The translations under genes were made by a program, and so were the position numbers. From Eledone cirrhosa (Eukaryota), in contig OZ024744.1 of assembly GCA_964016885.1 (NCBI GenBank), forward strand, positions 92,752,001-92,816,000: DNA of 64,000 bases, read 5' to 3'. Under the pieces are notes generated by a model. It saw only the letters and a list, made by a program, of their open reading frames with translations, had not been told where the DNA came from and ran no database searches. This document shows positions 1 to 64,000 of the stretch, piece by piece (within the stretch, counting starts at the first letter, position 1; each line of letters opens with the position of its first letter).

Positions 1-291
1 CCATTAACATTGATTTTGCTGTGGAAAAATGTGTGGAGGTGATCATTGAGAGTGAGGTGGAGTTCTGCGACGTCGACACAGACGAACTGGGCCTCCTACT
101 TAGACTTACCTACGACAGTGACTACCTAGACAGCCATGACCTTAGACGTTTCTGCCCTAGTAGACCCATAAGAGGTAGACACCCCCCCCCCCCCCACCAT
201 AACCCCCATGGCAAAAAAGACTCCCATGGGAAGGTGAATTGGGTGGACCAAAGCCATACGGACCCCCCAAAACAATGATCAGGTAAGAAAA

Positions 292-1659
292 ATGGTCGCA
301 CATGCAATAGGGGCTAGTATCAAAACTACCCTAAAGGGCCACATATTCAAGTTCAACGAGAAGATCTACACCCAAAATGAGGGAGCAGCCATTGGCGTCA
401 GCATAATTGGTGATGTTGCCAACCTTTTTATGGTATGGTGGGAAAGGAGACTTAAAGATCTCCTTAATGAGAGCTCCATAGACCTCATCATGTACTCTCG
501 TTACGTAGACGATATCAATATAGTTATAAGAACATCCCCACTAGAGAGCACTAACAAGTTTGATTTAGAACGTAGCACAATGGAAAGCATCCACCAGATA
601 GCTAATTCCATACACCAGAGTATAACTGTAACTATCGACTACCCTTCCAAACACCCTAACAATAGACTACCTGTATTAGACACGGAACTCTGGATTAACA
701 CTATAGACGAGAGAGCCCAAATTCTCCACTCACACTATGCTAAACCCATGGCCTCCAAATACCTGATACTCAAAAACTCAGCAATGTCCAGTAGTGCTAA
801 GTTTAATATTCTGATCGCAGATTTGGTACGAGTGATGAAGAATGTGTCCCGCATGTGCGACCTAACAGAAATGGAAAGACACATCCAACACTTCATCAAC
901 CGCATGCAGTTCTCTGGCTACAACCAAAGAGACAAAGTCAGAGTATACGAAGGAGCCATGGAGAAGTATAAGACCCTCATAGAACTGGACATGAAAGGAA
1001 TTTGCCCATTATACAGGAGCAAATCCTGGAATAGCTTAGATAGGGCTAGACATAAGATAGGGAAAGCCACCTCATGGTACGACAACCAGAGATACCAGAG
1101 TGTCATGTTTGTGGATGCTACCCCTGGAGGGAAATTAGCTAACCAGTGTAGAAAGGCTCTGAGAAAGACCCACTTAAAGATTAAGGTGGTAGAAAAGCCA
1201 GGAACCACCATAAAATCCCTGATCAGCAAAACCTACCCTTTTAAGAAAACCCACTGTACTAATAGGAAGTGTATCATATGTAAGGTAAACCCCCGGATAA
1301 ACTGTAAAACTAGAAACGTAGTCTATAGCATAAGATGTACAGAGGGTACTTGCAGAAACATGACAACAACATACATAGGCGAAACAGCTCGTAGCATAGG
1401 TGAAAGGATAGACCAACACTGGGGGGAACTAAAAGGACGAAAAAATGGGTCAGTAATATACGAACATGCCAGACAACAACACGACGGTAACATAGACAAC
1501 ATAGAAATTAGAATAATATCTAAACATAGAAATGACCCAGCAGATAGGCAAATCAGAGAGGCCAGTGAAATAGAACTTAGAAGGCTAAGACTAAACAGAA
1601 AGAATGAATGGAATAACAACAACACCCAAACAAACAACACTGACCTAAGAGAAGTATAA
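292..1659 (+). CDS. PLE reverse transcriptase (C-terminal part) + Cys-rich linker + GIY-YIG endonuclease; upstream part (21-278) disrupted around a poly-C tract
   Basis: Motifs GAAIGVS..GDVANLFM, YSRYVDDI, LPVLD, CxxxxCxxC..CKTRNVVYSIRC..YIGETARSIGERIDQH, R..REA. Confidence 0.88.
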   Translation: MVAHAIGASIKTTLKGHIFKFNEKIYTQNEGAAIGVSIIGDVANLFMVWWERRLKDLLNESSIDLIMYSRYVDDINIVIRTSPLESTNKFDLERSTMESIHQIANSIHQSITVTIDYPSKHPNNRLPVLDTELWINTIDERAQILHSHYAKPMASKYLILKNSAMSSSAKFNILIADLVRVMKNVSRMCDLTEMERHIQHFINRMQFSGYNQRDKVRVYEGAMEKYKTLIELDMKGICPLYRSKSWNSLDRARHKIGKATSWYDNQRYQSVMFVDATPGGKLANQCRKALRKTHLKIKVVEKPGTTIKSLISKTYPFKKTHCTNRKCIICKVNPRINCKTRNVVYSIRCTEGTCRNMTTTYIGETARSIGERIDQHWGELKGRKNGSVIYEHARQQHDGNIDNIEIRIISKHRNDPADRQIREASEIELRRLRLNRKNEWNNNNTQTNNTDLREV

Positions 1660-1931
1660 ATAAATAGATAAATAAATAAATAAATAAATACATACACAAG
1701 CACAATAACAACAAACACATAAACACACACTAGTAAACATAGAACACATTAACCAATACACAGTCACCCAATCACGAACACACATCAAACAAAACACTAT
1801 ACACACACGCAAACGCATGCGCAAAGAAGACAAAATAAAATAAACAAACAAACAAATAAATAAATAAATATATAAACAGACTAAATAAAGATGGCGTAGA
1901 AATACAATGCAACGGGAGGAATCTATAGCAC

Positions 1932-1969
1932 CACTGACGATGTTGCAGATGTGCAACGAAAGAACTTTG
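1932..1969 (+). ncRNA. Minimal type I hammerhead ribozyme in pLTR (weak stem I)
   Basis: CTGACGA-t-GTTGCA-gatg-TGCAAC-GAAA-gaac-TT; only 2 bp of stem I. Confidence 0.6.
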
Positions 1970-2172
1970 ATAAACTATATATATGTGTTTGTGTCTATAT
2001 TGTATCTGTATTATTTTTGACCGTTGGTCAGTCAATGGCAACATTGAGGACCGAATAAATTAGATTACCGATATAAAAGACACAGAAGCGAAAAGCGAAA
2101 ACCAACCAAACAGTGAGTGTGTTCTGTTATTAATTCTGGCAATATTACACAAATATGACCCTCCCCAAGTAT

Positions 2173-2261
<89 letters not shown>

Positions 2262-2383
2262 GTATAATATCGAAATGCGCATAATAAAATACATGGAACT
2301 CTTTTAACCATCTTTTGATCTTATATATATATATATTGGCTGGTTAGAACAACTTCGATTGGCATCTGTGTAAACAACTATAT

Positions 2384-2465
2384 CTTCTCTGAGGATTCTA
2401 TGCCACAGCGGTAACAACTTACATAAGTTACTTGCTGTGGTGTAGGTGAAACATCATGTAAGAAG
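2384..2465 (+). ncRNA. Type I hammerhead ribozyme with long stem II
   Basis: CTTCT-CTGAGGA-[tctatgccacagc..gctgtggtgtagg]-GAAA-cat-c-atg-TA-AGAAG; GUA site. Confidence 0.8.
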
Positions 2466-2569
2466 TAAAATTTTGTTTTAAACGAACTGCAACTCCTCCA
2501 TTTATTTATTTTGTATATATATATATACATATATATATAAGATACATATATGAGTGTTGCTACCTTTCA

Positions 2570-5090
2570 CGGTGTGGCTCAATGAAAGAATTAATTAATC
2601 AAACAATTATTAATCAGAGTTATATATAAAATTCCAAGTTTGAAGAATTATTAGATAAAATATATCCAATCTTTCTTCACCCTATAGTCTGTAGAAATCA
2701 ACCACATAAATAATCATTTAAACGACACACATATTTAATAGACACACAATTAAGCTTTCTTATTCTACAACTATGAATATGGCCCAAAACATCACTAAAC
2801 TAAATAGTAGAATTCTAAACCTTCGACTTCTTTATCACAACTTATATGGTCATTAAAAGACAAAAATTTAAAATACTCGATTTTTTGGACGAAGCTTTGT
2901 AATAGTAGAATCTACTTGAACTCGTCTGTATCAACTATCTGCAACCTCTGTACTAAGGAGACCCTATTAATAATTACTAATTATGAAAACTTAATTAACA
3001 AAAAAAAAGTGAATTATTCTCAAACTGCCTTCATAAAGCTTTGTCTACATTCCAAGCCTCGCAAAAAGTCAGGAAAAAACACTAAACAAACAGGTTTTAA
3101 TTTTTGACGTCTCTTATCAACTGTTGTACCTAAAACGTTATAACAGTTTATAAAACTTTAATAATACTTTATTTTCTAATCATTTATGATAGAATTAATG
3201 TTAGAATGAAGGATCCTGTTTAGGTATATAAACATATTATTTGTTAACTTGTTCTCTTGATGAATATGCACACCTTTGGATTATTTTAGATATTTATCAT
3301 TTAAATTCGGATCCTTATATATATTTGTCTTTGTTTTAAATATATAATTTGGATATATAACTTGTAAGATTACCGGTTATAATTGAACCGTAAATCATTC
3401 ATGCATTTATATATTTTACTCATTTTGGGTATGTTTTGGGACTCAGAAAGTTAGATTTGCACATATATATGTTTTATATATATTTAGGTATAAATATAAC
3501 AAACCATACTAGTCGACAAATATTGGTCTCTCTTTCCACTGAACTGGAGGTAAAACTACAATTATAATATTACTAATAATGATTGTAATTATTTATTTAT
3601 TATATGTATATCGTTTCACTAATACCTATAATACTCTCTATATATATTTGAACAAATATGTTTATCTAGTATAATAACATGCTCGTAGTTACATTTATAA
3701 GTAATTTAGATACTCAAATGACTCTCTATTGTTATAAGGGTTAGATATTTCCTTAATGTTCGAAATTATATAATGATTATTACTTAATTTAATTTAATTT
3801 AATTTAATTTAATTTAATTAAATTTAGATTACCTCCGGGTCATTCAAATCCTTAGCTCCTCTTTCTATCACCTTCGTTTGACATTTTAGAAGTATCTTTT
3901 GTCTACTATATAATAAAACCCTCTTGCATTTTAAACTATATTTTTTAATATTGGCCATTTTTATGTTTCGCAAACAATTCATTATTTTTTCACTTTTTTT
4001 TTTTTATATCTAGTCCTTATCCTTAGAACTCATGAAGTTTTGTCTTATATATTTATAGTATATATCTATTAAATGATTCTTTACAATAATTGATCTAAAA
4101 CATTAATTTTTAACAATATTTTCAGTAACTTATTTACTATATTGTATTATGTTACGTATATTTGAAAGGTATCATCTTAAGTCTTTAGACAATATAATCT
4201 TTGTGCATTTTTTTTTGATAAACACATATATGTAATTTAAAATTCAGACCTTTTAAGTTTAATTATAAGGCCTGTTGATCCTTTAGGCACTCAAATTGTA
4301 AATCATAAATTCTTTAAAAATTATAACTGTAATTATTTTCTAAATTATATTATATAAGCTGTTGTCAATATTATATAATAAATTTGGTAAACCTTACCTT
4401 CGTAAGGTTGTTAAAACATTATGTTTTCTTTCTCGTGTTTGTAAATCCTTTAAATTTGATTTCATAAAATTTGATTTTAGAAATTAAATTTGATAGTATA
4501 CTTTAATATTAATACAGATACCTATTAACTTTTAAAACCTAAAATATTATTCATTACTCTGAACTAACTTAAATTAAATATTTTGAATATTAACGGTCAA
4601 CCAAATAAGTTTAGATATATATTGTATATATGGATAATTGTCTAAAGACTTGAACATAAGTTATTCCTCCTTATCTCTCTCTCTGTAATCAACTCTCTTT
4701 TGTTTTTCTAGGCCCCTACTAACTATATTATCTCCTCATCTGTTTCTTCCTCTATGCTTTTCTTTTCCTTCCTCTTTCTTCAGTAATTTAAATTATTTAA
4801 CTGTTATATTGATGCCAAGTATTTTTTAAGCCGTCTCACACGCACCCTCTCTATTGTATGTATTATATATTTTTCTCATGTTCTCAATATTAAGGTATAT
4901 AAATATTGAGTCTTGTCATATATTACTCACTACCATGACTGAATCTTAACCATCTACTATGTCAGGGTATGTCATGCATCATCTTATTTTATCTGATCAG
5001 GACGTACTGTTGAAGTTAACTCAGTACCTCTGAAATATGTATAATAAAATATACTTGATCACAAGAATATCTATTTTGTTAATATTTTGA
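2570..5090 (+). mobile_element. Degenerate PLE remnant (GIY-YIG C-terminus and long AT-rich 3' region)
   Basis: 2916-3107 encodes CNLCTKE..I....LIN, like CDLCAEE..I....LN at 13190-13378; ends with a decayed HHR. Confidence 0.5.
4986..5050 (+). ncRNA. Degenerate hammerhead ribozyme (G8 to C)
   Basis: ATTTTAT-CTGATCA-[gacgtactg/cagtacctc]-GAAA-tatgta-TA-ATAAAAT. Confidence 0.6.
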
Positions 5091-5100
5091 ATTAATATAT

Positions 5101-5845
5101 ATAAATCAATACTCACAAACCCGAACCAAGGCCTTTTGCCCATACGGGTTTGTGAGTATTGATTTATTATTTTTTAGATCGTACAGGCAAACTATATGTA
5201 TTTGAATTAAGATATTTCATTCTAACTATTTTATTAGTCAATTGCAACAAAAACATGTAAATGTTTATCATATATTAATTTATACTGCTCAGAAGCGATT
5301 CTTAGAGCTGAAATAATTGTAAATCAACCCATTGAGTGTAAACTCTAAGTTATATTATATTACTGCTCCCTCAGTCGAGCTGAATTTGTAATCCCATATA
5401 AACAGCTGTTATTTCTAGCACTATGTGTGGGAGGTTAGAGGACTGGAATAAGTCGTGTGCAAAACCTCGTGTATTTTCGCTACGTTAACCAGACCTTAGA
5501 TATTTTTCTGAGGTGAAGTTACTTAATTTATCTGGGTACCTATTGATGAATACAGAAAATTAATTAACTCACTACTAATTAATTAATTATTTCACTATTA
5601 TACCATCCTTTGTGAAACATATTTAAAGTTTGAAGTTCTGACCGATCTGCGGAAAAAGTTTGTATTTTGAAATTTAAACGTGTCTAGGTACCAAGGCCTT
5701 TTGCCCATACGGGTTTGTGAGTATTGATTTATTATTTTTTAGATCGTACAGGCAAACTATATGTATTTGAATTAAGATATTTCATTCTAACTATTTTATT
5801 AGTCAATTGCAACTAAAACATGTAAATGTTTATCATATATTAATA
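5101..5845 (+). mobile_element. Retrozyme-like non-coding repeat, family A (565-bp monomer, ~1.27 copies, 23-bp 5' inversion)
   Basis: 5125-5279 repeated at 5690-5844; 5101-5123 is the reverse complement of 5145-5167; contains an HHR. Confidence 0.8.
5535..5692 (+). ncRNA. Type I hammerhead ribozyme (U3 variant) with extended stems II and III
   Basis: GGTACCTA-TTGATGA...GAAA(5614)...GTC(5682-5684)-TAGGTACC; 8-bp perfect stem I. Confidence 0.8.
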
Positions 5846-5872
5846 TATATATACATATATATATATCATCAT

Positions 5873-5928
<56 letters not shown>

Positions 5929-6190
5929 AGGAAAAGAATGACTTCACTTGTGGTTCTAAACAATTTAATTTAGTTTTATAATATTATGATTTTACAATTT
6001 AGTTTTGTAGATCTAGTAATTTCTTTGTTAACTTCGGTGGGGATATTTTTAAAGATTCCTGGTTAACTTTCCTGGACTGTGGCGATTGTCAAACTAAGAT
6101 CAGGTTGTGTTGTAATGTGTGACTCTATGTCTAAGAGATTTGGGTGTATCGGGGCGGGGGGATAGTGAAGGAATGTTGATGAAGATTTAA

Positions 6191-6410
6191 CCCTTTAATG
6201 TTGAAACCGGCCAAAACCGGCCAGAATTCTCTACCTCTTTCTGTTGAAACTGGCTGTAACTGGTTGCTCAACCTGATGTTAAGGTATTGTTCTCAAAATA
6301 AATACTTTCAAAATCTCATAGATTCGATATTATGTGAGATAATTATGTGAGGTAAAGCCTTTACCATGAAAATATAATAGTATATATAAAATAATATGAA
6401 TGCTAAAGAG
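6191..6410. mobile_element. piggyBac-like MITE with TTAA target duplication
   Basis: ttaa|CCCTTTA...TAAAGAG|ttaa; paralogous empty site gatTTAAagg at ~22695. Confidence 0.75.
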
Positions 6411-6436
6411 TTAAAGGAATTAAAGCATATATATAT

Positions 6437-7315
6437 ATCATCATCATCATCATCATCGTTTAACGTCCATTTTCCACGCTAGCATGGGTTAGACGGGAGT
6501 TGTCCCAATTTGAGTCAAGGTTGGTCGGATGACCGTGTCTCGCTCATATAGGACTATCTGGCAGATTTTCTACGGTTGGATGCCCTTCCTAACATCAACC
6601 ACATTTACTGTGTGGACTGGGAACTTTTTACCGTGTTACCTACATGGCCACATTACATCGTGGACTGTGTTTTTTCTCGTGACACCTACACAATCTCGAT
6701 CTCATTACCTCATTTATTTGGACTGGATGTTGTGGTACCAACTTTACAGAGAGAGGGTGGTGTTGGTGGGAGTGGGAGGATAGGGTAGGGGTAATGGATT
6801 GTGGTGTATATTTGGTTAAGAGGTGCCTACTGACTAGGTTTCGCTTTGTACATAGGCAAGGCGGGTCTTCTGTATTAGCGTAGCACCAAAGATCTCGGTC
6901 CAGTGACATTGTCTTAGAGAGGTGCAAGTGTGTAAGGTCGGAATTTATCAGATCGTCACAGGTTCTTCTGGGTCTACCTACTCCGTAACTTCCATCAATT
7001 TTGATCGCCCTGCACTTTTTTATACAGCTGTCGTCTTTCATGCGCATCACGTGACCTTACCAACGTAGTCTTCTCTCAAGTAAACAGCATCTGATCCCTC
7101 TTATTCCTAATTTCTCACTTAGTTCATTTATGCTTTGCCGTTCACGTATATTACTATTACACATCCAACGGAGCATGCATGCTTCGTTCCTTTCCAGTCT
7201 ACGCAGGTCCTCTGCACGCAATGCCCATGTCTCACTGCCATGTAGCATTGCTGTTCGTATACAAGCATCATACAACAGCGGTATAAGCTTTCTGAACTTT
7301 TTCCATCCCGTTCTG

Positions 7316-7321
<6 letters not shown>
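6437..7321 (-). mobile_element. RTE-clade LINE 3' fragment with (GAT)n tail
   Basis: MLHGSETWAL..RLERNE..RRLRW.GH; close copy of 37830-38720. Confidence 0.88.
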
Positions 7322-7400
<79 letters not shown>

Positions 7401-8284
7401 GAAAATAGTGAATGGTAGCAGCAAGATAATTGATTGGGAGTGGAGTTGGGAGGTGTTGGGGGTGTTTAAGGAGTCTTTAAGAAAGGGTTGTAAAAGTGCC
7501 CTCCTGCTGGTTCCATTTCAATAAATGACCTTTGATGAATATAATGGCAGGATGTTTTTCAAAATCTTTTCTTATAGCTGAATCAACTCTCTTAAATTTA
7601 TAAAGAATATCTTCAACAATTTTCTATATTAACCCTTTAGCATTCACATTACTCTATATATACTATTATATTTTCATGCTCCATCCTGTCCGCCAGGGCT
7701 GTGGGGGGTGGCATCGCGTAACATTCCATATTTAGGTATCCAAAACACAAAACCTATTTATTTAGTCTCCATTTATCTAACTAAACAAAGAACGAACATA
7801 TAAACACAGGTGTGTGTGTGTGTGCGTGTGTGTGCGTGCGCGTGTGTGTGTGTGTGTGTGTGGAAGGAATATGGAATTGCGGTGTACTTTACGTTCTGAG
7901 TTCAAATCTAGTTTAGGTCAACTTGGTCTTTCATCCTTCTTAGATCGATAAAATATGAGCCAGTTTATAAATATAAATATTGTATTGCATCATACAACGC
8001 CATACCGTACGATACCATACCATACGATACCATACCATACCATATGATACCATACCATACCATATGATATCATACCAAACCATACCATACTGGTGGTGGT
8101 GGTGGGATAATGAGGTGTAAGATACATGTCTTTTGATATGGGATGACAGCAAAGAGAAAAATAAGGATAGTTTGGGAATATTTGTCAGAAATGTATGTTG
8201 GGAGGGGAGGGGTGTGTCATGCTAGCTCACATATTTACTTCCCTACATATAAACATACATACAGCCCATATACACACACACACT

Positions 8285-8318
<34 letters not shown>

Positions 8319-8540
8319 CACACATATATATATAGATGTACATGTACACCTAAGGGGACTGGATATAACTATTATTTGTTACCCCGTATATATACACACA
8401 TATATATATATATATATATTTAAATGTATACAAACAGACACATACATACACACATACACATATCTACACATATATGCATATATATATATATATATATTTA
8501 CACATGTACATCTATATATATATATATATTTTTTTTATAT

Positions 8541-8614
<74 letters not shown>

Positions 8615-9236
8615 ACACATGCATACACATACCTGTATACCTACAGACTTACATACTTATACATATACGTACATACGCTTCTACACAAATATGTATACAT
8701 ATCCTCTCAAGTATTTAAGTTCACATATACATTGGGGTGGAGAAAGGGGGAATTAATGAAATGGTACCTCCGAGGGTTGTTTTCTCTTCAACGATCAAAT
8801 GTTTGAAAGTGCAGATGTCATCAACTTCTATTTGGATATATTTCTTTTTTCAATATGTGATTTTTTTTTTGGGGGGGGGGGGGAATTCATGTTATTTGAA
8901 GATGGAATATTATTTTTTTGTGTTCAGTAGCGGTTTGTACTTTCTAATCTCTTATATATAGAGTCACACAGTAACATTATATTTGCCTTTCATCCTTACG
9001 GGGTCGATAAAATAAAGTACCAGTAATGCACTGGGTAATTTGCTGGCCTTGTGCCTAAAGTAGAAACAATTATATTTGCCTTTCTCTTGGACAATATTAG
9101 TGGCGTGGAGAGGGGAGACTGGTATGCATGGGTAACTATTGGTCTTACACAAAACAAACCTTGCCTGGAATTGTACCTCAGGACCTTTCTAGGTGTCAAT
9201 CCCATGGTTATTTGTGACCGAATAGGGTCTTTACAC

Positions 9237-9375
<139 letters not shown>

Positions 9376-9567
9376 GAAAAGTGTCAGGAAACCCCGACGG
9401 CTGAGAAGCGTGAAACTAAAAACCATATCATTTGTACTGCTTCTCTGTCTTTTGTTCTCTGTTCATTTATTAAACTATATATATATATAAGTTATTCTGG
9501 ATTCAATCGGGGGTAACCACAGTAAGTAAGGTACTCAATACATAGCAGAGTATAAATGTTTTAATAT

Positions 9568-9767
<200 letters not shown>

Positions 9768-9874
9768 GTATATATAAAAGTTTACATATATATATACATA
9801 CACATACATATACGTGTTTTGCAACTGGTCACTTTTTGGCTCAATGAAAATTAATAAATTAAACAATCAGAGCT

Positions 9875-10040
9875 ATATATCATAAAACATGTCTATAGAA
9901 TCACAAGATAAAATATATACTATTTCCTCTCCCAATTAGCATAATTAACTATATAAAAAATCGAATAGACCAGGCTATACGAATGAGGCTTCTAGTATAT
10001 ATTTTATCTTGTGATTCTATAGACATGTTTTATGATATAT
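9875..10040. repeat. Inverted repeat with 48-bp arms
   Basis: 9875-9922 is the reverse complement of 9993-10040. Confidence 0.85.
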
Positions 10041-10381
10041 GTATATATATAAATGTGTGAGAAAAACTACAAACCCTCCATCTCAATTCTACTTTTGAAA
10101 AGCAGAAGAACTGCGAAACCGGTAAAGGAACCAAATAAATATATATATATTTTTTTAAAAACTCCAGCTACATTTTCGATTTCATCTTTTTTCCTTATAT
10201 ATATATATATATATATAAATTAATATGTATGTGATGAAACACAGATACCAACACATCTGTATATATATTGCGAAAGAAAAATTTAGCCAGATTGAAGTAT
10301 ACTAATTATTATACTACAGTTTGTCCATATCGATTTAAAATAATAAATCAACGGAGACGAAGTGTATTGGCAAAAGGCCGT

Positions 10382-10509
10382 GATGTTTAGACACATTTAA
10401 ATTTCAAAATCAAACCTGTTCCGTAGATAAGTTTAGACTTTAAGATCCAAATATGTTTCGAGTTAAATAAGTGTAGGAATATCAAGTCCCCCTCTCCTCA
10501 GTAAACATC
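10382..10509 (-). ncRNA. Type I hammerhead ribozyme, family B (inverted arm)
   Basis: Reverse complement of 11192-11319. Confidence 0.85.
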
Positions 10510-11191
10510 CAGAGACAAATTGATATGCTTCACTTCTAAATAATTTAAAAGACTGCGTGGCGCACATGGCTTTACAGTATCTAACTAGTCTCATAACCGT
10601 ACTGCTAGAAATAACAGTCGTGTATATGAGGCGGCTTTGCAGCTCAAACTAGGAGCAGATTAAAATTAATAAGGTAATGAATTCTTTTACAATGGAAACA
10701 TATTTGGAAACATATTTGGAAACATATTTGGATCTTAAAGTCTAAACTTATCTACGGAACAGGTTTGATTTTGAAATTTAAATGTGTCTAAACATCACGG
10801 CCTTTTGCCAATACAGTTCGTCTCCGTTGATTTATTATTTTAAATCGATATGGACAAACTGTAGTATAATAATTAGTATACTTCAATCTGGCTAAATTTT
10901 TCTTTCGCAATATATATACAGATGTGTTGGTATCTGTGTTTCATCACATACATATTAATTTATACACTGCTCATGGGATATATATTTTCCTCATTCGAGC
11001 TGATTCCATTGTAAAAGAATTCATTACCTTATTAATTTTAATCTGCTCCTAGTTTGAGCTGCAAAGCCGCCTCATATACACGACTGTTATTTCTAGCAGT
11101 ACGGTTATGAGACTAGTTAGATACTGTAAAGCCATGTGCGCCACGCAGTCTTTTAAATTATTTAGAAGTGAAGCATATCAATTTGTCTCTG

Positions 11192-11319
11192 GATGTTTAC
11201 TGAGGAGAGGGGGACTTGATATTCCTACACTTATTTAACTCGAAACATATTTGGATCTTAAAGTCTAAACTTATCTACGGAACAGGTTTGATTTTGAAAT
11301 TTAAATGTGTCTAAACATC
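11192..11319 (+). ncRNA. Type I hammerhead ribozyme, family B, long stem III
   Basis: GATGTTTA-CTGAGGA-gag..ctc-GAAA-catatttgga..tttaaatgtg-TC-TAAACATC; GUC at 11309-11311. Confidence 0.88.
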
Positions 11320-11671
11320 ACGGCCTTTTGCCAATACACTTCGTCTCCGTTGATTTATTATTTTAAATCGATATGGACAAACTGTAGTATAATAATTAGT
11401 ATACTTCAATCTGGCTAAATTTTTCTTTCGCAATATATATACAGATGTGTTGGTATCTGTGTTTCATCACATACATATTAATTTATACACTGCTCATGGG
11501 ATATATTTTTTCCTCATTCGAGCTGATTCCATTGTAAAAGAATTCATTACCTTATTAATATATATATATATATGTATAAGTATTTCCTAAGAAAAAGCAA
11601 AGGAAAAAAGAGTGCTCTATATATAGAACAGAGCTATATAATTAGAAAGTGAACCACACAATATATAACTA

Positions 11672-11739
11672 CTGCATTACCAAAGGTTTCAGGATCCTAG
11701 ACAATATTATTATATGTCTGGATCGTTCATCAGACGTAG
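11672..11739 (-). ncRNA. Type I hammerhead ribozyme
   Basis: Minus strand: ctacgt-CTGATGA-[gatccagaca/tgtctaggatc]-GAAA-cc-ttt-gg-TA-atgcag. Confidence 0.8.
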
Positions 11740-11755
11740 AGGATATATATATATA

Positions 11756-11796
<41 letters not shown>

Positions 11797-11844
11797 GATA
11801 TTAAACAAATGGAAACTATATTTATATTTATAAAACCATATTTA

Positions 11845-11906
11845 TTTCGTTATATATATTTCTGGGATATCATATTAAAAATATGGTATACCTTCCTCAG
11901 ACAAAA
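11845..11906 (-). ncRNA. Type I hammerhead ribozyme in inverted pLTR
   Basis: Reverse complement of 14647-14708. Confidence 0.75.
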
Positions 11907-12388
11907 TACAATACATAAGCTGTTTTATAAATAATTATTGACATACCTTATAATAATGCGACTTCCATTTAAAAAGTTGATTTGGTAGTGAAACTGTTAT
12001 GACAGTTATATAGAAAGAAAAACGAAGATGAGAAGAAGAAGATGAAGAGATGTATGTAAATAAAAAAAGAAGAAGATGAAGAGATGTATGTAAAGAAAAA
12101 CAACAGAACGAGATAGAGAGACAAGGAGATATGGGAGAGAGAAATACATTGAGGAAGTGAAAAAATATAGTAGGCAGCTTTTGGACAGATGATCATCGTA
12201 TATGTGAGAGGTTAAGGAGGGAAGGGATACAGTTAAACTAGCCGACACATAAATCACGTCCAGTGTATAGGAGAAAAAGAAAGAAAGATGATATATTTAA
12301 AATATATTAAAAATATATTATGTCTCATCCATTTGAATTATCAATTTTTATGAATTAGGTATTATAATGTAAATATCAGTATTCGTGA

Positions 12389-13378
12389 ATGAGACACATA
12401 AATGAAAACTTGAATTATGTCAATTTTAGCTCCAATCACCCCAGATCTGTCAAAAATACTATAGTGAACTCTGTTCAAAAACGTATCTCTAGAATCTCTT
12501 CCAATAAAAATATTTTTGACGAAAAAGCCCAGTATTATAATGAAGCTTTAGCTAGAGCAGGATATAGTGATAAAATGATGTACATCGATAATAGACAAAC
12601 TAACCAAAATAACAACAATTTTAATTACAGTAACAACTTTAACAACTATAATAGAAAGCACTACGATAATTTCAAAAACCAGAAAAGAAATAGAACTAGA
12701 AATATAATATGGTTTGCCCCCCCTTTCTCACTAAACATTAAAACCCACATCGCTAAACTATTTTTTAATGCTCTTGACAAACGCTTCCCTAGAACACATA
12801 AGTATCACTCAATTTTCAATAGACATACTATAAAATTAACGTACTCGTCCACCAAAAATTTAGCACAAAATATTAATAGAATAAATAATAGGAATCTAAA
12901 ACCTAGCTAAAATACCGAAAATAGCCTAAACAATATTCAAGTAAAAAACTGTAACTGTAGAGATAGATCTAAATGTCCGCTAAATAACAATTGCTTAGTT
13001 AAAAATATAATATACAACTGTAATGTTAGAACTGATTTAAATTCTTTTAATTATGTTGGTTCCACCTCGACAGAATTTAAACTTTGCTATAATAATCACA
13101 AAAATTCTTTCACGGATCCAAATAAAAAATCTTCAACATCACTGTCAGGGTTACTCTGGCAACTTAAGCATGATAAAGTTGGATATTCGATGGTTTGGAA
13201 TATAGTCTCAAAAGGGATTCCTTTTAATTCCTCTTCTGAGACATGTGACCTCTGCGCGGAGGAGATATTCTTTATACTAAAATCTAAAAATTCCCTTAAT
13301 TTACGAACCAATTTATTCAGCTGCTGCAGACATAGATTGAACTCAACTTTTAAATATAAATATAAATTTAAAATGTAG
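12389..13378 (+). pseudogene. PLE thumb + GIY-YIG endonuclease remnant (disrupted)
   Basis: SNHPRSV..RISRISS..ALARAGY, RNIIWFAPPFS, CNCR...CPL..NCL..NIIY..YVGST, CDLCAEE..CRHR. Confidence 0.85.
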
Positions 13379-14646
13379 TATAAAATGTAGTATATTTACT
13401 TAAGATATTTAACTATTTATGAAACTTGGTGATAAATCTTTCGATTCCTTCAATTTTTTTAAAAACCTTTCTGCATGAATATATAATTAATGAGATTAAA
13501 TAAACTACCCTAAAATTGGCGTTGTTCCCAATCTTTTGAATAAATTTTTAAGCTGGATAAACTTCTATAATAAATATAAGAGCATTTGTAGAATAAGTTT
13601 TGAATGATTTCTGCTAAATAAGGCTTGGTGAACAATTTTGGTTTTGTTTGCTTTTGATTCTGATTTTATGTGACCGATATGCGTGGCATACTATGTTCTC
13701 TTGCGTCCTTAGATACTCTGTGGAGTGACGAAGATATTCTTGGCGTTTTTAATTTTTAATATTGATATCTGTTGTCTACTCTATGCTTGATCGATAATCA
13801 TGCAAGTGAGGCTGGAATGTTATTTTATATATTTTATGTCTATATATATGTATTTATGTATGTAAATGTATGTAGGGTGGAATCTTTTGTAACGCAATGA
13901 AGTTTTTCATGAAATATAAGAATCTGTGCAGCATATCACGTAGGTTCACATGTGTGTCTATATTTATCAACTTGAGTTTGAGATAACCTTCTCTTTTCTC
14001 TTTTTCTTTTTTCACGAGAATGCATATATACTTATGTTTGAAGTTTTATCTCAGATTTTGCTTATAGACCTAAGAATTTTTAAACTGAGCATGTGGTCAT
14101 TTTTTCACACATTATGGATATGTGTCTCATTCATGAATACTGATATTTACATTATAATACCTAATTCGTAAAAATTGATAATTCAAATGGATGAGACATA
14201 ATATATTTTTAATATATTTTAAATATATCATCTTTCTTTCTTTTTCTCCTATACACTGGACGTGATTTATGTGTCGGCTAGTTTAACTGTATCCCTTCCC
14301 TCCTTAACCTCTCACATATACGATGATCATCTGTCCAAAAGCTGCCTACTATATTTTTTCACTTCCTCAATGTATTTCTCTCTCCCATATCTCCTTGTCT
14401 CTCTATCTCGCTCTGTTGTTTTTCTTTACATACATCTCTTCATCTTCTTCTTTTTTTCTTTACATACATCTCTTCATCTTCTTCTTTTTTTATTTACATA
14501 CATCTCTTCATCTTCTTCTTCTCATCTTCGTTTTTCTTTCTATATAACTGTCATAACAGTTTCACTACCAAATCAACTTTTTAAATGGAAGTCGCATTAT
14601 TATAAGGTATGTCAATAATTATTTATAAAACAGCTTATGTATTGTA

Positions 14647-14708
14647 TTTTGTCTGAGGAAGGTATACCATATTTTTAATATGATATCCCAGAAATATATA
14701 TAACGAAA
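14647..14708 (+). ncRNA. Type I hammerhead ribozyme in pLTR
   Basis: TTTTGT-CTGAGGA-[catatt/aatatg stem]-GAAA-tatata-TA-ACGAAA; palindromic stem III. Confidence 0.75.
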
Positions 14709-14844
14709 TAAATATGGTTTTATAAATATAAATATAGTTTCCATTTGTTTAATATCGTAAACCTACTCCAGAAACTGTTGAGTGCTTTTATATCAGTTAT
14801 AAAATATTTACTCGTTGTAACCCAACAATCTTAAATAAAACTTT

Positions 14845-14895
<51 letters not shown>

Positions 14896-14897
<2 letters not shown>

Positions 14898-15227
14898 CAT
14901 TTCATTTCATTTCATATTACGTCCGCTTTACCCTGCTTGCAAGGGTGGGACGGGAACTGATTCTGGCTTGATTTCTACAGATGGATGCCCTTCCTAACAC
15001 CAACCTCATTTACAGTGAGTGCTGGGTGCTTTTTTGCCGTGGCACCTCCACGACCATTTTGCAGTGGAATGATAGGGACCCCAGTCCCTATCATCTCATT
15101 TCTACAGCTGAGTAAACTGGAGCAATGTGAAATAAAGTGTCTTGCTCAAGGAAACAACACATCTCCCGGTCTGAGAATTGAACTCACAACCTTTCGATTA
15201 CAAGGCCAATGCTCTAACCACTAAGCC
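14896..15227 (-). mobile_element. tRNA-derived CORE-like SINE with RTE-like 3' tail
   Basis: Head GGCTTAGTGGTTAGAGC..GAGTTCAATTC, ccttgagcaagacactt, tail ttaggaagggcatcca; five copies in window. Confidence 0.85.
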
Positions 15228-15263
15228 GGGTATATATATATATATATATACACATATATATAC

Positions 15264-16011
15264 CCAAAAGTCCCTGACCTGGCAGTGCTACCGAGGAGCT
15301 CTACCAGTTCGAAACAAGCTCTACACACATGGGCGCCCAGGCAGGGACCCTTCGAAAAAGATCTGTCCGAGATGCGTGCGAGATGAAGAAACCGTCACGC
15401 ACACATTCATGCACTGCCCGGGTGTTACCGACCTGTGGGGCTATGTAGAATGATTATTGTCGCGGGTGGGACCAATCCGGTTGACCACCGAGTCCATTGT
15501 CATGATCAAACCACCACCCTCCTTCAAAAATGGAGAGGCGGTTTTCCTTTGTGTGATAGCTACGGCGAAAGAGGTTGTATGGTGGACGAGGTTAAAAGGG
15601 CTGAGGTCAGACACCTTTCTCTCCGGCCAACAACTGGTTCTTTTTTCAAATTCCACTTTGGAAGAAGAATCAGGATGGAGAGAGAGAGGTGCTGTACCCC
15701 AGCAAGTTTTATGAAAGGTGGGTGAAAGTGGCGAGAATGGCCCGAGTGAATGGGCCTTCTCTCTATATCAGCCTGTAGGTTGAGGAAAAGGAGGAAGTGA
15801 GGAAAGGAGTGGTCACTCTTCGTACTCCTGGAGATGAGGGTTGCACATTTTTTCGGGGGTATTACCCATATGTAATGTCTCCCCCTATTGGGGAAAATCG
15901 ATTGTTTTTTAAATTGCATTTGTGATAGTATTTTACACGTTTCTATTGTATGTAAACTTGCCCCTTTGTATTTGTCCCCTTCTTTTGTGCCCCTGTGGCT
16001 AATAAAGAAAC
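15264..16011 (+). mobile_element. L1/Tx1-like LINE 3' fragment
   Basis: zf-RVT-like W...RGALPV..CPRC...ETVTHTFMHC..LW; ends in aataaagaaa. Confidence 0.75.
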
Positions 16012-16058
16012 ATATCTATATATACAAAATTAATTTAATTAAATTAAATTAAGGGAGT

Positions 16059-18021
16059 TATAGCGGATTTTACTGGCGGTGTATGAATGTAACAAAGAGA
16101 CATCGTTTGTGTGTATAATATTTAATCAACAATCATGGATATATATATAGAACAGTATAGTTGACATGTCAAAGAAATAGATGAAAGAATGAAGCAAAGT
16201 AATGAGTTACCATTTTGGTTGCCAGGCAAACGCGGCTGGCAAAAGACGCCTGGCAAAGGCCAGGCGCCGGAAGGGCAAATGAGAGAGTGAGAACTTAAAG
16301 TTGTTAGTTTTATAGGGTTCTGACCGGAAGTTACAGAAAGGGTTCTACTTCCTGTCTAGATGGTGTTGTGAGTGTCACAACAAGGGAGGCAACTGCTACA
16401 TAACCTCCCGCCAGAATTTTAGAATATAAAAATCGAATGAAATATGTAGCAAGTTGGCGAGAATATTGTAACAGGCATGAAAATTACGACAAAAGAATGT
16501 TTGCAAAAATCAATGATAGATATCAAGGTCAGAGAACGACTGGACATCTATCTATCCATCACCCAAAGATACAATGTAATAAAGTAAGAGAAGAGCTCCA
16601 AGTTCAAATGTACAAAATATAGTTCACAGGTGTGCAATCACATGACAGCAGGAAAGAAAGTGTGTTCCAGAGAAGGAATGCAGGTGGTTTCTGTTCTGTG
16701 GTATATCGTGAAATTTCCAACCTCCGAATGGATTTTCTCACAGGAAGAGTGCTGCAAAAATAAATTCTCTGGCTTGTTCTGCTGGTTTTGGTTGTTGATG
16801 AAGCTGTGTTGCTGTTGATGTTGTTTTCTCGCGGAGTGAGTGTATTCGGTGTTTAAATTCACAGTAAAAAAAATTTTCAGAAAAAATGAGTTGCGCAGTG
16901 TTAGAAATAACAGCCGAAGTTGATGGTCGATGTTGAGAATGCGTTGACCTGGAAGGGTCAAGAGGCCAGCGACCAAAGAAATAAGCATTCTGAATAAATG
17001 CGCAGTTTTCAACGGCAAATTTACGTGGTAAATTTTTAAACCGGCAAATAGGAGAATATAGCTTAAGGCTGAAGAATCCTTGGCGAGAAACGTTATCTCT
17101 GGCGTGCGGCTATCTCTGTGAGTCGAGGTATCTCCGTGAGTTGAGAATTTGTGCTGCCTACACGTGCCAATATAAGGTTAAGTTAGGTTGAAAAATTAAT
17201 ATTTCTAACGCGCGAGAAAATGATAGTGCAAGTTTGAAAGTGACAATGATGAAAAAGAAAGGCTTCACTCAGCATAATTATTGGTGTGAACTTTGAAAAA
17301 AAACTTGAACGATGAAGAAAACGATGAAAAAAAAAAAAAAAATGGTTCATCGAAAATAAATGTTCCTGTTGAAATGTTTAAAAAAAAAAAAATATCAAAT
17401 TTCTTTTTTTTTTTTTTTTTTGAAAGTGTTCGTTGTAGGAAACGAGAATATATCGTGAAATGCGACAGTTAGTTGATGCGTGAGAGAAAAAGTCTGTCTG
17501 AACGCGAATTTCACATGTGCGTGTGTGCGTTTCTTTGACTGAGTATTTTCATAGTTTGTCAATAAATTTGCTATGTATTCGTAATGTTACTCACATAACA
17601 CCAGATTCTGCTATTTTTTTTTCGGGGTGACCACTTATAACAATGAAGGGCTGCGTGTTCGTATCACGTCAGGGTTACCAATATAGCTGATTTTACTGGC
17701 GGTGTATGAATGTAACAAAGAGACATCGTTTGTGTGTATAATATTTAATCAACAATCATGGATATATATAGAACAGTATAGTTGACATGTCAAAGAAATA
17801 GATGAAAGAATGAAGCAAAGTAATGAGTTACCGTTTTGGTTGCCAGGCAAACGCGGCTGGCAGAAGACGCCTGCCAAAGGCCAGGCGCCGGAAGAGCAAA
17901 TGAGAGAGTGAGAACTTAAAGTTGTTAGTTTTATAGGGTTCTGACCGGAAGTTACAGAAAGGGTTCTACTTCCTGTCTAGATGGTGTTGTGAGTGTCACA
18001 ACAAGGGAGGGAACTGCTACA
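16059..18021 (-). mobile_element. Non-autonomous LTR element (LTRs 17682-18021 and 16059-16400), 4-bp TSD GAGT
   Basis: Two ~340-bp near-identical direct repeats with TGTAGC...GCTATA ends, tRNA-Trp PBS, purine-rich tract before the 3' LTR, no gag/pol motifs seen. Confidence 0.9.
17645..17680 (-). promoter_or_regulatory. Extended primer-binding site complementary to the tRNA-Trp 3' end
   Basis: Plus strand gaagggctgcgtgttcgtatcacgtcagggttaCCA resembles the metazoan tRNA-Trp 3' half plus CCA, 1 nt from the LTR. Confidence 0.82.
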
Positions 18022-18079
18022 GAGTCATGTCCGAGACATGCACCATTTAATTTAATTTAATTAATTTTGGATATATACA

Positions 18080-18653
<574 letters not shown>

Positions 18654-19034
18654 TTCAGAAACATTAAACTATGATAGTCAATTGAACAGGAATTTTGCAA
18701 CTAGAAATAGGTAGTAATGTAACCACTACCAATGTTAGTCAATACATTGATTTTTGACTATCAATCGACCCTCTGAAATGATTGTAAAACAATGAACTAA
18801 TTAACTGCCTACCTCTGACGTCTGTCTTGTTTTCAATGTTCAATACACAGACTCATATAGAAATGACTCTGTAACTAAGGTGGAATCTTCTTTGAGGAAA
18901 CCATAGGCAGTGGTCACCTACAAAAACTACTGGTCCCATCACCTAATGTCACTGCAACCAATTTTCTATTACACTTTTAACAACATTATCAGCCCCACCA
19001 CAACCAGACAGAATACGATATATATATATATATA

Positions 19035-20742
19035 CGGTGGGGGCCAGTATAAAACTAACCCTTAAGGAACATAGGTGCAAATTTAATTGAAAAACATATG
19101 CCCAAGAGGAGGGAGCAGCCATTGGTGTTAGCATTGCAGGTGACATAGCTAACCTATTCATGGTATGGTGGGACAATAAACTTAACTTAAAGAACAATTA
19201 GAAGACAGCAACCTCTTAACCCTGATAATGTACTCCTGCTACGTTGATGATATAAACATCGTAGTAAAACCACCCCACTAGAGAACAGTCAGGAATTAGA
19301 GAAAAACACCATGGAAAGCATCCAGCAAATAGCTAACTCCGTCCACCAGAGTATCAGAGTTACTATAGACTACCCAAGCAAACACCCAAACCATCGATTA
19401 CCTGTACTAGACACAGAGCTCTGGTTAGAAACCATTAATAACAAAAACCAAAACCTCCATTCCCATTATGTCAAATCCATGACTTCCAAATATCTGATCC
19501 ACCGAAACTCAGCTGTTTCGGATCACACCACAATCAATATACTAATTGCGGATTTGGTACGGGTGATGAAAAACGTGTCCCGCATGTGCAACCCCAAAGA
19601 ACTAGAGAGACACATACAACACTTCATCCACCGTATGCAGTTCCCTGGTTACAATCAGAGAGATAAGCTCAGAGTATATAGAGGAGCCAGAACCAAATGG
19701 GAAAAAATGGTAAATAATGATACAAATGGGACCTGCCCCTTGTATAGGAGCAAATTTTGGAATAGAATAGAAAGAACTAGGAATAAGGTTAATAGAATAA
19801 ACTCATGGGATGATAGCAATAAATACCAGAGTGTAATTTTCATCGATACAACCCCTAGAGGTGAACTAGCTTACAAATTTAGAAGGGCCCTAGATAAACT
19901 TAAACTAAATATTAAGATAGTGGAAAGACCAGGTACCTCCATAAAAACACTTATTAGTAATACATACCCTTTTCAAAGACCTCCCTGTATAGATAAGAAA
20001 TACATAATCTGTAAACTAAGTCCCCATATTAACTGTAAAACTAGAAATGTAGTATATAGCATAAGATGTACTGAGGGACAATGTAAAGATAAGAATATAA
20101 TGTACATAGGTGAGACAGCTCGTAGTATAGGAGAACGATTAAATGAACACTGGCGAGAGCTTCAAGATAGAAAAGACTCATCAGTAATCCACCAACATGC
20201 TAAAATAGAACATAAGGGCAAATTAGGGAACATAGAAATAAAATAAAATCTACACACAGAAAAGACGCAATGTTTAGACAAATCACAGAGGCAATAAACA
20301 TAAATGAACACCAACCAAATTAAATAGAAAACATGAATGGAATAGCAACATCACAACTTACAATTAAGGACAAAATGAAAACACACACACATAGAACAAA
20401 CAACCAACTAGTAACATGTAAATAAACAAATAAATAAACAAATAAAAACACAATACGGACACCCGGATGTAACACATGCGCAAACTAAGCACACAACACA
20501 CACAAAAACAAGATGGCGTAGAACAGAACAAAGGAGAGGCACAAAATAAAGAAAAGAATCCCCGGTCACTGATGAGGTCACAGAATGTGTGACGAAAGAA
20601 CTTTGACAATATATGAACAACTGTCCGGTTGTGGAACCAACCAACTGGAAATTTATAAAAAAAAATTTTTTAATTTTTAATTTAATTTATAATAAATTGG
20701 AGTGAAAGTAACTGGTGCGTGTGTTTCTCCCAAAGTATAACA

Positions 20743-20745
<3 letters not shown>
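19035..20745 (+). mobile_element. Penelope-like element, degenerate RT + GIY-YIG (ORF 19311-20246) and pLTR
   Basis: Colinear homolog of the 292-1659 protein; YVDD at ~19240; frameshifts and stops. Confidence 0.9.
20565..20607 (+). ncRNA. Minimal type I hammerhead ribozyme in pLTR
   Basis: GTCA-CTGATGA-g-GTCACA-gaatg-TGTGAC-GAAA-g-aa-c-TT-TGAC. Confidence 0.8.
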
Positions 20746-20782
<37 letters not shown>

Positions 20783-21115
20783 ATTATTAGTTTTTACATA
20801 CATATTTAGAGAGGAAAGTTCGTATATATATGTGTATGTATAAATATGTATCTAAAAACTAATAATTTTTCTCCCCCTTTTTATTATTCGTATAAATATG
20901 CAACATAACTACATTATGCACATCTGCGGTTGGAAAAGCATATAATGCTGAAACCGGTACCATTATTAAATGTGGAAATATTCACTTTATAAATAAATGT
21001 TTTGATAATATACTGAAAAAAAATCTGTCCTGCATTTTCTACTGAAATGTTTTTCTCTTTTACTATTTGTTTATATATATCAACTTCTGTGTTACTGTTT
21101 TACTTTCCTACATTC

Positions 21116-21144
<29 letters not shown>

Positions 21145-21150
<6 letters not shown>

Positions 21151-21650
21151 GTATATATATATATGTATGTATACGTACATACATAAATGTATACAGACGT
21201 TCAGTAGTATGTATATATATACATACATGCACACATATATATGCACGTATCGGTTTACCGAACATTTATTATAATGCTAGGTTTGTTTGTTTGTAAACAA
21301 ACAAACAGCCTGAATTACGCCGTACAGTGTTTAGGCAACCACGTCACCTTTTTGTTCAACACTGACACAGGAACGATGTACTAGTTTCAAGCTTATTAGC
21401 TATCGTCAGCATCGTATACCTTCCTGCCAGATGGTTGAACGTCTGAACAAACCGAGCATGATAATAAATGTTCGGTAAACCGATACGTGCATATATATAT
21501 ATGTGTGCATGTATGTATATATATACATACTACTGTACGTCTGTATACATATATGTGTGTACGTATACATACATGCATATTTACATTTAAGTAAGTGCCG
21601 TACTAAGAGTGAGAAATGAAATTTCGTTTCATTCTATTCCATTTATATAT
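21145..21650 (-). mobile_element. HHR-bearing pLTR-like repeat with an inverted duplicated tail; homolog at 40790-41280 (+)
   Basis: 21160-21290 inverted against 21447-21575; shared sequence with 40790-41280. Confidence 0.7.
21373..21415 (-). ncRNA. Minimal type I hammerhead ribozyme
   Basis: Minus strand: ACGATG-CTGACGA-t-agct-aata-agct-t-GAAA-ctag-TA-CATCGT. Confidence 0.88.
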
Positions 21651-21933
21651 ATATATATAGTTATGTAATAAACAACATAAGGGAATTATTTCATTTACCA
21701 GTGGTTTCTTGAAATCAAACAACTTTTGCTTTCTATCATCAGAATGAAAAAATCCTGGTGTATTTATTGACATTGGATTTAAAAACAAAAATATAATCTA
21801 TATGAAAGTGAGGCTGGAAAAGGAAGAAGGAAAGGAAAAATAAACACATATGTTTTTTTATTGCATAACTATTAAGCTCTGTAACCTACATAGAGCACTC
21901 TTTTTTCCTGGACCTTTCCAACGGAATTATTTC

Positions 21934-21964
<31 letters not shown>

Positions 21965-21967
<3 letters not shown>

Positions 21968-22125
21968 CGTTTCTGAATTTGTTTAGCAAGATTCTTTATC
22001 TGAAATCGTGTGTTGAAACCGATATTGTTATACTTTGGGAGGGTCATGTTGCCAATAAGAAACACACGCACCAGTTGCTTTCACTTCAATTTATTATAAT
22101 AAATTTATAAATTTATAAATTTATA
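21965..22125 (-). mobile_element. PLE pLTR 3' tail fragment
   Basis: Matches 39035-39135 and 35490-35620. Confidence 0.7.
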
Positions 22126-22126
22126 A

Positions 22127-22381
22127 ACACTTTATTTCACATTGCTCTAGTTTACTCAGCTGTAGAAATGAGATGATAGGGACTGGGGTCCATATCATTC
22201 CACTTCAAAGTGGTCGTGGAGGTGCCACGGCAAAAAAGCACCCAGCACTCACTGTAAATGAGGTTGGTGTTAGGAAGGGCATCCAGCTGTAGAAATCAAG
22301 CCAGTATCAGTTCCCGTCCCACCCGTGCAAGCAGGGAAAAAACGGACGTAAAATGATGATGATGATGATGATGATGATGAT
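22127..22381 (+). mobile_element. 5'-truncated SINE (same family as 14896-15227)
   Basis: Shared body and (GAT)n tail. Confidence 0.85.
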
Positions 22382-22931
22382 ATATGCATATATATATTTG
22401 AAAAAAAGGGAAAGAATAACTTCACTTGTAATTCTAAATAATTTTATTTAATTTTATAACATTATGATATTATGAGGTGGTAGATCCAGTAAGTTCTTTG
22501 TTAACTTTGGTGGAAAGAATTTTAAAGATTCCTGGTTAACTTTCTTAGAGAACTTTCTTGCATTCACCAGTGGGGCGATTGTCAACCTGAGCTTAGGTTG
22601 TGTTGTGATGTGTGACTCTATATATAAGAGATATTTGGATGTCTGGGGGTGGGGTGGGGGTGTTAATGAATGTGGGAGTGAAGGAGTGTTGATGAAGATT
22701 TAAAGGAATTAAAGCACACGCGCACAGGCACACACACACACACACACACACACAAACATCTATGGAAATGGAACCAGCAGGAGGGACTTTTACAACCCAT
22801 TTGTTAAACACTCTTATCTTGCTGTCAACCTTCACCTTTTTCTGTGTGTATATATGTATGTATGTGGGTGTGGGTGTGTGTGCGTGTGTGTGTGTGTAAG
22901 CTTTAATTCCTTTAATATGGGCTCTTTACAC

Positions 22932-22970
<39 letters not shown>

Positions 22971-23004
22971 AAGCTTTAATTCATTTAATATGGGGTCTTT
23001 ATCC

Positions 23005-23037
<33 letters not shown>

Positions 23038-24204
23038 AAAAATATTCAGGACCTAACGGCTGAGCTCCGGCTGTGTTGACAGCTAGATCTGAACTGCCAG
23101 AGTTCAGCCATTGGGGTCCTGAATCTTTTCCTATTACCCACTCTACTACCGTTAGTATTGAGTACTCTGGTGGGTTATGATCCACCTTGTATTTTACCAC
23201 ACCCTTTCTGATATATATACATACACATGCCTATATATTTTATTATGAATGTTACAAATTCACACACACTTGCCTCATCAGCTCTCAAATTGGCTAGTGG
23301 TTTCATGCCATTTAATTGAGGAGACCACATAATTTGCCTTCCCTTTATTTTTTTTTTCTTTCAGCATTTCTCTCTCTCCTCAACTCTTCTCTTCTCCCTT
23401 CTCATACTTGCTGCACCTGTTGTCACTTTTGCTTGCTGCCACTTCCACCAGTCCAGGGCTGGTACTATCCTGACTTATTGTTGATCTGTCTGTCTGTTCT
23501 AGTCGTCTTATCATGCACACACCATACCAGCAAAATTATTTATTTTCTGTTACACGACCTGGCAAATTTATGTGGTCCTTTCAGTTAAATCATGCGAAAC
23601 CACTTGCCTGTTTGAGAGCTGATGTGCCAGATGTGCGAGTGTATGTATTTTTATCATTCATAACTCAAATTTGTCTTTCTCTATTTATTTCTTTTTGTCA
23701 CTTCTATATGCCAACACATTTCTCCTTCTTCTTCTTCTCCTCCTCCTCCCCCTCCTCTCTCAATATTTTCTTTATTTCATCTGTCTATCACCCACCTCAC
23801 AGATTTACTTTTCTCTTTACCGACCAGTGGCCACTGATTTTTCTGTCCTTTAAGGTATTTTTTACCTGACTTACATGCTGCTATCATTGACAGCATTTGG
23901 CTATTTAAACAGCTATTTTTGTGCTGAGTTTTCTAATTATTTCTATGAATTGCAAACACACTCATGCTTAGTCTGAATTTTCGAGACAACAATGCTTATA
24001 AATATATTTATATATATATACATGTATTAGCATGTGTGCTTGTGTGTGTGTGTGTGAAAAGAAAAAGAAAATTAAATGCTTATCCAGTTATATTGTATGA
24101 CAATTTTAGAGCAATATTGATAGAAGTATATTCGTGTTTGAACTTGTAACTTATATTACACTTATCTTTAGTTATGGCTCTTTGTTTTCGTATGAATATT
24201 GACT

Positions 24205-24311
24205 TTCATCATCACCACCATCATCATCATCACCACTGCTATCGTCATCATCATCACCACCATCATCATCATCACCACTGCTATCGTCATCATCATCACC
24301 ACCATCATCAT

Positions 24312-24343
<32 letters not shown>

Positions 24344-24625
24344 TCATCATAATCATCATCACCATCATTAAAACCATCATCACCATCATCACCACCATCA
24401 TCACAATCGCCATCACCATCATCATCACCACCACCACCATCAGCACCACCACCACCACTATCATCACTACCACCACCATCACCACCACCATCATCATCAC
24501 CAACACCACCACCACCACCACCATCACCATTATCTTCACCAACACCACCACCACCACTATTATCTTCACCACCATCATCATTATCATCAACATAATCATC
24601 ATTATCATCAACATAATCATCATTT
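24205..24625. repeat. (CAT/CAC)n microsatellite
   Basis: Direct inspection. Confidence 0.95.
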
Positions 24626-24904
24626 TACAGCATTTTACGTCATATTTTCCTGTTGACACGCTCTGGGTGTGTCGTGATGGGCTGAAACTCGACAGGTCAG
24701 ACAATAATTACATCTCATTCATTCATCCATACTATTTTAGAAATAGCTTTCACAGCTGGATGCCCTTCCTATCTTTTTAACCATTTCACAGAATGTGCTT
24801 TCTGTTTTGTCTTTTCCTTTATCATGGCCCCTAACATTAAAGAGTTCATGATGTCCTTAGAAAGATTAACCTATCCTCTTAACCCTATATCGTCCCTGTT
24901 TGAT

Positions 24905-25815
24905 TAGTACCACTTTACAGAGTGTACCAGGTGCATTTTATCATGGCACCAGTACTACCACTTTACAGAGTGTACTAGGTACATTTTATTGTGGCACCAA
25001 CACTGCCACTTTACAGAGTGTAATGGGTACATATTATCATGGCAACAAGCACTACCCCTTTACTAAGTGTTTTAGGTATATTTTATTGTGGCACCAGCAC
25101 TATCACTTTGCTAATTGTCCTGGGTACATGTTATTGTGGTACCAACAATACCACTTTACAGAGTGTACTGAGTACATTTTATTGTGGCACCAGCACTATC
25201 ACTTTGCTAATTGTCCTGGGTACATGTTATTGTGGTACCAACAATACCACTTTACAGAGTGTACTGAGTACATTTTATTGTGGCACCAGCACTATCACTT
25301 TGCTAATTGTCCTGGGTACATGTTATTGTGGTACCAACAATACCACTTTACAGAGTGTACTGAGTACATTTTATTGTGACACCAGCACTATCACTTTACT
25401 GATTGTCCTGGGTACATTTTATTATGACAACGGCCCTACCACTTTACATAGTGTAATGGGTACATTGTATTGTGGGACAAAGTGTACTGGGTACATGTTA
25501 ATGTGGTACGAACAATACCACTTTACAGAGTGTACTGAGTACATTTTATTGTGACACCAGCACTATCACTTTACTGATTGTCCTGGGTACATTTTATTAT
25601 GACAACGGCCCTACCACTTTATTATGACAACGGCCCTACCACTTTACATAGTGTAGTAGGTACATTGTATTGTGGGACAGAGTGTACTGGGTACATGTTA
25701 ATGTGGTACCAAAAATACCACTTTACAGAGAGTACTGAGTACATTTTATTGTGACACCAGCACTATCACTTTACTGATTGTCCTGGGTACATTTTATTAT
25801 GACAACAGCCCTAGT
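24905..25815. repeat. Minisatellite, ~32-bp monomer with a 96-bp higher-order unit
   Basis: gtggcaccagcactatcactttgc recurs every 96 bp from 25088. Confidence 0.9.
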
Positions 25816-26174
25816 GAGTTTGCCTTGGGACTTGCAAGACTAAAAGCCACTTATTACCATCCCCTTCACTACTAATGCATTCATCAGCACCACCGCAGCC
25901 ACGATACCCCAACCATTTTCGCATCATCACTATCATCAATACCTCATCATTATAAATTGACTCTTATTGAAAAGGGTAATATTAACTCTTGTGATGGTCT
26001 AGAAAAGTGTTGTTGTTTTTTTTAAATGGAGAGTGTAGTTCCTTGAATTACTTGAGATAGTTCCACTCTCTAGGGGAAGGAGATTAATAAATGATATTGG
26101 GGTATGGTTCATTTAATTCATCTATTGCCAAGAGAATTTATTGGCTATGAAATAGTTACCATAGTTACAATAAC

Positions 26175-26224
<50 letters not shown>

Positions 26225-26299
26225 GTTTTAAAATGACATTCCGACTAGGGAAAAGTGAAACCAAAATGTTGTTAATATATTTTAAAATGAAACTATGAC

Positions 26300-26782
26300 A
26301 TTGACGATGATGATGATTATGATGATGATGATAATGATGATGATGATGATAATGATGATAATGATGATAATGATGATGAGGCGGAGGAGGATAGGAGGGT
26401 GACGATTACTAGAATGACAACAATGATGATAATGATGATGACAATGATGATGATGATAATTATGATGATGGTGATGATGATGATGATGATGATGATGGTG
26501 GTGGTTGTGGTGGTGGTGGTGGTGGCCATAAGAATGATGATGATGGTGATGACAATGATGATGACGATAGTTACAAGAATAAAAATGATGATGATGATGA
26601 TGATGATGACGATGATGAAAATGATGATGCTGCTGATGATGATGATAATGCTGCTGTTGATGATGACGATGATGATGATGATGATGACGATGATGAAAAT
26701 GATGATGATGATGATGACGATGATGTTGCTGATGATGATGATGATAATGCTGCTGTTGATGATGATGATGATGATGATGATG
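26300..26782. repeat. (GAT)n microsatellite
   Basis: Direct inspection. Confidence 0.95.
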
Positions 26783-26852
26783 TAAAAATAAAAAAATAAA
26801 TGTTATCATATTTAAACAAACATTCATGCGTGTAAAGCTCAAAATTGTTATA

Positions 26853-27002
26853 CAGTGAAATTCCGTTATAACGAAATTGACGAGGTGTAAAAAAATTTAA
26901 TTATAATATGAAAAAGTTCTTTATAACGAGATCGACTGAAACAAATCAAACGTTTGTTTGTTACCTCAGTGATTGAAAAATTGTTACAACGGAATTTTAC
27001 TT
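26853..27002. mobile_element. Tigger/pogo-like MITE
   Basis: ta|cagtgaaattccgttataacga ... ttgttacaacggaattttactt imperfect TIRs. Confidence 0.55.
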
Positions 27003-27207
27003 ATACTTACTTATACTGAGGAAATAAATTTATAGAAGACATAGGATGCTCAAGTACAGAAAATAACTGCAATTAAAATCTAATCTCTAATCTAATCTGG
27101 CCGAGTTTATACTCACAAATAAGAAGAACCAGGGCTGCACATATATATGTTATATATACACCCAGAATTATATACATTATATACACATTATTATACACTA
27201 TTATTAA

Positions 27208-27650
27208 CTGGTGGTGGATTGGCAGTATCGGTAGAGGGTCGGACACCATGCTTTGACGCATAGAGTTACGGCCCTTGCCATTCTGAGTTCAAATCCCGCC
27301 GAGGTTAACTTTACCTTTCATCCTTACGGGGGTTGATAAAATAAAGTACCAGTAATACACTGGGTAATTGCTGGCCTTGTGCCAAAAGTAGAAACAATTA
27401 TTATACACTATTATATACACACCATTATATACACCAATATACACACATCATTATATATACACTATTATATATACACCATTATATACACACCATTATCTAT
27501 ACACCAATATACACACAATCCCTTTACGATCTGAGTTCAAATCCCGTCGAGGTTAACTTTGCCTTTCATCCTTACGGGGTCGATAAAATAAAGTACCAGT
27601 AATGCACTGGGTATTTGCTGGCCTTGTGCCAAAAGTAGAAACAATTATAT
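27208..27650 (+). mobile_element. Meta-domain-like tRNA SINE, two tandem copies (others at ~7870-7965 and ~8975-9075)
   Basis: gagttcaaatccc B box followed by cctttcatccttacggggtcgataaaataaagtaccag. Confidence 0.7.
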
Positions 27651-28788
27651 ATACACCATTATATATACACCATTATGTATACACCATTATATACACCAAT
27701 ATACACACATCATTATATATACACTATTATATATACACCATTATATATACACCATTATGTATACACCATTATATACACCAATATACACACATCATTATAT
27801 ATACACCATTATATATACACTATTATATATACACCATTATGTATACACCATTATGTATACACCATTATATACACCAATATACACACATCATTATATATAC
27901 ACCATTATATATACACCATTATATAAACACCATTATGTATACACCATTATATACACCAATATACACACATCATTATATATATACCATTATATATACACTA
28001 TTATACGTGTATATACACCAATATACACACATCATTATATATACACCATTATATATACACCATTATATAAACACCATTATGTATACACCATTATGTATAC
28101 ACCATTATATACACCAATATACACACATCATTATATATACACTATTATATATACACCATTATATATACACCATTATGTATACACCATTATATACACCAAT
28201 ATACACACATCATTATATATACACCAGTATATATACACCATTATATAAACACCATTATGTATACACCATTATATACACCAATATACACACATCATTATAT
28301 ATATACCATTATATATACACTATTATACGTGTATATACACCAATATACACACATCATTATATATACACCATTATAAATACACCATTATATAAACACCATT
28401 ATGTATACACCATTATATACACCAATATACACACATCATTATATATATACACCATTATATATACACTATTATACGTGTATATACACCATTATGTATACAC
28501 CATTATGTATACACCATTATATACACCAATATACACACATCATTATATATACACTATTATATATACACCATTATATATACACCATTATGTATACACCATT
28601 ATATACACCAATATACACACATCATTATATATACACTATTATATATACACCATTATGTATACACCATTATGTATACACCATTATATACACCAATATACAC
28701 ACATCATTATATATACACTATTATATATACACCATTATATATACACCATTATGTATACACCATTATATACACCATTATATATATATAT
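27645..28788. repeat. Complex (ATACACCATTAT)-type minisatellite
   Basis: Direct inspection. Confidence 0.95.
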
Positions 28789-29299
28789 CTAATCTAATCT
28801 GGCCAAGTTTACACTCGCAAATAAAAAGAACCAGGGCTGCCCCTAGGAGCATTGGATTTGGTGTACTTCATATTTGAATCAGGGGTCGCTGCTTCTCCTG
28901 AAGGTCAATAGTTCTCTTCTAACTCAATCGGGAGTGCCTTTCCATTGTCAATTTGCAGTGATCATCTACAAAGCCACATTGTTCTCAGAACCACTACACC
29001 AGTCTGTCGATGCGTGCAGCTGGAACTACTGCCAACCATTGATTTGGCAGGATTGCAACTCATTTCTACAGCTGAGTAATATGGGGCAATTAAAGTCAGT
29101 TGCTATAAAATAGCTTATAAAAAATCAAGTAAAGACCCTTAAAGACGGAAAAAGGTGTTGAGAGCAACTGCTACAAGGAATTGAACTTCATATCTCCCAA
29201 TGTCTTTTCCCCAATTTCTATTTCCTCATTGCTTCGAATATTTGAAAGTTTGAGCTTCATTCAAAATGTTTGTTTAAAATGTGATAAAATTTAAATTTC

Positions 29300-29701
29300 A
29301 CATTATCATCACCATCATTATCATCACCATCATAATCATCACCATCATTATCATCACCATCATAATCATCACCATCATTATCATCACCATCATAATCATC
29401 ACCATCATTATCATCACCATCATAATCATCACCATCATTATCATCACCATCATAATCATCACCATCATTATCATCACCATCATAATTATCACCATCATAA
29501 TTATCATCATCATAATCATCACCATCATAATCATCACCATCATTATCATCACCATCATAATCATCATCATCATAATGATCATCATCATAATCATCACCAT
29601 CTTAATCATCACCATCATAATGATCATCATCATAATCATCACCATCATAATCACCGCCTGGGTCATTATCATTATCATCATCATCATCATCATTGTCGTT
29701 A

Positions 29702-29745
<44 letters not shown>

Positions 29746-29835
29746 TATCAGTATCATTATCATCATCATGATCATCCTCATTATCATCTTCATTATCATC
29801 GTTGTCATCATCACCACCATCATCATCATCATCAT

Positions 29836-29880
<45 letters not shown>

Positions 29881-30015
29881 TGTCCTCATCATAATCATTA
29901 TCATCATCATCATCATCCAGGTCACCACCATCACCACCATCATCATCATCATCATTGCCATTATCATTGTCCTCATCATAATCATTATCATCCAGGTCAC
30001 CACCATCATCACCAC

Positions 30016-30070
<55 letters not shown>

Positions 30071-30116
30071 GTCGTCATCACATTGTTATCATCATCATCA
30101 TCACCATCATCATCAT
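29300..30116. repeat. (CAT)n microsatellite with a 15/30-bp sub-period
   Basis: Direct inspection. Confidence 0.95.
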
Positions 30117-30185
30117 GACGTTTGTTACATTTTCAAAAGTTGTTTGATTCCGTTCTTTAATCTAGACGGTAAGATGTTGTCAGAG

Positions 30186-30260
30186 GTCCCTTAGCTCAAT
30201 GGTTAGAGCACTCAACCAGTATCTGAGAGATACACAATTCAATTCCACGTAGTAGCCACT
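30186..30260 (+). mobile_element. Degenerate tRNA-like SINE head
   Basis: tagctcaatggttagagca A box; B box and acceptor stem decayed. Confidence 0.5.
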
Positions 30261-30435
30261 GGCAACATATTTTTACATCTCTAAGGGTCTTTACCCGATT
30301 TTTTATAAAGTATTTTATAGCAACTGACAGTAATTGCAAATATTTTCTGTGTTTGAGCATTCTATATCTTCTATAAATATACTATTTTTTTTAATATTTG
30401 CAGGAATCATTGAATAAACAATGTTATACAAACTA

Positions 30436-30603
30436 CCGTATTTCCCGGCGTCAAAGATGCTACTTTTTTCCTAAAATAAGTCTCAAAAATTTACCATGCG
30501 TTCTGGAGACCGAAGGTTGTTTATTATTTTTTTTCATATTTTTGGTTATCAAAATTAGGGTGCATCCTCAAGAATGAAGTGTCTTCGACACCGGGAAATA
30601 CGG
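30436..30603. mobile_element. Tc1/mariner (pogo/Tigger-like) MITE with TA TSD
   Basis: ta|ccgtatttcccggcgtcaaaga ... tcttcgacaccgggaaatacgg|ta. Confidence 0.85.
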
Positions 30604-30664
30604 TATGTAGTATAATGTGAAGAATTCTAAGGATATAGAAGAGAAGTTTGTGAAGAAATTGGAC

Positions 30665-31240
30665 TAAGATATTTAGGAACCTATGATCCTTTGGATCAAA
30701 TCAATGGTTCAAAATATTCAGGAACCTCTGATTTATAGGATCAAAACTTATTTCTTTTGGAAGATCAATCAAAGTTTTGTACTGATGTGTTGAACAAATT
30801 ATTAGTGTGCTCCTGTTTAAGAACCTCTGAGCCATTGGATAAAATCAAAGATTCAAAATATTCAAGACTTCTGATCTCTAGGATCAACTCAATGGTTCAA
30901 AATATATTTCTTGTAAAAGCTCAATCAAGGTTTTGAGCAAGTGTGTTGAACCAATTACTACTGCATCTGTATTTATTTAGGAACCATAGGATCAAATCAG
31001 CAATTCAAAACTTATTTCATGTGAAAGATAGATCAACATTTTGAGCTGGTTTGTTGAACCAATTATTACTGCATCTGTATTTATTTAGGAACCTCTGATC
31101 TGCAGGATTATATTAAAGGTTCAAAATATTCAGGACCTCTGGTCTCTAGGATCAAACCAATGGTTCAAAACATATTTCTTGTGCTAGATCAATCAAGGTT
31201 TTGAGCTGCTGTGTTGAACCAATTATTACTGAGCTTTTAT
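30665..31240. repeat. Degenerate tandem repeat (ggaacctctgatc..ggatcaaa..ggttcaaaa)
   Basis: Recurring motifs with two alternating sub-units. Confidence 0.7.
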
Positions 31241-31481
31241 TTGTTACTCTGATTTCAGAGTCATTAGGTTTCAGATAAATACATAAACACTTTAAAATAA
31301 TCAGCTTGGTTTAGTAGACCCAGGTGTTGTTTGGTGATATGCCATGTATCACAACACCACATCACCTATGACTCCATTGGGAGTTAAAGGTTCATAGCCC
31401 ATGGATGGATATATTTACATGACAGCCTAAGTAGGGTGGACATTTCTGTCCACAAAGTCAACATAAAGGATTGCTTTAATA

Positions 31482-32451
31482 TAGGGGTGAGGAACATATT
31501 CCATTGGCAGGCCACTTTTGAACATTGGAACAACTATTAGGGCCATCGATATTTATTAAGCACTATTCCAAAGATTCACCACAACTTCTTTCCATAACAT
31601 GGAACTGGGAAATTATAACACACATAACCCTATCAGAACAACTATGAGGGCCATTAATATTTATTAAGCACTATTCCAAAGACACACCATAACTTCTTTC
31701 CATAACATCGAACTGGGAAATTATAACACACATAACCCTATCAGAACAACTATTAGGGCCATTAATATTTATTAAACACTATTCCAAAGATTCACCACAA
31801 CTTCTTTCCATAACATGTAACTGGGAAATTATAACACATAACCCTATCAGAACAACTATTAGGGCCATTAATATTTATTAAACACTATTCCAAAGATTCA
31901 CCACAACTTCTTTCCATAACATGGAACTGGGAAATTATAACACACATAACCCTATCAGAACAACTATTAGGGCCATTAATATTTATTAAACACTATTCCA
32001 AAGATTCACCACAACTTCTTTCCATAACATGGAACTGGGAAATTATAACACACATAACCCTATCAGAACAACTATTAGGGCCATTAATATTTATTAAGTA
32101 CTATTCCAAAGATTCACCACAACTTCTTTCCATAACATGGAACTGGGAAATTATTATAACACACATAACCCTATCAGAACAACTATTAGGGCCATTAATA
32201 TTTATTAAGCACTATTCCAAAGATTCACCACAACTTCTTTCCATAACATGGAACTGGGAAATTATAACACACATAGCCCTATCAGTGAAGCCCTTTAGTA
32301 TAGGTCAACTAACAGAAAATTGTATTACGGTTACGAAAAAAATTCTAAATAAGCCTACAAGGTAAAAATTAAAAACGATCATCGTGGGTCACTCTGACTG
32401 GTCTGGCGCGCCGGATTGTGGCTCGTGGGCGACATGTTGCACGCCTCCTGT
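31482..32451. mobile_element. hAT-like non-autonomous element containing a tandem array
   Basis: taggggtgaggaacat ... atgttgcacgcctcctg ends; 8-bp ctttaata on both flanks. Confidence 0.55.
31528..32285. repeat. Minisatellite, 7 x ~108 bp
   Basis: caactat(t/g)agggcc at 31531, 31639, 31747, 31853, 31961, 32069, 32180. Confidence 0.95.
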
Positions 32452-32979
32452 CTTTAATAAGTCTTTCCTTTCATCTTTTTGCCGCTCTGCTTTACCCTCC
32501 CATCACATATATATATGATGGGAATAGATATTTAACTTTTCATTGAAATGTCTGATTATATTAGAGAGAAATAACTTTCTGATTAATATTGGCTACACCT
32601 TTATTGTTGAGTAAATTCAGACAGGTTTTTAGGTGTTATTTCTAGCCTCATTAACAGCCTGTCATATTATCATAATATAAAGAGAGATATTTGTTCATTT
32701 AGTAGTTCAATGACACAACTTGTTGGTCATGCCATGCTGTTTCAACAATGACATGGTCTGTATACTATCTATTCAATATTTTCTCTACTTCCAAAGGATT
32801 TCCACCTGCAGACAGAATAATTTTACCAGAATTAATTGTCTTAATTTATTAAGATAATTAGTATAATTGTTTATTCCAGAAACTGCAGTTAGGGACATTA
32901 CATGAGTGAAATTGACTTATTTTCATTTGACTAATTTATATCCATCCAAATCAAGATTTTGGCTTAAGTTATATATATA

Positions 32980-33064
32980 TATGGCGTAGCCATTACAATA
33001 CAACAGGAGGAAACATAATAGTACCACTGATGATGTCACAGATGTGTGACAAGAGAACTTTGAT

Positions 33065-33107
<43 letters not shown>

Positions 33108-33282
33108 CTGTATTTTAACTGTTGGTCAATCAATGATAAACATTGATTGCCAGATAAATTAACTATGGAGATATAAAAGAAACAGAAGTGAAAACCAACC
33201 CAAACCAAACAGTGAGTGTGTTTTATTATTATTTCTGGCAATATTATAACAATATGACACACCCTCCCCAAATATAACAATA
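32980..33282 (+). mobile_element. Solo PLE pLTR with decayed HHR (GAAA to AAGA)
   Basis: Homologous to 1890-2178; CTGATGA at 33027. Confidence 0.75.
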
Positions 33283-33299
33283 TATATATATATATATAG

Positions 33300-34065
33300 T
33301 CCCGGAAAGAGTTATAGGACAGCTGATAAGGGATTGATTTAACCTGCATGAGATACAGTTTGGATTGGTGACACATAAAAGTACCACTGGTGCCCTCTTC
33401 CTTGTGAGGTAACTCCAGGTGAGGTACATAGCTAGAAGTAAACACCTCTACTTGGCCTTGGTTGACCTGGAGAAAGCTTTTCACACAGTCCCAAGCTCTC
33501 ATGCCATAATCTGGTGGACTCTTAGAAAACTAGGAGTAAATGAAGAGCATGTGAAAGCAGTACAAGCCATGTATAGAGGAACAGTCAGCAAGGTTAGAAT
33601 TAACAATGACTATAGTGAAGAATTTAGTGTACAGGTAGTTCATCAAATCTCCATTCCTAGCCCTCTCCTGTTTTTTATCATCCTGTAGGTTATAGCAAAA
33701 GCGTTTAAGACTGGCTGCCCATTGGAGCTCCTATATGTAGCTGATCTAACCCTTATAGTTGAATCTATGGCAGAATTGAACTGGAAGCATAGCCTAAGAT
33801 CAAAAAGTCTTAAAGTCAACTTGTCAAAGACTAAAGTTCTAGTAAGTAGAAAGGAAAACAAGGCCCAGATCTTTCCAGAGGAATGACTTTGCTCAGTGTG
33901 TAGTAAAGGAGTAGGTGGGAATTCCATCCTAAATTTTTTAAAAGTGGCCAGTCCACGCTGTAAGGTGATCATGCTGGTGACACGACAAAAAGCACACAAT
34001 TCACCCTGCAAGGTGGTCATTTCAGTGCCATGATAAAAAGCACCCAGTCCACACTGTAACACAGA
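33300..34065 (+). mobile_element. Degenerate RTE LINE RT fragment
   Basis: LALVDLEKAF..IWWTLRKLGV; homologous to 36960-37600. Confidence 0.8.
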
Positions 34066-34264
34066 AAGCAAGCCAAAATACAGATTTGTATGAGCATGAT
34101 GTGGTTTCCAGATCTAATTTGTCTTATAATGTGACAACATGCATAATATATGCAAGAGTAGAAAATAGACGTTAAATGACGAAGATGATAATGATGATGA
34201 TGTATATATATATCATCATCATCATCATCATCATTTTACATCCGCTTTTCCCTGCTATATATAT

Positions 34265-34375
34265 ATTATTAAGTAAAATGACAGGAGGCTGGACTGGTGA
34301 AATTCCTTCAAAGATTTATTATAAATCTTTGAAGGAATTTCACCAGTCCAACCTCCTGTCATTTTACTTAATAAT
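34265..34375. repeat. Near-perfect 111-bp palindrome
   Basis: 55-bp arms, one mismatch, 1-nt spacer at 34320. Confidence 0.92.
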
Positions 34376-34828
34376 TATTATAACTCCATTCTTGCACCAC
34401 CAACAAGATTCAACATCGAAGATGGATGAGTTGCGTAACGTTGAGTGCTTTTCCTAATATTACATCATGGTTGACTATATGGAATGACCAGTTCTATCCA
34501 GTGGTGAACCAACAAACCTAAATATATATATATATATATATATATTGGTAAATGGAAAAGAAAATGCTGACAAATTGTTCACAGTGAAAAATAGTTTAAT
34601 TAGGAATAAGTGAGAATTAGTAATAGTATTGGTTAGTATTCAGTTTTTGGTTTTAATTTTTACTGGTTGCGCATTTCTAATGCTTTTCAAAAATAATTTT
34701 GTGATAGAGCGTCCGTGATGTTTGCTCTAATCAGTGAACAATTTGTCAGCATTTTCTTTTCCGTTTACCAATATATCATAACTTGTGTGTTACACCTCTA
34801 TTCTTTTAAATATATATATATATATATA

Positions 34829-35169
34829 TCATTTCATTCATTTCATTTTACGTTCGCTTTTTCCCTGCTTGCAAGGGTGGGACGGGAACTGATGCTGGCT
34901 TGATTTCTACAGCTGGATGCCCTTCCTAACACCAACCTCATTTACAGTGAGTGCTGGGTGCTTTTTTGCCGTGGCACCTCCACGACCACTTTGCAGTGGA
35001 ATGATATGGACCCCAGTCCCTATCATCTCATTTCTACAGCTGAGTAAACTGGAGCAATGTGAAATAAAGTGTCTTGCTCAAGGAAACAACACATCACCCG
35101 GTCTGAGAATTGAACTCACAACCTTTCGATTGCAAGGCCAATGCTCTAACCACTAAGCCATGTGCCTCC

Positions 35170-35170
<1 letters not shown>
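34829..35170 (-). mobile_element. SINE (same family as 14896-15227)
   Basis: Near-identical sequence. Confidence 0.88.
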
Positions 35171-35200
<30 letters not shown>

Positions 35201-35221
35201 ATATATATTATATATATATAT

Positions 35222-35622
35222 ATTGTTTTACTTTGGGAGATTGTTTATATATTGTCAAAGCAAATCAGACACGCACAGATAGAACAAACAACCAACTAGT
35301 GACAATTAAATAAAAACATACATACACACACACCCGGATGGAACGTATGCGCAAACTAAGCACACAACACACAAAAACAAAATGGTGTAGGACATAACAA
35401 AGAAGAGGTCACAGAATGTGTGATGAAAGAGTTTTGACAATATATAAACAACCCTCCCGTTATCAAACCAACCAATCAATCAGAAATTTATAATAAATTA
35501 AAGTGAAAATTAACAGGTACATGTTTTTATTGACAACATGACCCTCCCAAAGTATAACAATATCTGTTTCAATGCACGTTTTCAGATAAGAAATCTCACA
35601 AAACAAATTCAAAAACGAATTA
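35222..35622 (+). mobile_element. Solo PLE pLTR with HHR 5' core deleted and a short 5' inversion
   Basis: Homologous to 20380-20745. Confidence 0.75.
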
Positions 35623-35821
35623 TATATATATATATAAATCAGGAAAGAAGAGTGATACGGTTTGCTATACAAAAAAGGTTTTTAATCTCATTGCTGACAA
35701 TTGTTTCTCTGAACTGGTAGGTCTAGAGATCGCTATCCGCTTATTTTCACGTTACTCGATCGCCAATACAAAGTTATAACCAGTCAATTCATCTACCTAT
35801 AACAATAATTTGTTACCCCGT

Positions 35822-36160
35822 ATTTCATTTCATATTTCATTTCATTTTACGTCCGCTTTTTCCCTGCTTGCAAGAGTGGGACGGGAACTGATTCTGGCTT
35901 GATTTCTACAGCTGGATGACCTACCTAACACCAACCTCATTTACAGTGAGTGCTGGGTGCTTTTTTGCCGTGGCACCTCCACGACCACTTTACAGTGGAA
36001 TGATAGGGACCCCAGTCCTTATCATCTCATTTCTACAGCTGAGTAAACTGGGGCAATGTGAAATAAAGTGTCTTGTTCAAGGAAACAACACATCACCCGG
36101 TCTGAGAATTGAACTCACAACCTTTCGATTGCAAGGCCAATGCTCTAACCACTAAGCCAT
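35822..36160 (-). mobile_element. SINE (same family as 14896-15227)
   Basis: Near-identical sequence. Confidence 0.88.
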
Positions 36161-36268
36161 TATTACTATATATATTTATATATAGTAATAATAATAAATT
36201 TGAAGACTAAAATCCAAAGAGTGCTCGATTCTTTGCTTAAACTTTAATCTGTTATTTTAATAAATATA

Positions 36269-38722
<2,454 letters not shown>

Positions 38723-38732
38723 GTTATATATA

Positions 38733-38938
38733 TCATCATCATCATCATCATCATCATCGTTTAACGTCTATCTTCCACGCTAGCATGGGTTAGATGGGAA
38801 TCTTGAGGCAAGATTGGTCAGGTGACCATGTCTCACTCGTATAGGGCTATCTGGCAGGTTTTCTATGGCTGAATGCCCTTCCTAACACCAACCATATTTA
38901 CAGTGTGGACTGGGACCTTTTTACCATGTTACCTACCT
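38733..38938 (-). mobile_element. RTE LINE 3' end, tail-to-tail with the preceding copy
   Basis: Reverse complement of 38535-38712. Confidence 0.85.
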
Positions 38939-39034
38939 ATATATATATATATATATATATATATAGGAACCAGTAAGACCCCGACAGCTGAGCTCAAGCC
39001 GTTTCGACCCCGACAGCTGAGCTCAAGCCGTTTC

Positions 39035-40610
<1,576 letters not shown>

Positions 40611-40667
40611 TATGTATATATATATGTAAAAGAAATCAAAGAACGCCTACATGCTCATACAATTTCC

Positions 40668-40701
<34 letters not shown>

Positions 40702-40760
40702 TCTTTTACCTCTTTTACCTGTTTCAGCCATCCGGCTGAGGCCATGCTGGGGCACCGCCC

Positions 40761-40795
<35 letters not shown>

Positions 40796-41026
40796 GGAAT
40801 AGAATGAAACAAAATTTCATTTCTCACTCTTAGTATGGCACTTACTTAAATGTAAGTGCCGTACTAAGAGTGAGAAATGAAATTTCGTTTCATTCTATTC
40901 CATTTATCGTTTTCGGTGTGCCTGGCCGACTGAACTCACTCGATATGCAAATTAGGCTGCTCAGCTGTTAATATGCATAAGGAAAGTATATACTTTCAGA
41001 CGTTCAACCATCTGGCAGGAAGGTAT

Positions 41027-41068
41027 ACAATGCTGACGATAGCTAATAAGCTGAAACTAGTACATCGT
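41027..41068 (+). ncRNA. Minimal type I hammerhead ribozyme
   Basis: acaatg-CTGACGA-t-agct-aata-agct-GAAA-ctag-TA-catcgt. Confidence 0.82.
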
Positions 41069-41270
41069 TCCTGTGTCAGTGTTGAACAAAAAGGTGACGT
41101 GGTTGCCTAAACACTGTACGGCGTAATTCGGGCTGTTTGTTTGTTTACAAACGAACAAACCGAGCATTATAATAAATGTTCGGTAAACCGATATGTGCAT
41201 ATATATATGTGTGCATGTATGTATATATATACATACTACTGTACGTCTGTATACATATATGTATGTACGT

Positions 41271-41341
<71 letters not shown>

Positions 41342-41342
<1 letters not shown>

Positions 41343-41673
41343 GGCTTAGTGGTTAGAGCATTGGCCTTGCAATCGAAATGTTGTGAGTTCAATTCTCAGA
41401 ACGGGTGATGTGTTGTTTCCTTGAGCAAGACACTTTATTTCACATTGCTCCAGTTTACTCAGCTGTAGAAATGAGATGATAGGACTGGGGTCCCTATCAT
41501 TCCACTGCAAAGTGGTCGTGGAGGTGCCAAGGCAAAAAAGCACCCAGCACTCACTGTAAATGAGGTTGGTGTTAGGAAGGGCATCCAGCTGTAGAAATCA
41601 AGCCAGAATAGTTCCCGTCCCACCCTTGCAAGCAGGGAAAAGCGGACGTAAAATGAAATGATGATGATGATGA
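41342..41673 (+). mobile_element. SINE (same family as 14896-15227)
   Basis: A/B boxes, CORE-like centre, RTE-like tail. Confidence 0.88.
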
Positions 41674-41807
41674 TATAATAATTAAATCCATAGTAGATAG
41701 TTGCGTAGAAACATCAATCACAGATTTTTGCTGAGAAATCTCTGATACTAAGAGTTTACTTAAGAATTTAAATATCAGGAGAGATGAATTGATTTATAGG
41801 CTGTAAT

Positions 41808-41916
41808 ATCATCATTATCATCATCATCATCATCATCATGACCATCACCACTGCCAACACCACCACCACCATCATCATCATTGCCACCAGCACCACCACC
41901 AACAGTACCACCACTG

Positions 41917-41949
<33 letters not shown>

Positions 41950-42190
41950 TTATTGCCACCAGCACCACCACCACCAGTACCACCACTGCCACCACCATCA
42001 CCTTCAATATCATCATCATCATCATCATCATTGCCACCAGCACCAGCACCACCAGTACCACTAGTGCCACCACCATCATCATCATCATCATCATCATCAT
42101 TGCCAGCAGCACCAGCACCACCAGTACCACTAGTGCCACCACCATCACTCTTGTTTTCGTCATCATTATCATCATCTTCATCATCATCAT
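41808..42190. repeat. (CAT/CAC/CAG)n compound microsatellite
   Basis: Direct inspection. Confidence 0.9.
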
Positions 42191-42629
42191 TTAATGTCCA
42201 TTTTCCTTGCTAGCATAATATAGGCAAATTTACCAACCCCAAAATAACCTTTCATAGTCATTCTAAGATTATATTTCACTAAAAAGGTTTAATAAGACTG
42301 AAAGATGTGCAAAGATCTCACAAAACTTAGATTTTGATTATGTTAACATCTTTGCCTCATCAATAGTCGGGTTTATAATTCCTGCATACTTCAACCATGG
42401 ATCCCAATAATATCTTCTGATTGGTTTAGCAAACAATTATTTCTTTGTGTATATTGTATTTTCTGCTTGACATACACATCTGGTATACTTGAGGTCTTGT
42501 ACATAGATAAAGTTTCATAGGGGTTAGTCTTGACAATGATTTTGTATTTCTATGTTAGTGTATGCAAAGATGTATTCTCTTTCATCACAATTGATTCTGC
42601 TCCGACCACCCTTTATATGTTTTGAGGTG

Positions 42630-42745
42630 CATGGCTTAGTGGTTAGAGAGTTGGATTCACAAATGTGAGGTTTTAAGTTCAATTCCCAGGTCAGGCGATG
42701 CATTGTGTCCTTGAGCAAAACACTTTATTTGCAATGCTCCTTCTG
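42630..42745 (+). mobile_element. Older SINE head fragment
   Basis: tggcttagtggttagag..gttcaattccc..ccttgagcaaaacacttta. Confidence 0.7.
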
Positions 42746-42919
42746 CCAGGAGATGCAATCAATAATCATCATCATCATTGTTTAACGTCTTTCTTCCGTG
42801 CTAATACCGGTAGTATTAGAAATTTGAAAAACCAATGGAAACATTGTTCCTTGGTCTCATCTGACAATTTCCACCTCACTTGGTAAGCGAATGAGGTTTG
42901 GGATCTTGACAGAGTTGGC

Positions 42920-45900
42920 CTCTTTGTATCAACCTCTTCGTATCAACCTCTTCGTATCACCCTCTTGGTATCATGTTCTTGGTATCAGCCTCTTGGTATC
43001 AACCTCTTGGTATCAACCTCTTGGTATCAGCTTCTTGGTATCAGGTTCTTGGTATCAGCCTCTTGGTATCAACCTCTTGGTATCAACCTCTTGGTATCAG
43101 GTTCTTGGTATCAGGTTCTTGGTATCAGCCTCTTGGTATCAACCTCTTGGTATCAACCTCTTGGTATCAGCCTCTTGGTATCAGGTTCTTGGTATCAGGT
43201 TCTTGGTATCAGGTTCTTGGTATCAGCCTCTTGGTATCAACCTCTTGGTATCAACCTCTTGGTATCAGCCTCTTGGTATCAGGTTCTTGGTATCAGGTTC
43301 TTGGTATCAGCCTCTTGGGATCAACCTCTTGGCATCAGCCTCTTGGTATCAGCCACTTGGTATCAGCCTCTTGGTATCAGTCTATTGGTATCAGGCTCTT
43401 GGTATCGACCTCTTGGTATCGACCTCTTGGTATCAACCTCTTGGTAGCAGCTCTTGGTATCAGGTTCTTGGTATCAGTCTATTGGTATCAGGCTCTTGGT
43501 ATAACCCATTTGGTATCAGTTTCTTGATATCAACCTCTTGGTAGCAGCCTCTTGGTATCAACCTCTTGGTATCAGTCTCTTGATATCAACCTCTTGGTAT
43601 CAGCCTCTTGGTATCAGTCTATTGGTATCAGTCTCTAGGTATCAGTCTCTTGGTATCAGTCTCTTGGTATCAACCTCTTGGTATCAGCCTCTTGGTATCA
43701 ACCTCTTGGTATCAGTCTCTTGGTATCAACCTCTTGGTATCAGCCTCTTCGTATCTACCTCGTGCTATCAACCTCATGGTAGCAGCCTCTTGGTATCAAC
43801 CTCTTGGTATCAGTCTCTTGGTATCAGCCACTTGGTATAAACCTCTTGGTATCAGCCTCTTGGTATCTACCTCTTGGTATCAACCTCTTGGTATCAATCT
43901 CTTGGTATCAGTCTCTTGGTATCAGTCTCTTGGTATCAGTCTCTTGGTATCAGTCTCTTGGTATCAGTCTCTTGGTATCAGTGTCTTGGTATCAGTCTCT
44001 TGGTATCAGTCTCTTGGTATCAGTCTCTTGGTATCAGTCTCTTGGTATCAGTTTCTTGGTATCAGTTTCTTGGAATCAGTTTCTTGGTATCAACCTCTTG
44101 GTATCAACCTCTTGGTATCAGTCTCTTGGTATCAGTCTCTTGGTATCAGTCTCTTGGTATCAGTCTCTTGGTATCAGTCTCTTGGTATCAGTTTCTTGGT
44201 ATCAGTTTCTTGGTATCAACCTCTTGGTATCAACCTCTTGGTATCAGTCTCTTGGTATCAGTCTCTTGGTATCAGTCATTGGTATCGACCTCTTGGTATC
44301 AGCCACTTGGTATCAGCCTCTTGGTATCAGTCTATTGGTATCAGGCTCTTGGTATCGACCTCTTGGTATCGACCTCTTGGTATCAACCTCTTGGTAGCAG
44401 CTCTTGGTATCAGGTTCTTGGTATCAGTCTATTGGTATCAGGCTCTTGGTATAACCCATTTGGTATCAGTTTCTTGATATCAACCTCTTGGTAGCAGCCT
44501 CTTGGTATCAACCTCTTGGTATCAGTCTCTTGATATCAACCTCTTGGTATCAGCCTCTTGGTATCAGTCTATTGGTATCAGTCTCTAGGTATCAGTCTCT
44601 TGGTATCAGTCTCTTGGTATCAACCTCTTGGTATCAGCCTCTTGGTATCAACCTCTTGGTATCAGTCTCTTGGTATCAACCTCTTGGTATCAGCCTCTTC
44701 GTATCTACCTCGTGGTATCAACCTCATGGTAGCAGCCTCTTGGTATCAACCTCTTGGTATCAGTCTCTTGGTATCAGCCACTTGGTATAAACCTCTTGGT
44801 ATCAGCCTCTTGGTATCTACCTCTTGGTATCAACCTCTTGGTATCAATCTCTTGGTATCAGTCTCTTGGTATCAGTCTCTTGGTATCAGTCTCTTGGTAT
44901 CAGTCTCTTGGTATCAGTCTCTTGGTATCAGTGTCTTGGTATCAGTCTCTTGGTATCAGTCTCTTGGTATCAGTCTCTTGGTATCAGTCTCTTGGTATCA
45001 GTTTCTTGGTATCAGTTTCTTGGAATCAGTTTCTTGGTATCAACCTCTTGGTATCAACCTCTTGGTATCAGTCTCTTGGTATCAGTCTCTTGGTATCAGT
45101 CTCTTGGTATCAGTCTCTTGGTATCAGTCTCTTGGTATCAGTCTCTTGGTATCAGTCTCTTGGTATCAGTTTCTTGGTATCAGTTTCTTGGTATCAACCT
45201 CTTGGTATCAACCTCTTGGTATCAGTCTCTTGGTATCAGTCTCTTGGTATCAGTCATTGGTATCGACCTCTTGGTATCAGCCTCTTGGTATCAACATCTT
45301 GGTATCAGTCTCTTGGTATCAGTCTCTTGGTATCAGTCTCTTGGTATCAGCCTCTTGGTATCAGTCTCTTGGTATCAGTCTCTTGGTATCAGTCTCTTTG
45401 TATCAGTCTCATGGTATTAGTCTCTTGGTATCAGTCACTTGGTATCAGTCTCTTGGTATCAACCTCTTGGTATCAGTCTCTTGGTATCAGTCTCTTGGTA
45501 TCAACCTCTTGGTATCAGTCTCTTGGTATCAGTCTCTTGGTATCAGTCTCTTGGTAGCAGCCTCTTGGTATCAAACTCTTGGTATCAGTCTCTTGGTATC
45601 AGCCACTTGGTATCAACCTCTTGGTATCAGCCTCTTGGTATCTACCTCTTGGTATCAACCTCTTGGTATCAGTCTCTTGGTATCAGTCTCTTGGTATCAG
45701 TCTGTTGGTATCAGTCTGTTGGTATCAGTCTCTTGGGATCAGTCTCTTGGTATCAACCTCTTGGTATCAGTCTCTTGGTATCAGTCTCTTGGTATCAATC
45801 TCTTGGTATCAGTCTCTTGGTATCAGTCTCTTGGTATCAGTCTCTTGGTATCAGTCTCTTGGTATCAGGTTCTTGGTATCAGGTTCTTGGTATCAGCCTC

Positions 45901-48900
45901 TTGGTATCAACCTCTTGGCATCAGCCTCTTGGTATCAGCCACTTTGTATCAGCCTCTTGGTATCAGTATATTGGTATCAGGCTCTTGGTATCGACCTCTT
46001 GGTATTGACCTCTTAGTATCAACCTCTTGGTAGCAGCCTCTTGGTATCAGGTTCTTGGTATCAGTCTATTGGTATCAATCTCTTGGTATAACCCATTTGG
46101 TATCAGTCTCTTGGTATTAACCTCTTGGTATCAGCCTCTTGGTATCAACCTCTTGGTATCAGTCTCTTCGTATAAACCTCTTGGTATCAACCTCATGGTA
46201 GCAGCCTCTTGGTATCAACCTCTTGGTATCAGTCTCTTGGTATCAGCCACTTGGTATCGATCTCTTGGCATCAGCGTCTTGGTATCTACCTCTTGGTATC
46301 AGTCTCTTGGTATCAGTCTCTTGGAATCAGTCTCTTGGTATCAGTCTCTTGGTATCAGTCTCTTGGTATCAGTCTCTTGGAATCAGTCTCTTGGTATCAG
46401 TCTCTTGGTATCAGTCTCTTGGTATCAGTCTCTTGGTATCAGTCTCTTGGTATCAGTCTCTTGGTATCAACCTCTTAGTATCAGTCTCTTGGTATCAGTC
46501 TCTTGGTATCAGTCATTGGTATCGACCTCTTGGTATCAGCCTCTTGGTATCAACCTCTTGGTATCAGTCTCTTGGTATCAGTCTCTTGGTATCAGTCTCT
46601 TGGTATCAACCTCTTGGTATCAGTCTCTTGGTATCAGTCTCTTGGTATCAGTCTCTTGGTATCAGTCTCTTGGTTTCAGCCTCTTGGTATCAGTCTCTTG
46701 GTATCAGTCTCTTGGTATCAGTCTCTTGGTATCAGTCTCTTGGTATCAACCTCTTGGTATCAGTCTCTTGGTATCAGTCTCTTGGTATCAACCTCTTGGT
46801 ATCAGTCTCTTGGTATCAGTCTCTTGGTATCAGTTTCTTGGTATCAGTTTCTTGGTATCAACCTCTTGGTATCAACCTCTTGGTATCAGTCTCTTGGTAT
46901 CAGTCTCTTGGTATCAGTCATTGGTATCGACCTCTTGGTATCAGCCTCTTGGTATCAACATCTTGGTATCAGTCTCTTCGTATCAGTCTCTTGGTATCAG
47001 TCTCTTGGTATCAGCCTCTTGGTATCAGTCTCTTGGTATCAGTCTCTTGGTATCAGTCTCTTTGTATCAGTCTCATGGTATCAGTCTCTTGGTATCAGTC
47101 ACTTGGTATCAGTCTCTTGGTATCAACCTCTTGGTATCAGTCTCTTGGTATCAGTCTCTTGGTATCAACCTCTTGGTATCAGTCTCTTGGTATCAGTCTC
47201 TTGGTATCAGTCTCTTGGTAGCAGCCTCTTGGTATCAAACTCTTGGTATCAGTCTCTTGGTATCAGCCACTTGGTATCAGCCTCTTGGTATCTACCTCTT
47301 GGTATCAACCTCTTGGTATCAGTCTCTTGGTATCAGTCTCTTGGTATCAGTCTCTTGGTATCAGTCTCTTGGTATCAGTCTCTTGGTATCAGTCTGTTGG
47401 TATCAGTCTCTTGGGATCAGTCTCTTGGTATCAACCTCTTGGTATCAGTCTCTTGGTATCAGTCTCTTGGTATCAGTCTCTTGGTATCAGTCTCTTGGTA
47501 TCAGTCTCTTGGTATCAGTCTCTTGGTATCAGCCTCTTGGTATCAGTCTCTTGGTATCAGTCTCTTGGTATCAGTCTCTTGGTATCTGTCTCTTGGTATC
47601 AGTCTCTTGGTATCAACATCTTGGTATCAGTCTCTTGGTATCAGTCTCTTGGTATCAGTCTCTTGGTATCAACCTCTTGGTATCAGTCTCTTGGTATCAG
47701 TCTCTTGGTATCAGTCTCTTGGTATCAGTCTCTTGGTATCGACCTCTTGGTATCAGCCTCTTGGTATCAACCTCTTGGTATCAACCTCTTGGTATCAGCC
47801 TCTTGGTATCAGGTTCTTGGTATCAGGTTCTTGGTATCAGCCTCTTGGTATCAACCTCTTGGCATCAGCCTCTTGGTATCAGCCACTTTGTATCAGCCTC
47901 TTGGTATCAGTATATTGGTATCAGGCTCTTGGTATCGACCTCTTGGTATTGACCTCTTAGTATCAACCTCTTGGTAGCAGCCTCTTGGTATCAGGTTCTT
48001 GGTATCAGTCTATTGGTATCAATCTCTTGGTATAACCCATTTGGTATCAGTCTCTTGGTATTAACCTCTTGGTATCAGCCTCTTGGTATCAACCTCTTGG
48101 TATCAGTCTCTTCGTATAAACCTCTTGGTATCAACCTCATGGTAGCAGTCTCTTGGTGTCAGTCTCTTGGTATCAGTCTCTTGGTATCAGCCACTTGGTA
48201 TCAATCTCTTGGTATCAGCCTCTTGGTATCTACCTCTTGGTATCAGTCTCTTGGTATCAGTCTCTTGGAATCAGTCTCTTGGTATCAGTCTCTTGGTATC
48301 AGTCTCTTGGTATCAGTCTCTTGGTATCAGTCTCTTGGTATCAGTCTCTTGGTATCAGTCTCTTGGTATCAACCTCTTCGTATCGGTCTCTTGGTATCAG
48401 TCTCTTGGTATCAGTCATTGGTATCGACCTCTTGGTATCAGCCTCTTGGTATCAACCTCTTGGTATCAGTCTCTTGGTATCAGTCTCTTGGTATCAGTCT
48501 CTTGGTATCAACCTCTTGGTATCAGTCTCTTGGTATCAGTCTCTTGGTATCAGTCTCTTGGTATCAGTCTCTTAGTTTCAGCCTCTTGGTATCAGTCTCT
48601 TGGTATCAGTCTCTTGGTATCAGTCTCTTGGTATCAGTCTCTTGGTATCAACCTCTTGGTATCAGTCTCTTGGTATCAGTCTCTTGGTATCAACCTCTTG
48701 GTATCAGTCTCTTGCTATCAGTCTCTTGGTATCAGTCTCTTGGTATCAGTCTCTTGGTATCAGTCTCTTGGTATCAGTCTCTTGGTATCAATCTCTTGGT
48801 ATCAGTCTCTTGGTATCAGTCTCTTGGTATCAGTCTCTTGGTATCAGTCTCTTGGTATCAACCTCTTGGTATCAGTCTCTTGGTATCAGTCTCTTGCTAT

Positions 48901-51900
48901 CAGTCTCTTGGTATCAGTCTCTTGGTACCAGCCATTTAGTATCAACCTCTTGGTATCAGCCTCTTGGTATCAACCTCTTGGTATCAGTCTCTTGGTATCA
49001 ACCTCTTGGTATCAGCCTCTTCATATCTACCTCTTGGTATCAACCTCATGGTAGCAGCCTCTTGGTATCAACCTCTTGGTATCGGTCTCTTGGTATCAGC
49101 CACTTGGTATCAACCTCTTGGTATCAGCCTCTTGGTATCTACCTCTAGGTATCAGCCTCTTGGTATCAGTCTCTTGGTATCAATCTCTTGGTATCAGTCT
49201 CTTGGTATCAGTCTCTTGGTATCAGTCTCTTGGTATCAGTCTCTTGGTTTCAACCTCTTGGTATCAGTCTCTTGGTATCAGTCTCTTGGTATCAGTCTCT
49301 TGGTATCAGTCTCTTGGTATCAGTCTCTTGGTATCAACCTCTTGGTATCAGTCTCTTGGTATCAGTCTCTTGGTATCAACCTCTTGGTATCAGTCTCTTG
49401 GTATCAGTCTCTTGGTATCAGTCTCTTGGTATCAGTCTCTTGGTATCAGCCTCTTGGTATCAGTCTCTTGGTATCAGTCTCTTGGTATCAGTCTCTTGGT
49501 ATCAGTCTCTTGGTATCAATCTCTTGGTATCAGTCTCTTGGTATCAGTCTCTTGATATCAACCTCTTGGTATCAGCCTCTTGGTATCAGTCTATTGGTAT
49601 CAGTCTATTGGTATCAGTCTCTTGGTATCAGTCTCTTGGTATGAGTCTATTGGTATCAACTTCTTGGTATCAGCCTCTTGGTATCAACCTCTTGGTATCA
49701 GTCTCTTGGTATCAACCTCTTCGTATCAGCCTCTTTGTATCTACCTCTTGGTATCACCCTCTTGGTAGCAGCCTCTTGGTATCAACCTCTTGGTATCAGT
49801 CTCTTGGTATCAGCCACTTGGTATCAAACTATTGGTATCAGTCTCTTGGTATCAGTCTCTTGGTATCAGTCTCTTGGTATCAAACTCTTGGTATCAGTCT
49901 CTTGGTATCAACCTCTTGGTATCAGCCTCTTGGTATCTACCTCTTGGTATCAACCTCTTGGTAGCAGCCTCTTGGTATCAGTCTCTTGGTATCAACCTCT
50001 TGGTATCAGTCTCTTGGTATCAGTCTCTTGGTATCAGTCTCTTGGTATCAGTCCCTTGGTATCAACCTCTTGGTATCAGTCTCTTAGTATCAGTTTCTTG
50101 GTATCAATCTCTTGGTATCAACCTCTTGGTATCAGTCTCTTGGTATCAACCTCTTGGTATCAGCCTCTTGGTATCTACCTCTTGGTATCAACCTCTTGGT
50201 AGCAGCCTCTTGGTATCAGTCTCTTCGTATCAACCTCTTGGTATCAGTCTCTTGGTATCAGTCTCTTGGTATCAGTCTCTTGGTTTCAACCTCTTGGTGT
50301 CAGTCTCTTGGTATCAACCTCTTGGTATCAGGCTCTTGGTATCTACCTCTTGGTATCAATCTCTTGGTAGCAGCCTCTTGGTATCAGTCTCTTGGTATCA
50401 ACCTCTTGGTATAAGTCTCTTGGTATCAGTCTCTTGGTATCAGTCTCTTGGTATCAACCTTTTGGAATCAGTCTCTTGGTATCAGTCTCTTGGTATAGGT
50501 CTCTTGGTATCAGTCTCTTGGTATCAACCTCTTGGTATCAGTCTCTTGGTATCAGTCTCTTGGTATCAATCTCTTGGTATCAGTCTCTTGGTATCGACCT
50601 CGTGGTATCAGCCTCTTGGTATCACCCTCTTGGTATCAGCTTCTTGGTATCAGGTTCTTGGTATCAGCCTCTTGGTATCAACCTCTTGGTATCAACCTCT
50701 TTGTATCAGCCTCTTGGTATCAGGTTCTTGGTATCAGCCTGTTGGTATCAACCTCTTGGTATCAGGTTCTTGGTATCAGGTTCTTGGTATCAGGTTCTTG
50801 GTATCAGCCTCTTGGTATCAACCTCTTGGTATCAACCTCTTGGTATCAGCCTCTTGGTATCAGGTTCTTGGTATCAGGTTCTTGGTATCAGGTTCTTGGT
50901 ATCAGCCTCTTGGGATCAACCTCTTGGAATCAGCCTGTTGGTATCAGCCACTTGGTATCAGCCTCTTGGTATCAGTCTATTGGTATCAGGCTCTTGGTAT
51001 CGACCTCTTGGTATCGACCTCTTGGTATCAACCTCTTGGTAGCAGCCTCTTGGTATCAGGTTCTTGGTATCAGTCTATTGGTATCAGGCTCTTGGTATAA
51101 CCCATTTGGTATCAGTCTCTTGATATCAACCTCTTGGTAGCAGCCTCTTGGTATCAACCTCTTGGTATCAGTCTCTTGATATCAACCTCTTTGTATCAGC
51201 CTCTTGGTATCAGTCTATTGGTATCAACCTCATGGTAGCAGCCTCTTGGTATGAACCTCTTGGTATCAGTCTCTTGGTATCAGCCACTTGGTATCTACCT
51301 CTTGGTATCAACCTCTTGGTATCAGTCTCTTGGTATCAGTCTCTTGGTATCAGTCTCTTGGTATCAGTCTCTTGGTATCAGTCTCTTGGTATCAGTTTCT
51401 TGGTATCAGTCTCTTGGTATCAGTCTCTTGGTATAAACCTCTTGGTATCAGTCTCTTGGTATCAGTCTCTTGGTATCAGTCTCTTGGTATCAGTCTCTTG
51501 GTATCAGTCTCTTGGTATCAGTCATTGGTATCGACCTCTTGGTATCAGCCTCTTGGTATCAACCTCTTGGTATCAGTCTCTTGGTATCAGTCTCTTGGTA
51601 TCAGTCTCTTGGTATCAGCCTCTTGGTATCAGTCTCTTGGTATCAGTCTCTTGGTATCAGTCTCTTGGTATCAGTCTCTTGGTATCAGTCTCTTGGTATC
51701 AGTCTCTTGGTATCAGTCTCTTGGTATCAGTCTCTTGGTATCAGTCTCTTGGTATCAGCCTCTTGGTATCAGTCTCTTGGTATCAGTCTCTTGGTATCAG
51801 TCTCTTGGTATCAGTCTCTTGGTATCAGTCTCTTGGTATCAGTCTCTTGGTATCAACCTCTTGGTATCAACCTCTTGGTATCAGTCTCTTGGTATCAGTC

Positions 51901-54900
51901 TCTTGGTATCAGTCTCTTGGTATCAGTCTCTTGGTATCAGTCTCTTGGTATCAGTCATTGGTATCGACCTTTTGGTATCAGCCACTTGGTATCAACCTCT
52001 TGGTATCAGTCTCTTGGTATCAGTCTCTTGGTATCAGTCTCTTGGTATCAGCCTCTTGGTATCAGTCTCTTGGTATCAGTCTCTTGGTATCAGTCTCTTG
52101 GTATCAGTCTCTTGGTATCAGTCTCTTGGTATCAACCCCTTGGTATCAGTCTCTTGGTATCAGTCTCTTGGTATCAGTCTCTTGGTATCAGTCTCTTGGT
52201 ATCAGCCTCTTGGTATCAACCTCTTGGTATCAGTCTCTTGGTATCAGTCTCTTGGTATCAGTCTCTTGGTATCAACCTCTTGGTATCAGTCTCTTGGTAT
52301 CAGTCTCTTGGTATCAGTCTCTTGGTATCAGTCTCTTGGTATCAGTCTCTTGGTATCAGTCTCTTGGTATCACTCTCTTGGTATCAGTCTCTTGGTATCA
52401 ACCTCTTGGTATCAGTCTATTGGTATCAGGCTCTTGGTATCGACCTCTTGGTATCGACCTCTTGGTATCAACCTCTTGGTAGCAGCCTCTTGGTATCAGG
52501 TTCTTGGTATCAGTCTATTGGTATCAATCTCTTGGTATAACCCATTTTGTATCAGTCTCTTGGTATCAACCTCTTGGTATCAGCCTCTTGGTATCAACCT
52601 CTTGGTATCAGTCTCTTGGTATCAACCTCTTGGTATCAGCCTCTTGGTATCTACCTCTTGGTATCAATCTCATGGTAGCAGCCTCTTGGTATCAACCTCT
52701 TGGTATCTACCTCTTGGTATCAGCCACTTGGTATCAACCTCTTGGTATCAGCCTCTTGGTATCTACCTCTTGGTATCAGTCTCTTGGTATCAGTCTCTTG
52801 GTATCAGTCTCTTGGTATCAGTCTCTTGGTATCAGTCTCTTGGTATCAGTCTCTTGGTATTAACTTCTTGGTATCTACCTCTTGGTATCAACCTCTTGGT
52901 AGCAGCCTCTTGGTATCAGTCTCTTGGTATCAGTCTCTTGGTATCAACCCCTTGGTATCAGTCTCTTGGTATCAGTCTCTTGGTATCAGTCTCTTGGTAT
53001 CAACCTCTTGGTATCAGTCTCTTGGTATCAGTCTCTTGGTATCAGTCTCTTGGTATCAGTCTCTTGGTATCAGTCTCTTGGTATCAACCTCTTGGTATCA
53101 GCCTCTTGGTATCTACCTCTTGGTATCAACTTCTTGGTAGCAGCCTCTTGGTATCAGTCTCTGGGTATCAACCTCTTGGTATCAGTCTCTTGGTATCAGT
53201 CTCTTGGTATCAGTCTCTTGGTATCAGTCTCTTGGTATCAGTCTCTTGGTATCAACCTCTTGGAATCAAGCTCTTGGTATCAGTCCCTTGGTATCAGTCT
53301 CTTGGTATCAGTCTCTTGGTAAAAGTCTCTTGGTATCGGTCTCTTGGTATCAGTCTCTTGGTATCAGTCTCTTGGTATCAACCTCTTGGTATCATTCTCT
53401 TGGTATCAGTCTCTTGGTATCAGTCTCTTGGTATCAGTCTCTTGGTGTCAGTCTCTTGGTATCGACCTCTTGGCATCAGTCTCTTGGTATCAGTCTCTTG
53501 GTATCAACCTCTTGGTATCAGTCTTTTGGTATCAACATCTTGTTATCAGTCTCTTGGTATCAGTCTCTTGGTATCAGTCTCTTGGTATCAGTCTCTTGGT
53601 ATCAACCTCTTGGTATCATTCTCTTGGTATCAGTCTCTTGGTATCAGTCTCTTGGTATCAGTCTCTTGGTGTCAGTCTCTTGGTATCGACCTCTTGGTAT
53701 CAGCCTCTTGGTGTCAGTCTCTTGGTATCAGTCTCTTGGTATCAAGCTCTTGGTATCAGACTTTTGGTATCAGCCACTTGGTATCAACCTCTTGGTATCA
53801 ACCTCTTGGTATCAGTCTTTTGGTATCAGTCTCTTAGTATCAACCTCTTGGTATCAGTCTCTTGGTATCAACATCTTGGTATCAGCCTCTTGGTATCAGC
53901 CTCTTGGTATCAACCTCTTGGTATCAACCTCTTGGTATTAGCCTCTTGGTATCAGGTTCTTGGTATCAGGTTCTTGGTATCAGGTTCTTGGTATCAGGTT
54001 CTTGGTATCAGCCTCTTGGTATCAACCTCTTGGTATCAACCTCTTGGTATCAGCCTCTTGGTATCAGGTTCTTGGTATCAGGTTCTTGGTATCAGGTTCT
54101 TGGTATCAGCCTCTTGGGATCAACCTCTTGGAATCAGCCTCTTGGTATCAGCCACTTGGTATCAGCCTCTTGGTATCAGTCAATTGGCATCAGGCTCTTG
54201 GTATCGACCTCTTGGTATCGAACTCTTGGTATCAACCTCTTGGTAGCAGCCTCTTGGTATCAGGTTCTTGGTATAACCCATTTGGTATCAGTCTCTTGAT
54301 ATCAACCTCTTGGTAGCAGCCTCTTGGTATCAACTTCTTGGTATCAGCCTCTTGGTATCAACCTCTTGGTATCAGACTCTTGGTATCAGTCTCTTGGTAT
54401 CAGTCTCTTGGTATCAGTCTCTTGGTATCAACCTCTTGGTATCAGCCTCTTGGTATCAACCTCTTGGTATCAGTCTCTTGGCATCAACCTCTTCTTATCA
54501 GCCTCTTCGCATCTACCTCTTGGTATCAACCTCATGGTAGCAGCCTCTTGGTATGAACCTCTTGGTATCAGTCTCTTGGTATCAGCCACTTGGTATCTAC
54601 CTCTTGGTATCAACCTCTTGGTATCAGTCTCTTGGTATCAGTCTCTTGGTATCAGTCTCTTGGTATCAGTCTCTTGGTATCAGTCTCTTGGTATCAGTCT
54701 CTTGGTATCAGTTTCTTGGTATTAGTCTCTTGGTATCAGTCTCTTGGTATAAACCTCTTGGTATCATTCTCTTGGTATCAGTCTCTTGGTATCAGTCTCT
54801 TGGTATCAGTCATTGGTATCGAACTCTTGGTATCTGCCTCTTGGTATCAACCTCTTGGTATCAGTCTCTTGGTATCAGTCTCTTGGTATCAGCCTCTTGG

Positions 54901-57900
54901 TATCAGTCTCTTGGTATCAGTCTCTTGGTATCAGTCTCTTGGTATCAGTCTCTTGGTATCAACCTCTTGGTATCAGTCTCTTGGTATTAGTCTCTTGGTA
55001 TCAGTCTCTTGGTATCAGTCTCTTGGTATCAGTCTCTTGGTATCAGAATCTTGGTATCAGTCTCTTGGTATCAGTCTCTTGGTATCAGTCTCTTGGTATC
55101 AGTCTCTTGGTATCAGTCTCTTGGTATCAGTCTCTTGGTATCAGTCTCTTGGTATCACTCTCTTGGTATCAGTCTCTTGGTATCAACCTCTTGGTATCAG
55201 TCTATTGGTATCAGGCTCTTGGTATCGACCTCTTGGTATCGACCTCTTGGTATCAACCTCTTGGTAGCAGCCTCTTGGTAACAGGTTCTTGGTATCAGTC
55301 TATTGGTATCAATCTATTGGTATAACCCATTTTGTATCAGTCTCTTGGTATCAACCTCTTGGTATCAGCCTCTTCGTATCTACCTCTTGGTATCAACCTC
55401 ATGGTAGCAGCCTCTTGGTATCAACCTCTTGGTATCTACCTCTTGGTATCAGCCACTTGGTATCAACCTCTTGGTATCAGCCTCTTGGTATCTACCACTT
55501 GGTATCAGTCTCTTGGTATCTGTCTCTTGGTATCAGTCTCTTGGTATCAGTCTCTTGATATCAGTCTCTTGGTATCAACTTCTTGGTATCAGCCTCTTGG
55601 AATCAACCTCTTTGTATCAGTCTCTTGGTATCAACCTCTTCGTATCAGCCTCTTCGTATCTACCTCTTGGTATCAACCTCTTGGTAGCAGCCTCTTGGTA
55701 TCAACCTCTTGGTATCAGTCTCTTGGTATCAGCCACTTGGTATCAAACTCTTGGTATCAGTCTCTTGGTATCAGTCTCTTGGTATCAGTCTCTTGGTATC
55801 AACCTCTTGGTATCATTCTCTTGGTATCAACCTCTTGGTATCAGCCTCTTGGTATCTACCTCTTGGTAACAACCTCGTGGTAGCAGCCTCTTGGTATCAG
55901 TCTCTTGGTATCAACCTCTTGGTATCAACCTCTTGGTATCAGTCTCTTGGTATCAGTCTCTTGGTATCAGTCTCTTGGTATCAGTCTCTTGGTATCAGTC
56001 TATTGGTATCAGTCTCTTGGTATCAGTCATTGGTATCGACCTCTTGGTATCAGCCTCTTGGTATCAACCTCTTGGTATCAGTCTCTTGGTATCAGTCTCT
56101 TGGTATCAGTCTCTTGGTATCAGCCTCTTGGTATCAGTCTCTTGGTATCAGTCTCTTGGTATCAGTCTCTTGGTATCAGTCTCTTGGTATCAGTCTCTTG
56201 GTATCAGTCTCTTGGTATCAGTCTCTTGGTATCAGTCTCTTGGTATCAGCCTCTTGGTATCAGTCTCTTGGTATCAGTCTCTTGGTATCAGTCTCTTGGT
56301 ATCAGTCTCTTGGTATCAGTCTCTTGGTATCAGTCTCTTGGTATCAGTCTGTTGGTATCAGTCATTGGTATCGACCTCTTGGTATCAGCCACTTGGTATC
56401 AACCTCTTGGTATCAGTCTCTTGGTATCAGTCTCTTGGTATCAGTCTCTTGGTATCAGCCTCTTGGTATCAGTCTCTTGGTATCAGTCTCTTGGTATCAG
56501 TCTCTTGGTATCAGTCTCTTGGTATCAGTCTCTTGGTATCAACCCCTTGGTATCAGTCTCTTGGTATCAGTCTCTTGGTATCAGTCTCTTGGTATCAGTC
56601 TCTTGGTATCAGCCTCTTGGTATCAGTCTCTTGGTATCAGTCTCTTGGTATCAGTCTCTTGGTATCAGTCTCTTGGTATCAACCTCTTGGTATCAGTCTC
56701 TTGGTATCAGTCTCTTGGTATCAGTCTCTTGGTATCAGTCTCTTGGTATCAGTCTCTTGGTATCAGTCTCTTGGTATCACTCTCTTGGTATCAGTCTCTT
56801 GGTATCAACCTCTTGGTATCAGTCTATTGGTATCAGGCTCTTGGTATCGACCTCTTGGTATCGACCTCTTGGTATCAACCTCTTGGTAGCAGCCTCTTGG
56901 TATCAGGTTCTTGGTATCAGTCTATTGGTATCAATCTCTTGGTATAACCCATTTTGTATCAGTCTCTTGGTATCAACCTCTTGGTATCAGCCTCTTGGTG
57001 TCAACCTCTTGGTATCAGTCTCTTGGTATCAACCTCTTGGTATCAGCCTCTTCGTATCTACCTCTTGGTATCAACCTCATGGTAGCAGCCTCTTGGTATC
57101 AACCTCTTGGTATCTACCTCTTGGTATCAGCCACTTGGTATCAACCTCTTGGTATCAGCCTCTTGGTATCTACCTCTTGGTATCAGTCTCTTGGTATCAG
57201 TCTCTTGGTATCAGTCTCTTGGTATCAGTCTCTTGGTATCAGTCTCTTGGTATCAGTCTCTTGGTATCAGTCTCTTGGTATCAGTCTCTTGGTATCAGTC
57301 TCTTGGTATCAACCTCTTGGTATCAGTCTCTTGATATCAACCTCTTCGTATCAGCCTCTTCGTTTCTACCTCTTGGTATCAACCTCTTGGTAGCAGCCTC
57401 TTGGTATCAACCTATTGGTATCAGTCTCTTGGTATCAGCCACTTGGTATCAAACTCTTGGTATCAGTCTCTTGGTATCAGTCTCTTGGTATCAGTCTCTT
57501 GGTATCAACCTCTTGGTATCAGTCTCTTGGTATCAACCTCTTGGTATCAGCCTCTTGGTATCTACCTCTTGGTATCAACCTCTTGGTAGCAGCCTCTTGG
57601 TATCAGTCTCTTGGTATCAACCTCTTGGTATCAACCTCTTGGTATCAGTCTCTTGGTATCAGTCTCTTGGTATCAGTCTCTTGGTATCAACCTCTTGGTA
57701 TCAGTCTCTTGGTATCAGTCTCTTGGTATCAGTCTCTCGGTATCAGTCTCTTGGTATCAGTCTCTTGGTATCAACCTCTTGGTATCAGCCTCTTGGTATC
57801 TACCTCTTGGTATCAACTTCTTGGTAGCAGCCTCTTGGTATCAGTCTCTGGGTATCAACCTCTTGGTATCAGTCTCTTGGTATCAGTCTCTTGGTATCAG

Positions 57901-60900
57901 TCTCTTGGTATCAGTCTCTTGGTATCAGTCTCTTGGTATCAGTCTCTTGGTATCAACCTCTTGGTATCAACCTCTTGGTATCAGTCCCTTGGTATCAGTC
58001 TCTTGGTATCAGTCTCTTGGTAAAAGTCTCTTGGTATCGGTCTCTTGGTATCAGTCTCTTGGTATCAGTCTCTTGGTATCAACCTCTTGGTATCATTCTC
58101 TTGGTATCAGTCTCTTGGTATCAGTCTCTTGGTATCAGTCTCTTGGTGTCAGTCTCTTGGTATCGACCTCTTGGTATCAGTCTCTTGGTATCAGTCTCTT
58201 GGTATCAACCTCTTGGTATCAGTCTTTTGGTATCAACATCTTGTTATCAGCCTCTTGGTATCTACCTCTTGGTATCAACCTCTTGGTAGCAGACTCTTGG
58301 TATCAGTCCCTTGGTATCAGTCTCTTGGTATCAGTCTCTTGGTAAAAGTCTCTTGGTATCGGTCTCTTGGTATCAGTCTCTTGGTATCAGTCTCTTGGTA
58401 TCAGTCTCTTGGTATCAGTCTATTGGTATAAGTCTCTTGGTATCAGTCTCTTGGTATCAACCTCTTGGTATCAACATCTTGGTATCAGTCTCTTGGTATC
58501 AGTCTCGTGGTATCAGTCTCTTGGTGTCAGTCTCTTGGTATCGACCTCTTGGTATCAGTCTCTTGGTATCAACCTCTTGGTATCAGTCTCTTGGTATCAG
58601 TCTCTTGGTATCAGCCTCTTGGTATCAGTCTATTGGTATCAGTCTCTTGGTATCAGTCTCTTGGTATCAGTCTCTTGGTATCAGTCTCTTGGTATCAGTC
58701 TCTTGGTATCAGTCTCTTGGTATCAGTCTCTTGGTATCAACCTCTTGGTATCATTCTCTTGGTATCAGTCTCTTGGTATCAGTCTCTTGGTATCAGTCTC
58801 TTGGTGTCAGTCTCTTGGTATCGACCTCTTGGTATCAGCCTCTTGGTGTCAGTCTCTTGGTATCAGTCTCTTGGTATCAAGCTCTTGGTATCAGACTTTT
58901 GGTATCAGCCACTTGGTATCAACCTCTTGGTATCAACCTCTTGGTATCAGTCTCTTGGTATCAGTCTCTTAGTATCAACCTCTTGGTATCAGTCTCTTGG
59001 TATCAACATCTTGGTATCAGCCTCTTGGTATCAGCCTCTTGGTATCAACCTCTTGGTATCAACCTCTTGGTATTAGCCTCTTGGTATCAGGTTCTTGGTA
59101 TCAGGTTCTTGGTATCAGGTTCTTGGTATCAGCCTCTTGGTATCAACCTCTTGGTATCAACCTCTTGGTATCAGCCTCTTGGTATCAGGTTCTTGGTATC
59201 AGGTTCTTGGTATCAGGTTCTTGGTATCAGCCTCTTGGGATCAACCTCTTGGAATCAGCCTCTTGGTATCAGCCACTTGGTATCAGCCTCTTGGTATCAG
59301 TCAATTGGCATCAGGCTCTTGGTATCGACCTCTTGGTATCGAACTCTTGGTATCAACCTCTTGGTAGCAGCCTCTTGGTATCAGGTTCTTGGTATAACCC
59401 ATTTGGTATCAGTCTCTTGATATCAACCTCTTGGTAGCAGCCTCTTGGTATCAACTTCTTGGTATTAGCCTCTTGGTATCAACCTCTTGGTATCAGACTC
59501 TTGGTATCAGTCTCTTGGTATCAGTCTCTTGGTATCAGTCTCTTGGTATCAACCTCTTGGTATCAGTCTCTTGGTATCAGTCTCTTGGTATCAGTCTCTT
59601 GGTATCAACCTCTTGGTATCAGTCTCTTGATATCAACCTCTTCGTATCAGCCTCTTCGTTTCTACCTCTTGGTATCAACCTCTTGGTAGCAGCCTCTTGG
59701 TATCAACCTATTGGTATCATCTCTTGGTATCAGCCACTTGGTATCAAACTCTTGGTATCAGTCTCTTGGTATCAGTCTCTTGGTATCAGTCTCTTGGTAT
59801 CAACCTCTTGGTATCAGTCTCTTGGTATCAACCTCTTGGTATCAGCCTCTTGGTATCTACCTCTTGGTATCAACCTCTTGGTAGCAGCCTCTTGGTATCA
59901 GTCTCTTGGTATCAACCTCTTGGTATCAACCTCTTGGTATCAGTCTCTTGGTATCAGTCTCTTGGTATCAGTCTCTTGGTATCAACCTCTTCGTATCAGC
60001 CTCTTCGTTTCTACCTCTTGGTATCAACCTCTTGGTAGCAGCCTCTTGGTATCAACCTATTGGTATCATCTCTTGGTATCAGCCACTTGGTATCAAACTC
60101 TTGGTATCAGTCTCTTGGTATCAACCTCTTGGTATCAGTCTCTTGGTATCAGTCTCTTGGTATCAGTCTCTTGGTATCAACCTCTTGGTATCAGCCTCTT
60201 GGTATCTACCTCTTGGTATCAACTTCTTGGTAGCAGCCTCTTGGTATCAGTCTCTGGGTATCAACCTCTTGGTATCAGTCTCTTGGTATCAGTCTCTTGG
60301 TATCAGTCTCTTGGTATCAGTCTCTTGGTATCAGTCTCTTGGTATCAGTCTCTTGGTATCAGTCTCTTGGTATCAACCTCTTGGTATCAACCTCTTGGTA
60401 TCAGTCCCTTGGTATCAGTCTCTTGGTATCAGTCTCTTGGTAAAAGTCTCTTGGTATCGGTCTCTTGGTATCAGTCTCTTGGTATCAGTCTCTTGGTATC
60501 AACCTCTTGGTATCATTCTCTTGGTATCAGTCTCTTGGTATCAGTCTCTTGGTATCAGTCTCTTGGTGTCAGTCTCTTGGTATCGACCTCTTGGTATCAG
60601 TCTCTTGGTATCAGTCTCTTGGTATCAACCTCTTGGTATCAGTCTTTTGGTATCAACATCTTGTTATCAGCCTCTTGGTATCTACCTCTTGGTATCAACC
60701 TCTTGGTAGCAGCCTCTTGGTATCAGTCCCTTGGTATCAGTCTCTTGGTATCAGTCTCTTGGTAAAAGTCTCTTGGTATCGGTCTCTTGGTATCAGTCTC
60801 TTGGTATCAGTCTCTTGGTATCAGTCTCTTGGTATCAGTCTATTGGTATAAGTCTCTTGGTATCAGTCTCTTGGTATCAACCTCTTGGTATCAACCTCTT

Positions 60901-63900
60901 GGTATCAGTCTCTTGGTATCAGTCTCGTGGTATCAGTCTCTTGGTGTCAGTCTCTTGGTATCGACCTCTTGGTATCAGTCTCTTGGTATCAACCTCTTGG
61001 TATCAGTCTCTTGGTATCAGTCTCTTGGTATCAGCCTCTTGGTATCAGTCTATTGGTATCAGTCTATTGGTATCAGTCTCTTGGTATCAGTCTCTTGGTA
61101 TCAGTCTCTTAGTATCAGTCTCTTGGTATCAGTCTCTTGGTATCAGTCTCTTGGTATCAACCTCTTGGTATCATTTTCTTGGTATCAGTCTCTTGGTATC
61201 AGTCTCTTGGTATCAGTCTCTTGGTGTCAGTCTCTTGGTATCGACCTCTTGGTATCAGCCTCTTGGTGTTAGTCTCTTGGTATCAGTCTCTTGGTATCAA
61301 GCTCTTGGTATCAGACTTTTGGTATCAGCCACTTGGTATCAACCTCTTGGTATCAACCTCTTGGTATCAGTCTCTTGGTATCAGTCTCTTAGTATCAACC
61401 TCTTGGTATCAGTCTCTTGGTATCAACATCATGGTATCAGCCTCTTGGTATCAGCCTCTTGGTATCAACCTCTTGGTATCAACCTCTTGGTATTAGCCTC
61501 TTGGTATCAGGTTCTTGGTATCAGGTTCTTGGTATCAGGTTCTTGGTATCAGCCTCTTGGTATCAACCTCTTGGTATCAACCTCTTGGTATCAGCCTCTT
61601 GGTATCAGGTTCTTGGTATCAGGTTCTTGGTATCAGGTTCTTGGTATCAGCCTCTTGGGATCAACCTCTTGGAATCAGCCTCTTGGTATCAGCCACTTGG
61701 TATCAGCCTCTTGGTATCAGTCAATTGGCATCAGGCTCTTGGTATCGACCTCTTGGTATCGAACTCTTGGTATCAACCTCTTGGTAGCAGCCTCTTGGTA
61801 TCAGGTTCTTGGTATAACCCATTTGGTATCAGTCTCTTGATATCAACCTCTTGGTAGCAGCCTCTTGGTATCAACTTCTTGGTATCAGCCTCTTGGTATC
61901 AACCTCTTGGTATCAGACTCTTGGTATCAGTCTCTTGGTATCAGTCTCTTGGTATCAGTCTCCTGGTATCAACCTCTTGGTATCAGCCTCTTGGTATCAA
62001 CCTCTTGGTATCAGTCTCTTGGCATCAACCTCTTCTTATCAGCTTCTTCGCATCTACCTCTTGGTATCAACCTCATGGTAGCAGCCTCTTGGTATGAACC
62101 TCTTGGTATCAGTCTCTTGGTATCAGCCACTTGGTATCTACCTCTTGGTATCAACCTCTTGGTATCAGTCTCTTGGTATCAGTCTCTTGGTATCAGTCTC
62201 TTGGTATCAGTCTCTTGGTATCAGTTTCTTGGTATTAGTCTCTTGGTATCAGTCTCTTGGTATAAACCTCTTGGTATCAGTCATTGGTATCGACCTCTTG
62301 GTATCTGCCTCTTGGTATCAACCTCTTGGTATCAGTCTCTTGGTATCAGTCTCTTGGTATCAGCCTCTTGGTATCAGTCTCTTGGTATCAGTCTCTTGGT
62401 ATCAGTCTCTTGGTATCAGTCTCTTGGTATCAACCTCTTGGTATCAGTCTCTTGGTATTAGTCTCTTGGTATCAGTCTCTTGGTATCAGTCTCTTGGTAT
62501 CAGTCTCTTGGTATCAGAATCTTGGTATCAGTCTCTTGGTATCAGTCTCTTGGTATCAGTCTCTTGGTATCAGTCTCTTGGTATCAGTCTCTTGGTATCA
62601 GTCTCTTGGTATCAGTCTCTTGGTATCAGTCTCTTGGTATCACTCTCTTGGTATCAGTCTCTTGGTATCAACTTCTTGGTATCAGTCTATTGGTATCAGG
62701 CTCTTGGTATCGACCTCTTGGTATCGACCTCTTGGTATCAACCTCTTGGTAGCAGCCTCTTGGTAACAGGTTCTTGGTATCAGTCTATTGGTATCAATCT
62801 ATTGGTATAACCCATTTTGTATCAGTCTCTTGGTATCAACCTCTTGGTATCAGCCTCTTGGTATCAACCTCTTGGTATCAGTCTCTTGGTATCAACCTCT
62901 TGGTATCAGCCTCTTCGTATCTACCTCTTGGTATCAACCTCATGGTAGCAGCCTCTTGGTATCAACCTCTTGGTATCTACCTCTTGGTATCAGCCACTTG
63001 GTATCAACCTCTTGGTATCAGCCTCTTGGTATCTACCACTTGGTATCAGTCTCTTGGTATCAGTCTCTTGGTATCAGTCTCTTGGTATCAGTCTCTTGGT
63101 ATCAACCTCTTGGTATCATTCTCTTGGTATCAGTCTCTTGGTATCAGTCTCTTGGTATCAACCTCTTGGTATCATTCTCTTGGTATCAACCTCTTGGTAT
63201 CAGCCTCTTGGTATCTACCTCTTGGTATCAACCTCTTGGTAGCAGCCTCTTGGTATCAGTCTCTTGGTATCAACCTCTTGGTATCAACCTCTTGGTATCA
63301 GTCTCTTGGTATCAGTCTCTTGGTATCAGTCTCTTGGTATCAGTCTCTTGGTATCAGTCTCTTGGTATCAGTCTCTTGGTATCAGTCTCTTGGTATCAGT
63401 CTCTTGGTATCAGTCATTGGTATCGACCTCTTGGTATCAGCCTCTTGGTATCAACCTCTTGGTATCAGTCTCTTGGTATCAGTCTCTTGGTATCAGTCTC
63501 TTGGTATCAGCCTCTTGGTATCAGTCTCTTGGTATCAGTCTCTTGGTATCAGTCTCTTGGTATCAGTCTCTTGGTATCAGTCTCTTGGTATCAGTCTCTT
63601 GGTATCAGCCTCTTGGTATCAGTCTCTTGGTATCAGTCTCTTGGTATCAGTCTCTTGGTATCAGTCTCTTGGTATCAGTCTCTTGGTATCAGTCTCTTGG
63701 TATCAACCTCTTGGTATCAACCTCTTGGTATCAGTCTCTTGGTATCAGTCTCTTGGTATCAGTCTCTTGGTATCAGTCTCTTGGTATCAGTCTCTTGGTA
63801 TCAGTCATTGGTATCGACCTCTTGGTATCAGCCACTTGGTATCAACCTCTTGGTATCAGTCTCTTGGTATCAGTCTCTTGGTATCAGTCTCTTGGTATCA

Positions 63901-64000
63901 GCCTCTTGGTATCAGTCTCTTGGTATCAGTCTCTTGGTATCAGTCTCTTGGTATCAGTCTCTTGGTATCAGTCTCTTGGTATCAACCCCTTGGTATCAGT
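42920..64000. repeat. 14-bp satellite (GGTATCAGTCTCTT and variants), >21 kb, runs off the window
   Basis: About 1500 units; variants aacc, agcc, aggt, tacc, gacc; no interrupting elements seen. Confidence 0.98.

Follow-up and report, generated by a model that had tools for sequence, protein, structure and literature searches.

Animal non-LTR retrozymes have been described as non-coding, AT-rich tandem units that carry one type I hammerhead each, the mussel offering an example (PMC7229834). Based on co-occurrence and on trees of terminal repeats, they have been argued to be non-autonomous derivatives of Penelope-like elements (PLEs), in a preprint which also states that the retrozyme-PLE mechanism is still to be worked out (10.64898/2026.07.22.740005). 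Most animal type I hammerheads have a helix III of 1-2 pairs and need to dimerise (PMC4209133). PLEs are recognised by partial tandems, inverted 5'-truncated arms and a tail that is often at one end only; those of the Hydra clade are described with a C-terminal GIY-YIG domain, a CxCX5C linker, CxxC, CxH, RWK and DKT motifs, no CCHH motif and a (TA)n target, and an octopus family of the clade, Hydra-1_Obim, is in the supplement of the same paper (PMC8557442). For the Poseidon PLE of Anolis carolinensis, reverse transcription in vitro starts at two internal sites that bound the tail, both strands are cut and extended, and a dimer is predicted (PMC11167929).

In this study, we have explored a window of 64,000 nucleotides from the octopus Eledone cirrhosa, in which an earlier note had read a 565-nt repeat as a hammerhead-bearing element (family A) related to a second one (family B); a third family (C) was found in the same genome. 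We conclude that family A is probably a non-LTR retrozyme, with ends fixed in (TA)n, that is copied by the reverse transcriptase-endonuclease of a Hydra-clade PLE, the enzyme likely reading its hairpins as starts. As in animal non-LTR retrozymes, the units of families A, B and C are non-coding, stand in tandem and contain a single type I hammerhead each. Their units measure 523-565 nt, against 150-450 nt typically (PMC7229834) and up to 972 nt (10.64898/2026.07.22.740005), helix III has about 26 bp rather than 1-2 bp, and a U3-A8 core is fixed in two of the families (A and C), unlike in animal non-LTR retrozymes as described. The link to PLEs is drawn here from insertion ends and a common cis-signal, in place of the co-occurrence or terminal-repeat similarity used in the retrozyme papers, and A, B and C are known from DNA alone.

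With Hydra-clade PLEs as outlined in PMC8557442, the three families share the (TA)n target, the partial tandem with an inverted 5'-truncated arm, the tail at one end and the hammerhead in the repeat, although this tail has 72-82 nt rather than 30-40 bp. With the Hydra PLEs of this genome they also share two RCTC..GAGY hairpins; unlike these, they have no ORF and no extended sequence homology to them was found, and their hammerhead is large and predicted to act as a monomer, whereas that of the Hydra families is minimal and palindromic. As in Poseidon, two end sites bound a tail downstream of the hammerhead and the target is AT-rich. However, the Poseidon start lies in an AC-rich stem-loop that is not target-homologous, whereas the sites of A, B and C each abut TA-like sequence, and no pairing of strand with site was seen for Poseidon (PMC11167929), whereas A, B and C use one site per arm, each site with its own copy of the hairpin. 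The covariation of positions 3 and 8 and the candidate base pairing between domains I and II recall the U3-A8 and pseudoknotted hammerheads of PMC3088659, and a stable helix III permitting monomer cleavage, as predicted in A, B and C, recalls the fungal and protist PLE hammerheads of PMC4209133; relative to what those sources describe, these features are combined here in multi-copy animal elements with a domain II of 35-82 nt. The retrozyme class, U3-A8, the large helix III of fungal and protist PLEs and the one-sided tail are each in print separately. We found no description of families A, B and C in the literature searched; Repbase and Dfam were outside its scope and may already catalogue them.

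The family A insertion and its relatives

The window copy of family A is a complete insertion on the forward strand at 5101-5849, and not up to 5845 as first noted. It consists of a short inverted left arm and 1.28 tandem units, followed by (TA)n. The arm (5101-5123, reverse strand, 23 nt) is the reverse complement of 5145-5167; its end matches neither of the usual end sites, and ends within about 5 nt of it occur in L004, L005 and L013. A single 565-nt unit occupies 5125-5689 and, in agreement with the repeat originally proposed, part of a second unit (5690-5849, 160 nt) matches it at 99% over 155-160 nt. No ATG ORF of more than 40 aa overlaps the unit.

Directly 3' of stem I, the unit carries a GGC-loop-GCC mini hairpin (5130-5140, with a second copy at 5695-5705), which is common to A, B and C with 96.7% of cells paired, and then a long hairpin 3' of the cut site (5142-5200) that is predicted in each of the three families on its own. 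End site 1, the likely start of reverse transcription, is at 5284 (unit position 160), and the insertion terminates at the equivalent position, 5849. A few nt 3' of this site lies hairpin 1 (5285-5310), a GCTC..GAGC stem of four pairs that is formed in 30 of 30 sequences. The 76-nt tail (5285-5360) spans end site 1 to end site 2 (5360, unit position 236), which is followed within a few nt by hairpin 2 (5363-5382), again with a GCTC..GAGC stem, and a hairpin with a conserved CTGTTATTTCTAGC cap, predicted in A, B and C, lies at 5392-5432. The earlier note had listed both hairpins (as CTGCTC..GAGCTG) and a motif order common to A and B, and both observations are borne out; our analysis adds that the two hairpins mark the two ends of the element and tie family A to PLEs. 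The window also holds a family B insertion with a 523-nt unit (10214-11559), in which the inverted left arm stops at site 1 and the right arm at site 2; its core is the canonical C3-G8 form (11200-11206), with C17 at 11311.

Searching the 3.0-Gb assembly, an exact junction pattern of A and B gave 474 matches against 2 for the reversed control, and the core pattern of family A gave 210; in DNA searches with A and B, 40 of 1264 and 39 of 1073 first-look candidates, respectively, were scored. Copies of A, B and C are dispersed on many contigs as non-coding tandem units of low GC without LTR. Family C, with a unit of 557 nt, was found through a pattern of the tail, and no fourth family was present among the first 100 of 1376 matches. 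Patterns based on the stems of A and B yielded no third family, only A, B, a 59-bp satellite and unrelated matches; none of five fetched third-family candidates, nor L132 or L168, is a relative. Three runs of contigs (of unrecorded kind, from one sample) echoed only the common letters of the family.

The sequence between the motifs had been called poorly alignable, which does not hold: A and B align end to end with a global score of 408.5 against 217+/-12 for 100 shuffles, at 58% identity with gaps included (49% shuffled), 62.5% over gap-free columns and 73-74% across about 180 nt near the cut. Among 10 stretches per family, members of different families are on average 62.5-64.5% identical, and members of one family 94.4-97.5%. 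The idea of an old radiation is right for the split between families, which are about 36% diverged, but not for the spread within each family (94-97% identity), which is recent.

Several neighbouring repeats were recorded in passing. Window positions 2734-5100 hold an older, broken Hydra-like PLE, with pieces of the reverse transcriptase C-terminus and endonuclease at 2734-3073 and a minimal hammerhead (4984-5052) with a C at core position 8; the TA end of this PLE is the insertion site of the family A copy. In TA tracts adjoining A and B copies there are at least five minimal-hammerhead families with a palindromic 6-nt loop III and a domain II of about 30 nt (L005, L014, L019, L023, L028, L041, L052, L055, L060, L064, L108, L110, L111 and L115), and different PLE families nest in the same microsatellites. 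One family C insertion occurs twice with identical flanks, in opposite orientation and about 0.9 Mb apart (L130 and L131, G000:C1:35.17 and 36.10 Mb), as a segmental duplication or an assembly duplicate. The 59-bp satellite (G000:C1:424841456-424846952, and L074) has a CTGCTC..GAGCTG hairpin in its unit and appears unrelated to A, B and C. Elsewhere in the window, a tRNA-like head (15164-15230, reverse strand; Rfam tRNA, 29.1 bits) lies in a likely SINE that is repeated at 34859 and 35858, and 42920-64000 is a 21-kb satellite with a 14-bp unit, about 1500 copies and 88% matches.

The hammerhead and the covariation of its stems

At the level of the families, the ribozyme has the core, GAAA, UH and 3-8 pair of a type I hammerhead, with stem I open and stems II and III closed. 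In the window copy, stem I is formed by GGTACCTA (5535-5542) and TAGGTACC (5685-5692); between these arms lie the core U3-U4-G5-A6-U7-G8-A9 (TTGATGA, 5543-5549), domain II (5550-5613, 64 nt, a 58-nt loop closed by a 3-bp stem), the core GAAA (5614-5617), the long helix III (5617-5683) and C17 of GUC at 5684. The predicted cut, placed at C5684 in the earlier note as well, is 3' of C17, a position which we take from the hammerhead consensus. Helix III, also anticipated there, has 26 counted pairs.

The core named for this copy, UUGAUGA, is present at 5543-5549 but is not that of the family, which is UUGAUAA: 65 of 68 fetched instances have A8, as do 99 of the first 100 genome matches (210 in total), and U3 is invariant among them. 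Family C has the same core, with U3-A8 in 48 of 48 instances, and family B has C3-G8 in 53 of 54. U3 is thus no lesion; U3-A8 is a rare natural swap of the C3-G8 pair and a natural, active hammerhead variant (PMC3088659). Since A8 compensates U3 in the family, the informative comparison is between U3-A8 and the U3-G8 of the window copy. This copy carries three rare ribozyme changes, at 5548 (A8G), 5551 (T, a minority letter) and 5621 (A, private to it), and has only one hammerhead, whereas loci L003, L033 and L144 have 2-4 in tandem; with its U3-G8 mismatch, it is likely decayed and a dead end. We rejected A-to-I editing of the template as the source of A8G, since singletons comprise 33 A>G and 47 T>C changes (P=0.65).

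To compare the families as RNA, we built a structural alignment of 30 natural stretches, 10 per family, picked from 43 to span subfamilies. RNAalifold recovered stems I and III unprompted, and in the named structure 96.8% of 1080 cells are paired, against 18-50% (at most 49.5%) with slid partners. Double changes occur at 9 of 36 pairs, including 3-8 (UA in 20, CG in 10). In stem I the four double changes reported between A and B (GGTACCTA/TAGGTACC against GATGTTTA/TAAACATC) are confirmed, and with the third family there are six among the eight pairs, without a break between A, B and C; they fall at five of the eight pairs, one position having three pair types. The tertiary pair 3-8 and the pair 10.1-11.1 have likewise changed on both sides. 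Counted by lineage, the 5' and 3' sides have eight changes each, and these occupy the same 8 of 30 pair-by-branch slots, a coincidence of 1 in 5.9 million if the sides changed independently, on a star tree and with only three lineages assumed. On the number of pairs, a shuffle control was not separated from the data (437/500), and the covariation is below R-scape grade because the signal comes from only three lineages. Stem II of B and the CTGTTATTTCTAGC hairpin of A are misregistered in the alignment and were therefore omitted from the pair counts, 10.1-11.1 being the only pair of the misregistered helices that was kept. In helix III, variation is confined to one side in 12 of 24 pairs, many of the changes leading to G-U. 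The three-family comparison thus found covariation together with a catalytic core in each consensus, and these comparisons of sequence support, more strongly than the window letters could, the proposal that the RNA fold has been preserved by selection while the families diverged.

Other parts of the fold are more relaxed. Domain II has 64 nt in A, 35 in B and 82 in C; stem II is just 3 bp, is missing from the minimum-energy fold of A copies and often has a mismatch in B (GTG in 15 of 68 raw hits). Relative to the predicted minimum, the hammerhead fold is less stable by 2.4-3.2 kcal/mol in typical copies and by 8.4 kcal/mol in the window copy. In family C, a U4C lineage is present at five fetched loci (L146, L149, L156, L163 and L167; 11 of 48 instances), and in two units of L149 position 17 is a G as well. 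A CTG 5' of stem I (5532-5534 in the window) can pair with a CAG that begins loop II (5553-5555) in A, B and C, over 7-10 bp including a bulge, and 97.8% of 136 cells are paired, one pair showing a double change. We regard this domain I-II contact as a candidate pseudoknot, modelled on the pairing; pseudoknots linking domains I and II are common (PMC3088659). Activity as a monomer is predicted because helix III is long. Rfam hammerhead models gave no hit at the gathering score in the window, nor up to E=10 in four loci, likely because of the long inserts.

Insertion ends and the paired hairpins

Copies have ragged 5' ends, two fixed 3' ends and flanks that are mostly (TA)n. Counted from the cut, the two end sites are at 165 and 241 in A, 176 and 250 in B, and 157 and 239 in C, and 191 of 214 aligned pieces terminate within 8 nt of either site (16 loci that were reference loci or overlapped others were left out). 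Of 77 two-armed inverted insertions, we excluded 16 in which an end matched neither site. Both ends are canonical in the remaining 61, and in 59 of these the two arms use different sites (P=8e-16 against 50:50, in a sample that is not random because it was drawn from best-scoring and pattern hits). A GCTC..GAGC hairpin stands a few bases 3' of each end site, and every unit of A, B and C has exactly two RCTC..GAGY motifs, whose GCTC/GAGC stem shows no covariation among the three families. In the literature searched, we found neither a paired hairpin common to retrozymes and Hydra PLEs nor a tally of the one-site-per-arm rule.

The 45 nt that follow the cut hold more 5' ends than expected, with a hazard ratio of 2.4 for second arms (P=0.002) and of 1.6 when main arms are included (P=0.018), an excess that could be due to cut templates or to stalling of the enzyme at stems. 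Most long arms pass through the intact junction, and arms of 2-2.6 units exist. In a comparison of units made with a possible circular template in mind, those of the same insertion are closer to each other than the family average and usually not closer than to the nearest other insertion (37 of 95, with identical units collapsed, which inflates the distance within insertions).

Hydra-clade elements as the source of the enzyme

The window contains a 5'-truncated, two-armed copy of a Hydra-clade PLE, family H1 (11794-14848), with one arm per end site, a minimal hammerhead core at 14653 and an ACTC..GAGT hairpin after site 1. This copy shows the kind of element that likely supplies the enzyme. 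L109, a full-length relative of H1 with an ORF of 741 aa, has the order hammerhead, site 1, ACTC..GAGT hairpin, tail, site 2, GCTC..GAGC hairpin, start codon; by eye, its ORF displays RWR, DKT, CNC-X5-C, CDLC and CRH, which place it in the Hydra clade, and Pfam gave no hit on the H1 ORF. In the 4.85 kb of full-length H1, RCTC..GAGY occurs only three times, always at end sites (P=0.07 for the count alone), and the one-of-each rule holds in six of six H1 loci with both arms. H1 is very abundant and young, with many open frames of more than 700 aa; all 150 scored hits to its endonuclease, from 60,907 first-look candidates, have 94-100% identity.

The hairpin after site 1 is also present at the hammerhead ends of families H2, H3 and H4, with an A-U/G-C exchange in its first pair. 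We then tested the prediction of a hairpin after site 2 of H2: the pattern gave 263 matches against 0 in the control, and 98 of the first 100 matches have a hairpin-bearing continuation. This second hairpin precedes a Hydra-like ORF of about 45-62% identity to H1, and it shares 18 of 20 nt with the second hairpin of family C. An exception is a repeat at L045:777 and L026:465 that has no RCTC..GAGY hairpin within 210 nt. It has a compact canonical hammerhead with a short stem II and a 4-nt palindromic loop III, and at L045 it abuts a family B piece.

No autonomous element with extended homology to A, B or C was found, the H2 match being at hairpin 2 only; there was no ORF junction at 18 extra family A loci, and protein searches for an autonomous partner returned family H1 alone among the scored hits. 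The putative link of A, B and C to Hydra elements is drawn, at the level of DNA, from a short motif and from the behaviour of the ends. Based on these observations, we propose tentatively, and with some doubt, that the paired RCTC..GAGY hairpin is a portable start signal of Hydra PLEs, read by a dimer with one strand for each hairpin, and that A, B and C parasitise it with a large, pseudoknotted, monomer-active U3-A8 hammerhead. If true, priming of one target strand per hairpin by such a dimer would account for the one-sided tail and the inverted structure of PLEs.

A likely sequence of events would start with transcription of a tandem locus. The hammerhead, predicted to be active as a monomer, would cut the transcript into unit-length RNAs, which may circularise. 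Two PLE protein units would bind hairpins 1 and 2 and nick both strands of a (TA)n target, and cDNA would be primed a few nt 5' of each hairpin, aided by TA microhomology. Both cDNAs would extend upstream, often via the junction into tandem copies, and then stop; joined head to head, they would give an inverted insertion with a tail on one arm only.

The hammerhead step is where another reading can be proposed, namely that mobility is driven by PLEs all the same while the ribozyme is dispensable or rarely used, uncut linear read-through transcripts serving as templates without a circle. Mutating the hammerhead left insertion in vitro normal and RNA-seq gave no reads ending at the cut (PMC11167929), and only one of nine Xenopus dimers was cut in vitro (10.64898/2026.07.22.740005). 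The U4C lineage of C, the lax stem II of B and the passage of most long arms through an intact junction point the same way. We nevertheless consider it unlikely. The three families agree at ten core positions, against a background of 51% identical gap-free columns (0.51^10=0.001), and positions 3 and 8 change together; U4C is still compatible with viroid infectivity (PMC3088659). Moreover, a linear template would presumably lose about one unit per round, because a start would need a downstream hairpin, and yet arms of 2-2.6 units occur.

It is more doubtful still that the hairpins act in DNA or cDNA, through endonuclease recognition or the resolution of intermediates, and that A, B and C arose by amplification of the terminal repeats of an autonomous PLE that has not been found. 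The endonuclease of Drosophila Penelope required tail DNA for recognition, as recounted in PMC11167929, the tail has been ascribed to endonuclease-mediated resolution (PMC8557442), and of some 60,900 first-look endonuclease candidates the scored ones represent one family only, which leaves room for such an element. Against this, the inserted DNA stops short of the hairpin that marks its end, so that this hairpin was present only in the template, hairpin 2 of tandem units runs straight into the hammerhead region without an ORF remnant, and the autonomous families that we have seen have a minimal helix III and about 50 nt from cut to site 1, against 157-176 nt in A, B and C. Finally, it is highly improbable that the compensatory changes reflect DNA-level homogenisation of inverted repeats (template switching, conversion) in a spreading satellite with an incidental likeness to hammerheads: the elements are rich in inverted repeats, with a self-complementary hexamer within the stem I arms of A, and have no Rfam hammerhead hit, but positions 3 and 8, five bases apart, form a tertiary contact and no inverted repeat, many helix III changes lead to G-U, which pairs in RNA (12 of 24 pairs varying on one side only), and copies are dispersed on many contigs with fixed 3' and ragged 5' ends.

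Returning to family A as a probable retrozyme copied by a Hydra-clade PLE, how PLEs choose their RNA and how inverted, one-tailed insertions originate are mostly unsolved. Families A, B and C offer a testable answer: a hairpin of about 16-32 nt at both starts, common to parasite and autonomous element, together with a near-strict rule of one site per arm. If the hairpin is portable, a cis-signal would be defined for a retro-enzyme that targets (TA)n. These families are also a natural experiment, in which entire animal repeat families run on a U3-A8 core with a long helix III, a form that standard searches missed here; if our reading is true, an uncounted class of large animal hammerheads, missed by Rfam models, may exist.

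Follow-up and report, generated by a model that had tools for sequence, protein, structure and literature searches.

A twin bulged hairpin marks the insertion ends of Hydra-type Penelope-like elements and non-coding hammerhead repeats in Eledone cirrhosa and is likely an RNA signal for internal priming

The window analysed here, a stretch of 64,000 nucleotides from the 3.0-Gb animal assembly of Eledone cirrhosa, holds members of three repeat families, A (~565 bases per unit), B (523 bases) and C (~520 bases), which are dispersed, young and non-coding, together with pieces of Penelope-like elements (PLEs) (Table 1). Copies of all three families occur as partial tandems and fold-backs, and in each family a type I hammerhead shares its strand with the hairpin motifs described below. 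In A and B, stem I of the hammerhead has 8 pairs and stem III is long; the C hammerhead is atypical, with an insert before GAAA. Family A uses the U3-A8 core variant UUGAUAA (the variant is described in PMC4209133), and its window copy reads UUGAUGA. A, B and C have the make-up of non-LTR retrozymes: their tandem units are non-coding, low in GC and equipped with a type I hammerhead. An earlier, sequence-only reading of this DNA had named A, B and C as families; A and B turned out not to be independent of each other but homologous subfamilies, alongside many further homologous subfamilies, with C more distant. Family C proper spans 18045-18510, and 16050-18021 is a different, unrelated 1.6-kb element that splits the C insertion.

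Table 1. Mapped features of families A, B and C, of the Hydra-type elements and of motif 3 in the window
Feature	Positions	Strand	Remarks
Family A insertion, direct arm	5128..5849	+	1.3 units of ~565 bases; ends at site 1 in (TA)n
Family A hairpin 1	5285..5310	+	GCUC/GAGC stem, UA bulge, AGAA/UUCU upper stem; end site 1 ~2 bases 5' of GCTC
Family A hairpin 2	5363..5382	+	end site 2 ~4 bases 5' of GCTC
Family A motif 3	5408..5419	+	GYTATTTHTAGC, resembling a palindrome; probable DNA promoter site
Family A type I hammerhead	5535..5692	+	stem III long; sequence and fold predict cleavage after GUC at 5684
Family B inverted arm	10214..10700	-	ends at site 1 in (TA)n; hairpin 2 10658-10640, motif 3 10615-10604
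Family B direct arm	10719..11560	+	1.6 units of 523 bases; ends at site 2 in (TA)n
Family B hairpin 1	10967..11002	+	second copy 11490-11525
Family B hairpin 2	11043..11061	+	
Family B motif 3	11086..11097	+	
Family B type I hammerhead	11192..11319	+	core CUGAGGA at 11200 and a long stem III; cleavage predicted after GUC at 11311
Stub of a further Hydra-type pLTR, inverted	11576..11735	-	hammerhead core 11733-11686, hairpin 1 11634-11614; ends in (TA)n, end assigned by eye
Autonomous-type Hydra element, inverted arm	11794..12400	-	ends at site 1
5'-truncated Hydra-clade PLE	12389..14848	+	RT-thumb/GIY-YIG ORF pieces 12389-13378, hammerhead core 14653; ends at site 2 in (TA)n
Autonomous-family hairpin 1	14765..14783	+	compensatory ACUC/GAGU form
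Family C inverted arm	16017..16049	-	ends at site 2; continues at 18022-18044, split by the 1.6-kb element
Motif 3 variant (TAAC) in the unrelated 1.6-kb element	16900..16911	-	
Family C direct arm	18045..18512	+	ends at site 1; hairpin 2 18080-18101, motif 3 18124-18135, atypical hammerhead ~18261-18358
Isolated motif 3 core	32635..32646	+	no GCT 5' flank, hairpin or hammerhead alongside

Several further features lie in the same DNA. Right after hammerhead stem I is a small GGC-N4-GCC hairpin (5131-5141, 5691-5701, 10800-10810 and related loci), present in most A/B-type subfamilies at what would be the 5' end of the cleaved RNA. The 1.6-kb element at 16050-18021 is a partial tandem with one fixed end, 4,445 first-look candidates and varied non-TA flanks; it has no ORF, carries motif 3 on the minus strand and lacks a GCUC hairpin beyond its end. 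A different PLE clade (YSRYVDD, C-terminal GIY-YIG) is represented by fragments, each with its own hammerhead core, at 238-2176, 19251-20700 and 39149-40370, and a degenerate GIY-YIG fragment at 2342-3107, with a hammerhead core at 2389-2452 and (TA)n beside it, is probably a Hydra-type remnant. Very short hammerhead-core-like matches were seen in a SINE-like repeat (21384-21409 and 41033-41057), and a 21-kb array of a 14-base satellite in ~1,500 copies fills 42920-64000.

The coding partner among these elements is the Hydra-type PLE. Its autonomous unit is 3.7 kb long, and intact relatives encode a single 741-aa ORF in which a YRDD reverse transcriptase (RT) is followed by a C-terminal YNCNV..YVG block, so that RT and GIY-YIG endonuclease are combined in one protein. 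Pfam gave no match to the 741-aa Hydra family, and the endonuclease label comes from motifs read directly. The protein contains SDKT (DKT), CNCRDRSKC (CxCX5C), CDLC (CxxC) and CRH (CxH) and has no CCHH, and section 11 of PMC8557442 defines the Hydra clade by DKT, CxCX5C, CxxC, CxH and the lack of CCHH. The partner element thus fits the Hydra clade by motif set, not by tree. It also has a hammerhead in its pLTR and an insertion into (TA)n. An N-terminal RWR is found in the 741-aa family, and RWK in most metagenome relatives (read from DNA by eye). Penelope-like elements are the sister group of telomerase, and a structure model of the 741-aa protein (mean pLDDT 88.8) had TERT as its best match. 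Among 150 copies of the autonomous family scored, dozens have open frames of 740-760 codons, at 88-100% identity; open frames and identity together suggest recent activity of the family.

The sequence-only reading had pointed to a GCUC/GAGC hairpin with a U.U mismatch, occurring twice per monomer, and to a tetraloop hairpin after it (here motif 3). The coordinates of both check out, and both motifs occur far above shuffled expectation. The string CTGCTC-N-GAGCTG has six matches in the window against 0.02 expected from 100 shuffles: 5285-5310, 5363-5382, 10967-11002 and 11043-11061, with extra copies at 11490-11525 and, on the minus strand, 10658-10640. A variant in family C lies at 18080-18101. 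Genome-wide, the cassette of hairpin and motif 3 has 2,964 matches and the reversed control none. The hairpin consists of a 4-pair stem, a 3' U-H bulge and then one more base pair, and is doubled per unit in hammerhead repeats A, B and C. Within the window the doubling holds for A and B; the C copy has hairpin 2 only, and hairpin 1 is found in other C copies. The U.U mismatch, by comparison, proved incidental and is ruled out as a defining feature by flank counts: the flank is G.U in 10 and U.U in 6 of 16 distinct retrozyme cassettes, and the 3' flank in autonomous relatives is mostly ACU (40/49). Of 16 distinct hairpin-2 copies among the retrozymes of this genome, 13 have C-G as the pair across the 2-base bulge.

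Isolated hairpins fold weakly (-3.9 to -9.0 kcal/mol). Minus-strand folds are about equally stable, so folding energy fixes neither the strand nor whether the hairpin acts as RNA or DNA, and the RNA assignment that we infer draws on indirect grounds. A search of the window with Rfam 15 returned only one tRNA and no match for either motif; in a search of six loci at E<=5 nothing reached the gathering score, and one weak chance match (E 4) lay over an L246 hairpin.

We looked for the hairpin in relatives of the autonomous element. A profile scan of metagenome contigs gave 78 loci, of which 33, those with a true ORF start, were kept for the hairpin count; the 45 dropped comprised 39 without an ORF start and 6 permuted or broken-contig artefacts (L235, L236, L244, L245, L276 and L284). 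No relatives came up when metagenome contigs were scanned with a single protein, or viral contigs with a profile. Within 170 bases upstream of the ORF, the hairpin descriptor found at least one hairpin in 29 of the 33 elements and at least two in 19. Of the controls, the reverse strand gave 6 and 0, the ORF interior 3 and 0, and shuffles 1.9 and 0.12. Four of the 33 elements had no descriptor hairpin within that distance. A search of the upstream regions of autonomous PLEs, which had been suggested earlier, thus recovered the hairpin in 29 metagenome elements as well as in the Hydra family of this genome.

The metagenome hairpins also show how the structure varies; covariation was scored as pair counts obtained by anchoring in scripts. 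The pair across the bulge, which the descriptor does not demand, was Watson-Crick in 48 of 49 descriptor matches (C-G 38, U-A 9, G-C 1). The bulge itself was UU in 37, UC in 10 and UA in 2, and two of the 49 matches look spurious. Two-sided changes of the stem gave UCUC/GAGA, GUUC/GAAC, ACUC/GAGU and GCCC/GGGC. Fourteen metagenome contigs had an internal second terminal-repeat end, which lay 0-8 bases before a hairpin in 12 (tallied by eye), 4 bases inside the hairpin in one and at the hammerhead in the other; several of the targets at these ends are not (TA)n. By eye, the same hairpins can be seen at the start or in the tail of published Hydra consensuses from sea cucumber and coral, given in the PMC8557442 supplement.

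In autonomous elements the hairpins sit between the hammerhead and the ORF start, and hairpin 2 stands 14-40 bases before the ATG. In the autonomous family of this genome, hairpin 2 (GCUC/GAGC) is ~25 bases before the ATG and was seen in tandem copies. The pattern GAGC-ATG-SLKNIP marks 1,447 starts in the genome, against 2 for the control, and these belong to several families; the strict hairpin descriptor fires in 11 of 30 such loci. Families L323, L329 and L344 have a hairpin 2 loop of 60-100 bases or an unpaired outer pair, with GAGC still 14-40 bases before the ATG.

Motif 3 had been described as a tetraloop hairpin acting in cis as RNA. It is present in the window at 5408, 11086, 18124, 32635 and, on the minus strand, 10615, and none of 100 shuffles contained GYTATTTHTAGC. 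The isolated copy at ~32635-32646 is there as a core only, without the GCT 5' flank. In retrozymes motif 3 follows hairpin 2 at a distance of 24-28 bases, the place expected for an ATG; after it come conserved CACGTG-like and CAGTC-like blocks, which we take to be E-box-like and initiator-like, and then the hammerhead. It was absent from all 30 autonomous Hydra loci examined. Its 15-base form, GCTGYTATTTHTAGC, has 14,236 copies in the genome (control 5); 8 of the first 30 loci have a hairpin arm upstream, and the 22 without one include the 1.6-kb element, SINE-like repeats and one two-orientation element (L300). Motif 3 is thus an element separate from the hairpin, absent from autonomous loci and found in unrelated repeats, and a role as a DNA transcription element is the likelier one.

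We lean towards the view that motif 3 is a DNA promoter element of its own, driving transcription of the unit. An RNA hairpin of 5-9 pairs with a UUUH loop, bound by a host or element protein, is possible but less probable. Its three outer pairs are indeed paired in 14, 11 and 15 of the 16 distinct cassettes, mostly through one-sided changes compatible with G.U, but two-sided covariation is almost nil, and the TAAC form, which would keep a U-A pair, is rare (58 matches, C and T alike). Fold stability favours the sense over the antisense strand; on the other hand, in the 1.6-kb element the motif runs opposite to the inferred sense, and in L300 it stands in both orientations. The 22 non-cassette loci keep the 5' flank, and just 10 of them form pair 2 and 9 form pair 3. 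The conserved blocks downstream, presumably E-box-like and initiator-like, also speak against an RNA hairpin. A DNA reading has a candidate likeness in the MEF2 site, for which PMC7470950 gives the consensus YTAW4TAR. As a match of sequence, this consensus is exact in 5 of 16 distinct cassettes and has one mismatch in 11. CTATTTATAG (family C) and the TTTT variants fit it, as does the variable Y, whereas the commonest motif 3 has a conserved GCTG 5' flank and, at position 7, a C that breaks the W4 core (11/16), a point that favours RNA. Two other likenesses were rejected. As an snRNA proximal sequence element, motif 3 was looked for in the 500 bases ahead of 20 U2 and 15 U6 loci and had no match at <=3 mismatches. 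The histone stem-loop has a similar UUUH loop; its stem differs, and there was no Rfam match.

In order to place the hairpins relative to the insertion ends, we fetched 30 loci per family and mapped distinct 3' junctions into (TA)n. Ends lay between -2 and 15 bases 5' of a hairpin in 35 of 37 cases for A, 35 of 40 for B, 36 of 39 for C and 43 of 44 for the autonomous family; a uniform spread would give ~2.4 such ends in A and ~2.8 in B. The usual apparent offset is ~4 bases 5' of the hairpin, blurred by TA microhomology. Eleven further A ends that were not into (TA)n were mostly scattered, and 45 C ends classed as not into TA were left unused, 27 of them being artefacts of a rearranged query start. 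It is the sense-strand 5' side that carries the variable, truncated ends; the fixed ends lie directly against the target. The one-sided "tail", formed by the sequence between the two end sites, measures 72-113 bases here.

The two sites are used in a fixed combination. In head-to-head insertions, one arm ended at site 1 and the other at site 2 in 45 of 45 cases (A 10, B 9, C 15, autonomous 11), and the B, C and Hydra insertions of the window obey the same rule. The count covers distinct insertions with both outer ends placed, from 120 partly overlapping loci; the 11 autonomous insertions had been preselected for a site-2 end, and the 34 from A, B and C had not. Independent arms would give the 1+2 combination in at most 50%.

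We consider it likely that the hairpin is an RNA signal that positions a Hydra RT for internal target-primed initiation, and that this signal is common to the PLEs and to A, B and C. RT recognition was among the roles first suggested for the GCUC/GAGC hairpin, and it is supported both by the position of the hairpin 0-8 bases 3' of the fixed ends and by its covariation in autonomous Hydra-type elements; of ligation, another of those roles, we found no sign. In the mechanism we propose, the Hydra RT-endonuclease would bind the hairpins on the sense RNA, and both strands of (TA)n would be cut. On a single RNA, each of the two DNA ends would prime ~4 bases 5' of its own hairpin, one at hairpin 1 and the other at hairpin 2; that the outcome is strictly 1+2 points to two priming events on one RNA. 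Two RT copies may act at once, or priming may occur in turn, with the first hybrid hiding site 1. The two cDNAs would run back through the hammerhead junction of an uncleaved multimer or a circle and would join head to head, and the product would show an inversion, a partial tandem and, on one arm, a tail equal to the stretch between the start sites. Families A, B and C would travel as passengers: having retained the hammerhead and both hairpins, they would be copied in trans. Since a blastn comparison with 30 Hydra 5' regions found no autonomous parent of A, B or C, the argument for mobilisation in trans is built on the shared motif, ends and target. More tentatively, we suggest double-ended TPRT, in which two RT-endonuclease copies sit on one RNA and each primes one break end at its own hairpin. 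If true, this would account for both the inverted repeats of PLEs and the one-sided tail.

The same ends could arise if the hairpin were read as DNA and the GIY-YIG endonuclease cut a long cDNA or donor a few bases 5' of it, so that the ends would be resolution cuts and not RT starts; we regard this as unlikely. The core pairs are nearly all Watson-Crick, so that a DNA hairpin would form too, but in B, C and L124 the upper stem of hairpin 1 has G.U pairs that form on the sense strand. Section 15 of PMC8557442 ascribes the tail to endonuclease-mediated resolution, and PMC11167929, in the portion concerned with D. virilis, has the tail as required for endonuclease recognition; in the Anolis portion of that paper, however, genomic ends match in vitro RT starts. 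Resolution cuts also give no reason for the strict 1+2 pairing.

It is improbable that TA microhomology alone sets the ends, with the role of the hairpin lying elsewhere, in control of ORF translation, RNA stability or packaging. Every end site in this genome does have 2-6 bases of TA-like sequence, and in autonomous elements the position of hairpin 2 shortly before the ATG would suit a role in translation. However, longer TA runs within the units are passed over: the perfect 9-base AT run of B takes 0 of 40 ends, the better TA decoys of the autonomous unit take 0 of 44, and a longer TA run in C, 28 bases upstream of hairpin 1, takes 1 of 39. Because these better decoys are ignored, end placement goes beyond TA microhomology alone. 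In addition, the offsets persist at non-TA targets in metagenome contigs, and both hairpins are kept in the non-coding A, B and C units, which have no ORF. Least probable of all is an antisense RNA template on which the hairpins are stop signals (a template boundary) ending cDNA synthesis: PMC3846280 takes head-to-head palindromes and intron retention as arguments for antisense templates, minus-strand folds are equally stable and some outer pairs (ACTC with GAGC) form on the antisense strand only, but the hammerheads are on the sense strand, truncated ends at the sense 5' side with fixed ends at the target are the prediction of TPRT on sense RNA, and the template in the in vitro work reported in PMC11167929 is sense RNA.

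The proposed sense-strand RNA signal for internal initiation can be set beside several known systems. The Hydra-clade PLEs treated in PMC8557442 have, in the sections concerned, the same pLTR hammerhead, (TA)n targets, tandem and inverted insertions and one-sided tail; their tails are 30-40 bases long, against 72-113 here, and here each end site has its own hairpin. The main text of PMC8557442 nowhere uses "hairpin" or "stem-loop" and ascribes the tail to endonuclease cleavage. In Anolis Poseidon (PAc), the pertinent passages of PMC11167929 report that genomic ends equal in vitro RT starts on sense RNA, that both target strands are cut and extended, and that RNA 3' of the starts is required. 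PAc resembles the elements described here in that two internal RT starts downstream of the hammerhead define the tail and targets are AT-rich (PMC11167929, same passages). It differs in that its starts lie inside an AC-rich stem-loop within the ORF, with no repeated signal described in those passages, and in that they report no start-site difference between strands, whereas here the arms always use different sites and a doubled motif lies 3' of the starts. By eye, the twin-hairpin motif was not seen in the Anolis template fragment, so the in vitro precedent comes from another clade.

For the passengers, the closest systems are the metazoan non-LTR retrozymes, which in parts of PMC7229834 and 10.64898/2026.07.22.740005 are likewise non-coding, low-GC tandems with type I hammerheads, proposed to be moved by PLEs; those parts name neither the cis signal nor the PLE clade. 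The units described here are 520-565 bases long and have a long, monomer-type stem III and the Hydra twin hairpin. More widely, the 3' stem-loops of LINEs and SINEs, the epsilon element of hepatitis B and the template boundary of telomerase are small structured RNAs that recruit or position an RT, and passengers copy such signals. The signal proposed here differs from these in lying 3' of the copied region, so that it would stay uncopied unless the next unit supplies it, and in being doubled and used once per DNA end.

In the literature covered, which stops short of most subscription papers, figures and some supplements, the twin hairpin and the pairing rule were not found described. On comparative grounds, which support it strongly, the twin hairpin is a real and apparently undescribed signal inside known classes of element. 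Two questions are left open by the work with which it can be compared: how PLEs choose internal starts and build inverted, one-side-tailed insertions (open in the relevant sections of PMC8557442 and PMC11167929), and how animal retrozymes are mobilised, which 10.64898/2026.07.22.740005 states, in the part concerned, to be unresolved. With a ~20-base motif, precisely placed starts, an intact 741-aa enzyme and passenger RNAs found in nature, both questions become testable in a single in vitro system. For retrotransposon-based gene insertion, an RNA tag that is short and transferable and steers reverse transcription to (TA)n would be of interest. If the proposed mechanism is true, the two hairpins would form a portable tag that any RNA could acquire and by which it would be written into (TA)n DNA.
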